DNA of 64,000 bases from Octopus sinensis (Eukaryota), in the NCBI RefSeq assembly GCF_006345805.1, contig NC_043003.1:85188001-85252000 (forward strand), read 5' to 3'. Numbering within the stretch: position 1 is the first letter of the stretch; each line of letters starts with the position of its first letter. The notes beneath the pieces are model-generated. The model was not told the origin of the DNA and ran no database searches. It saw nothing but the letters and a program-made list of their open reading frames with translations. The position numbers and the translations under genes are program-made. This document shows, one piece after another, positions 1 to 64,000 of the stretch.

Positions 1-333
1 AGCGACTTCGAGGGCCACCTCCCAGTGGTGTCGGGCGTCAATGAAGAGCCCTCGACTACAACAAGACGACCAAAGTTTTTTTTTTCCAAGGTCTGGGGTC
101 TCCCGCCCCTAAACCCTAGACCATCACCTAATCACCCTTACCCGCCTTGTTGCTTAACAACAACAACAACAACCAATGGCAGCAGTGCCAAGAATAGAAG
201 CATCACAAGCAACAGTACCAACACCAGGAGAGATCCACTCAACAACGATAATAATAATAACAATAGGATAGTATGTACACTGGAAAATATGTAAAGAATA
301 CAAAATCAGCGCTCCTGCTTTCTGGTATGAACA

Positions 334-888
334 TCATCCTGAGCTAGTCGTTGAAGGTAAAAATGTCACTATCCTCTGAGATTTTCCAGTCAACACTGAC
401 AGAAAAACCCAGGCTAATCGATCAGACATAATTATTAAAGACAGGGAATAAAATACTTGTAGACTAATAGATGTAAGTGTTCCCATTGGTAAAAATATAT
501 CTGTCAATGAATTTGACAAGCTAAGTAAATATAAGGACCTGGAAATTGAAATACAAAAGATGCGGCATTTTAAAACGAGAAACGTTCCTGTTATTGTAGA
601 TACCCTACGTATGATAAAAAAAAAAGTGGGGATGTCAGAAATATCTGGATAAGATCCCAGGAGAACCATGTCTCACAGAAATCCAAAAGATTGTAATGAT
701 AAGTACTGCCAACATCCTTAGAAAAACCCTATCCATTTAAATGTCTGTATTGTATTACATGAAGCTATTTCGCTACTTCCCCTCCTCAAGCTTTCAGTCA
801 TACTGTAACATCTCTTGTCCTTCACTCACCCCAGGACACTGGGTATGTCTTAGCAAGTGACTGTAACAAACATGCAGATTAAAAGTAA
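334..888 (+). mobile_element. 3' remnant of an RLE-type non-LTR retrotransposon (R4/Dong-like)
   Basis: Frame with stops reads VTIL*DFPVNTDRKTQANRSDIIIKD...LIDVSVP...EFDKLSKYKDLEIEIQKM (PD..D..E..K..KY endonuclease). The 3' UTR runs into (TAA)n. Confidence 0.8.
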
Positions 889-1033
889 ATAATAATAATA
901 ATAATAATCCTTTCTACTAAAGACACAAGGCCTGAAATTTTGTGGGAGGGGACTAATTGATTACATCGACCCCAGTGTTTTACTGGTGCTTAATTTATCG
1001 ACCCCGAAAGGATGAAAGGCAAAGTCGACCCGG

Positions 1034-1080
<47 letters not shown>

Positions 1081-1085
<5 letters not shown>

Positions 1086-1524
1086 AACTGAGCAAATATA
1101 AAGATCTTGAAACAAAAACTGAGCAAATATAACGATCTTGAAATAGAAATGAGCAAAATGTGGAACCTGAAGACTAAAACAATACCCATTGTCATAGGTG
1201 CCCTGGGAATGATAGCTAAAGGGGCTAATTGCTACCTAGCTCAGATACCAGGAAACCCCCAAAATGGCAGAAATTCAAAAGATAGTGCTCATGGGAACTG
1301 CTCAAATCCTACGCAAAATACTTTCTATGTAATCTCAAGTTTTAAAACAAACATAATTTTCTTATGCTTTCTTAAACATTCTCTAGAACAACACTATGTA
1401 CAAAACCAAATATATGGCACCCTAGGCATAACACCAACATGAACTTCCAACTTGTTGTCTCTTGAGGTCTCTGGGTGAGACTTGGAGCCAACTTGTATAA
1501 TGTAAAGCAAAAGTCAAACATAAA
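1081..1524 (+). mobile_element. 5'-truncated R4/Dong-like copy inserted in (TAA)n
   Basis: KLSKYNDLEIEMSKMWNLKTKTIPIVIGALG. (TAA)n on both sides; ~30-bp tandem duplication at the 5' junction. Confidence 0.82.
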
Positions 1525-1994
1525 ATAATAATAATAATGATGATGATGATGATGATGATGCCCTGGCAACAGTAACACAGCAGCAGTTGCAGCAATGGTA
1601 GTAACAACAGCAATAATAACGATAGTAATTTTTTTTATTTGCCACAGGGGTGAAAGATGAGGTGGGGGAGAACATTACAAGGACGAACTGCCAAAGAAAA
1701 GAAAAAAGGGTGATGGTTTAGATAGAGTCAAGTATGAGAACGACTATAACAAAAAATGAAGAAATGAAGCATCCCAGTAAAAGGATATCCACCTGGTATC
1801 AAACAGGAAGCCCACGGATCACAGATATTTTATAATGATGAAGCAAGTGCCCTCTCCCAGATATATTCTCACAATAAAAATATTTATTAGTTGTAATGTT
1901 GTCTTCTTCAGAAAAAGAACAAGAGTCAATTCTCATATTCCCTATAATACTTGAACTTTGTGTTGATTTATGAAAGCAATAATGTATAAATATA

Positions 1995-2226
1995 TATTTC
2001 TTTACTACCCACAAGGGGCTAAACATAGAGGGGACAAACAAGGACAGACAAAGGGATTAAGTCGATTATATCGACCCTAGTGTGTAACTGGTACTTAATT
2101 TATCGACCCCGAAAGGATGAAAGGCAAAGTCGACCTCGGCGGAATTTGAACTCAGAACGTAACGACAGACGAAATACCGCTAAGCATTTCGCCCGGCGCG
2201 CTAACGTTTCAGCCAGCTCGCCGCCT
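1995..2226 (-). mobile_element. tRNA-derived SINE, family A, full length
   Basis: Head GGCGGCGAGCTGG...GAGTTCAAATTCC (A/B box), core GAGGTCGACTTTGCCTTTCATCCTTTCGGGGTCGATAAA. 16-bp TSD ATAATGTATAAATATA at 1979-1994 and 2227-2242. Partial or older copies near 905-1035, 2710-2910, 3155-3425, 11015-11220, 14770-14930, 21261-21457, 48210-48420 and 53030-53252. Confidence 0.9.
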
Positions 2227-3276
2227 ATAATGTATAAATATAGTGTGATAATACTGAAAGCCTAAAAGCATGTTTTTCTTGTTTTCGATGTTTATTTTCT
2301 CTCTTTATCGGTTCATAATAGCTGCTGTATTGTTGCCTCCCTTCTAACAATACGCCACATTTACGAATATACTGTGTTTATTAAATTCAAGATGTTTATC
2401 TGTATACAAAATTTAACCGATATACCATGTTTATCCAAATACCAAGTGTTCTTTGACAACCAAGATAATAAGCAACATGAATGTTGTAAAAACGGTACTA
2501 GTTCGTTGGTGTGAACTTCCATCTCTGCCAAAGAAAGAAAATATTTTTATTAGAATAAACTATAGCATAGAGGGGCGTCAATTAAATAAATACCAGTGAT
2601 ATACTAGGGTTTAATAACGATAGTAATACAAGTAACTTACTGAGGTCAAATTTAGTGATATTACTTGATATACTAAAGTAAAATATAGTAATCATAATAC
2701 TTGTAATATATTGGTTTCAAGTTTTGGCACAAGGCCAGCAATTTTTGGGCAGGGAGTTAGTCAATTACATCGACCCCAGTGCTCAACTGGTACTTCTTTT
2801 ATCGACCACGGAAAGATGAAAAGCAAAGTCGGCCTCGGAGGAATGTGAATGCAGAACGCAAAGATGAACGAAATGCCACCAAACCTGTTTCCCGGCGTGC
2901 TAACGATTCTACATGTTTGCTGCTTTATAACACTTACAGTATAATGGAATAAAATCTACCAATTTGCATTGGTAGTAGGGAGGTAGTGATTCAGGAGGAG
3001 ATTTGGGCACCTGGGTCCTCTTTCCAGCCTTACAAAGTGGGATAGTTGGTGACAGTAGCTGAAAGCAGGGATTGACGATATCGACTAACACTCTCCCCGC
3101 AAAATTATCGAGCTTTTACCTAAATTAGAAAGTATGATGAGTAATTTTATAAGGCAATGAGCTGGCAGAATTGTTAGAGCGTCGGGAAAATGTCTTGCGA
3201 TATTTCTTCCGGTTATTTACGTTCTGAGTTCAAATCCCATCAAGATCAAGTTTGCCTTTCATCCCTCCGAGGCCGA

Positions 3277-3309
<33 letters not shown>

Positions 3310-4050
3310 CCTTTCTACTATAGAAGACCTGAAATTTTGTGGGTGGGGGAGCTCTGTCGATTATATCAGTCCCAGCGTCCGACTGGTGCCTACTTCATCG
3401 ACCCCGAAAAGATGAAAGACAAATTACAGGTCGGTAATATTGACTAACCCCTTTAGCTTGTGGCTTTGTGTCTCAGGAATTATTATTTGTAATTACATAG
3501 CCAACTTTATCTTATATTTCAAAAAGTAATTAGAACTAAAACTAAATCTTAATTAAAATCGATATTTTGAACATTTATCCATTAAATTTTCGCAATCAGC
3601 GAGTGATCTATTATATTTACTAATTGCAGGATGCGTGAGAATGAGAGTGTTGGCGTTTATGGCTTTCCCAACAATTGAAGTTCGGTTGAAAACTCGATTT
3701 GCTGGGTGTTAACAACCAACTATACTTTATTACTTGCAAGGTCTCACAGTATCTCTTTCGACTCTCTTGCTCAAATCCCGCCGAGGTCAGCTTCGCCTTC
3801 CATCCTTTCAGAATCGATAAAAACTAATCCAAGCCGGTGGATTGGCAGAACTGTAACAACCAGGACAGGATGCTATGCAATATTTGTCATAGTACTTTGA
3901 GTTCTGAGTTCAATTCAAGCTATGGTCTGCTTGGTAGTAGACTTAATCCATCACTCATTTTAACACCACTACCTCGTACCCTGGGTGTCTTTATCAGAGT
4001 TTGTTCGTTGCAAGCACTCTGGTCAAGTCTCCTGTTTAAGGATGCATTCT

Positions 4051-4105
4051 TCAAATCCACCAGTTTTGGTGGCCCAATAAAGCATCAAGGACAATGCCTT
4101 TCCTC
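4051..4105 (-). CDS. HHIPL: Tentative last coding exon of the HHIP-like gene (RKGIVLDALLGHQNWWI*)
   Basis: Pyrimidine tract plus TAG acceptor at 4106 gives the correct phase and a 487-aa protein. It needs a 53-nt intron and has no homology support. Confidence 0.35.
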
Positions 4106-4158
4106 CTATCGAAAAGATAAAAACAAAATGGGAAAACAGAAACCAACAAATGTCATAC

Positions 4159-4240
4159 CTGCTCTTGCTTCGAATACTGTAGACGTGTCCGGAACTTTGA
4201 TAGCCAAATAGATCAGAAGTAGTCAACATATACAGCTCCC
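4159..4240 (-). CDS. HHIPL: HHIP-like coding exon 7
   Basis: (G)ELYMLTTSDLFGYQSSGHVYSIRSKS(R). TAG acceptor, AG|GTATGA donor, 82 nt, phase 1 to 2. Confidence 0.85.
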
Positions 4241-5116
4241 CTAGGAAAGAGAGAGAGGGGAAATAATAGTAACAAGTTATTGTTTTTGTTGTTGTGTGGC
4301 TAACTTTTGCCCTACTTGAGGAGACTTATTATCAAAATATTTCTAGGCATGACAACCCCGTTTAGTGTTCAGGAATAGAGTGTCAGAAATGACACCAGTA
4401 CGAAGTGAACTTTTTAGCTATACAGCCATACCTGCACCCATTTAATATGGCGTTTAGTGGGGTTAGCAGTAAAGGTGAAGCAAAGAGGAAAAGCAGGGAA
4501 CAAATGGAGCAGATGCCTTAATACAAGGAAGAAGGGGAGCATATCTGATATTTTTTCATGCCTCCGAGACTAATGAAAAAAAATGGAGGACATTATCATT
4601 AGACCGAAAACCTGGACACTGCTAACATTTCCTATGGGTCACATGACGATGTTAAACTAGGAGATAGATTAAGTCTATTCCTCAAGAAGAGGAACGGCAT
4701 CCCCGAGGCACTTCTACAAATCTCCCAGTTGCCAAATCTCAATGAAATGGCATTAGAAGATCCAAAGCTATGGTTGATTCACAATTTCACGATGCCGCGC
4801 AGCTGAATAGAACCCGAAACCATATAGTAATGAAGCGAACTTCTTAACCTCATGACCATGCCTGTGCCTATGAAAGAATGCTTACCATTAAGTCTAGTAC
4901 TCTTTTAGCGGATGCTGTCTGTAATATTTGAGTATTGCTGCTTCGTTGTCCATAATACGTGGGCAGTGCTTCTGTCCACAATCAACTTCGGAAGTCAGCC
5001 TGAAAGTATTACTCTTCGTTTACACCCAATAATATGTTTGACAACGAAGAATATCGTTGAGAAAATTCGTTTCTATATAGGATATCAAAAGGAAAAAATT
5101 ATCTATGATGTATTAC

Positions 5117-5259
5117 CTTCAATGTCCTCTCCAAACGACAATATGTACTGATTTTTCTGTGCTTCACTGTTGTTAGATTCGCATTTGATGCTTTCACAAT
5201 AGGTAAGTTTGCTTTCTGACCAGTGGCCTGTGGGCATTTCATTCAAGAGGAACAGATCT
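5117..5259 (-). CDS. HHIPL: HHIP-like coding exon 6
   Basis: DLFLLNEMPTGHWSESKLTYCESIKC...QYILSFGEDIE(G). 143 nt, phase 2 to 1; SFGED..GE motif. Confidence 0.92.
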
Positions 5260-7275
5260 CTGTAAAATCAAAACAATTATACACATATATACCCATTTTC
5301 TGAACTTCTCCCACCATCAACACTACCTAGACTACTTCCCTTGCTGCATAGAGGTCGTCTATATTGCTTCATTAATTCTTGAAGTAATCATCCTAGGTGA
5401 TTTCACTGCTCACAAACTCCCATAGACTCTCACACGCATTCCATATTAATGCAGTCAGTGGAGAAACCGAATATTTCTCAATTCTCAACCACCTACATCA
5501 TCCTTAACACCCATCACTGCCGAGACATAAGATACTCCAAACACTACCGATATCTTTCTCACGGATGTTTTTCGATCCAACCTCTACCAGAATAAAACCG
5601 TCTTTACAGCTATCGCACCGTCCGACTACAGCCGTTTCGCAATTACTCCAAAGTCCTGGATCAAGTACGGATTATTATTGTTCTCTAACCCCAGAAACTT
5701 ATCGGAGTTGATTAAGACCACGCAGTACTAACATGGATGTCCATGAATATTTTTACTCAAGTTTGCTTGCAACAAGGTATTTGTTGCACAACCTCTTATG
5801 CTGGAAGATTTCAACAGTCACCCTTAAAAGGTCTGAGTAAAGACTGGCTTGCTAAACGAAAAACGAACATTGCTGATCATTGCACTCAACACTTTCCTAA
5901 CTTCAAAACATCATGTTCATATTTCATTGCTAAGTTACTCTAAATTTCAATCTGATAGTTGACAAATTTGTATTTGAATAATTACGAGACTTACTTAACC
6001 AGTGAAAAGGATATTCTGAATTTTTTAAAACTTTTTACTGGTAAAAACTGAAGGGATTTAACGTATTATAAAGGGATTTAAGGTATTACATATAATTTAA
6101 TTTGAAAATTAATTTTGTTAGACTATACATTATTTAATAATTAGGTGGTATTTTTATCACGTAGTATTACATTTAAGTAATTTATTTTGGTCAACTATAT
6201 TATTGAGTGAAATATTAAATCTATAGATACTACATATATATTAATAATATAGTTAGTTTATATAATGTGTTTGTGTATATTTGAACCATTTCCTATTTTT
6301 GATTCCAGTATCTATGACTTGTACTAGCATTGTGTATATTAATTAAGACGCTAAGACCTATTTTTATACATTTAAATCCAATTATATTAATTTAATCGAT
6401 ATGCTTAGTAACGTTGTTTGTTTATCAATATTATTTGGATTTTGTATTATATTTAGTTTGATTGTTGTTATTATTATTATTGTTATTGACTGGATTTGTA
6501 GTGGAATGTCGGTTGTAGTTGAATGTCTTCATAGTGTAATGTTCATTTGTTCTACTTTTTTTCGTACGTTTCTTTAATTCATGGGGCTTAGATATTTGTC
6601 GTATTTTTTATTAGTAAATAGTTTTCGCCATTTTCATAGATAACTTATTCTATTTGTATACACTAAGTCTTCACGCGTTTAATTTTTATAAACACTAAGA
6701 CCTATATATTTTTCACGTTTAAAATTCAGATATATTATTTTCATCAACAAGCTAAGTAACGCTTTTTGCTTATAAATATTATTTGGCTTTTGAATTATAT
6801 TGGGTTTGATTATTATTGTTATTATTATTGTTGTTTGAATATTATTATTTTTATATATATTGATTGTTATAAGTTATGATAGTTATTAATTATGATATCT
6901 ATTTATTTAGAATGCTTTATTATTATTTTTATAAAGGGATTTAACGTATTACATATAATTTAATTTGAGAATTAATTTTGTTAGACAATACAGTATTTAA
7001 TAATTAGGTGGTATATTTATCAAGTAGTATTACATTTAAGTAAATTAGTTTTTATATTAATTGATATTTTGGTCAACTATATTGAGTCTACCAAATTCAC
7101 TCACAAGGTTCGGGGCTATAGTAAAAGACACTCGCCCAAAGGTGTTACGCAGTGAAGTTAAACCCAAGGCCATGTGGTTGGGAAGCAAACATCTTACTAC
7201 ACAGCTATGCCTTCTTATTGAAGTAAAAACATTTTAAAATTCATAAAAACAAAAAAAAAAGGAAAAAATACCTAC

Positions 7276-7408
7276 ATATTGAGAAAGTCGCCAAAAATAT
7301 ATTTTCCATTTAAGTGCGGTATTTTGCGCCCTCTGTATACATAGCCGCCAATAATAACTTTACGATTATAACTATGTTTGTAGGTAGCTATCGGGAAGAT
7401 TTCATTTC
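7276..7408 (-). CDS. HHIPL: HHIP-like coding exon 5
   Basis: NEIFPIATYKHSYNRKVIIGGYVYRGRKIPHLNGKYIFGDFLN. 133 nt, phase 1 to 2, CAG acceptor and GTAGGT donor. Confidence 0.93.
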
Positions 7409-7657
7409 CTGTGGAATGGAAGAAGGGAAAGAAAGAAACCAGAATTTAGTACAGTATTATCCATACAATTTCAAAGCAAGGTGATTAAATTATACTAATG
7501 TGTCCATCTGTTCTAATTTAATTAAATTCTATGTCTTTGTGCGGCCGAAGATTGCTCTGCATTTTAAATTGATGTAATGATTGCATTGTTCAGTTAAATG
7601 GAGTTGCATGAAACGATCGTACTGGATTACCACTGGATATCCTTGGTGCTTATTTTG

Positions 7658-7690
<33 letters not shown>

Positions 7691-7926
7691 TGTATGTATG
7701 TATGTATGTATGTATAATTACGGTGACTAACAGCAGTTTAAAAACAACAAGGAAATAATACTCACTCCACCTAGCATACTAATCTAATGCATCTCGCTAA
7801 CGGGGGAGAGGGTTTTCTCCCCTGTCAATACAAAGAGACCCTGTGCTTTTTTGTGGCTGAGTCGTAGACTACTATTTCTAGCAATGCTGGTGCTTACTGC
7901 ACCCTTCTCACTCTTAGTGATAGTGA

Positions 7927-7967
<41 letters not shown>

Positions 7968-9528
7968 GAATGGGCTCTCAATTATAGACTAGAACAAAGA
8001 TTGCTAGAATTTCTTTCAACAACATTTTTAAGGCAATTCAAAACACTCGCAGCTGAAGTTTAGGCTTAAGGCACTGAACAGCCAAACATCCTTCAGAACA
8101 TAACCTAATTTAATATTTCTGTAAGATAAGATGCCAATGATAGTACTTCGTTGTCAGCGACTCGGTTCCTCGCTATATCTCGAATGACACAAATGGAAAC
8201 ATGTAATGTACCAAAAAATTACGGTATTTCCATATTTTGTTCTTCTATTCAGCTACGAACACAGTGAACCCTGCTCCTAGCTGTATGGCTGCATATAGAA
8301 TATGTAATGCAGCGAAAAAAAAATCGCTAACAATGGCGTTTCATGTGAAAACTCCGTTTTAAAGGCGAATAGTGAATCTATCGGACTTCTTCCTGTTGTC
8401 TCCGAACGATCCGACTAATTCTAGTATTAAAGAGATATTTTCTCTGGTTAGGGCTCATTTTATGAGCCCTAACCAGAGATCTACATTCAGTCGACATGGC
8501 AATCTATGAACACCCTATCCTCGTTACTAAGTGCCTTACCGTATCGACTCCTCATTCGCCCACGTACATCATCTTTGACTCTGAGAGCAGTGGCGATGTG
8601 AAGTTTATTCGGCTTAAGTAGATCGTTCGTGTTCGCCACAAGCGCATCAAACCAATCCCCAGAAAATTTATCACTCGCAAAAAGTGACACTTTAAATATT
8701 GATCAGATTCATCAAAAAGATAATCAAAAGTATGTTGCGACTATTGTTGATTTGCCCATCACCGGAACAAACATTCCAAGTCACCTCAACAGTTGTAGTA
8801 AAGCTTTACATTGATCAACCTTTCGAGTTTCTTCTAAATTAAGTTGTCAAAAAGCGGTAGGAACTCTGAGAATCTAAACGAGGGCTTAAGTCTAATAATT
8901 ACACCAATTTAAGGATCGACAAATAATCGTTAATAATAATAATAATATATCTCGATTAGGATTAATCGTATCGATATTTTTAAGTAATTGTTTCTAGGTC
9001 AAGTTTGAGGATTACAATGGTGACTTCAGAATATCCACATGTTGTGACGACTGCGTCACGCGCTGTTTAGTACCAAGCTAAGCTGGACGGGCGCAAATTT
9101 CGAATAGAGTTGACAGGAGAGCGATGACAAGTACACTTTCGAGTGGAATCCACTCTGTTGCAGATCAGTGCTTTGAGGATAGCTTTCTCCTACCAAGCAA
9201 TACGCATGACCGTATAAAGGACCATATAAAGGGAATTGTCTTCCCTTCTGACTAAAAGATAAAAAAGCAGACAACCAGACAAGGAGATACCTTCTTTAAA
9301 ATGTTGTGTGCGAAGCCAAACGATTGCAAGATCAGACGTCACAGGAAAGGATATCATCGCTTAATTTGGGGGTAAAAATAGGTCTTAAAAAAGCCAGTTG
9401 TTCAGACAATTCTAAACAGTCATCCGAAAGGTCTTGCAAACGTTTGCTTTGTAAGTATGTATTTTCTCTTCTGTTCTTAATTATTTGAAATCTTCATCTA
9501 AGGAAGGAGCTGGTTTCTAACAAAGATA

Positions 9529-10094
9529 TGTAACGAAATGTAAATATCTTCTCTGCACTGTTTGGGTGCAAGAAGCAATCACTTTCCGTTGCTTTTTAAT
9601 AATCCAGATTCTACCAGTCAAAGAAACACAAAACGCAGACGTAAAAAATAGATATACTTTATTGTCTTATACCGGTGAGAAATAAGTGGTATATCTGATA
9701 TCCTTGGTTCTGGGCGCGCAAGGCTGAAAGTTAATCGCTTGTAAGATTTTACAATGTTCAGCCGCTAAAAACAAAACGGGTTAAAGATGGCCGCGGAAAA
9801 ATGAAGACGATGTTGTCTGCAACAATTTGGTTAAAGTCTTCAGCCGACTGCTATCAAATACGGACAGAGAGAAAATATACGTCTGCTTGTATCAAAGGCC
9901 TTCTGCTGTCTCTACTGTCTCTGCTGGACGCTAATAGTCAAGGTTTTTGCGTTCCCTTGCCTCTTTTCTAAGGGTCGCTTTTCCTAGCCAATCAGCTAAT
10001 TCCACGATAGCAATATTCCCTCTTCTGGTGATGAAAACACGCGCGAATCAGAAAAGGGCGTTGTGCGCGCGCGCTGTTGTATAGCGTCACTACA
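9529..10094 (-). mobile_element. Solo LTR (probably Gypsy-type)
   Basis: TGTAACG...CACTACA termini, 4-bp TSD GATA on both sides, AATAAA on the minus strand near 9660, no ORF. Confidence 0.7.
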
Positions 10095-10614
10095 GATACA
10101 AAGCTCATCTTTGGAACGTATGTAACAAAAGCTTATTTACATTTTGAACTTTAGATAAGTCTTGCATATTTTTACTGTTCTGTTTACAGATTGCATTTGT
10201 AACGTGCGAGTTGGCTGGTTGATTTCTTTTATAAAAAAAAACCATAGCATTTCCACATTGTCCCGTAGGGTCAAGGGTGAGATGTCCGAGAAGGTGCTAT
10301 ATATACACGTGACTAGATAGGCAGGTAAAACTAATTATAAAAGCATGGTACATGTTTCCAACCCATACTTGCTCAAGAGTAACGGCTGACTGTACTGTAT
10401 AGTACTTTACGTTTAGTACAAAAAATAATAAAACAAACGAAATCTATATGAATAGGTAACACCACAATGTAATCTATAAACTTTCAGTTTATCGAATGCG
10501 AGTCACGGTTTCGATTCCTTGCTGAAATCTTTGCGAATGGGCAGCAGAGTCTCAGGCATTCCCTTTATGTATTTCAAACTCCAAAACCAAGTAAGAATGT
10601 ATTAATATACTCAC

Positions 10615-10764
10615 TAATTGTTTCTGAGTTACAGACACGATTTCGTCGACACCGATGTCCCTCTCGTAAATTCCATCCATAATTTCCTTCTTTATATATA
10701 ATGTTGATTTCTTCAAACATTTGATCACCGACATCTCCACAAAAGATACGACCACGGCCAGTTC
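10615..10764 (-). CDS. HHIPL: HHIP-like coding exon 4
   Basis: [39 protein letters not shown]... 150 nt, phase 1 to 1, CAG acceptor and GTGAGT donor. Confidence 0.93.
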
Positions 10765-11802
10765 CTGAAACAGTAGTAATTAATGCTTTTAATATTGCAT
10801 AAAAAATTAAAAAAAAAAAATCCCCGCTTGTAATTTTTCTCCAACCATACTATTGACATTTCACAACGACACCCCGTCTACATTTTAGCACCACCAGACC
10901 ATTGTCCTTATTATTTTACTAATGAACATCATCTATATTTTGCTGTCCACTATAATCACTGACACTGCTCAACACTTCTTTTCTATTGCCCTCAATTCAC
11001 TATGCCATTAACAATGGTTTCAAATTTTGACACAAGTTCAGCAATTTCGTGGGTAGGGATAAGTCAGTTACACTAACCCCAGTACTCAACTGGTACTTAT
11101 TTTATCGACTCCGAAAGGATAAAAGGCAAAGTTGACTCCGGTGGAATTCGAACTCAGAACGCAAAGGTGGACGAAATGCCGCTAAGCATTTCGCCTGGCG
11201 TGCTACGGATTCTACCAGCCTGGTTGTTGACAGATTTTGCTAATCTATACGCTGTTCTATCTGGATTGGGCGGGCGTTGTGACCTTGAGCAAAACACTTC
11301 ATTTCACGTTACTCCAATCCACTCAGCTGGCAAAAATGAGTAATCGTGCAACGGGCCGGCGTCCCGTCCACGGGTTAAATATATATACACACAACGGAAA
11401 CCAGGAAACCGGTCCTTATGAGTCCATAGGGCTCGCAATGGATGCCTTACTATAAATATGACCATGAGAAGATTTGAGTCCTAAAAGCAATGATTAGGTT
11501 TAATTTTACGAGGTTACTTGACAGAGGGACCTTCTGTAAAAAAGCGTAGGGTGTGTCAAATCGATTATCTGTTAGAGCATTATATTTGGTATGTCTCAGT
11601 AATTGATATAATCTGTGAGAGCGTTATATTTAATTTGTCAGTAATTTATAAAAAAAAACGGTAAAAATTCAATTCAGCGTGATTTCAACTCGGAATTATC
11701 AGTCAAGAGTATTTAACATACAGCTTCATTTACTGTTTATATATAATTTTTAGTTTTCAATTTACCAAAGCTTCTTATCACCAACAAATAGTCAATGCTT
11801 AC

Positions 11803-11981
11803 CGGTCAGTGGATCACCTTGGTCGACGCTACACCTCCAAGAATTTTTAATGCCCAAAGCATAAATCTCTGGTGTGGCATCACTTGTGTTGATGAAAGGG
11901 TTATCTGTGGGTATGCTGTATAACCGATCAGCTGATGGGACGTCCACATTTATTCGAAGTATTTTCCCAACAAATGTGCTC
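11803..11981 (-). CDS. HHIPL: HHIP-like coding exon 3
   Basis: STFVGKILRINVDVPSADRLYSIPTDNPFINTSDATPEIYALGIKNSWRCSVDQGDPLT. 179 nt, phase 2 to 1, AG acceptor and GTAAGC donor. Confidence 0.93.
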
Positions 11982-12538
11982 CTTACAAAAAGAGAAACAA
12001 AAAGGGAAAAGAAAGAAAAATCACTTTATTGTTGTTGCATAGTAAATTGTTTGTACTACGCTGTTTCGCTCCCCACCCCTGCTAGTTATGTTAGATACCT
12101 TAGTCACTAGAGGAAGGACTGCGCCAATGACCTTTTAAGGAGTTCTAAGATTAGTGGAAGAAAGGGAAGAAATTAACTTCAGACTCGACACGTGTCTCGA
12201 ATTCTTGGAACAGAATGAACTCTGTTAAAAGTAAGCAATACCCAATGCCACTGATTACGTTTACCATCCAAGAAGAGAAACAGCCGTTTCAACGACTTTC
12301 TTTATAGCTTCTGCAACTAAATGTCACTCACATGGCTTTGATCGATTCGAAGCTAAGATAGAAGACACTTTCCCAAGGTGCTGCAAAATGGGAGCGAACC
12401 CCAAATCACGTATTTTCAAAGTGAACTTGCAAACACAGCCATGCCTACTCCCATGTTATCGTTGAATCTGTGTTCGTATTATTTATAACTCTTAAAGAGA
12501 AGAAAATGAAAACTGATTGCTGTAGACACAAGACTTAC

Positions 12539-12618
12539 ATGTTTTGAGCTAAATGTGTCCAATGACCAAATCCTGATCCTACAGATACATAAAGTAGACC
12601 ATCTGTACCGAATAAAAT
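12539..12618 (-). CDS. HHIPL: HHIP-like coding exon 2
   Basis: ttccAG|ILFGTDGLLYVSVGSGFGHWTHLAQN(M)|GTAAGT. 80 nt, phase 0 to 2, continuing NGGQ-(I/L)LFG.DG.LY. Confidence 0.9.
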
Positions 12619-13083
12619 CTGGAATAGAAACAATAAACAGCTTAGAAATTTAACATGTTTATAGGCATTATGTAGAATAAATGTATAGATTATGCAGTGA
12701 TCAAGTATTGGAAATTTAGTTTATACATTAAATCTGAATAATGGCGGGCATATAAAGTTTGAAAATTACTTCACAAATTAATGTTGCTACGTATTAAGAT
12801 TACAGTAATGTAAGTTAGTGCTGAAAGATTTGAAGTTCCGAATGGGGGAGGAAGGTGCGAGTGAATTAGAATAAAATGGTTTTATATTGCATTAAAGAGC
12901 AGGCACATGCAACTAATACCTTCCTTTGGAAAAGAATCAAAATAAATATAACTCTCGTATCCCTGTACAGCAAGCTAAATTCAATGAATGTTTTCAAGAT
13001 ATCAGTTTCTGCATCAAATAGCTAGCTAATAGGACCGTATGGCGAACAATCTTCAGTTTCCGCATCTGCCTTACGTGACAATA

Positions 13084-13469
13084 GTGGAGTCGCAATGGCC
13101 CAGTGGTTAGGGCAGCGGACTCGCGGTCATAGGATCGCGGTTTCGATTCCCATACCGGGCGTTGTGAGTGTTTATTGAGCGAAAACACCTAAAAGCTCCA
13201 CGAGGCTCCGGCAGGGGATGGTGGTGATCTCTGCTGTACTCTTTCACCACAACTTTCTCTCACTCTTACTTCCTGTTTCTCTTGTACCTGTATTTCAAAG
13301 GGCCGGCCTTGTCACTCTCTGTGTCACGCTGAATATCCCCGAGAACTACGTTAAGGGTACACGTGTCTGTGGAGTGCTCAGCCACTTACACGTTAATTTC
13401 ACGAGCAGGCTGTTCCATTGATTCGGATCAACCGGAACCCTCGTCGTCGTAACCGACGGAGTGCTTCCA
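13084..13469 (+). mobile_element. tRNA-derived SINE, family C
   Basis: A box TGGCCCAGTGG, B box GTTTCGATTCC. 13-bp TSD TTACGTGACAATA at 13071-13083 and 13470-13482. Near-identical copy at 32159. Confidence 0.9.
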
Positions 13470-14029
13470 TTACGTGACAATACAACAATCGACGAACAAA
13501 ATGCAAACACTTTCACAAACTTCAAGAGACAAAATTAAGTTTCGCCGAATTCAGCATCACCATAATCATCCACCCGAGATACAGTAGTACTGCTAGTAAA
13601 ATAATCGTTGACTTCTCTAAAAGAAAACGTATCTCACAAGGCAAAATTAAAAAAAAAGATTAAGTTTCACAAAGACATCTGAAGAAACCACTCTGATAAA
13701 CACAAGAAGCAATTAATTACAGGGATCTTTTACAACTAGTAGTAACTCTTAGTATCACAAGACTACACAAAGAAATGAAAACGAAAAGCACCACCCCCAT
13801 AAAAATGCAGTAAAATGCGATATAAAGTAGTTGACAGAATGAACAATTCTAACAACAGTAACACCCCACTAGAAATTTACAATAGTATCTTCAAATAACA
13901 TCCTCACGAAAGTTATTTGAAGATGTTATCTAACAAGTATATTTCCAAATCATCTAGAATTTGAAATTTTCTACATGAAATGCCACAAGCATCCACCCTT
14001 TCACCTGCTCTTTTTGATTTATACCTGCA

Positions 14030-16560
14030 CGACCTTTCGCTAAAATTCGCTCGTTGACGAACCAGGACAGACATGTATTACTCGATCCCCATCAGATGTG
14101 TGCGGTTTTCCATCTGTATTTTGCTCAGCTGTTCGGGCAAAGTTTGTCGATTCCAGATATGGCTCCACATAAAGTGCTTACAGCTAGGCTTGCCAAAATT
14201 ACGCTGTCGTCCAGGTCTAGTGTTGAATTGCGGGGATTTTGTTGAGCAGTTGTTGTGCATAGGATAGATTCAGTTATCGCCAGAGTCCCTCGTGAGATTT
14301 GCCTCATTTTTGACTGGGAAAAGTAGGCAGCTTTCCTTCATCCTGCAAGTGTGTATCGGTCATTACTAAAAAGACTGAAGTTAGATACCGGCATCGGTCA
14401 AGTTCTCAACTACTTCAAGTTTCAATTAGCAAGGAAGGTGAGAGGGAAGGGCGAGGCTGCTCTCTAATTTGGTGAAAGGTGATTGAGAGTGGCAAACATG
14501 ACCGGAGTGAATACGTCTACCTTCAGTATGCGCCCGTTGGCCGGAGAAGACAGTTGGGTGCGGACTGTTACCTTTCGTAGTCAAGATAATCCTGGATGTT
14601 TGAGTATTCTTTAATTGGCTTCAGACAGTAGTGTCCCAACCCATAGAGAACATTTCTTTGTTGAAATTATATTGTTAGCTAGTGTTACTTTCGTACACGT
14701 TGCTTAATCTAGGTTGTTTTGTATCTCAACTTTGTTTTGTTCCTAACATTTTGGGACCTTTTACTCATCCCTTAGAGCATTGGTCAAATTGTCTTGGGGT
14801 GTTTGTTTTGGCTCTTTATGTTCCGAGTTCAAATTTGGCCAAAGTTAATTTTGCCTTTCATCTCTCTGGGTTTGATGGTATCCACTAATTCGTCCCTTCA
14901 AAACTACAGGCCTTGTGTCTAAATTAGAAACCATCAAGGACCATGTATTGGTAGAATAATTAGTGTGTCTTGAAAATATCGTGGTAATTTTTCTAGCTTT
15001 TTTATATACCGAGTTTAAATCCAGCCGTGGGCAATGCTGCCTCTCATCTTTTCGGGTTCGATAAAACAAAGTACCAATCACATACAAGGGTTGATAGTAT
15101 CGACTACACCCCTCCTCTCAAAATTGCATTTGATTTAGAAACCATTTTGGCCCTTTACATTCTAAGTTCAAATGCCGGTGAAATTTTGCTTTCATCCCTC
15201 AACCGTCATAGTGTCAGACATTAGGCACATCAAGATGATCGGCACTACTCTAAGGAACTGCGGGGAGGTGACAGGATAAAAAAAAGTTTCAACCAAGAAA
15301 AATCAGTGGGCCTGCAACTCGGCTCAGGCAGAGGTAGGTCAATACTATCCCACAGTGTCGTGGGGCGCTGAACGGACAGACGGACCAGTTAAATTGGTCG
15401 GAGTCTGATTTGGTTTTGCTCTCCAAACTGCGAACTGAGACGAGGTGACAAGCAAGGTGGCTAATTTCTTCCAGAAATGGTCCGAAAGAAAGCTATCCCT
15501 GAAAGGTCAAGCAGAGGTAGTCAATTTTTACATTGACCCCGTCTTTTCTCCAACTGACTGTTGATCCTGACCCTAATTGACATCTAACTGACTGAAGCGC
15601 CTGTCTTTCGCTTTCTGTGGAAGGGATGCGTTACTCTAGCCAGGCGCCCCATTTTTTTTTTTTTTTGTTTTATTAACACCCGCTGAAGGGAGGACTTGGC
15701 AAACCGTGGCTAATTATGCGCAGATATGCACTAAGGCTGCAATACCTTCAATAATTCCTTGACGGCGAAACGGGTTTTGCTACAGTTTGTCTCTTCGATA
15801 TAGCTACAACCCTAAGTAAAGCAAATACTAGATCAGGGCGCTTGACATCTGGGATGTTAAGCGTTCACAGCCCTCTGCTAGTTGGACAATGCGGTCGGTG
15901 GAAGTTCCACCTTAGCGATCTATAATGGCAGATAGTAAGCGACGGTTTTATTGTGGAAGCGCTGGGCATCTACGAAAATCAAATGGCTGGACTATTCAGG
16001 AGGACTTTCAAGCCTGCACCCATGGGTAATTTCCAGAAATCTCTGGTCTAGCAGTACTACTGAGGAGTATTGGTGGAAGTGTTGTTAGTCGAGTTTATCC
16101 GAGATGAGCCCAGGGTGACGAAATTGTTCTGCGCGCACTCGTCCAGTGCCCGAGTTATGTCAAACACATGTTTCCACATGTAGGACGAATCTAGTTAATC
16201 AGCCGAGTCAGTAATGGAGATCGTTCCGCTACTTTCTTTTGGCCAGAAGATACAGGCACAGGTTGTGCAGTAGACCAGACTGAAAAGGTTGAAAACAGAC
16301 ACCTTCCTCTTTGGCCAAGCCCCCTTCAACTATTTCAAGTTTCACTAGAAAAAAAGTTAAGTGATAAATTAGAGAGAAGTGCTGCCTTTCAGACAGACAG
16401 ATGACAGGGCGAGCAGGGTCCAAGTGGACGAGCCCACTCGGAGCATGCACCTGTAGATTAAAGAAAGATAAGACAAAAGGCACTTATCTTTGTAGCCAGG
16501 GTGACCGTGGATTTGTGGAGTGTCCACGAATAGTGCTCGGACGTCTCCTTCTTTTGGAGA
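14030..16560 (-). mobile_element. Highly decayed APE-type LINE (CR1/L2-like), interrupted by SINE fragments
   Basis: Fragments resembling the endonuclease (VICLSE near 16390) and the RT C-terminus (...WSHIW...LSKIQ near 14150). Many stops and frameshifts; boundaries are approximate. Confidence 0.45.
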
Positions 16561-16693
16561 ATTACACATTCTTTGCAATTTATTATTTCTTTCTTCCAGC
16601 TCTTTTACATGTTCTTTTATGTCATCCAACATTGTATCGTCCAGTATTGTTCTCAAATGTTTGTGAACCATAAAGAAAACATTATTATTATTA

Positions 16694-16742
<49 letters not shown>

Positions 16743-17140
16743 GGCGGCGAGCTGGCAGAATCGTTAGCACGCCGGGCAAAATGCTTAGCGGCATTTCGTC
16801 TGCCGTTACGTTCTGAGTTCAAATTCCGCCGAGGTCATCTTTGCCTTTAATCCTTTCGTAGTCGATTAAATAAGTACCAGTTACGCACTGGGGTCGATGT
16901 AATCGACTTAATCCGTCTGTCTGTCCTTCTTTGTCTCCTCTGTGTTTAGCCCCTTGTGGATAGTAAAGAAATAGGTATTTCGCCCGTCGCTATGTTCTGA
17001 GTTCAAATTCCACCGAGGTCGACTTTCCTTTTCATCCTTTCGGGGTCGATAAATTAAGTACCAGTTGAACATTGGGGTCGATGTAATCTTATCATCCCCT
17101 CCCTCAAAATGGCTGCCCTTGTGGCAAAATTTGAAGCCAT
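16743..17140 (+). mobile_element. Composite (dimeric) SINE family A
   Basis: A full monomer followed by a second, A-box-less monomer with a different tail. Lies between (TTA)n tracts. Same layout at 36022-36390. Confidence 0.85.
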
Positions 17141-17451
17141 TATTATTATTATCATCATCATCATCATCATCATTATTATTACTACTAACCCTATCGCCCT
17201 ACCGAAGACTTAGTCATTGGCTCAACTGTAACTTAAACTTGATACCATCAGCGTATATTAATCCCCTGTTTAACATCATTAAAAAAAACTCTACTAAAAA
17301 TATATATATATTTCTTGTTTTGTTTTTTGTTTTCTGATTTTTTTTTTTTTTCTCTCGTAACAATACTCGAGTGAGAGGTTTAAACTATCTGAAGCAATCA
17401 CTAAAGGAATAAAATATGAAATAAAGAAAGGTTTTCTTTTATATTTCTTAC

Positions 17452-18093
17452 CTGTCCACCGTTTTCCTGGCTTCGTCTCTGACGTGGAATCATTACAATT
17501 ATCTCTTCAGAAGTCACATTTTCCAGTTGGTTGTCTAAGAAACGGAACTGACTAATTACAGCTGATTCATGTCCTGCGGCTATGTAATAAACGTAAAGTT
17601 TTTTATTACTTTTAAACTGCGGGTGGGTTGTCACGGACATCAAACCACGCTCGTCAACCGGTCGCTCTTTATTGTAAGCGACTCTATTAGACAAATCCAA
17701 AATTTTCTTCTTCCTTGGTAACTGACGCTGTAATTCTTCGGATTGATTGGCTGCGCCTGTATTTCCGTATATGTAGTGGTAGATCCGTCCATCCTGCTCT
17801 GCTACTAGGAACGATTCTCTATCGATTGAAACAAATGCTATAGGTTTCCTTAGTTCACCTGCGTGGATTTCCTTTAAGCAGAGGCACCGATCGTGCTGTA
17901 GTTCTTTTAATGAAACACCACATACCGCGATCGATTTAGCGAACAAGCTGCTGGATATAATTGTAATAGCAGTGTTAATAATGTTAATAATTGCAACAAT
18001 AGCAGAAGAGGTAGTAGTAGCAGCAGCAGTAGTAGTAATAGTAGTAGTAGTAGTAATAGTTGGACTAAAACCACTGACCGATTCAGAAAGCAT
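17452..18093 (-). CDS. HHIPL: HHIP-like protein, first coding exon (Thr-rich/hydrophobic N-terminus plus start of beta-propeller)
   Basis: Translation contains CLCLKEI...FLVAEQDGRIY...DERGLMSVTTHPQFKSNKKLYVYY...ENGGQ, matching HHIP/HHIPL motifs (ERGLL..AFHP, NHNGGQ). Phase-0 donor CAG|GTAAGA at 17452/17451. Possible upstream acceptor (ctcacag) at 18137, so the ATG start is an inference. Confidence 0.88.
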
Positions 18094-18840
18094 GGTATTT
18101 GTTGATGGAATTACACAAAATGAGTCAATTTGCTATCTGTGAGATTTGGGGGTAGAGGAAACTTGAAACATACCCTAAATGTGAACCCCTATGATGATAA
18201 GCGATCAATATGTCAATTATTGATGTGTGTTCTGTGTTCAATAAAATAGCGCTGAACGGCTTTCTATATTTACTCCGTTACCATGACAACAGAATTAGAA
18301 GGAATGGTTTGGGGGGAGGGGCATGGCTGGATGAACAGCACTGGATGGACTCAGTTGAAAAAGGAAAAGATGATAGTTTCAAGCAGACAGTTACTGATGA
18401 TGTTGGCAAGCCTGTAACCAGTCCTTAGGCAAACAGATGTTGTTGTCGTCGTCGTCATCGTCATTGTTGTTACTGATTCGCCTTTGGCAAAGTCTTGGTA
18501 ATTCAGACGTTGTTGTTTAACCCCTGGTCAACCGCAGTTCAAACAGACACAAAGAAGTTCCAGCCTTGACCATCACAACTTTTAATCACATGTAGTGTAT
18601 CGAGAATAACATTATCCTGCATTTCCTTCCTTCTTTCATTTTCTTTTTAAAAAAACAGCCAAGGTAGTTTGAAACAGATTTGGCTGCTATTTCTAACAGC
18701 CTGAGACTACCACGCAGAAATACACCTGTTATGTAGCAATTCGTGCGTCATATGCAACGGGAGGTTTCCTCAGATCGTGACCGGCATAACATCATATGGA
18801 AAACTTGCAACTTTGTTTACAGAAATTGTAAACATAAATA

Positions 18841-18983
18841 AGCCGTCTTTCTGCATAGGCACACAGGCCAGTTGCCCGGATGCCTCACGAATCTAGGGGC
18901 CCAATTCTAATTTACGTAAGCTAACTTGTGGCTAATATAAAAAAAAAACTATAGGGCCCAGTACATTGTATTGCCCACGGGTC
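18841..18983. mobile_element. Possible decayed hAT-like MITE
   Basis: Imperfect terminal inverted match GCCGTCTTT / AAAGACACC and internal GGGCCC motifs. Confidence 0.3.
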
Positions 18984-19009
18984 TATAATGCTATAAAGAC
19001 ACCCGTACG

Positions 19010-19138
19010 TATACCCATGCATGCATACATACATACATACACACACACATATATGTATGTGTGTGTATATATATATATATATATATCCTTAAATCCTTAA
19101 AAATGTTTTAGCCCGAAGGCCGCGGCCATGGTGGGGCA

Positions 19139-19196
<58 letters not shown>

Positions 19197-19432
19197 GAAA
19201 TCGGGATGATAAAGGAAGAAACAGTTACGTCATGAACTCCATTAGCTTACAGATGTTTCTGCTATAGGGCGCAATGCGCTCATATTTGAGTACTTGAGTA
19301 TATGTGTATGTGAGTGTATGTATGTGTATATATCTATACCAATATTATATTATATTATATTATATTATATTATATTATACTACATATATATATTATATTA
19401 TAGACAGACAGGTAGGTAGGTAGGTAGGTAGG

Positions 19433-19519
<87 letters not shown>

Positions 19520-20154
19520 TTATATTATATTATATATATTGTGTGTGTATGTAGTAAAGCTCATATGTCGTCTTTTGTTATGTTCTCCATGGGCCATATG
19601 TTTGGTTGAAGCTATCAATCAACGAAGTCGATTGAATTCAACGTATACGAAATGCCAACAGACCGGTAATTCGGTAAATCACCAGCTTCCCACTGTGAAT
19701 GTTTTCTTCACTTGGACACCGAACGCAGTCGGTGAAGTAATGTGGATGATGACTGATGAAATGTAGAAATAAATGAAGAAATAAATATACGTCAGGTGAG
19801 AAATGGAGAGGGAGAGATACAGAGATACATAGCGAGAGAGATAGAGTGGAAATAAGAGAAAGAGAGAGAGAGAGAGAAATAAATAAAGAAAGAAAGAAAG
19901 AAAGAAAGAAAGAAGGAAAGAAAGAGAGAGAGAGAGAGAGAGAGAAGTGATAGAGAATGTAAGAAACAGATTTACAAATAGATAGATAGATAGATAGATA
20001 GATAGAAAGAAGGAAGGAAGGAAGGAAGGAAGGAAGGAAAGAAGGGTGAGAGAGAAAGTGAGAGAGAGTGAGAGAGAGAGAGAGAGAGAGACGGAAGCAG
20101 AAAGGAATTAAATGCAGGTGGGCGTTTGAATGTTATTATTAAAGTTGATCATTA

Positions 20155-20188
<34 letters not shown>

Positions 20189-20411
20189 TTGTAGTTGTGT
20201 TAGTAGTGGTAGAGTTTGTAGTGGTGTTAGTAGTGGTAGTATGGTTTGTGATAATGCTGGTAATGTTGTGGTAAGCGATGCTTTGGCGCCTGTGTGGTAT
20301 GGTGGTGCTGATTAGAATGATTATGGTAGTGGTGGTGGTGGTTGTGGTGATGATGGTACTGACGCTGGTTCTTATTAGTTGTTGTTGTTGTTGTTGTTGT
20401 TGTTGTGTGAG

Positions 20412-20483
<72 letters not shown>

Positions 20484-20521
20484 GGTGGTGGTGGTGGTAG
20501 TAGTAGTAGTAGGAGTAGTAA

Positions 20522-20552
<31 letters not shown>

Positions 20553-20820
20553 GGTGGTGTCGATGATACTGATGCTGATTGTTAAAGTTGTTGTTGTTGT
20601 GGTAGTGGTGGTGGTGGTGGTGGTGGTGGTGGTGGTGGAGCGGCGGCAGTGATTGTGGTGGTCGTGGTGTATTAAACTATTAGTAGTGCTTCTTGTAGTT
20701 CAGACGATGGATGGAGACGTTGAGGAAGCGAAGTGTCAGAAAAATAATGTCAGTTATCCATCATTATACAACAGGAATATTGTTGTTCATTTCACGTGGT
20801 ATAATTGGAACATCACTTTA

Positions 20821-20856
<36 letters not shown>

Positions 20857-20997
20857 TTTTTGTTGTTGTCGTTGTTGTTGTGGAGGAGGAGGAGGACGGC
20901 AACGACGAAGATGATGATGTCGACGACGACAATGATGATGATGATGATGATGTCTATGACGATAATGATGGTGATGATGATGATAATGATGATGATA

Positions 20998-21030
<33 letters not shown>

Positions 21031-21088
21031 GTGACGACGACGACGAAGATGGCGACGGCAACGACAACATGGTAATGATGATGATAAC

Positions 21089-21155
<67 letters not shown>

Positions 21156-21180
21156 TGGTGGTGGTGGTGATGATGATACA
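19010..21180. repeat. Compound microsatellite block
   Basis: Runs of (TA), (TATAT), (TAGA), (GA), (GAAA), (GGAA), (GTA), (GTG), (GTT), (GCT) and (GAT). Confidence 0.95.
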
Positions 21181-21464
21181 AACTAGGTCGCTGGTTGTTG
21201 TTAATGTTGTTTTGTAGAGAAAGGAAGTACTGGCTGTTATTATAATAGAGCCATAACTAAGGCGGCGGGTTGGCAGAATCGTTAGCACGCTGGACAAAAT
21301 GCTTGGCGGTATTTCACCCGTCGCTACGTTCTGAGTTCAAATTCCTTCGAGGTCGACTTTGCCTTTCATCCTTTCGGAGTCGCTAAATTAAGTACTAGTG
21401 AAACACCAGGGTCGATGTAATCGACTAGTGCCCTCCCTCAAAATTTCAGGCCTTGTGTTTTTGT

Positions 21465-21831
21465 TATATTTGCCATTTGAATATGGCTAACCCCTAAGGG
21501 TGGATGCTACTGTAGTTTGTAGCCCCAGGAGGACACCTCCTCCAGCTGGCTATAGACACACTTTCTGTGCCTTATCAGTATTTGTGAAGGGAAGCCGGAA
21601 CCGACTTCTCATCAACAACTATGATTGTCACACGCCGATGACGGGTCAATACCCTGAAACTCGAGTCCGTGTGTATCATAAGTTGAAGACGAGAAGGATG
21701 GCTTCCCTTCGTAAATACTGATAGGGCACAGAAAGTGTGTCTATAGCCAGCTGGAGGAGGTGTCCTCCTGGGGCTACAAACTACAGTAGCATCTACCGTT
21801 AGGGGTTAGCCATATTCAAATGGCAAATATA
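21465..21831 (+). repeat. Long foldback element (~132-bp near-perfect inverted arms) with an apical hammerhead
   Basis: 21465-21596 is the reverse complement of 21700-21831, with 5 mismatches counted by eye. Confidence 0.95.
21629..21673 (+). ncRNA. Type I hammerhead ribozyme (U4C core variant)
   Basis: Stem I CACACG/CGTGTG; core CCGATGA; stem II GGGT-caat-ACCC; GAAAC; stem III AC-TCGA-GT; triplet GTC, with predicted cleavage after 21667. Confidence 0.85.
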
Positions 21832-22319
21832 CGTCACGATATTATTATAGAGTCATATTTCTCGGGATTTTCTCTCTGTCCGAGTCTCACTCCGATTTTT
21901 AAAAGGTGAAAAAGGTGTACAAGCAAGGTTGTGAACTTAAGAAGCTCGATTTGGAACCACGTGGTTTTGAGTTCAGTCTCAGTGTGCGGCACTATGGGCA
22001 ACCGTTTTCTATTATTGCTTCGAGTGACCGATACTTTGTGAGGGAAATTGTTAGACGGAAACTTTATGGTAGCCTGTAGTGTGTGTGTGTGTGTGTGTGT
22101 GTGTTTTGTGTCTGTGTCAGTTCCCCCTCCTCTTGACAACTGTTATTGGTTTGCTTACATCCCTGTAATTTAGCGGTTCGACAAAGGAGACCAATAGAAT
22201 AAGAACAAGGCTTAAAAAAGACAATAAATACTAAGGTCAATTCGTTTGATTAAAACTCTTCAAGACCGTGCCCCGACATGGCCGCAGTCCAGTGACTGAA
22301 ACAAGCAAAGGACAAAAGA

Positions 22320-22463
22320 AGTGGCTGTGTGGTAAGAAGCTTGCTTCCCAGCCACGTGGTACCGTGTTCAGTCCCACTGCGTGGCACCTTGGGCAAGTGT
22401 CTTCTACTGTAGCCCCGGGCCTTGTGAGTAGATTTGATAGACGGAAACCGAAAGAAGCCCTTC

Positions 22464-22525
<62 letters not shown>

Positions 22526-22725
22526 GTGTCTTTGTGTCTGTGTTTATCCCACCACCATCGCTTAACAACCGATGTTGGTGTGTTTACGTCCGTGTAACCT
22601 AGCGGCTCGGCAGAAGAGACCAATAGAATAAGTACCAGGCTTACCAGGGATCGATTCCTTCGACTAAAAGGCTGTGCTTCAGCAGGCCCCAGTCAAATGA
22701 CTGAAACAAATAAAAGAATAAAATA
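22320..22725 (+). mobile_element. tRNA-derived SINE, family B (CORE-like)
   Basis: TGGCTGTGTGG A box, GTTCAGTCC B box, GTGGCACCTTGGGCAAGTG CORE-like segment, internal microsatellite, ACTGAAACAA tail. Older copy just upstream at 21925-22315. Confidence 0.85.
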
Positions 22726-22738
22726 ATATATATATATA

Positions 22739-23286
22739 CAGGGTGGGGCAGAGAGAACGAACGTTTTTGAAATGGCAATTACTCAGACCCATGGATAGGG
22801 ACATATGTCCGACAGGTACCATTCGGTCCGTGGTGTCTTAGCATTTTTGTTTTTCTTTTCAGGTGAACCCATGGCGCTGAGGACGATAGAGCATTGTGTG
22901 TTTGACTACGACAATTACGTGAAGAATAACGAGACTGCCACAGCAGTTCAGCGTGAGTTTCGGCGCCACTTCAACATTCACCAAAATCAGGCTGTTCCCA
23001 CCCATAACACAATCTTACGTTGGGTGCATGCACCTCGTACACGAGGTACGCTTATGAATAGGAGACCAGTGGGGCCGCCACGAAAGGTACGGACACCGGA
23101 AAATGTGAAACGCGCCAGACAAGCTTTCAGAAATGCATCAATGAAAACGGACACCACATGATGGATGTTGATTTTGACAAATGCTAATTCAATACATACA
23201 CATTGATGTCAATAAAATATGTTTGTAGCTAAAATTAATGATCTTGTTAAGTTTTCAAAAACGTCCGTTCTCTCTGCCCCACCCTA
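22739..23286 (+). mobile_element. Internally deleted Tc1/mariner-superfamily element with an HTH (DUF4817-like) fragment
   Basis: ~34-bp TIRs CAGGGTGGGGCAGAGAGAACG.ACGTTTTTGAAA, flanked by TA. ORF fragment TAVQREFRRHF...TILRWV...VRTPENV. Confidence 0.88.
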
Positions 23287-23290
23287 TATA

Positions 23291-24567
23291 CGAGGGACGT
23301 TCAATAAGTAATGCCCCTGACCCACTTGCAGTTGTTTGATCTAGCTGAAATTGTGCATGTGCAATTATTTATATCTCTATAGATTAAGTGACAAATTACA
23401 GCTCTGAACTAATTGTAGTTTCTGATTTACAGGTGTTTGAACTGAGTCAAGTGTGAAATGGAACCTGTTGAGTGTCGAGCAGTAATCCGGTTTTTGTATT
23501 TGAAAGGACATACACCATGGGAGACTTTTGATGAAATGAAAGTAACTTATGGTGATGATGCCCCATCATATGACCTTGTAAAACGCTGGCATCGTGAATT
23601 CAAACATGGTCAGAACTCTGTGGAAACATCTCCCAGATCTGGTCGCCCCACTTCTGCCATTGATGAGGCATCTTTCCGTCAAGCTTGAGGCTGCCATTTT
23701 GGAAGATCGACGCATAACTATTCGCCAAATAGCCCATGAGGTCAAGATTAGTACCGGGTCTATGGAAACTATCATTCATGACCATTTGCATATGCAAAAG
23801 GTGTCTGCCAGATGGATTCCCAGGTTGCTCACACCTTTCCAGAAGCAAGAACGCGTTGAGTGCTCGAGGATGAATTTGGAGATGTGCCAAGAAGATGAGT
23901 CAAAATTTTTCAAAAAACTGATTACCCAGGATGAAACCTGGCTCCATCACGATGATCCACAGACCAAAGCCCAGTCAATGCAGTGGAAGCACCATGACTC
24001 ACCTCCTCCAAAGAAGGCAAGGGTGCAGCCCTCCGCTGGCAAGGTCATGCTCACAGTCTTCTGGGACCAGGACGGAGTAGTGATGACAGATTTCCTGGAA
24101 AAGGGTACCACAATTACAGGAATCTGTTATGCTTCACTTTTGAGGAAATTAAGAGAAGCTATCAAAATCAAGAGGCGGGGCAAGATCAGCAAAAGCATCC
24201 TCCTCCTGCAGGACAACGCTCTGGTCCACAACTTGCGTGTCGCCAGATCAGAAGTACAGGCGTGCGGCTCTGAACTCCTCTCCTGACCTTGCACCCTCTG
24301 ATTTTCACCTCTTCCCAGCCATGAAGTTGTTTTTGAAAGGAAAACGTTTCCCAGATGATGCAGCCTTGAATTCTGAAGTCACGTCGTGGTTGGAGGACCA
24401 AGCTGGGGTCTTCTACAAAAACGGTATCCAGAGCTGCATCAAACGATGGAAGAAATGCGTAACTCTGGGTGGTTCCTATGTAGAAAAAGACTAATAACTG
24501 TGCCAAGTTTCGTTGCTCTACTGATATGGGAAGTGGGTCAAGGGCATTACTTATTGAACGCCCCTCG
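23291..24567 (+). mobile_element. Near full-length mariner (DD34D) element
   Basis: ~37-bp TIRs CGAGGG.CGTTCAATAAGTAATGCCC.TGACCCACTT within a TA tract; 1.28 kb long. Confidence 0.95.
23458..24494 (+). pseudogene. Frameshifted mariner transposase
   Basis: Motifs WIPRLL, ITQDETW, LLQDNA and SPDLAPSDFHLF are spread over three frames, with shifts near 23680 and 24280. Confidence 0.93.
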
Positions 24568-24576
24568 TTATATATA

Positions 24577-25612
24577 CAGGGTGGAGAAGCAAATTTTACA
24601 ATGAACGTTAAGTTATTTTTTCTCAGCAGACACTAAGTCAATTGTTTTGAAACGTAGCATATATTGATGTCCTAATCATACCTAACACTATTATCCTTAC
24701 TTTTTCAGAAACTTTTGCCCCAAAGAGTAATCAGGAAAGCAAACATCAAAGAATGTGTGATTTGTTGAATGCACTCATCACACCAAAGGAGATTTCAAGA
24801 ATAGTTGGAGTGTCCATAAAGACTGTTTATAATGTAAAGAATAAAATGACTATGAGCAAAACTATTAGGAGGAAGTCTGGAAGTGGAGGAATCAACAAAA
24901 AACATACCAAAGCTTTTATTAAGGTTCTCAAATCCCAAATCCTAAAGGATCAACCCAAATCCATGAGAAAAATGGCAATTGAACTTGAGGTAGACAACAA
25001 GACCATTAGAAATGCAGTAAAATATTATTAGAGGTTAAAATCTTACACAAGAACACCAAAATACTTGTTGACAACAGCTATGAAGGAAAAGAGATTGGAA
25101 AGGTGCAAGAAAATTATTACATGGTTCAAGAAAAAGTCCGCCATTGTAATGATCTTTTCAGATGAAAAGATCTTCAATGTCGATGTTGTTCTGAACAGCA
25201 GAAATGACAGATTTATCGCAAAATCGACAGCTGAGGTTAAGGAGACATTCAAAACAAAACATCCTGCTCAAGTTATGGCTTTAGGTGCTATGGCTTCCGA
25301 TGGAAAGAAAATGCCTATAAAATTCTACAAAGCTGATGAAAAGATCAATGTTAATACTTACTACATAACTCTGGGATACCAGGTATTGCCATGGCTTAAA
25401 GCAAACTACCCAGATGGTAATTATGTATGGACACAGGATGGTGCTCCAGCCCACACAACTAGAAAAATACAAGATTTCTGCAAATCCAACTTTAGCAATT
25501 TTTTGGAATCATGTTTATGGCCGCCTTCTAGCCCTGATTTAAACCCTCTGGATTATGCTATTTGGGGCAGAACATCACACAGCAATGTCGACTCTCTTGA
25601 AGATACTATATA
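24577..25612 (+). mobile_element. 3'-truncated maT-like (DD37D-type) Tc1/mariner element
   Basis: Starts TA-CAGGGTG. Disrupted ORFs 24753-25031 and 25065 onward with FSDEKIF, WTQDGAPAH and WPPSSPDLNPLDY. No right TIR found. Confidence 0.88.
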
Positions 25613-25614
25613 TA

Positions 25615-25995
25615 GGCACAAGCGCGGCTGTGTGGTAAGAAGTTTGCATCACAAGCACATGGTTCCGGGTTCAGTCCCACTGCGTTGCACTATGTGTAAG
25701 TGTCTTCTACTGTAGCCTCAGGCCGACCAAAGCCTTGTGAGGGTATTTGGTGGACGGAAACTGAAAGAAGCCTGTCGTATTTATCTATGTGTGTGTGTCC
25801 TTGTTTGTCCCACCACCACCGCTTGACAACCGGTGTTGGAGTGCTTACGTCCCCGTAACCAGCGGTTCAGTAAAAGAGATCGATAGAATAAGTACTAGGC
25901 TTTAAAAATAAGTCCCGTTGTCGATTTGACTAAAACCCTTGAAGGCGGTCCTCCAACATGGCTGCAATCAAATGACTGAAACAAATAAAAGAATA
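25615..25995 (+). mobile_element. SINE family B
   Basis: Same head, body and tail as other family B copies. Confidence 0.85.
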
Positions 25996-26014
25996 TATGG
26001 GGGTAGGGTAATTA

Positions 26015-26046
<32 letters not shown>

Positions 26047-26300
26047 CTTATGCGTGTGTATTCATAGAGTGAGTCTTTCTATGATTAACCCATCGTTTCC
26101 CCTAAGATGAGAATCCTGTAAAAAAGTGAAGATTCCACGTATCCGTAGGCTCCTAACTTCCTTTGCAAAATTCAACAGTGACCTCTACCAAGAATAACCA
26201 TTTGTGCAAAGATGATATGTAAATCCTAAGAATACACACGACGAATAAATTATGGAACTCTACTTATTTTCTTTATTTTTCTACTTGGTATACTAATATA

Positions 26301-26531
26301 TATTTCTTTACTACCCACAAGGGGCTAAACACAGAGGAGACAAACAAGGACAGACATACGGATTAAGCCGATTACATCGACCCCGGTGCGTAACTGGTAC
26401 TTAATTTATCGACCCCGGAAGGATGAAAGGCAAAGTCGACCTCGGCGGAATTTGAACTCGGAACGTAACGGCAGACGAAATACGGCAACGCATTTCGCCC
26501 GGTGTGCTAACGTTTCTGCCAGCTCGCCGCC
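26301..26531 (-). mobile_element. SINE family A, full length
   Basis: 16-bp TSD TTGGTATACTAATATA at 26285-26300 and 26536-26551. Confidence 0.9.
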
Positions 26532-26990
26532 TTCATTGGTATACTAATATAATTTATATATGCACGTCGGCGGTGTTATTAATTTCAGCCATGATAGTGT
26601 TAGCGAAATTCCACAAGGTATAAGACATATTTTTAAAAAGCTGGTCTGAATAACGCTACGTTGCTAAGTAAAAGGTATTTCCCTTATTTATAATGGGAGA
26701 AATAGACCAATCACTGAATTTAGGCTGAAGGAATCGGCATAAAAGTGGATGAAAATGTTCAAAAAGGAATATTAGCCAGCACGTCTGATGTTGACGGCAT
26801 CATCTTGATTACACATTTGTATGTATGTATGTATGGATGGATGGATGGATGTTCTCAATGGGAACATAAAATGAAGATGTGAAACGTCTGGCCGTGTACT
26901 CCTTTCTAAAACTGCGTATGTCAATCACCTACAACGTCCTTCATCTTAGACCGGGTGATCCTACGTGTGTAGTGTGTGAAAACCCATTCT

Positions 26991-27205
26991 GATGGTCGCA
27001 CCTTGTCGTGGTGGAGGAGCTTGCGTGGACCAAAGACTCTGGGAGTGATATCATCGGGAGTTCTAAACTCTGTGTAGGGCCAAGACATATAGCAAGAAAG
27101 GAAGAGTCAAGCTAAATTCTCGGATACGGGATAAAGCTGCCGGCGACGACGACGAGTGTGTGAAAGAGCTTGCAAGTCGATTTCGGATCTGAAGAGACAT
27201 GTAGT
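26991..27205 (+). mobile_element. Internally deleted RTE-like element (5' UTR joined to C-terminal C2H2 remnant)
   Basis: CACCTTGTCGTGGTGGAGGAGCTTGCGTG resembles RTE-clade 5' ends (recalled, not searched). CERACKSISDLKRH resembles the RTE C-terminal finger. Confidence 0.45.
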
Positions 27206-27309
27206 GATATATGGCGCGTGTGTGTGTGTATGTGTGTTTGTGTGTATGTGTGTATGTGTTGTATGTGTGTACAAGCGACTTCGAAGTTTTCTTTATACGC
27301 TCAATAAAT

Positions 27310-27492
27310 TCATCCATAAAATTGATGTTTATATGTCACGAAAATACACTCTTGAACCATACCTACCAAAAAATCACTACGACCTACTCAAACGACGAAC
27401 TAAAACCTTATAAATACAAATGCCTGAAAACCGAAAAAAGAAAATACTTTATTGCCTGACGAACCCAAGAGGCGGCAAAACTTTGTATCAAT
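27310..27492 (+). mobile_element. Penelope-like element 3' remnant: decayed ORF end plus degenerate hammerhead
   Basis: FICHEN..LL(K)RRT..KCL..K.KYF resembles a PLE C-terminus. It is followed by ATTGC-CTGACGA-stem II-(A)AAAC-TTT-GTA-TCAAT at 27451-27492. Confidence 0.5.
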
Positions 27493-27695
27493 CTTTCCTT
27501 GTAAAAATTAAGTTGACACTCTTCATCAGGGACGATGAAGCAGACTGCGTGAGATATGACTCATCACCATGCAAATCACACGGCTAAAAACATTTAAAGA
27601 AATTCTTCATCGGGCATGCCATTCAGAAAATATCGCGGGCCGCAGTTTGCCCGCGACAGCTCTACAAAAATATATTGAGGACTCCGTTAATTTAT

Positions 27696-27930
27696 TGTTT
27701 CTTTACTGCCAACAAGGGACTATATACAGAGGGAACAAAGAAGGACAGACAAACGGATTAAGACGATTATATCGACCCAGCCAGTGCGTAACTGGTACTT
27801 ATTTAATCGACCCCGAAAGGATGAAAGGCAAAGTCGACCTCGGCGGAATTTGAACTCAGAACATAGCGGCAGACGAAATACCGCTAAGCATTTCGCCCGG
27901 CGCGCTAACGTTTCTGCCAGCTCGCCGCCT
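27696..27930 (-). mobile_element. SINE family A, full length
   Basis: 15-bp TSD ACTCCGTTAATTTAT at 27681-27695 and 27936-27950. Confidence 0.9.
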
Positions 27931-27954
27931 TTTTAACTCCGTTAATTTATGTTT

Positions 27955-28366
27955 CTTTCTTTTCTTTTCTTTTTCTTTCTTTTACTTGTTTCAGTCATTT
28001 GACTGCGGCCATGCTGGAGCACCGCCTTTAATCGAGCAACTCGATCCCGGGACTTATTCTTTGTAAGCCCAGTACTTATTCTATCGGTCTCTTTTTGCCG
28101 AACCGCTAAGTGACGGGGACATAAACACACCAGCATCGGTTGTCAAGCAATGCTAGGGGGACAAACACAGACACACATACATATATATATATATACATAT
28201 ATACGACGGGCTTCTTTCAGTTTCCGTCTACCAAATCCACTCAGAAGGCTTTGGTCGGCCCGAGGCTATAGTAGAAGACATTTGCCCAAGGTGCCACGCA
28301 GTGGGACTGAACCCGAAACCATGTGGTTGGGAAGCAAGCTACTTACCACACAGCCACTCATGCGCC
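27955..28366 (-). mobile_element. SINE family B, full length
   Basis: Complete head-to-tail match to the copies at 29515-29903, 39750-40148, 42409-42830 and 46538-46954. Confidence 0.9.
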
Positions 28367-29514
28367 TGTTAGATTATTTTTATCTACAACTACCCATAAA
28401 ATACACATACATACAAACACACGTGTGTGTAGGTGTGTGGGGTTATTTTCCTTTTTGGATTCCTGCCTCATTCTCAATACCCTTATTCTTAATAACAATA
28501 GCGCTGTTAGTCAGCCATAATTTACTGTCTCAACAGATTCTGAAATTTTACTGTTTGCCATGCCTTATACTCAGCAAATATCCCACCAGCTAAAAATTAC
28601 TGTGGATTTATACAATTAGTGAACGACATTGATATCTATTCAGGAAAATAACAAGAAAATAATAAATTGGCAAGTCAAAGAACATCGTTTTCTATAGTCA
28701 GAACACATTAAATCTGAATTGTTCTAATGCCAATTATGTTAGTGTGTGTGTGTGTGTGTGTGTTGTTGTTGTTGCTGCTGCTGCTGCAGTTTCTGTTGTT
28801 GTTTGTTCTTGTTTATTCTTAGATCAATCCTAATCCAGTAGCCTTATGAGCAAATGAGTTCAAGCTGTGACCATTCCGCCTCCTCCTTCAAATATTTTTT
28901 TATATGGTACTACATTAATCAATGTATTTGTGTCGATCCATTTTAAAGACGACAAAACATGATTTGTGCGAGATTTGACTAATATTTCTAGCATGTTGAC
29001 TGCATAAGACTCCCATTCGTTAGTTCTTATTGATTGTTATTAATCTCTTTGCCCAGAAGCACCTCTCTATAGTGCTTGCACGCTGTCAGACAGTTTATAA
29101 TATATATGTGTGTGTACTGGGACATGTATGTTTTTACGAACTTCACAGGCAATAAATAAGTAGTTGATGATTTAAATTCAGTGTTCGTTCGAAGAGATCG
29201 ATGGAAATATTGAGTTTAAACATGAACTCGCTATTGTTTATTATTTTGTCAAGTGAAGATTTATAAGCACTTCATAATGTAACAGCTGCCACTTTTCTCA
29301 CCCACAACAAAGAAATAAAGAAATCAGTATGAAATAAGTAACAACTTGTATGCCGTCGTTTAAATAAGGTGGTATTGTATCGAACGCTGTGAACTGTTAC
29401 GTTAGTGTAAAAACTGTAATTATTCTAATTAACTATGGATGCATAAGTACACCAATTTATGCAGTATATCATGATGGAGAGGCACAATGTTTGCATAACA
29501 AAACAATAGCTAAG

Positions 29515-29903
29515 GAAGTGTGGTAAGTAGCTTGCTAACTAACCACATGGTTCCTGGTTCAGTCCCACTGCGTAGCATCTTGGGCAAATGTCTTCTGCTA
29601 TAGCCCCGGGCCGACCAATGCCTTGTGAGTGGATTTGGTAGACGGAAACTGAAAGAAGCCTGTCGTATATATGTATATATATGTTCGTGTGTCTGTGTTT
29701 GTCCCCGCCAACATTGCTTGACAACCGATGCTGGTGTGTTTACGTCCCCGTCACTTAGCGGTTCGGCAAAAGAGACCGATAGAATAAGTACTGGGCTTAC
29801 AAAGAATAAGTCCCGGGGTCGAATTGCTCGACTAAAGGCGGTGCTCCAGCATGGCCGCAGTCAAATGACTGAAACAAGTAAAAGAGTAAAAGAGTAAAGA
29901 GTA
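29515..29903 (+). mobile_element. SINE family B
   Basis: Body match and (AAGAGTA)n tail. Confidence 0.9.
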
Positions 29904-30569
29904 TTTTTGATACGGGGCTAAACGAAAAATAAATTAATTCATTAAAATTACCATTGTGACGAGGCGATAAAAAGCTCGTCAGGGAAAACGATGACAATTT
30001 TCAAAATTTCAGTTGGTTAAAGTTAAAATTACCTATGACAAACGTTTAATCCGATCTTAAGCATGTACAGTGGCAATTCCGGGCATGTTTCGTGGAATTA
30101 ATAAAGAACTTGAACCTCTGATATATGAAGTTTGCTATGTGCTGGATGATTTCCATTGTACTTTATTCCAGTTACTAAGTATCGTCTTGTCGTATTGTAT
30201 AGTCATAGGGTGTTATATCATCTACATCTCAACTTACGGATATTTTCATTAGGTTCTGCTAGAGTCAATAATCCTAGCATGCGATGAAGAGTTTGGTTTC
30301 GCCTCCTACAATACCGACACGGCCAAAATACAGTGTGCAAATATCTTAGAATGATCACAGATAGAATGCTTTTGATCGCAGGTCTGCTCAAACAGGGCTG
30401 ACCTGAGGTTGATCTACTGCAACAGCAGTTTTTGTGGGCTCCCATTCAAACTGTTTTATTGGTGAATGAGCACTGAACTACTGACTTAATCTCATTTAGA
30501 TAGTTGGGTACTTACTCAAGCTGTTTCAACAATTATTTTTCTTGAGATATAAATTGGAAATAAACTAAA

Positions 30570-31260
30570 TTTCGCCGAACTTCTGCAGTTTGCTCACAAA
30601 CATCAATATCACTAACATATCAATTACAGCAAACATGATCGCCTGCGGTCTCCTCACTAATATAAATTATAATAGTGATTGATCTTCGGCAATTTGTTCA
30701 CTAATATCAGTTATACCAGTTGTTGTTCATTTGCAGTTTGCCTACTAATATCAGTTGCAACCGCTATTGAACTTCTGAAGTTCGCTCACTATTATCAGTC
30801 ACACCAACAGTTAATCTTATGTAATCTTATGTTCACTAATACTAGATACTAGATATAACAGAAATTGATCTTCTCTAGTCTACTTACTAATATCAATTGC
30901 AAAAGGGGTCGATCCTCTCCTGCAATTTGCTTACTAATATAATTTACAACAGAGGTTGATTTTCTGAAGTCTGCTCACTAATCATGATTGATTTTCTTCT
31001 ACAGCTTGCTCACTAATATCAGTTACCCCAACAGTTGATCTTCTCTAACCTGCTCAGTAATATCAGCAACACCAGAGGTTGATCTCCCACACTCCGCTCA
31101 CCAATATCATTTACAACAGAAGTTGATCTGCAACCTATTCACTAATATTTATTACAATAGAAGTTGATCTTCTCCAGCAGTCTATTTATTAATATCAGTT
31201 ACAACAGAGATTGATCATCTGCAGTTTTCTCTCTTTAGAATCAGTTACACCAGGAGCTGA
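30570..31260. repeat. Degenerate ~44-bp minisatellite
   Basis: Recurring unit CACTAATATCAGTTACAACAGA.GTTGATCTTCTGCAGTTTGCT, roughly 15 diverged copies. Confidence 0.85.
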
Positions 31261-32158
31261 AAATAATTGAGAATTTTAAAAAGTTCGTCAAAACATAATC
31301 CATACAAAATGCCTCACCGTACCATAATTAATACATCTTTTATTAGTAGCAAAAGAGAGGGAAGGAAGAATGATGAGATTATAGGGTCGATACCTTGTGG
31401 ATTTTAATTAAGTCTCTTTACGTTCTGGGCTAGCTTGAGGTCTGCTTTGTCATTTATCATTTTGGGGTTGATAAAATAAAGCACTGATCAAATACTGGCA
31501 TCAAAATAATTGACTCTGTCCCATCCTCTGTACCTAAGCCAGAAATCCTTACCACTTTGAATGAGACTGAATGAGAAAAGAGGACATAGTCGGTAGATCA
31601 GCCCACAAAATGCTTCGTGGTAATTACATCTCGAGGTTCTGAATTCAAAACTTGCTGCAACTTACTATGATCTCTTCGGAGTTAATAAAATAAAGCATCA
31701 GTCAGAAAGTGGTGTACATTTAATCTAAGTTTCTCCTTTTTAAGATTTGTGACTTTGAGCCTCTTTTATAAATCGCTACTTGACAATTTCCATTATATTT
31801 TGAGTTCAGATCCCGCGGTGGTAGAATTTTATTCTTCCAGGATTGATAAAAATTAAGTACATATCCAAAACCGTATGAGACATTATAGCCGTGATACAAC
31901 AGACTAGCATATAACACGCTTACAAGAGTTGCTTCAAACCTCCCGACCTTTTGTAGAAAATATTGCGACAATTCTCATTGATCACATCTGATTAGTAGAT
32001 AATTACTTTTAAAGTGGTAATAAACTCAATTATCACCTCTTGCTTTTAAATTGGTAATACATGTAATTAAAACCTCTTACTTGATAAATATATTTTATGA
32101 TACTAGATGAGTGTAAGTTCCTCAGTACAATTATGCAATACCTATTAGAATATAAATT

Positions 32159-32492
32159 GTGGAGGCGCAATGGCCCAGTGGTTAGGGCAGCGGACTCGCG
32201 GTCATAGGATCGTGGTTTCGATTCCCAGACTGGCAGGGACGGTGGTGATCCCTGCTGTACTCTTTCACCACAACTTTCTCTCACTCTTACTTCCTGTTTC
32301 TGTTGTACCTGTATTTCAATGGGCCGGCCTTGTCACTCTCTGTGTCACGCTGAATATCCCCGAGAACTACGTTAAAGGTACACGTGTCTGTGGAATGCTC
32401 AGCCACTTACACGTTAATTTCACGAGCAGGCTGTTCCGTTGATCGGATCAACCGGAACCCTCGTCGGCGTAACCGACGGAGTGCTTCCATCC
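32159..32492 (+). mobile_element. SINE family C with an internal deletion
   Basis: 12-bp TSD AGAATATAAATT at 32147-32158 and 32493-32504. Lacks ~55 bp that follow the head in the 13084 copy. Confidence 0.9.
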
Positions 32493-32945
32493 AGAATATA
32501 AATTATCATGTTTTAATGGAAAACTCACACAGTGAAATATAATTGTAGGCTATAATGTCGTTAACGGATAGAAGAAATTGCAAGTATTTTATCAGTACCG
32601 CACCTAAATATTAGCACTGCACCCTTCTAAGCATATATGTAGTTTTGTATGTGGGAGTGTGTATGCATGTGTGTGTATATATGTAACAGTGCGTGTGTGG
32701 ATACATAAGTATATATGTATGTGTGTGTGTGTGTGTGTGTGTACAGATACATACATATACATGTATATGTATATAGAACACATAAACTCATCTATATATA
32801 CATAAGCATATATAAGGGTGTGTCAATTTTAATAACTTACTAAAAATCTAATTTGGTAGTGGAGTTATTGTGCCTTTTTACACCCAGAGATATATAAACC
32901 AAAATGGATTAAAATAACTCGAACCTACATCAATTTTATCTTAAA

Positions 32946-33340
32946 CTAGCAGTATCGCCCGGCGTTGCTCGGGTTTGAAAGGGAAATAACTATAAAGCAT
33001 TTTTAGAGAGTTATAGCCAAAAAACAGCAAAAAATGCATTAAAAATGGAAAAAAATTATGGTAAATTTTTTTTTAAATCGTTGACTCATCGTAGACATTT
33101 TTAGAGAGTTACTTCCCTTTATTTAAAAAATATGCTTTAAAATGGAAAACAATTATGGTAAATTATTTTTAAAATCGTAGACTCATCGTAGACGCGCGCT
33201 AATACCCAGAAGGGTTCGATATGAATCACGACTATAAGATACACGGTTTTGGTTAAACTGCACCGCAAAATGTGAGAGTAGTTAGGAATCTAAATCGTAG
33301 GAGACAGACACTCACACAACTTCACTTTTATATATATAGA
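32946..33340 (-). mobile_element. Non-autonomous Helitron
   Basis: 5' TCTATATATATAAAA; 3' hairpin CCCGAGCAACGCCGGG followed by CTAG. Inserted between A and T, with an internal ~110-bp duplication. Confidence 0.85.
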
Positions 33341-33806
33341 TTTTCAATGGTGTTGTTTTCGAACAGTAACTGAAAATTTACATTAAAAACTGATTAGACT
33401 CAAAATATCGCTCTATTATCTTTAATTGGTTAAATGAACCTTATATTATCTTTTAATTGATTAAACGAATTGGTTAGATGAGTTTTTACTCTTTTCATAT
33501 ATTTACAAGATGTCAACGCTGAAGGCTAGAGGCCAGATGTCATCCCACTTGAGACTGTTAATTGGCATAGGAAAAGCGCTTCCTTTTTCCGAGTTTCCAA
33601 CAATGAGAGACATTTTAAGACTTGGGTTACAACTTCGGGAGCAAAAATTCCAAGAGCAGAAGGAATTATACAGAATGAACTATATGCGAATGAACGATGC
33701 AGGAACTTATGGATATTAGTATTTTGATGTGTGCAGGGTGTGAAGGGATACACTTAAAAGTGTAAAAGGATGTATGTATCTATGTATGTATGTATGTGTA
33801 TGTATG

Positions 33807-33854
<48 letters not shown>

Positions 33855-33877
33855 AGACCAAAAGGGTACGGGCGTCG

Positions 33878-33910
<33 letters not shown>

Positions 33911-33914
<4 letters not shown>

Positions 33915-34326
33915 AAAAAATACAAACTGGGACAAGAACGCAAAACATTTAGAAGACGATACAAGAAACACGGACGGGACATTCGAAGCCTTCGATCTTC
34001 AGTCAAGAACCGGATCATCCTCGCAATTTCGGCTGAAATTATTATCATTATCATTATTGTTTTTACGTATTTTCGTATTCTTATTCGTGTAACATCGTCC
34101 GTTTTTCCGTCCTTGTTTTGTATACATTCGAGGCTTTCTTCCAAGAAATCTAATGCGCTTGGCTTAGATTTTCCTTTGGGGCTGGCCAGATCGGAACAAT
34201 CACAAGATTAATCAGCCGAAATTGGGAGAATGATCCGGTTCCTGAATGAAGATCGAAGGCTTCGAATGTCCCGTCCGTGTTTCTTGTAACGTCTTCTAAA
34301 TGTTTTGCGTTCTTGTCCCAGTTTGT

Positions 34327-34336
<10 letters not shown>
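33911..34336. mobile_element. Microsatellite-flanked element with inverted terminal copies (family H, Penelope pseudo-LTR-like)
   Basis: 33911-34036 is the reverse complement of 34212-34336. Both ends abut (TA)n/(CA)n. Relatives at 41300-41735 (+), 50250-50371 (-) and 51545-51684 (-). Confidence 0.8.
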
Positions 34337-34401
<65 letters not shown>

Positions 34402-34707
34402 TGTGTGTTGCTAGGGCTAGTTGGCATAAAACTGGCGAAGCTTCCTCTAGCCAGCTGACTTGAAACAACCATAATGCGAACTGACAAAGAAGTTATTCAA
34501 AGTCCAACTGAAGAACAGCTTCTTCAAGGTGAAAAACAGTGAAGAGTGGAAGGTACTACTACTCACAATCTGCTTTGAATCTCACTATTGGAGAGGGGGT
34601 TGACGATGCGGAAAAGAATCAACTCAGCTTTACCAAGAGACGCGATAAAAGAAGCATACACACTGATTAATACCAACACTTGCCCCACCATCCGCTCAAT
34701 CAAATTA

Positions 34708-35236
34708 TTGGGTTTTCCGGAAAGTTCGTGCCGATTTATAGTAGCTTACCTTTCGACTTATTTTAGAACATGGTTGAGTCCATAAAATAGGTTTTGACTA
34801 CACCTCCATTTAGAGCACAGTTTAAGCTATCTTTTCATGGAAGAAGGTTTATACTCCTATAGCCTGTGTTAATTCTGTAACCCTTTAAAATGGAAGATAA
34901 GAAAGTTCATTTTCGGCACTTGATGCTTGGGAACCAGACAAAAATTGCTGCAGCTCAGATATACACCTTCGGATTTCCACCTATTTGAGGTCTCTGCAGA
35001 ATAGTCTTAATGGTAAAAATTTCAATTCCTTAGATACGTAAAAAGATATCTTGATGAATTCTTTGCCATGAAACCATTTTAATTCTGGGAAGCGGGTATT
35101 TTCGAGTTAAAGGAAAGATGGAGACGCATTGTGCAACAAAATGGTTCATATTTGGTTGATTAAAAATGTAATGGCAAGTATTTATTGACCTTTTCCTTTC
35201 CTTTAAAAATCAGCACGAACTTTCCGGACAACTCAA
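34708..35236 (+). mobile_element. Internally deleted mariner
   Basis: TIRs TTGGGTT.TCCGGAAAGTTCGTGC.GATTT with TA TSD. N-terminus MEDKKVHFRHLML is joined to C-terminus ...ERWRRIVQQNGSYLVD*. Confidence 0.9.
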
Positions 35237-35502
35237 TAATTTGTCCGTCAGCGTGAACGAAACTGTATATGAAAAGTTGGAATATATTTTCGTGAAAAGA
35301 TCCACAAATCTAGAAAAATGATAAACATCAAATTCGTATGCATGCGTATGCGTGCGTATTTGTGCGTATGAAATCGCTGTAAAATTCTAACATTAGAGAG
35401 CATGCGTTGAAGGAATTAAATTCATTTTAAATAGACCAAAAGCATTCCACTACGCTTATTCGGTGGATAATCTGCCCTACCTTGCAGCCGGATGCAATTG
35501 TA

Positions 35503-35697
35503 TTGGGCTGTCCGGAAAGTTCGTGCTGATTTTATAGTAGCTTGCCTTTCGACTTACCCTCCCGAGCACCTCAATTCTGAGAAGAAGTGGTTCGTATCGT
35601 GCATGGTTCATATTTGGTTGATTAAATATGTAATGCAAGTATTTATTGACCTTTTTCTTTCCTTTAAAAATCAGCACAAACTTTCCGGACAACCCAA
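35503..35697 (+). mobile_element. 195-bp MITE of the same mariner family
   Basis: Same TIRs and subterminal sequence; TA TSD. Confidence 0.9.
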
Positions 35698-37144
35698 TAC
35701 ATGCACACACGCACTCACATAAACATATGCGTACACACCCGCACATCCAGCAACAATGCATACAAGCGTAGAGAAAAAGAAAGACATGAAGTAGAGTTTA
35801 TAGGGGAGCAGGAGATAGGAAAGAAGAGACAGTGAGATAAAATTCAATGTCCTGCGATAGGCTGATAATGGTAAGCCCCTCAAAGGGTTGTGATGGTATG
35901 TCCAGTGCCGGACTAAAAATTTCTATTCGTGCAAGCAGGGGCTGAAAACTTTTGACTTAGCCTAAAAGCTAAGTCAAATCCCGGTCGAGAGGAGTTTTAT
36001 TATTTCCTACATGGCATAAAAGGAGGTGAGCTGGCAGAATCGTTAGCACGCCGGGGAAAATGCTTAGCAGTATTTCGTCTGCCGTTTACGTGGAGTTCAA
36101 ATTCCGCCGAGGTCGACTTTGCTTTCATTTCTTTCGGGGTCGATAAATTAAGTACCAGTTACGCACTGGGGTCGATGTAATCGACTTAATACCTATGTCT
36201 GTCCATGTTTGTCTCCTCTATGTTTAGCCCCTTGTGGGTAATAAAGAAATAGGTATTTCGTCCGTCTTTAAATACCGAGGTGGACTTTACTTTGCCTTTC
36301 ATCCTTTCGGGGTCAATAAAATGAATACCAGTAATCGACTTACTCCCTCCCCTGAAATTTCAGGCCGTGTGCCTGTAATAGAAATGGTTATTTACTACGC
36401 GGCAGAAAACCAACGTCTGCTAATATTCACGTATGGCTTGCATTTTTCGGAAAATTTCCATCTGATATTGTATGTTGTGCATTTCACTTCCACTCATTTT
36501 ACGTAGCTTGCGAGTTTTGTATTATTTCGCCTCCTGATGTTTCTGAAGGGAAAGTTGTTCTATAATTTATTTCTTAAAAAGGCCCACTTTCAAACTGCCG
36601 TAGCGTTTCAGGTTGGTATTATGGTTAGCTTCTGTGGTTTTGATTTCTGCTTCATATATAACTTCAGTGATGCCGGACCGATTCAGCGTGCAAGTCGCAA
36701 TTCTCCTGCATGAACAGACAGTCTCATTGGGTGTGAATATTTCACGAAGTATGAGTTGTTTCATATTAAGAGTGCAGCTAATCGTAGTCTTAACTGTTTG
36801 TTTTTGTTTTTTGGTTTGTTTATTTTTCAAACAATTCTGGGTTTCTGAGGGTAGGCGGGAATTAGCTATCTATTAATCCGAGAAAAGTTTTCTCTATACC
36901 TTATTTAACATTGAGCTAGAATGGAGTGCAAAACTAATAATATTTCTACTCTTTTTCTCTTAGTGGGGACCGAGCTGAGATTGTAGGTTATTTTTTTTTT
37001 CTTTCAACCTGCTTCTCACAAGAGTGTGGTTATTAGTAAGGTGTTGCCTTGTCAAATATTTCTTTATTAGATGAAATCCAGGTTAAAACCCTGCTCATAC
37101 AATGTTCTTAAACGCCAGATGGGATAGCACAACACTATATTAAA

Positions 37145-37374
37145 GGCGGCGAGCTGGCAGAAACGTTAGCACGCCGGGCGAAATGCGTAGCCGTATTTCG
37201 TCTGCCGTTACGTTCTGGGTTCAAATTCCGCTGAGGTCGACTTTGCCTTTCATCCTTTCGGGGTCGATAAATTAAGTACTAGTTACGCACTGGGGTTGAT
37301 GTAATCGACTTAATCCGTGTGTCTGTCCTTGTTTGTCCCCTCTGTGTTTAGCCCCTTGTGGGTAGTAAAGAAAT
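37145..37374 (+). mobile_element. SINE family A, full length
   Basis: Complete head, core and tail; short TATATTAA duplication at the flanks. Confidence 0.88.
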
Positions 37375-37614
37375 ATATATTAATGTAGTTGAGCTCCTCG
37401 TTGGGGTTTCTAAGAAATTTACACGAATATTTACCAAGATCAAACATGGCATTCGAAATTTAGCTATTGTAAGAGAGTGTTTAAAGGTGAAAGATTGAAA
37501 TATCAGTCCAACGAGCGCTCATTTGTGTATTTGGATCAGCCAACGCATTGTCTGTGTACAAACCTAAGTGGAAGAGAAACTTCTTTTAATACGTCTAACA
37601 TAAATAATTCAAAG

Positions 37615-37671
<57 letters not shown>

Positions 37672-38524
37672 TTTGCCCAGTGAAAAGAACCTATGTTCCT
37701 CATATACAAGGAACAACCCGAGTCCGATTTCTTTTTAACCTGTTGTGTTTAGTTTTGATCACGTGATTTTGATTATCTCGATTGCTGTTATATGCCTGCA
37801 GTGCGACTGCGCGGAGTTCTGTTCTGTTTGCGACACGACATGTTCAGCGTTGATTTTAGTTAGTCGAGAATGTCGCAACTCGCTGCATAAAAATGTTATT
37901 GCGTTGAAGTTTGGTTTTGCTTACAATTTAGCAATCTTTGTTTGTATTGTATATTGCTGTATTTTTAGTCGATTAAAACCTTTTAAACTTTGATACTCAA
38001 GTTTGGGATTATAACATAACCCAAGCTGACTCTTGCCAAACAGCAGCGTCTAGCTAACATGAAATATCACGTCTAAGTCACTGTTGCTTGTAGTATTGTA
38101 TAATTTAGCAAATTCCAGGATTCTGATGAGCAACTCCTTAGATATTAGCGTGTAAAATCCACGTTATTCAGTTAGGCAAGTCTTACGCTGTTTTAATTTC
38201 TCACGCACTTGAAATAAGAGACACACGGATGTTATTCAACCTGACGATAATCAGTGGCACATATAATTAATATGACTGTAGACCAATCTCACAATCAACC
38301 AGTTTATATACCTAGAATCTGTGCGTAAATCAGCATTATTTTTATGATCTTAAAGCTTGAAAATGGAATTTCGCTTAGGAAAAACTTTTATCCTATAGTA
38401 CATTATATGTTAAGCCTGGGTGGTTATCATATAATTTAGATGAAGCTGTTAAGAAGAAGAGTGGAGAATACACAGTGTGTGTGTGTATATCCATGTATAT
38501 ATATATATATCCGTGTGTACAAAT

Positions 38525-39250
38525 GACATGTATATATGCATGTGCATATACGGATATGCATCTACTATATATAAATGTATATATGCATGTGCATATACGG
38601 ATATACATCTACTACATATATATGTATATATGCATGTGCATATACGGATATACATCTACTACATATATATGTATATATGCATGTGCATATACGGATATAC
38701 ATCTACTATATATATATGTATATATGCATGTGCATATACGGATATACATCTACTACATATTTATGTATATATGCATGTGCATATACAGATATACATCTAC
38801 TATATATGTATATATGCATGTGCATATACGGATATAGATCTACTACATATATATATGTATATATGCATGTGGGTATACGGATATACATCTACTACATATC
38901 TATGTATTATCATGTGCATATACGGATATACATCTACTACATATATATGTATATATGCAGTATACGGATATACATCTACTACATATATATATATATGCAT
39001 GTGCATATACTGATATACATCTACACTATATATGTATATATGCATTGCATATACGGATATCATCGCTACATATATATTTATATATGCAGGTGATATACGG
39101 ATATATCTACATATATATGTATATATGCATGTACATATACACTATAACATCTACTACATATATATGTATATTATATGCATGTCATATACAGATATACATC
39201 TACTACATATATATGTATATATGCTGTGCATATACGATATAATCTACTAC

Positions 39251-39260
<10 letters not shown>
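38525..39260. repeat. ~47-bp minisatellite
   Basis: Unit ATGCATGTGCATATACGGATATACATCTACTACATATATATGTATAT, roughly 15 copies, decaying rightward. Confidence 0.92.
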
Positions 39261-39293
<33 letters not shown>

Positions 39294-40174
39294 TGTATAC
39301 ATACACGTATACGTGAGTGTACATACATACATGCATGCATACATGCATACATACATACATACATACATACATACATACATACATACATACATACATACAT
39401 ACACACGGTACAATTCAGATTGCAAGGCATCAGAGTGACAGAGTGACGAATTTTCGTTTCAAGATGTCTATCCCTTTATGCAGCTTGTTTCTACGTCATG
39501 TTTATCGTTGTCGTTTTGTTTGCACGAGAGTTTAAGGACTTGAAGCATGTGTGAGCTGTCTTCGTAGCGATGTGATGTATTAGTATGTTCTCATTGACAT
39601 GTTTTTTCAATCTTCGTATCTAATTGAAACATTTTTTGCTAAATGTGTTTAAGAACTTTGCCTGTAATTGTTCATGTACGCGAGTACTAGTTTATTTTTG
39701 CAGCGTATATATACACATAAATGTATGTAGGTATGTCTATTCGTTTATTCTTTTTCCTGTTCCAGTCAGTTGACTGCGGGCATTCAGGAGAAGCACCTTT
39801 AGTCCAACAAATTGCCCCCGGGACTTATTCGTAAGCCTAGTACTTATTCTATCGGGCCTTTTCCCGAACGCTAAGTTACGGGGACGTAAGCACACCAACA
39901 TCGGTTGTCAAGCGAAGGTGGTGGGGAGGGCAAATACAGGCACACACAAAAATATGTACGTATATAATATATATATACTCACACACAACAGGCTTCTTTC
40001 AGTTTCCGTCTACCAAATCTATTCACAAGGCATTGGTCGGCTCGAGGCTATAGAAGAAGACACTTGCCCAAGATGCCACGCAGTTGGGCTGAACCCAGAA
40101 CTATGTGGTTAGGAAGCAAGTTTCTTATCACACAGCACTCCTGCGCCTATATATACACACACACACACACACAC

Positions 40175-40216
<42 letters not shown>

Positions 40217-40254
40217 ATATATATAGGTATGTATGTATACTATGTATATCTATA

Positions 40255-40560
40255 TCTATATATATAAACCTGAGAATGTGTGTCTGTCTGTCTGTTTGTC
40301 TGTCTGTGTGAATCCCTAAAACTTGAAAACTACACAACCAATTTCATTCAAATTTTACACATGCATTACTTAGGGTCCAGGGAGTTTTAACTTTTTGCCT
40401 AGGGCGAGCCCACAGCAATATCATATCTTCTCCACTATTTCAGTATTACATATTAAAAGTGAAACAAAAACATCTCTCTATTGTAATGTCAGATACTTTC
40501 ACTTTAATACTGAAACTATAAAAGTCAGACTATTATATAAGAGGGATGAACCATTAACAG
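40255..40560 (+). mobile_element. 5' part of a Helitron/HINE-type element
   Basis: TCTATATATATAAA start, then a (GTCT)n tract and ACTACACAACCAATTTCATTCAAATTTTACAC. No 3' CTAG end found. Confidence 0.6.
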
Positions 40561-40855
40561 TGGACACCCTTCGTCTTTTGGTTTCCTGTAGCTTTGCTCT
40601 CTTTTACAAACCCAGTGAACATATATTTCCTATTTCAAAGAAATTCAAACAATAGATATAAGACCCAAGTAAAAAAGATTCTCAACAATTCAACTTCTCT
40701 GGTTGACATTAAGATGGCCACCCCCAACAGGGGCCTTAACTCTCACATTTTAGAGGTCTATGGCCTTCATTTTTCAGGCGCAAAATCCTTTTAACACCGG
40801 TTGTTAAGGACAAACACAAAGATATGCGCACATCGATACATACGTATAGATATAA

Positions 40856-40888
<33 letters not shown>

Positions 40889-40938
40889 TGTATGTTTTTT
40901 CCTCTGTCTTCCCTTCTCGGGATCTTTCCTTCTCCTAT

Positions 40939-40973
40939 GTTTCCGACGAAGAGCTCCGCTCGAAACGTTAAAC
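40939..40973 (+). ncRNA. Minimal type I hammerhead, family B
   Basis: GTTT-CCGACGA-A-GAGC tcc GCTC-GAAAC-GT-T-AAAC, within an element at ~40903-41080 ending in TA-rich repeats. Confidence 0.7.
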
Positions 40974-41733
40974 CCTCCTTCTTCCCTTCTTTCCTGAGCG
41001 TCCAATATAACTTTATTTGTTCCACGTCCTCGCGTTGTTGTGTTTTTTTGTTTTTGTGTTTTCTTGTTTGGATTAACTATGTATATATGTATATATTTTT
41101 TTTTGTCGCCACTCCTTCATTCTTCCATCTACACACTCTCTCTCACTCTCTCTCTCTTCTCACCCTCCTTATTTCCTTTGTTCCTCCTTTTCTCTCTCTT
41201 CTCTTCTCACGCGACCGTTGGCCGACTGCTAGCCCTTTTGCGTTTGACCACGGTCACTGTCACATCGATATTCTTCCCTCTGCCATAAGGCTTAATTCCC
41301 AGCACGCCAGCTGAATTCAGTTCGTCTCCAGTCGAAAGACGCCTGTTGTCCTGCTATTATTATTATTATTATTATTATTATTGTTATTGTTATTGTTGTT
41401 GTTGCTGTTGTTGTTGTTGTTTTTTGTGGTATTTTTGTATTTATATTCGTGTAACATCGTCCGTTTTTCCGTCCTTCTTTCGTATACATTCGATGCTTTT
41501 TCCAAGGAATCTAATGCGCTTAGCTTAGTTTTTCCTTGGGGCTGGCCAGATTGGAGCAATCTAAAGATTAATCAGCCGAAATTGCGAGGATGATCCGGTT
41601 CTTTACTGAAGATGAAAGGCTTCGAATGACCCGTGTTTTTTTTATCGTCTATCTGGATGTTTTGTTGTCCCTTTTTTGTATCACCTGTTGCCCGGATATT
41701 TTGCGTTCTTGTCCCATTTTGCATTTATTAAAA

Positions 41734-41794
<61 letters not shown>

Positions 41795-41880
41795 GAAATC
41801 TACAAAAAGACAAAAGACGAAGACAGGTTTTTAAACAACGAGCAGGTGTATTAGTTTGACGCTCGGGAAGGTGAGACAGT

Positions 41881-41916
41881 CTTTTACGTTTCGAGCCTAC
41901 GCTCTTCAAGAGAAAG
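41881..41916 (-). ncRNA. Hammerhead, family C, core mutated
   Basis: CTTT-CTCTTGA-A-GAGC gtag GCTC-GAAAC-GT-A-AAAG. Confidence 0.55.
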
Positions 41917-41947
41917 GAACACGATGAAATAAACAGTGAATGTATAT

Positions 41948-41979
<32 letters not shown>

Positions 41980-42408
41980 GTCCGTTTATATTATAGTAGT
42001 AGTAGTATAGTAGTAGTAGTGTAGTAGTAGGTAGTAGTAGTAGTAGTAGTAGTAGTAGTAACAGAAAAGAGGAATTTCGATTATCCCCACGTGGTGAGTT
42101 GTCATGTATATAAGAAATTAAAGAAGGAAAATATGCACACTTACATAGTTTTAATATAATGTTTAATATATCGACCGGTTTCGCTATCGCTATTCATGAT
42201 ATAATGTTTTACTTATTTGCATATATATTTTTTCTTAAGAAGAAATTTGGTCCGTGTTGTGTGTGATGAAATTCACGAGTGAATGACTTTCCCTTTTTTA
42301 ATTTCTTATATATATATATATATATATACTCCCCAAAAATGCTCAAGGCCTTGTGCCTAAAGTAGAATAATGATAATAATAATAATGATTATAATTATTA
42401 TCATCATA

Positions 42409-42830
42409 GGCGCAGGAGTGGCTGTGTGGTAAGTAGCTTGTTTACCAACCACATGGTTCCGGGTTCAGTCCCACTGCATGGCACCTTGGGCAAGTGTCTT
42501 CTACTATAGCCTCGGGCCGACCAAAGCCTTGTGAGTGGATTTGGTAGACGGAAACTGAAAGAAGCTCGTCGCATATATGTATATATATATATATGCATGT
42601 GTGTGTTTGTGTGTCTGTGTTTGTCCCCCTAGCGCTGCTTGACAACCGATGCTGGTGTGATTATGTCCCCGTTACTTAGCGGTTCGGCAAAAGAGACCGA
42701 TAGAATAAGTACTGGGCTTACAAAAGAACAAGTCCCGGGGTCGAGTTGCTCGATTAAAGGCGGTGCTCCAGCATGGCCGCAGTCAAATGACTGAAACAAG
42801 TAAAAGAGTAAAAGAGTAAAGAGTAAAGAG
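42409..42830 (+). mobile_element. SINE family B, full length
   Basis: GGCGCAGGAGTGGCTGTGTGG head through to the (AAGAGTA)n tail. Confidence 0.9.
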
Positions 42831-42861
<31 letters not shown>

Positions 42862-43077
42862 ATGTATGCGATGGGCATCTTTCAGTTTTTGTCAACCAAA
42901 TCCACTCACAATTCTTTGATCGTCTACAGTAGAAGGCACATGCGCAAGGTACGTACCATGCAGTAAGATTTAACCCAGAACTATGCGTGGGCAATCAAAC
43001 CTCTTATCACAACTACGCCTGTACCTAAATTGCTTTTGTAATTCACATCTATGCATTGCTTCTTTAAATTAAATTAA

Positions 43078-43951
43078 ATCAAAATGTTCTAGGACTAGTT
43101 ATGTTTAATAAAAAAAATAATAATACCTAAGTTTTACATCATCCCCTTCGAAATAGTCACGTTGTGCAGCAGTACACCGGTGCCAGTGTTCCTGCCACTT
43201 TTGGAATCCGGCCTGGAAGTCGTTTTCAGTAAGTGAGCCGAGATCTTTCTGCGTATTCGTTCTGGATCTCGACAACGATACTAAAGCTGCATTTTCATCT
43301 CGGGGAAGAAATGGAAATCTGCAGGTATTAAATCTAACGAATAGAGCGGGTGCAGAAGCGATGTCATGTTGTTTTTGGGGAGAGAAGCACGGATGAGGAG
43401 AGCTCGGTGAAGAATCCAATTCTTCGAGATCTACAGATCCGGTTGCTTTCACCGAATGTCATCCCTCAAACACTTCAAAATATCGTAGAACTCCAAATTG
43501 ACGTTCTGGCCCTGGGGGCAAATTCTCAATGTACAATACATTTCCAGGGGTGAAGCTCGTGGCAGGACTTCCAGATCGCCAATCGTCTTCCAAGGAAGCT
43601 CTTCCGCATTTGAAGCGCCCGTGCCAATTGAAACATTGCGTACGACCCATTATTTCGTCACTGTAAGCTTGCCGAAGCATATTCAATGTCTCTGTAGCAG
43701 ATTTCCCAAGTTTAACGCCAAATTTTTACCTTGGCTCTTTGTTCCTGACCATGACAAACTCGCAAACTACAGCATACACGCGATCACAAGAACACAAATT
43801 TTACAACTTGCGAAGTAAACGCGGCAATGTCCGTCCACTCGGCACACTGCATTTTGGAGTTCACTGCTAGGTCTCACTGCGTATGCAACCGTGTACTACT
43901 ATCTGTTGGCGCGCTACAGAACAAGCCCGGGAACGTTTTGATACCACCTCG
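43078..43951 (-). mobile_element. Deleted mariner remnant
   Basis: TA-CGAGGTGGTATCAAAACGTTCC TIR at the right end. Fragments MLRQAYSDEIMGRTQCFNWHGRFK.GR.SLEDD.RSG.P and FQKWQEHWHRC...DYFEGD. Confidence 0.85.
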
Positions 43952-44768
43952 TACAGATAATTCATTTATTTTTCACTATTTGTATAATGTTATTATTTGT
44001 ATGTCATATTCTGTGTTATTACTATATTTTTGTTCGTGTCTGCACATATAAAAACGTCTTTGTATATATGCTTCGACGTCTATGTATACTTGTAAATGAT
44101 TATACTATTTCCATGCATTAGTGTATATTTCTTCGTATTTATTTGAATGGCTTATGTATTCTTGTGTAAATATAGTCTGTTAATGTGTCACTGTGATTAT
44201 TTAGATGTATATTTATATATATTTATATGTATACTTGTGTTGCTAGCTAACGGTTGCTAAACACGTTCTCATTGAAGAGGGGGGTCATTCTAACTTTCTT
44301 ATCAATACTATATATAATAAAATAAAATACAGAAGAGAATAAACTTGAAATACGTGTTTAATCAGGGATTTATTTACTCTTTGTTTGGGATATCATTAAG
44401 GTTCATCGTCGGGTACTTATTAGGTTATTAAAGAACCTAATAAGTACTCTATCTCTATTGCTAATTATACGCAAATATATGCACAAAGAAAATGAAAATG
44501 GAAATTTGCTTATTCTATCGGGATTTCAAATCCTATTGATATATCATAAAGAGCTTTTAGTAAATACTTACGATATGAGGGCATGAAGAGATTTATCCTG
44601 TTTCTGTATTTATAGTTTTACTGTGATGTTTCAAGTTCAATAACTTCTCCGCAATGCCAAGGTTATAGACAGCCTTTGATCGCTTACAACTTGGTGCTTT
44701 ATCTAACAGGTGACAGTTAATAGCATGTATGTTTAACAATGGCACATACATTTATATATATATATAAA

Positions 44769-44956
44769 AGCATTGGCTTTTCACCTAGGCGACTCGTCAA
44801 CTTAAATGGCCGAAATGCTTCTTTTTTAAATGTGGACTACTGACAATATATACATACATACATTACATGCATGCATACATAAATACATACATACATACAT
44901 ACATACATATATGCGTGTGTGTTATATATATTATATATATAGATATATATACACGC

Positions 44957-44989
<33 letters not shown>

Positions 44990-45116
44990 TGTATGTATGT
45001 ATTTATGTATGCATGCATGTAATGTATGTATGTATATATTGTCAGTAGTCCACATTTAAAAAAGAAGCATTTCGGCCATTTAAGTTGACGAGTCGCCTAG
45101 GTGAAAAGCCAATGCT
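44769..45116. repeat. ~350-bp near-perfect palindrome
   Basis: The arms are reverse complements over unique and microsatellite sequence and differ mainly in (TACA)n length. Confidence 0.93.
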
Positions 45117-45226
45117 CACTCTGTGAACGGCCATAATCAAAACATGAACAAGCAAGAAAAAGCAACAACGCGAGGATGTGGAATAAGTACAGTGTTGTTG
45201 GACGCTCAGAAAAGGAAAGAAAGAGG

Positions 45227-45261
45227 ATTTCATGTTTCGAGCGGAGCTCTTCGTCAGAAAT
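45227..45261 (-). ncRNA. Hammerhead, family B
   Basis: ATTT-CTGACGA-A-GAGC tcc GCTC-GAAAC-AT-G-AAAT. Canonical core, but the cleavage triplet is mutated. Confidence 0.65.
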
Positions 45262-45595
45262 ATAGAAAAAGTCCAAAGAAAGGAAGACGGAGAAAGAAAA
45301 TCGCCAATGATACACACGCGGTCACATATTGAAATGAACGGAAGGGAATGGGAGACGAAAAAGTTCTTTCAAGGACAGGAGAGTGCAAGAGAAGAAAACA
45401 GCAAAGAAGGGATTGACGATGTTGGAGGAAGGAGTGGAGGTCAGGCTTGGTGAGAGGGTGTGAATGTCGGTCTAGGTGTTATATATATATATATATATAT
45501 ATACATATATTTCAAAATTGGACAAAAATTGACAAAGACAGATGAAGGAACAACAAACAAGGTATATTAGTTTGACGCTCGGAGAAAATGGATAT

Positions 45596-45631
45596 CTTCG
45601 ACGTTTCGAGCATACGCTCTTCTACAGAAAG
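45596..45631 (-). ncRNA. Hammerhead, family C (A6U core variant)
   Basis: CTTT-CTGTAGA-A-GAGC gtat GCTC-GAAAC-GT-C-GAAG. Confidence 0.65.
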
Positions 45632-45831
45632 GAATGAGATCAAAACAGATGGACAGAGGGAGAAAATGAAGACTAAAAAGGTATTGTTGTAAATATATAT
45701 ATATATGTATGTAAGTACACACACAGGCACACATACACACATTCACACACGTCTATCTATATGTATGTAAGTACATACACACACTCACACACGTCTATAT
45801 ATATGTGTATGTATATATATATATATTGTGC

Positions 45832-45909
45832 GCGGCTGAAGAAGGCCATAGACACACATTATGCATTGTTATAAATCCGTCTAATAAAGGTCCGAAACAT
45901 ATGTACCAC
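45832..45909 (+). ncRNA. Type I hammerhead with extended stem II
   Basis: GCGG-CTGAAGA-A-GGCC ATAGAC...GTCTA..GGTCC-GAAAC-ATAT-GT-A-CCAC, in a short insert between (TA)n tracts. Confidence 0.72.
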
Positions 45910-46537
45910 CGAATCCTTGGCATCATGTTTTTATTTTGATTAATATATATATATATATGCTAATTCTCCTTGAAATATTCTAAAAGTATAGTATTGTTGA
46001 AACTAGCTCTTAAAAAGGTTTGCAGTCATGCCTATGTAATTAATATTGTTTCGTAGCAACTGCATATACGAATGATTTCCAACTGTTTCACTACAGAGCA
46101 CACATTTTCAGAGTGAAATTTGCATTTATATATGCTAATCGAGTTTCAGAGATTTAATTCTTCATTATTGTTTTGTTATTCAAGGATGGTGATACATATA
46201 CGTAAATATATATGTTTTCTTGTTGTATGTGTGTGTGCATGCGAGTGTGCGGGTGCGTTTATTTTTATGTCAAGTTATATAATAAAAGAATTTCCCATTA
46301 AACTGTAGGATTAATCACAAATGGAAGGTGTGGAGATGTAGATTCCATGTGCAGTTCATTCAAAGGGGTCTTGTGATGTGAATGAAAATTTCAGTGGATA
46401 GAGAGAGGAGAAGAGATGTGCATGTTAAAATGAAGAGAGAAGTCAAAGGAAAAGGTGAGAAAAGAAGGAAAGAAAGAGGAAGAGAAAATGAAAAAAAAGT
46501 AGGTGAAAAAATGTGAAAAAAGTGGAAAAATTGTTAG

Positions 46538-46954
46538 GCGCAGGAGTGGCATAGGCGCAGGAGTGGCTGTGTGGTAAGTAGCTTGCTAACCAGCCACATG
46601 GTTCTGGGTTCAGTCCCACTGCGTGGCGTCTTGGGCAAATGTCTTCTACTATAGCCCCGGGCCTGAGTGGATTTGGTAGACGGAAACTGAAAGAAGCCTG
46701 TCGTATATATGTATATATATATATGTGTATGTATATGTTTGTGTGTCTGTGCTTGTCCCTCTAGCATTGCTTGACAACCGATGCTGGTGTGTTTACGTCC
46801 CCGTCACTTAGCGGTTCGGCAAAAGAGACCGATAGAATAAGTACTGGGCTTACAAAGAATAAGTCCCGGGATCGATTTGCTCGACTAAAGGCGGTGCTCC
46901 AGCATGGCCGCAGTCAAATGACTGAAACAAGTAAAAGAGTAAAAGAGTAAAGAG
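46538..46954 (+). mobile_element. SINE family B with a duplicated 5' 17-mer
   Basis: TAGGCGCAGGAGTGGC occurs twice at the head; full body and tail. Confidence 0.9.
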
Positions 46955-47453
46955 TTGGTGGTCAAGATATTATGAGGGAGATGGCAGAGGAGTAGCGGAG
47001 GGGTAGGAACACATATGAATGTAAGTAATGAATATGTGTGAGTTGTGTGAGGTGGGGTGCTATGTTAGACTGGCACTAAGGGATGGTCACAGAAAAAAGT
47101 ATAGGAGGGGGTTTCTAAAGTGAGTAGTAAACCACAAGACGGAAATGAAGAATACCAAGAATAGTCAAGTTTCTATAAATAGACTTATGTGTTTATTCTA
47201 CTGACTAATGTGATAGTGTGGGTGGAGGAATCAAAGAGAAAGAAAGAAAGAAAGAAAGAAGTATATATCGATATACGCACGCGCGTACACATGTATATAT
47301 ATATATATATATGTGTGCATGCATTATTATAAAGACCTGCGTGCTTGTGTGTTTAAACCCGTACGCATGCATGCATATATATTTACAATTACGCGTATAT
47401 ATACACACACACTATATATAATATATATATACACACATACCATACACATATAT

Positions 47454-47514
<61 letters not shown>

Positions 47515-47947
47515 GCACTCGCATACCCATAAATACATGCATATACTCATACACGTGTGCACATATACACGCATACATGCACACATACACACCATTCACG
47601 CCCCCCATAGACACACACATACACGCCCCCCACAGACACACACACGCATATATATATATATATAATATATATGTATACATATCATATGAACATACATCCC
47701 ATACGTACGCATAGTAGTCTATATATATATATATAGTATTAAACAATTAAAATAAGATTGGAGAGTTAAAAAAATTAATGGAAAGTCAAATAGAGTTATT
47801 GGCGATTGCCTAAATGGTGTCCGGGATATTACATTCGTTCTCCTATTTCCCTCTATACTTCTTGTTTGCTTCCACTTCTAAAATAACTCTTTATATTGAA
47901 CTCTGTTTAATCATTTCACATTTTCCTCTGTCTAACCATCTCACATC

Positions 47948-47995
47948 GTCTCTGATGAAGGGTTATCCCTAATATCCCAGAAACAGCTGTAAGAT
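47948..47995 (+). ncRNA. Type I hammerhead, canonical core
   Basis: GTCT-CTGATGA-A-GGGTTAT cccta ATATCCC-A-GAAAC-AGCT-GT-A-AGAT. Confidence 0.8.
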
Positions 47996-48459
47996 TAACT
48001 TTCTCTTAATAAATGTCCTGAAAATTCCATGCACGTTTGGCTTTGTTGTCTCATTTTATTTAACATATACATGCGCATATAAAACCCGCATTAGACTCCT
48101 CGCCCGTATCATTATCGAACCGAGAGTTCAACTACAGTCCTTCAATAGCACTTACAATAGCACTTACCTGCCACCTTGGGTCTTCTGGATACCAACACCT
48201 CTCATATAACGTTAGTACGCCGGGCGAAATGCTTAGCAGTATTTCGTCTGTCGCTACGTTCTGAGTTCAAATTCCACCGAGGTCGACTTTGCCTTTCATC
48301 CTTTCGGGGTCGATAAACAAAGTACCAGTTACGCACTGGGGTCGACGTAATCGACTTAATCCCTTTGTCTGTCCTTGTTTGTCCCCTCTGTGTTTAGCCC
48401 TTTGTGGGCAATAAAGAAATATATATATACTTTTATGAAAGTTGCAAAATTATCAAACA

Positions 48460-48501
48460 ATCTGTTACTCAGAGTTTCACTTTCCCGTTCGTCGGGCAGA
48501 T
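48460..48501 (-). ncRNA. Type I hammerhead (U4C variant, short stem II)
   Basis: ATCTGc-CCGACGA-AC gggaaa GT-GAAAC-TCTGA-GT-A-aCAGAT. The 3' end runs into (TA)n at ~48425. Confidence 0.65.
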
Positions 48502-48891
48502 GTGATGAAAACTAAATCTAAATTGTGATGGCACATGTAATCTAGTGTGGTGTAGTTCAAATACATGAGTAAGCATTTAAAATTTGATTGGGTGGTTGAT
48601 CTTCAAAACATAGCTGTATAAAATTCATTACCAGTTAGGAGTTTGAGAGTGGGGGAAAATACCAGTAAGGTGTATATAGATATGAATATTATGAGATCGA
48701 AAAAAAACTTGCTTAGACCGTGAGAAAAAATCCAGAAAATGATTCATTAATTGATAATAATTCTTTCTATCTTGAAGTGGGATCGCGAGATGGGTGTATA
48801 AAAAAAAAGGGTAAAAAATATACATAGATAAAAACATACTGACGTATGTAATTACATACATACGCGCAATTATGGCGCAATATCTACATAC

Positions 48892-48924
<33 letters not shown>

Positions 48925-49967
48925 TGTATGTATGTATGTATGTATGTATGTATGTATGTAGTAAGTCATTATTCAGTTTATATGTATGTACCTAGGTATG
49001 TATGTACGTACGTAGGTATGTATGTACGTACGTATGTATGTACGTAAAATATATATATGTTATTATATATACTCTGTATATAAATCCTTTAATTTTGTTT
49101 TGCAAGAATTTTAATGTGACATCATTGTTAAAAGCAATATTTTTACTTCGCAAGGGTTATTTCTGCCAGAAAACACACGCGCTTGTTATGGTTTACTTGA
49201 GTGTCATTGTAAAACTAATGAATTTATGAATAAATTTATTGACTAGCTTATCACATGGTTTTCAATGATTTCAAGGGTTTTCAAATTTTCGATTGATTTT
49301 CATTCCTTCTACTTGTATTTATGTGTATGTGTTGCAGTGTTATTGTTTTGTTCTTTATTGCATCGGCTTGTATTTTGGTATATATTTATTTGGTCAATTC
49401 TGTTGTTATTTTAACAGAAAAATGGCTGTGTGTTTGTGTAAGTTTTTCATGTGTATGCATGTGGTTTGAATGTAAGTCACCTTGTAGACTGAACGTGTTT
49501 GTATATGTGTATAGAAGTGATTTTAGTCCCTTTAATTTTATTTTATTCTCTTTCTTGCATTATTGTCGTAATTGTGATGTGAGGTAGCTGTGGGGTTGTT
49601 GCTACTCCACTCACAATACTTTGATGAGAATTTGTATTGACTAAGAATTTGTTTCCAGTATGTATACCGCTTCTGTAACCTGTTGTAGTGTGGGATATTT
49701 TGGATGCACATCAATCACAACGGACAGAATGAAAAGAAAACAATAACAAGGGAACACAGACATTAACAAGGTGTTTAGTCTGACGGGTCACAGGGGAATG
49801 ATAAAAAAAGTCAACACTAACTCATCAGTAATTACTTAATTGTTTACTTGTATAGTTAACAGTAAACCTAGAGTAAATAACAACTAGTACGTGTTTTTAT
49901 TGGAACAGTGACCTCTTAAGCACAACAAATATATAAAATGTGTACGCAAATATGCGTGCATAAATGT

Positions 49968-50004
<37 letters not shown>

Positions 50005-50930
50005 GTGTGTTGTGTGTGTACGTGTACGTATGTATGTATGTTCTTATTTATGTATTATATGTCTTAGGTATAATTTATGCGCTTACACAAATGCCTATCT
50101 ACATGCCCTCATACATATACACATGTGCATGTGTGAATTTGCATACATATACATACACACACACACAACACATATATATATATTCATATATATATATATT
50201 ATATATATGTATATATATAATATATATATATATAATATATATATTAAGGTAGTAGAAAAATACAACATGGACAAGAACGTATAACTCTAGGACGATACAA
50301 TAAACATGGACAGGACATTCGAACCCCTCAGTCTTCAGTCAAGAACCGGATCATCGTAGTAATTCGGCTGATATATATATATATATATTATATATGAATA
50401 TATATATATATTCAAAGGACTTCATAGACACATAGAAACGAAGACAGAAATACAACCACACACACAAACACGCACACACACATAACACAATTACACAAGT
50501 ACGTAGGCAAACGTGTGTGATTGTGTGTATATTTAGCGCTATATTGTAATTCCGCGTTATCTTACCTTTCACTCCTTTCCCAAATGCATTATTAGTCAGA
50601 CATTATATACGACCATCTAGAAATAGAACAAAGAATTCAAGTCTTGACCAAGCTAGTTTAACACGCTACTTTTTATTCTTCACTCTTTTCTTTTTCACCC
50701 TTCCATTAGAGTTTTATTTTCACAACGCAATACATTGTTTCACAGATAAACGAGCACTTGTCTGCGATATTCGTACACCACACACACACACACACACGAG
50801 CGCATACACAGACAGACACACACACACTTATGTATGTATACATGAATATGCATGTATACACACACTCACACATATATATATATATGTTTATATATACTTA
50901 CAAATATACACATGTGCATACACACACACG

Positions 50931-50985
<55 letters not shown>

Positions 50986-51065
50986 AAATATATATAGCAA
51001 TTACATAGATGTGTACATAGCTATATACGTATATGTGTTATATGTATATACATATATATATAATA

Positions 51066-51114
<49 letters not shown>

Positions 51115-51379
51115 TATATATTAAAATTCAAACATATAAGAGATGGCCATTATAGGACATCTGACTCACTAGAAGAGCAGTTAAACTCCAAACCACTAAT
51201 AGTTGTAATTCTGAAATGGAAAGAGAATGTTTGAATGTATATTACATAGTCTATTAACTATTTTATCTCTCTCACTAGACCGCTGGTAGCGGAGAATTTT
51301 TCTAGAACTTTTTTTTGTTACCCTAAAATTTATTAATATATATATTGTCTTCCCTTCTCTGGATCTTTCCTTCTCCTAT

Positions 51380-51414
51380 GTTTCCGACGAAGAGCTCCGC
51401 TCGAAACGTTAAAC
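51380..51414 (+). ncRNA. Hammerhead, family B
   Basis: Identical to the motif at 40939-40973; the element (51346-51508) is flanked by (TA)n. Confidence 0.7.
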
Positions 51415-52484
51415 CCTCCTTCTTTCCTGAGCGTCCAATAATACTATATTTGTTCCACGTCCTCGCGTTGTTGTGTTTTTCTTCTGCTTTCTTGTTTGGA
51501 TTAACTTTATATATATATATATATATAATAAACCTTTACATAAATAAATAACGTGAAATACACGAAGGGACGAACATAAAAGACAAACGGGTCATTCAAA
51601 GCCTTCGTTCTTCAGTCAGAAACCGATTCCTCATCGCAGATTTCGGCTGTTTAATTCTGAGATCCGCTCTGAATCGGCCAGCCACCACACACACACACAC
51701 ACACATATATATCTATATATATATATATATATATAGACATCCATAGAGAGAGGGGAAGGGAAGGAAAGATAGTAGCAGGGATATATATACTTTCATATAT
51801 AGCTAGAAAGATAGATGTGTGTATATGTGTGTGTGTGTGCGTGTGCGTGTGCGTGTGGTGTGTCTGTGTGTGCCTGTGTGTGTGTATGTGTTTGTATGTG
51901 TGTATGTGTAAACACATACATATACATGAATATTCATGTGCACGTTTTCATGCCTCTGTGTTTATATGCGTAAAAATAATGTGCGTGTCTATATGCATGT
52001 ATGTACATATATACACATTTTTATATTATAATAGCCGGATAGCAAATATATTCAAAGATATGCAAATGCATACATTCACTTTCAATTCTAATGTATATGC
52101 TAACTCATATATACACTCATACATACATACATACATACATACATACATACATACATACATACAAAAATACCCTGTTGGTGATGTTGAAATTCCAATGATG
52201 GAGCCTTGAATCTAGGTTAGAAACCGGTTCTTTCTCTATTGGCAAAAAATCTTGAAATAAACAGAATAATGACATACACACGTACATACACAGACATATA
52301 TACACACGCACACAAACAGATATATATATATATATAATATATATATACATGTGTATACATATGTATATATGTATATATATACGTATGTATTTAGATATAT
52401 AAATGCATATTTATACATACATATGCATACACACACGCACACATACACACACACACACACACACACATTATATATTTATATCTA

Positions 52485-53685
52485 TTGTCCCAAAAATGTG
52501 TGTGCACATTTTGAATGATTATAAAGTTAGTGTTTATTAAAATGGATTTCACTTGCAAAATGTTATCGTATCTACAAACAAAATTTAGATTTTTTTTATA
52601 AACACCTGTTTTCAAACTGATAGCTGCTCTGACCCAGGCACTGCTTGTTGCGCAACACAATGAAATAGCAACCATTAAGAAACATTTTTTTCGGCTATTG
52701 TGCATATTCTCATTCAATGGTTACTCTCAGTGATTTATCGTCTGTCACCAGTTTTGTATTGTTAACCTCATCTTTAAAGTATCCACTACCTCCAAAGAAA
52801 GCTTAGTGGTGTGAGGTTTGGTGAATGCGGAGGGTATTTTAATGAAACTCTCCATCCGATCCACCCGTTTGACATAAACTTAACGAGATAGGCATTTAAA
52901 AAACTATGGAAATGTGGAAGTGCCCGGTCTTGCTGGAAATAAAACTCTATATTTTCAAAGTCCTCCTGAGTGCATGGCATGACAGATTGTCGCAGCAAAT
53001 TGTGGTAAATGAAACCAGTCATAGTACCTATTTCTTTACTACCCACAAGGGGCTAAACACAGAGAGGACAAACAAGGACAGACAAAGAGATTAAGTCGAT
53101 AATATCGACCCCAGTGCGTAGCTGGTACTTATTTAATCGACCTCGAAAGGATGAAAGACAAAGTCGACCTTGGCGGAATTTGAACTCAGAACGTAGCGGC
53201 TGACGAAATAGAATTTCGCCCGGCGCGCTAACGTTTCTGCCAGCTCGCCACCTTAGTACTGTCACAGTACCGTCAATAGAAAATAATGGTCCGAATAATC
53301 CTTTTGATTATAAACTGTATTATACTGTAATACCTAGTGTAATAACATGATGTTCTACTGTAATATGCAGATTCGTAAGTCTCCAGCAGATGTAATTATG
53401 ATGGTTAATTGAACCACTTAATTTAAATCTAACCTCATCACACCGTCTTCTACCATTCGCAAAACCCCAGTCTTCGCTTCGGATCATCGTAATTGAGAAC
53501 ATGAACTATTTATGGAATGTAGCTTTTCCAGTGGCACCGTTGCAAATGCGATGGACGCTGTATTTTGTAATTCCTGCCTCAAAACTTGCTTGCCACACAT
53601 TTTTCATTATCCCAGGAATTAGACTCCTTGTATACCATTTCTTGAGGCTCGTTGATGACTGCTGCACTCCAGAATGTTTCTTTGA
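52485..53685 (-). mobile_element. Decayed Tc1/maT-like transposon interrupted by SINE A (53030-53252)
   Basis: YHNLLRQSVMP...FYFQQDRALPHF...WIGWR...YPPHSPNLTPL; DEVRFKLSGSINHHN. Confidence 0.8.
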
Positions 53686-53745
53686 TATATATATAATAAA
53701 TATATATATATAATATATATATTTAAAAATATATATATCTATATG

Positions 53746-53776
<31 letters not shown>

Positions 53777-53977
53777 TACATACATACATACATACTACAC
53801 ACAACGCACGCACGCACGCAACGCACACACGCACACACCACACACACACACACACACCACACACACACACACCACATATATCTATATATAATATATATAT
53901 AGATATATATATATATATATTATATATAATATATATATACATATACATACATACATACATACATAACTACATACATA

Positions 53978-54195
53978 TATTGGTTCATCCCATAAATAAT
54001 GGGGGTTTTTCAACTGCATAAACTAAAAGTTCGAGGAGAACGGGATAAACTACCTGCATCAACTTGCTATAAAAGCAAGTACTAATTTTACCTTGTCCTT
54101 ATTCTTAGTGCAAGTTTTGAAGAGTGCAGTTCGATTTTACCAGTTATTTTTTCAAAGCTATAATGGAAGTGACAAAGGAACATATTCGGCGCATA
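53978..54195 (+). mobile_element. 5' fragment of a mariner element
   Basis: TA-TTGGTTCATCCCATAAATAATG start and MEVTKEHIRRI N-terminus, truncated at (TA)n. Confidence 0.55.
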
Positions 54196-54354
54196 TATAT
54201 ATTTATATATATGTGTGTATATGTATGTATGCATGTATGTATGTATGTATGTATGCATGTATGTATGTATGTATGTATGTATGTATGTATGTATGTATGT
54301 ATGTATGTATGTATGAATGTATGTATGTGTGTGTGTGTGTGTGTTTCTGTGTGT

Positions 54355-55237
54355 AAATTTAAATAATAAGGGTAAAAGTTGATATTAAATAGATTAATAT
54401 CAATTTAAACTAGTGGCCTAGCATGTTGAAAAAAATCTGAAGATTCAAAAAATTATATTACATACATATAAGAGGAACGATCACGAGGTGGATTCCTAAT
54501 ATGCTAAAGATAGACCCCATATGGTCTGACCACTAAGAAATATTGTTCTCAAGAAAATTCGGCAAACGCCAGAACGTAAAGCAAGCAAGGCAAATGAAAA
54601 GATACAAAATATAGAGATTAGTCGCATGCCATGATGTCATTGTTACCATTTACATTAAGTAAAAATCCTGCAAATCTTCAGTGTGACCGTCATGGAAAAT
54701 ATAATCTGCAGAACTATACACGAGGCGTCCTACCGAGAGAGAACATGCATACAATTATAAATTATATTTGGGGGTATATTTCAACATGCTATGCCTCTGG
54801 TTTAAATTGATATTAATCTAATTAATATCAAGTTTTCCCCTTATTATTTAAATTTAAATAACCACGTTCTCTAATCGACAAGCTTCGATGCAGAAAATTA
54901 GTTTCTGCAGAGTCATTTCCGATTTCGGCGCGCCAAAACGAAGACATTTGAAATATACCTCCAAATATAATTGATAGAACTGTATGCGTATTCTATCTCG
55001 GGAGGATGTCTCGTGTATAGTTCTGGACATAATATTTTCCATGATAGTCACACTGAGGATTTGCAGACATTTACGTAATGTAAATGGTAACAATGAAACC
55101 ATGGTATGGGACTTATCACTATATTTTGTAACTTCTTATTTGTCTTGCTCGCTTTACGTTCTGGCGTTCGCCGAATTTTCTCGAGAACAACTTTTCTTAG
55201 TAGTCACAACCATATCTTTAGCAGATTAGGAATCCAC
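54355..55237. repeat. Two interleaved inverted-repeat pairs
   Basis: A 54355-54432 / A' 54779-54855; B 54488-54784 / B' 54948-55237 (diverged). Flanked by microsatellites. Confidence 0.85.
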
Positions 55238-55277
55238 ATCTTATATGTATTAATATATATCTATATATATTATATAT

Positions 55278-55309
<32 letters not shown>

Positions 55310-55331
55310 TACACACACACACATACACACA

Positions 55332-55399
<68 letters not shown>

Positions 55400-55555
55400 T
55401 ACATATATATATAATAAACATACATATATATATACGTATATATATATAGTAAATAAAAATCAACGAAGAGCAAACACAAAAACAAGAAAAAACAACGCGA
55501 GGACGTGGTACATGCAAAGTATTAACAAACGCTCAGGAAAGAAAGACACGAAGTC

Positions 55556-55588
55556 TTTAACGCTTCCAGCAAAACTCTTCGTCAGAAA
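55556..55588 (-). ncRNA. Decayed hammerhead, family B
   Basis: TTT-CTGACGA-A-GAGTtttGCTG-GAAGC-GT-T-AAA, followed by the family B tail. Confidence 0.5.
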
Positions 55589-55699
55589 CAGGAGATTGAG
55601 GAAAGTCCATGAAAAAATAAGGACGGAGAAAAAATCATCAACGATCCACATGTGATTACATTTTGAAATATATAATATTATAATATAATATATATATAT

Positions 55700-55782
<83 letters not shown>

Positions 55783-55869
55783 CATATATATACCTTTATA
55801 TACATCTATATACATATCTACATACATATATAAACACACATGTATGTATGTATGATATGTATATATATG

Positions 55870-55936
<67 letters not shown>

Positions 55937-56178
55937 GAGAGTATGGTAGCATCAAAACGGTTAAGATATAACTTACTGGAAATGCTCGAAATGAGGAGTA
56001 GATGGACAGCTGACAACTGATGACGAGTCGATGTTTGTGTTGCTTGTCCTGTTTTCAATTTTTCCTCTCGTTCTTTGCGTATTTAACTCGCTTGTTTTCG
56101 TACTTCATGTTTTTTACAGTTGGTGAGGTCCTGTACCCATATATGCGAATATGTGTGTGCATATGTATGTATATATAA

Positions 56179-56210
<32 letters not shown>

Positions 56211-56323
56211 CATATATATACACATACACACACACACATACATATATATAATGTATGCATGTGTATATGTATACATTCATATATATATATAGACATACAT
56301 ATCCACATGAATACATATGTACT

Positions 56324-56389
<66 letters not shown>

Positions 56390-56574
56390 TATATTATGAA
56401 ACATTTACACCTAATCCATAGATGCACCCACACACATATATATGCATATACATATATATGTGAATACATATGTATACATGTATATATACATATATATACA
56501 TACGTATACTCTTTTACTCTTTTACTCTTTTACTTGTTTCAGTCATTTGACTGCGGCCATGCTGGAGCACCGCC

Positions 56575-56614
<40 letters not shown>

Positions 56615-56942
56615 CACTTATACATATCCACATACTCACGCGCGCATGCACACTCACACATATCTCTTAATCAAATACTGTTTTAATCTGAGCGGACACT
56701 ACCCATTAGCGCGGTGTCCCTAATGTGCATGATCATTAAAAGCTGCAGCAAGGTAATTTTACTATCTACTAGATTAAGTATTAAAATGCGTGATATGACA
56801 TTATTTTGTTTCTAGAAATATATTTTCCAATAACAATTGCGTCTATTTACGATTTTTGTATGTATGTATGTACGTACGTCTGTATACATGTGTATGTCTG
56901 TGTTTGTGAATGTACGTTTATGTGTGTGTGTGTATATATACA

Positions 56943-57032
<90 letters not shown>

Positions 57033-57240
57033 TATTAATAAATGTGTGTATACACACAGACATGCGCACATGCACATAATATATATATATAATGGCCAAA
57101 CATCACTCACTAGAGCTTTTGATATTTCATTGTTTTACGTTATTATTGTTCAGTATAGAAGATAGATAGGATAGATAGATAGATAGATAGATACTGAGTT
57201 TTAATCTTGGTGCGTAAATTTTGGTCACCCTGTATATAAA

Positions 57241-57272
<32 letters not shown>

Positions 57273-57559
57273 CGTGCGTGCGTGCGTGTGTGTGTGCGTG
57301 TGTTAACAATTAGCCGCTCCGGATGGCCAATTGCAACACTACTAATATAAATTATGGTACCTGTATCAGTAGCCACAGGTTTTGTCTTAGCAAGCAGTTG
57401 GCAGTGAATACACGCTACTGACAAACCCCACCCAGGCAGAAATACGCCTTTAGTTTCCTCTGCGCCAGAATAGTATTGACAGTGATTTGGAAGTTTCTGT
57501 CTACTTTTTCCTCATAAGACTGTGGTATATTTGAGTTCATTTTGGTTTCATAGAGCCGG

Positions 57560-57830
57560 GTTAAGTTAAAATTAAATAGGGTTGGTACAGATCTGTTGCG
57601 TGATAATTAGGTTTTAGGGTAGGTTGTGATGGAAAGGTATCGATAATGTCTGCTTAGGTATGTCTGCTTCATGTTTTGGTGGTTTTAGGGTGGACTTTAG
57701 GGCGACAAAATAATGTAGGTAAGAGATAATGTTTTGTCTGCAGATGCTTCGCTAAGTTTATTGATTTCATTTGGACACTAATGGGAGATGTAGCCCTTTG
57801 TTTTAGGGGTGTGGAGGTTAAAGTTCAGAG
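57560..57830 (-). mobile_element. Possible Penelope-like RT N-terminal remnant
   Basis: LPTLFCRPKVHPK...DIIDT resembles the P..Y.LPKIHK...RPIIS motif; stops present. Confidence 0.33.
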
Positions 57831-58377
57831 TTTCAGTCCAGTGTTTAAACCTTTGCAATCAGAGATGGTGAACCGGTTCATCATTACCATCTCTTGAGCT
57901 TGTTGAATTTTCTTCAGTGGTGGGGCTTGACGGGCGTCCTGCTCCCTCTTCGTGCGTCACGCTTGTCCGGCCAATCTTAAACTTCTCGATCCACTCACAC
58001 ACTTCTACGCAGTAGAGCACAGTCCCCGTATTGTGCTAAAAGCCTCCGATGAATTTCAGCACCAGACATACCTTTCGACCAGAGAAATTGGATCACTGCT
58101 CTTTGTTCTTCTTTGGTGCCCATTGCTAGCTGAAAATTCGATCACGTGACCATAACAGTACCAACAATAAGCGCAGAAGGCAATGTGTCAATATTAAAGA
58201 GGTATTATGGTGAAAGTGCAGATAATTTTTGATTTCAGCTCGTGTGTATATATATATATACTTACATATGCATATATCCATATATATATACTACAGTTCT
58301 ATATTTAAGAGATGAGGAATTATGTATATTATTTACATTATTTACATTTGACGGATATTTGTCCTCATCTTGTTGTT

Positions 58378-58423
58378 AACACAACGTTTCGGCTGATATA
58401 CCCTCCATCCTTCATCAGGTGTC
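58378..58423 (-). ncRNA. Type I hammerhead, family G
   Basis: GACAC-CTGATGA-A-GGATG gagggtatat CAGCC-GAAAC-GT-T-GTGTT. Decayed mirror copy at 59217-59262 (+). Confidence 0.8.
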
Positions 58424-58540
58424 TTAACCACTGCGTCATATGCCCGTGGGCATATGGCGTAGTCGTTAAGAGCGCGGGCTACTCACCCCAAGATTTCGAT
58501 TTCGATTCCAAGCAGTGACCTGAATAATAATAATAATAAT

Positions 58541-58607
<67 letters not shown>

Positions 58608-58608
<1 letters not shown>

Positions 58609-59145
58609 CACCAGACAGTAGCTCTCATGGCTTCTGATCTTAACTGATAGGAAATGTTATTATGTATATTGTTTTGTCTTGGTATATAAGATGGGCTACA
58701 GCAAATATTCTGCTCAGTACCACAGATTTGCTTGTCAGTTGTTTGACCTTAACCATTGACCATGTCCCTTAATGGCTGACGATATGTGCATCTCTGATTA
58801 TGAGCAGAAGTAGTGGGGAAGCATCATAGCCGTGTGTTGAGATTGATTCTTAGAGATTTGGATAATTCACCTTTCGAAACATGGGTAGTTCGTTCAACAT
58901 CCTTAAACAATCCTTATTCAGGGACCTTTGTGCGGGATGGGCTACTCGACCAGAAGAAAATTCTAGCTGGGCCCCACCTGCAAGGTCATGCGCTGTTATG
59001 ATATGACATCACCATGTCGCGCACATATGATTGAGATGCATGTGCCTGGTGTACCCTTATCAGACGGGTAGTCATGATGGGTATACTGGGCTTCGTATAT
59101 TTTTACCCAAGTGTCACTTAGATGGCATGCACTGCTCTCTCACTC

Positions 59146-59146
<1 letters not shown>
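58608..59146. mobile_element. Non-coding ~540-bp insertion within (TAA)n
   Basis: Unique sequence bounded on both sides by same-strand (TAA)n, splitting the host element's TAA tract. Confidence 0.6.
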
Positions 59147-59182
<36 letters not shown>

Positions 59183-59510
59183 TAATAATAATAATAACAT
59201 TGAAAAATTTACCCAAGGCACCTAATGAACTCTGAAGAGTATATCAGCCGAAAAGTTGTGTTAACAACAAACAAGATGAGGATAAATATCCGTAAATAAT
59301 GTAAATATATAAATACTTTTAATTGATTTGTATATACATGCATATATATATATATATATATATATAATATAATATATATACAAACACGAATACATACATA
59401 TACCCATATATAAACATATACATAACTATATATATCTATTCATGTACACACACACACATATATATATATATATCCGCGTGTCTCTGTGTGTGTGTGTTTG
59501 TGTGTGTGTG

Positions 59511-59546
<36 letters not shown>

Positions 59547-60189
59547 GTGTGTGTGTATGTGTGTGTGTGTGTGATGTGTGTGTGCCTAACATGGCATGAC
59601 AGAAAATCTGCCCCACCTTCATTTCAAATACTGTCCCAAATACAGACCCCAAGGCTCTTACCCGAAATATGGATGCAGAAAAGGCAACATGTTTGCCTTT
59701 TTCAACCCTAAGTCGTGACAGAATTTTCTGTCTTTAAGGATATGCCTAACCTGAAATGCATCTTTTGAAAGAGACAAAACGAATGAAAAATTAACAACAC
59801 GGACGTGCAACAGAAACAAAATACAACTACATCCCACGTCCTAGCACCGACCACCAAAGAATCTCATCTGTCAGAAAGAGCTATGAGAAACGTGAACACG
59901 AACAAGAAAATGAATAAACAAGCACAGCATATCGCCTGTTCAAAACAACTAATTTATTTTTACCAACCTACCTGGCAATATGCAAGCCGATCTAAGCCTG
60001 CTGATCTATTGGTCTGTCAGTAGCCGTCTATCCAAAACTCTAAGAATGCACACTCACCATCAACCAGAACATCATTCCTCACAATCAACTCAGTACACAA
60101 ACTCTTCCTTGTGATGCCACTGAGCGATAAAATACATAAAACAAGGTCATTAGAAAAAAACAAACAACAAAACCAACCTTTGTTTCAAC

Positions 60190-60945
60190 AATCGTACTAA
60201 ATGTAAGGGGCTTCAACCCTCCACCAAATGCTCAAAAATGGAAGATTCCACATATAGAAAATTGCATTTGCTGAAAAGACACGGCATCCTTTTCTTCGTA
60301 CTAACTGAAACCTACTTCAACATCTCCCACATAGATATCGAGCTGAAAATTTTAAAAATTCACCGTTATCCGTGCAAATCACACGGGCTGAATTAAAAGA
60401 GGGACAGCTATTTTTCTTCATGACTCCTTTACCGTAGATACCAAGGGCATATTTTCCAATGGCTAGTGTGAATCTGGGTCACTATTCAACAAAATTAATG
60501 ACATAACCATTGTTGATTTCTATAGATCTCCTTAAGAATCTCTATTGTACTTAGAAACAAAGTCAAGTCCTTCTTCATAAAGCATAACCAAATGAACACA
60601 GTGATGGCTGATTTTAATCTTCCTTACGCGAGCGGCCAACAAACACATTGAAGCCAGAGAATTATATCCCTATACCAGATCTGCTATTTAACTTAACCGA
60701 TGAATTTTTCCTATCCAAATTTGTGCTTCAGTCAACAAAACAAAACAAAAATATCTTGGATCTGATATTAACAAACCACTCAAGTTCCATTATTAGCATT
60801 TCAGTTGAAAAAGCTCTTCTTTCTGACCAGGACATGGTATTCTGCAACTTCAGTTTGCGGCATACCAAAGCCAAACCAGTCTCTCTGTTTGATGCCATCA
60901 ATCTTCACAAAGCAGATTAGGGAGCAATTAGACAAGACTGCTCCT
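60190..60945 (+). mobile_element. Decayed LINE AP-endonuclease domain (CR1/Jockey-group)
   Basis: LNVRG, VLTETY, MADFNLP, NILDLILTN, LLSDQ and NLHKAD* motifs in the correct order, with stops and frameshifts. Confidence 0.82.
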
Positions 60946-60980
60946 TAATACACTTCCTTTCATAGTATTTGTAATCTATC

Positions 60981-61024
<44 letters not shown>

Positions 61025-61143
61025 CCATATTCTGTGCAATAAATTTATATATATATATATATACATCTAATGTAGGATAAAATTTTTCGAAAAAAATTCT
61101 ATCAATGGCCAGCATATTAAAAAATACCTTTAAAGGTTAAATT

Positions 61144-61352
61144 TATAAACAATTTAAAAGTAAGGGCAAAAGAAAAAATTTCTAATGCCAAACTATGCCG
61201 AAAATAGACACAACGTCAATAACCATGTAATTTATCACTACAAGCACGCGTTTCGAAGAAAGCCGACAGAAATTTCTTGACGTTGTGTCCATTTTCGGCA
61301 TATTTTAGCATTAGAATTTTTTTCTTTTGCCCTTACTTATAAATTGTTTATA
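61144..61352. repeat. ~76-bp inverted repeat ending in (TA)n
   Basis: Arms 61144-61219 and 61277-61352. The spacer holds a minus-strand half-hammerhead GAAAC-GC-GT-G. Confidence 0.85.
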
Positions 61353-62051
61353 TATATATATATATACATATAAATTTGACATGGGCGATTCTTTCTTGTC
61401 TTGGGATTCACGGTCAAACGGCTGGGTGGAACTGCGCGAAAAATTACACAGATGTGTAGAATGATCTGGTGGTGATGCTAGGCTTTGCATTTTTTCATGC
61501 TAGGCTTTGCATTTTTTCATGCTAGGCTTTGCATTACCCAGACAATCTACTATAATAATACTCTTGTGTTTATGAATGAGAAAGGAAGGGGTAATAGATG
61601 AATAAGGAAGGAGTGATAGATGAATAAGGAATGGGTGATGTCATACTTGGTAGTCGGATGATTAAAATTGCACGCTGACAAAAATAAATCAAGCAGAGTC
61701 TCAACTCTGTATGAATATATGTGTGTATATGTAAAGGGTGGGTGTGAATGTGTGTGTATATAAAGGGTGTGTGTGAATGTGTGTGTGTATGTGTGTATGT
61801 GCGTGTGCACGCACAATGAAAGTGCGGTGGCTCATCTTTGTTCGCTTAGTATTTGGTTTTATTTTTTGATTTGGATGAATCTTGGTTGTTTTTTTTTTGG
61901 TCAGTTATTTTTAGCGTTTTGACATAAAAAAAAGTCATTCTAAAATTGTTTTTTAACGTAAGCATGCCCAAACAATTCGAATGCTTACACAGAGCAAGTT
62001 TTACAGCCACATCATCCAAACCTTCCGGGTGAAACCAGGCTTAGCTGCTAG

Positions 62052-62088
<37 letters not shown>

Positions 62089-64000
62089 ACGAGTGAGTAG
62101 GCAAACGAAAGAAGGGCACTCAACACATTTATTGGGAGTTATATTTATGGATCAAAACAGTTTAATTCAGACTCATTGGCACTCTGATTTTCGAGCGTGT
62201 GGCTATTCTTTGGCCACTCACAAGGCTTTAGTCGTAGAAAACACTCGCCCAAGGTGAGATGCAGTGGGACTGAACTCGGAACCATGTGGTGAGAAAGCAA
62301 ACTTCTTGTCACACATGTAATCATTCTTCATCTTCTGAAGAGAATGCAGTAACTCTTCTGCATGAACCTCTCAAAATCCGAGACTTTGCTCTGATGCATA
62401 CTCTAAAGTTGCCTCAGAATTGTACCTGCCAGCATAATATGCATGATTACATCAATCAGTCATCTAGCATTCGAAACAGCTGTAAAGATTTTACTTGATT
62501 GCATCATGTAAACTGCATGCTTAACTTTACAAATAAATACTTTTCTTACCCCTGTTATCATTTGTCTTTCTTTCGATTTACTTATACGTACATACACACG
62601 CACACACACATATACATAAATTTACACATGCACACACACACACACACACACAACACACACACATATATATAGTGAGTGTATAAATATATTTTTATACACG
62701 CGCGAGAATATCTTTGTCAAAAGCGCAAAAGTAGTATCTTACCTATAAGTGATCCACACAAACAAATCTGTAGCGGTGCTTCTGTTTAACACCTAAACAT
62801 AGCTCGATCGCACGCTAAGTACAGGCGTATTGTTTCATTTCTCTCCCTATTTTAATACTATTGCAACAGATGTTGTTTCCTTGGACACACAAATTGCTTA
62901 CTTACCCCGCTTTAAACTACCCAACACATCATTTATCCTCCACTTGTTACCTCTTTTGTGTTTCCCTTCAATGAAATCACACATTACAACACTTCACACT
63001 GGTCTTTATCCAAATGCATACAACTGAATATAATCCCTCCTTCGTTTTTCTTTTTCTTTCCTAAGACTATGATCTACTAAGATCGAATCAACCGCCTTGA
63101 GCTCACTAACTTTGGGTAGCAATCAAACGTTATAGGCGACTTCTCTTTCAAGTATTTGCCCATAGAATATATAATAAAAAAGTAGACACAAATACATACA
63201 GACATATATAGTGAGTCCTATCCTTAAGTAGTTTAATTATTATCTGTTAAGGCATGTTATAGTGAATGCCACATATAGTGAATATAATGTACAATTGCTG
63301 TTGATATGTTCCCTAGCTCAGTCCCAAGATCAAAACTAGACCCGCGATCAGACAATTTAGTTGTGATTAACCTATCTTTTTAAAGTTAGGCTTTTTTTTT
63401 CAGATTACATTATCCTAATGTTATTCGTTTTCTTATTTTTTAATGATATAGTAAGATTAGGAAGAGATTTGAGTGCTATTTCCGGGAAGTAGGATTATCA
63501 TATAGGGCCGTTCATATCATGTATAGGGTATATCACATAAATGCTTCATAGACAAATCTTAATATTAATTAAGGGTGTTCATTGATAATCAAATAATAAA
63601 TAACAGAAAATGAAGGCAAATCAGATAAGCCTATTGAGAAATCTGAATTAAAATAGAGAAAATATTTACATGTTTACATTTATGTATAGCAAAAATAATT
63701 TACATTTCTCTCAAACAAAAACAGATATTTTCTTTTGAAAGTAAGTCATTCAGTTTTGTTTCGTTTATATTCTGCTGTTTTTTTTTTTTAATTAAAATTT
63801 TCATAGTGATTAATATTGTCTTTTTTCTTTGTTCTTTATATCTGAGAAATTCACGTTTTGTTTTGTTTTGTTTTTTATTGTTGCTGTCTTTATCAAATGC
63901 TCAACTTATTGGCTTCCCAATTTTTTCTTGGTTTCTTTTTCATTTTTTTTTTCACAAGCATTTACAGTTACGGAATAGATAACGACAGAGAAACATTTTG

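What the first reader, a model, noticed from the sequence alone, without database searches (positions are those of the whole stretch)
21465..21831. ~367-nt rod-like foldback with a hammerhead at its apex (viroid/retrozyme-like architecture)
Seen: ~132-bp inverted arms continue inward through imperfect pairing (TTCTC/GAGAA, TCAAC/GTTGA, TATGAT/ATCATA) into hammerhead stem I, so the whole element is one extended stem I capped by the catalytic core. Four of the five arm mismatches are G-U pairs on the + (ribozyme) strand and none is A-C. That hints at RNA-level constraint, but the sample is small. Each arm also has local hairpins (AGGAGG-aca-CCTCCT), allowing an alternative branched fold. No ORF. 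Inference: either a self-cleaving rod RNA element or a PLE inverted pseudo-LTR product. It lies ~3.3 kb upstream of the HHIPL first coding exon and could yield dsRNA for ADAR editing or siRNA production.
Basis: partly seen in the sequence, partly recalled or inferred. Interest (0 to 1): 0.85.

Follow-up and report, generated by a model that had tools for sequence, protein, structure and literature searches.

The report
Head-to-head insertion of octopus retrozyme
This hairpin is one back-to-back insertion of a common 352-base mobile repeat that carries a hammerhead ribozyme motif, not a viroid-like rod, and the family's insertions show that such hairpins are likely made when a Penelope-type enzyme copies the RNA from both ends of the cut DNA at two fixed start points.

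Summary
The hairpin and the type I hammerhead are real, but the rod is not the repeated unit. The parent is a 352-nt, ORF-less tandem unit (1,402 intact hammerhead cores genome-wide): a non-LTR retrozyme of an octopus-like genome. Of 80 loci sampled on one contig, 44 are head-to-head and none tail-to-tail; junctions differ (34 distinct of 36), and the window's own junction occurs exactly once. Copies end at two fixed points about 46 nt apart (A, B), the Penelope 'tail'. In 36 of 37 classifiable head-to-head loci one arm ends at A and the other at B (p about 3e-10), with 9-14 bp target duplications and junction microhomology; 17 of 36 cannot be fold-back self-copies. Best model: a Penelope-type RT/endonuclease primes on both DNA ends and the two cDNAs anneal. 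The G-U bias vanishes across the family (28 G-U, 36 A-C). The inner imperfect helix is the monomer's own stem I. The window copy has one U4C hammerhead, no B end and no target duplication: likely a dead-end copy. Cleavage, circles and the mobilising partner are not shown.

The parts
21465..21596 (-). Left arm: inverted copy of the 3' part of the 352-nt retrozyme unit (unit positions 352 to 221). It stops 9 nt short of end A and lacks the tail that this arm carries in most head-to-head loci.
   Evidence: 97.7% to a natural dimer; arm coordinates
21597..21840 (+). Right arm: sense copy of the unit, 5'-truncated at about unit position 116 (21578-21596 fits both arms), running through the hammerhead to end A
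   Evidence: 93.9% over 21578-21840; alignment
21578..21718 (+). The monomer's own hairpin (extended stem I capped by the hammerhead); the inversion junction at 21596/21597 lies inside its base
   Evidence: same fold in non-inverted copy L043; distal helix covaries between subfamilies
21629..21673 (+). Type I hammerhead motif, U4C core variant, C.U at the base of stem II, 2-bp stem III with palindromic tetraloop; predicted cut after 21667
   Evidence: cleavage not tested
21832..21840 (+).
   Evidence: end shared by 20 of 36 single-orientation loci and one arm of most head-to-head loci
21440..21464 (+). 3' part of a SINE-like repeat (label recalled) into whose AT-rich end the element inserted; its usual last bases are missing and an ATT-type tail follows the element at 21841
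   Evidence: 6 matches in the window against 0.04 expected; end comparison; no target duplication here
17449..18093 (-). First coding exon of HHIP-like protein 1 (neighbour, no link shown)

Best explanation
The hairpin is a single head-to-head insertion of a 352-nt, protein-free tandem repeat with a type I hammerhead motif (a non-LTR retrozyme), likely written into the genome by a Penelope-type reverse transcriptase/endonuclease that primed on both ends of the cut DNA. Shown: the unit, its two fixed 3' ends A and B about 46 nt apart, one end on each arm of head-to-head copies, target duplications, (TA)n targeting, variable junctions with microhomology. Inferred: tandem copies are transcribed, self-cleave and probably circularise; the enzyme cuts both strands of AT-rich DNA; one 3' OH starts cDNA at A, the other at B; both run toward the RNA's 5' end and stop at variable points; the two cDNAs anneal at short complementarity and are filled in. 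Here they met inside the monomer's own stem I, so the copied arm looks like a continuation of the ribozyme stem. The B end and target duplication of this copy were probably lost later. With one hammerhead and 132 bp of duplex holding any cut pieces together, this copy would not release a unit-length RNA.
For: 352-nt period in natural tandems; arrays of about 7 and 4.7 units, the latter with 0-3 differences between units; 1,992 hits of a 27-nt 3' motif and 1,402 intact hammerhead cores, controls 0. Of 80 contig-1 loci: 44 head-to-head, 0 tail-to-tail, 36 single orientation; of the 44, 36 A+B, 0 A+A, 1 B+B, 7 with one unclassified end; 18.5 A+B expected if independent, p 2.7e-10. A second set: 12 of 12 head-to-head loci A+B, read by eye. 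Duplications of 8 bp or more in 11 of 17 loci without (TA)n flanks against 2.6% in swapped-flank controls; 27 of 44 have a (TA)n-like flank. Microhomology of 2 nt or more at 13 of 21 clean junctions against 16% null, p 3e-6. 17 of 36 A+B loci cannot be a fold-back copy of either arm, 11 of them by more than 30 nt. Compensatory changes in stem II (G-C 25, A-U 17) and the distal stem I helix (U-A 30, C-G 10), core invariant or of known variant type. Genome holds intact RT+GIY-YIG ORFs of 775-883 aa with hammerhead-like motifs, two 3' ends and (TA)n flanks. A purified Penelope-type protein cuts and extends both strands and starts at two RNA sites that bound the tail (PMC11167929, main text read).
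Against: The window copy itself has no B end and no target duplication, so its origin is inferred from the family. No autonomous element sharing sequence with the unit was found in 39 GIY-YIG stretches, and the likeness between its ends and those of the commonest intact family is not significant (p 0.25). 11 of 32 young junctions carry extra or missing bases, and 8 of the 21 clean ones have 0-1 nt of homology. 19 of 36 A+B loci are individually compatible with fold-back. The hammerhead fold is 5.7 kcal/mol above the predicted minimum as a monomer (4.8-6.4 in 8 copies). Covariation counts sequences of a few related subfamilies: only 4 pairs change on both sides, no more than in shuffles. 8 of 9 Xenopus retrozyme dimers did not cleave in vitro (bioRxiv 10.64898/2026.07.22.740005), so activity cannot be assumed.
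Confidence: 0.8

Rival explanations
1. Same retrozyme, but head-to-head copies arise by self-priming (fold-back of the cDNA, or priming on an antisense template as proposed for rotifer Penelope elements), the tail coming from endonuclease resolution.
For: Proposed in PMC3846280 (passages). The window's junction sits inside a natural hairpin. 19 of 36 A+B loci allow it. Arms are closer to each other (3.3%) than to other loci (7.4%), and 8 of 49 share a rare variant.
Against: 17 of 36 loci have an A arm reaching further 5' than the B arm while lacking the tail, so neither arm can be the template of the other. Either arm can be the longer. Most junctions have only 0-5 nt of homology. Arm likeness is also expected from one template RNA or later conversion.
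Confidence: 0.12
2. The whole 367-nt foldback is itself a mobile or replicating rod RNA (viroid-like), held in shape by selection on RNA.
For: 22 other loci match the full length. One junction recurs in 3 of 36 loci, two of them in the same layout.
Against: Those loci differ at the apex; this junction has one exact genomic match; the recurring junction has 5 nt of microhomology and appears with A and B swapped in one locus; no G-U excess; only 13 of 44 head-to-head loci have a complete hammerhead in just one arm and 27 have none; a single ribozyme cannot excise a unit.
Confidence: 0.03
3. A MITE or foldback DNA transposon with long terminal inverted repeats that captured a hammerhead.
For: Long inverted arms, TA-rich flanks, target duplications.
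Against: Ends are asymmetric (A on one side, B on the other), arm length and junction vary, 36 of 80 loci have one orientation only, and direct tandems exist.
Confidence: 0.02
4. Assembly artefact or a one-off local inverted duplication.
For: The window copy lacks a target duplication; one sampled locus, L072, is a palindrome including its flanks.
Against: Arms differ at 5 sites and end precisely on family landmarks; 44 of 80 loci share the layout with the A+B rule and duplications, which an artefact would not give. The window locus itself was not checked in reads.
Confidence: 0.03

Closest known systems
Metazoan non-LTR retrozymes (coral, mussel, axolotl; PMC7229834; vertebrate survey bioRxiv 10.64898/2026.07.22.740005)
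   Same: Tandem unit of 352 nt (mussel 350-390, axolotl 330/350), type I hammerhead with short stem III and tetraloop, mismatch at the base of stem II as in axolotl HHR_Amex2, GC 44%, no ORF, duplications longer than 4 bp, Penelope-type elements in the same genome.
   Different: Mostly dispersed copies of under three units, about half head-to-head, with two fixed 3' ends. Text searches of the two papers found no inverted copies, and none of a tail in the preprint. Circular RNA and cleavage not shown here.
EN+ Penelope-like elements: inverted pseudo-LTRs with a tail at one end (PMC3846280, PMC8557442, PMC11167929)
   Same: Head-to-head layout, tail on one end only, 5' truncation, partial tandems, 8-10 bp duplications, microsatellite/AT-rich targets, hammerhead upstream of the start sites.
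   Different: No RT-endonuclease ORF; tail about 46 nt rather than 30-40; canonical-type rather than minimal hammerhead; no sequence link to an autonomous family found.
L1 twin priming (as described in PMC2912911, passages)
   Same: Both DNA ends prime on the RNA and the two cDNAs anneal at short complementarity.
   Different: In L1 the second primer lands internally at variable sites and the parts do not overlap; here both primers use fixed adjacent sites, so both arms copy the same 3' sequence and form a long hairpin.
Hammerhead viroids and HDV-like rod RNAs (recalled)
   Same: Rod-like predicted fold with a hammerhead.
   Different: Rod made by DNA-level duplication at insertion, one ribozyme on one strand, variable between loci, no RNA-level constraint on the arms.

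Membership tests
Non-LTR retrozyme | Tandem repeats of about 170-400 nt | tested here: met
   352-353 nt period; dimers up to about 7 units. The window copy is under one unit per arm.
Non-LTR retrozyme | Type I hammerhead in consecutive units | tested here: met
   Consecutive complete cores in L027, L061, L088, L164, L165; 92.6% of cells paired in 46 distinct copies
Non-LTR retrozyme | No protein-coding ORF, GC under 50% | tested here: met
   Longest stop-free frame 81 aa in a dimer; GC 0.44. LTR, PBS and PPT were not searched as such; the unit is simply tandem.
Non-LTR retrozyme | Target duplications longer than 4 bp where present | tested here: met
   8 bp or more in 11 of 17 loci without (TA)n flanks; none at the window copy
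Non-LTR retrozyme | Self-cleavage of the RNA | not testable with these tools
   Needs in vitro transcription; U4C is reported to lower activity in vitro yet allow viroid infectivity (PMC3088659, passage)
Non-LTR retrozyme | Abundant circular RNA in tissues | tested here: inconclusive
   Only contigs of guessed RNA runs were available; they cannot show ends or circles. The circular unit folds well (z -7.2 against 60 shuffles).
EN+ Penelope-like element (autonomous) | ORF with RT and GIY-YIG endonuclease | tested here: not met
   None in the unit or attached to any sampled copy; such ORFs exist elsewhere in the genome
Penelope-type insertion signature | Head-to-head inverted copies with a tail on one end | tested here: met
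   36 of 37 classifiable loci, plus 12 of 12 in a second set; not visible at the window copy, whose left end is cut short
Penelope-type insertion signature | AT-rich or microsatellite targets, 5' truncation, partial tandems | tested here: met
   27 of 44 head-to-head loci with a (TA)n-like flank; variable 5' ends
Penelope-type insertion signature | Homology to the pseudo-LTR of an autonomous partner | tested here: inconclusive
   No link in 39 GIY-YIG stretches out of 5,029 first-look candidates
Viroid-like rod RNA | The rod is the fixed, replicated unit | tested here: not met
   Junction unique; 34 distinct junctions of 36
Viroid-like rod RNA | Strand-specific constraint on the arms (G-U over A-C) | tested here: not met
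   28 against 36, p 0.38
MITE / foldback DNA transposon | Symmetric fixed terminal inverted repeats | tested here: not met
   0 A+A and 1 B+B of 37

The most novel reading that the evidence does not exclude
This family is a genomic record that Penelope-type enzymes insert by double priming: a protein dimer uses each end of a double-strand cut to start cDNA at one of two fixed RNA sites, probably on a circular or multimeric retrozyme RNA. That one step would explain the long-unexplained inverted pseudo-LTRs, the one-sided tail and the duplications, prove retrozymes are Penelope passengers, and have seeded this octopus genome with several hundred long hairpins that could feed RNA editing or small-RNA pathways.
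Probability: 0.55. Interest if true: 0.72.

Novelty: new member of a known kind. Interest (0 to 1): 0.5.

Why it matters
As a locus it is ordinary: one of well over a thousand copies, probably inert. The family matters. Retrozyme papers name Penelope-like elements only as candidates for mobilisation (PMC7229834) or argue from co-occurrence and homology and leave the mechanism open (bioRxiv 10.64898/2026.07.22.740005); here the insertions carry the Penelope signature directly. How Penelope elements make inverted copies with a one-sided tail is called undefined in PMC8557442. The A+B rule links that structure to the two start sites and two-strand extension seen in vitro (PMC11167929) and argues against fold-back priming, with a 352-nt template small enough to test at once. 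My searches found no cephalopod retrozyme description and no twin-priming account for Penelope elements, but subscription papers, Repbase/Dfam and supplements were not seen.

Tried and rejected
Rfam, gathering and E-value modes: no hammerhead hit; not taken as evidence against, since the core is a variant. G-U bias: rejected (the window copy is one of the 34 loci and supplies 2 of the 28 G-U; only unit positions 240-9 were counted). Foldback as unit: rejected. Autonomous partner: L146 has a family copy next to an intact 775-aa ORF, but it sits in a microsatellite and has no second copy at the ORF's 3' end, so it was read as a separate insertion; a search with the end region returned only family copies; end likeness to the 781-aa family p 0.25; no shared sequence upstream of 36 single-orientation copies. 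The hammerhead scan was faulty (missed a known copy) and was redone. A covariance model was built but not used. Earlier-findings look-ups gave one unrelated note and nothing. Sampling caveats: the 80 loci are the first 80 of 81 formed by the first 100 of 1,992 motif hits; two-armed loci have two chances to be hit, so 44 of 80 overstates the true share; ends were read from BLAST alignments with windows A = 345-15, B = 44-61; the second set of 21 loci was hand-picked, partly for opposite-strand pairs.

Full report
Observation. The inverted repeat is as described: arms 21465-21596 and 21700-21831, 132 nt, 96% complementary, folding far better than shuffles on both strands. At the apex is a type I hammerhead motif: stem I 21629-21634/21668-21673, core 21635-21641 with C at position 4, stem II 21642-21655 with a C.U mismatch at its base, a 2-bp stem III closed by a palindromic tetraloop, and C17 at 21667. 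Rfam does not detect it; a scanner of my own does, with 1 hit in 20 shuffled windows. An HHIP-like protein 1 gene starts at 18093 on the minus strand; its first exon is 95% identical over the part searched to the Octopus bimaculoides protein, so the genome is probably an octopus (inference).

The unit. A genome search scored 40 of 2,030 candidates and returned 23 loci matching the full length (the window included) and many matching only query 114-367. The flanks show a 352-nt unit in direct tandem, up to about 7 units; in a 4.7-unit array the units differ by 0-3 bases. A 27-nt 3' motif has 1,992 exact hits and the intact hammerhead 1,402, reversed controls 0. The unit has no ORF (81 aa at most), 44% GC and a well-paired circular fold (z -7.2). 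Across 46 distinct hammerhead regions 92.6% of cells pair; stem II switches G-C to A-U and the distal helix U-A to C-G between subfamilies; stem III never varies; the pair at the base of stem II is mostly mismatched. These are few events in related sequences, so this supports but does not prove selection. Cores are mainly the U4C form (35), the canonical form (25) and U7C (3) among 69 parsed. This meets the sequence definition of a non-LTR retrozyme (PMC7229834: one part of six and passages read; bioRxiv 10.64898/2026.07.22.740005: parts 1-3 of 5 and passages).

The imperfect inner helices are the monomer's own extended stem I, present in non-inverted copies; two private G-to-A changes turn family G-U pairs into A-U pairs here (alignment). 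Only the outer arm is new, and it is a DNA-level copy.

How the inversions form. I fetched 80 of the 81 loci formed by the first 100 motif hits on contig 1. 44 are head-to-head, none tail-to-tail, 36 single orientation (two-armed loci are oversampled). 3' ends fall at two places, A and B, about 46 nt apart: 20 A, 14 B, 2 other among single copies. Among head-to-head loci 36 have A on one arm and B on the other, none A+A, one B+B, seven have an unclassified end (p 2.7e-10 against independence). Twelve further head-to-head loci, mostly from another subfamily, were all A+B. Of 17 loci outside (TA)n tracts, 11 have flanking duplications of 8 bp or more (9-14), against 2.6% in controls, so each is one insertion. 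Junctions are scattered (34 distinct of 36) and favour short homology (13 of 21 clean junctions with 2 nt or more, null 16%; 11 more of the 32 young junctions have extra or missing bases). In 17 of 36 loci the A arm reaches further 5' than the B arm yet lacks the tail, so neither arm can have templated the other. The window's junction has one exact match in the genome and one match with a mismatch. Arm mismatches show no G-U excess (28 against 36).

Mechanism. Inverted copies with a tail on one end, duplications and microsatellite bias are Penelope hallmarks (PMC3846280 and PMC8557442, passages). A purified Penelope-type protein, predicted to be a dimer, cuts AT-rich DNA on both strands, extends both, and starts at two RNA sites that bound the tail (PMC11167929, main text); that paper does not discuss inverted insertions. 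Joining these: each DNA end starts cDNA at one site, and the two cDNAs anneal, as in L1 twin priming (PMC2912911, passages). This step is inferred, about 0.7; the identity as a Penelope-mobilised retrozyme about 0.9. Whether the two cDNAs come from two RNAs or two units of a multimer or circle is open. The genome has suitable enzymes: intact RT+GIY-YIG ORFs with hammerhead-like motifs, alternative 3' ends and (TA)n flanks, but none was tied to this unit by sequence.

This copy. Its right arm ends at A; its left arm stops 9 nt short of A, with no tail or duplication. It sits at the end of a SINE-like repeat whose last bases are missing, which suggests a later deletion (inference). One ribozyme gives at most one cut, and the pieces would stay paired; U4C is reported to lower activity in vitro (PMC3088659, passage), and short-stem-III hammerheads work best as dimers (PMC4209133, parts 1-2 of 4). 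A transcript would form 132 bp of duplex on either strand, but transcription, editing and any effect on HHIPL were not shown.

Verdict. Real feature, known kind, wrong headline: not a rod RNA but a by-product of insertion. Interest lies in the family-wide A+B rule, which makes the origin of Penelope inverted repeats and the mobilisation of retrozymes directly testable. Searches for prior description found hammerhead counts in the giant squid genome (PMC6962438, passages) but no cephalopod retrozyme; closed-access papers, repeat databases and all supplements were not seen, so the family may already have a repeat-library name.

Noticed in passing
window 40943 and 51384 (+); related copies 45150-45299 and 55428-55638 (-): A second, unrelated repeat of about 200 bp with a small type I hammerhead-like motif (U4C core, 2-bp palindromic stem III), ending in (TA)n.
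   Followed up: partly
L144-L152, L157, L161: A young RT+GIY-YIG family with intact 780-883 aa ORFs, a U3-A8 hammerhead-like motif about 75 nt before two alternative 3' ends some 33 nt apart, inserted in (TA)n; other families (L146/L153/L155, L156/L158/L159, L160) have different hammerhead-like motifs.
   Followed up: partly
L165:2211-3887 and L164:1786-4292: Arrays of about 4.7 and 7 units with a partial first unit and a clean B or A end; near-identical units fit one round of copying on a circle or long tandem RNA.
   Followed up: partly
L072:843-1109: The only B+B locus; the flanking DNA is also inverted, so it may be a larger palindrome or an assembly artefact.
   Followed up: no
L054, L081, L103: The same inversion junction three times, at a 5-nt microhomology, once with A and B swapped.
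   Followed up: partly
L016, L050, L055, L061, L083, L104: A subfamily whose cleavage triplet is GUA instead of GUC, with an A-U pair at the base of stem II.
   Followed up: no
window 23582-24283 and 24651-25712 (+): Tc1/mariner-type transposase remnants (PF01359, PF13358). The large + strand ORFs near 25 kb are not HHIPL.
   Followed up: no
window 17449-18093 (-): The HHIP-like protein 1 model has a Thr/Ala/Ile-rich N-terminal extension absent from the Argonauta protein; the true start may lie further in.
   Followed up: no
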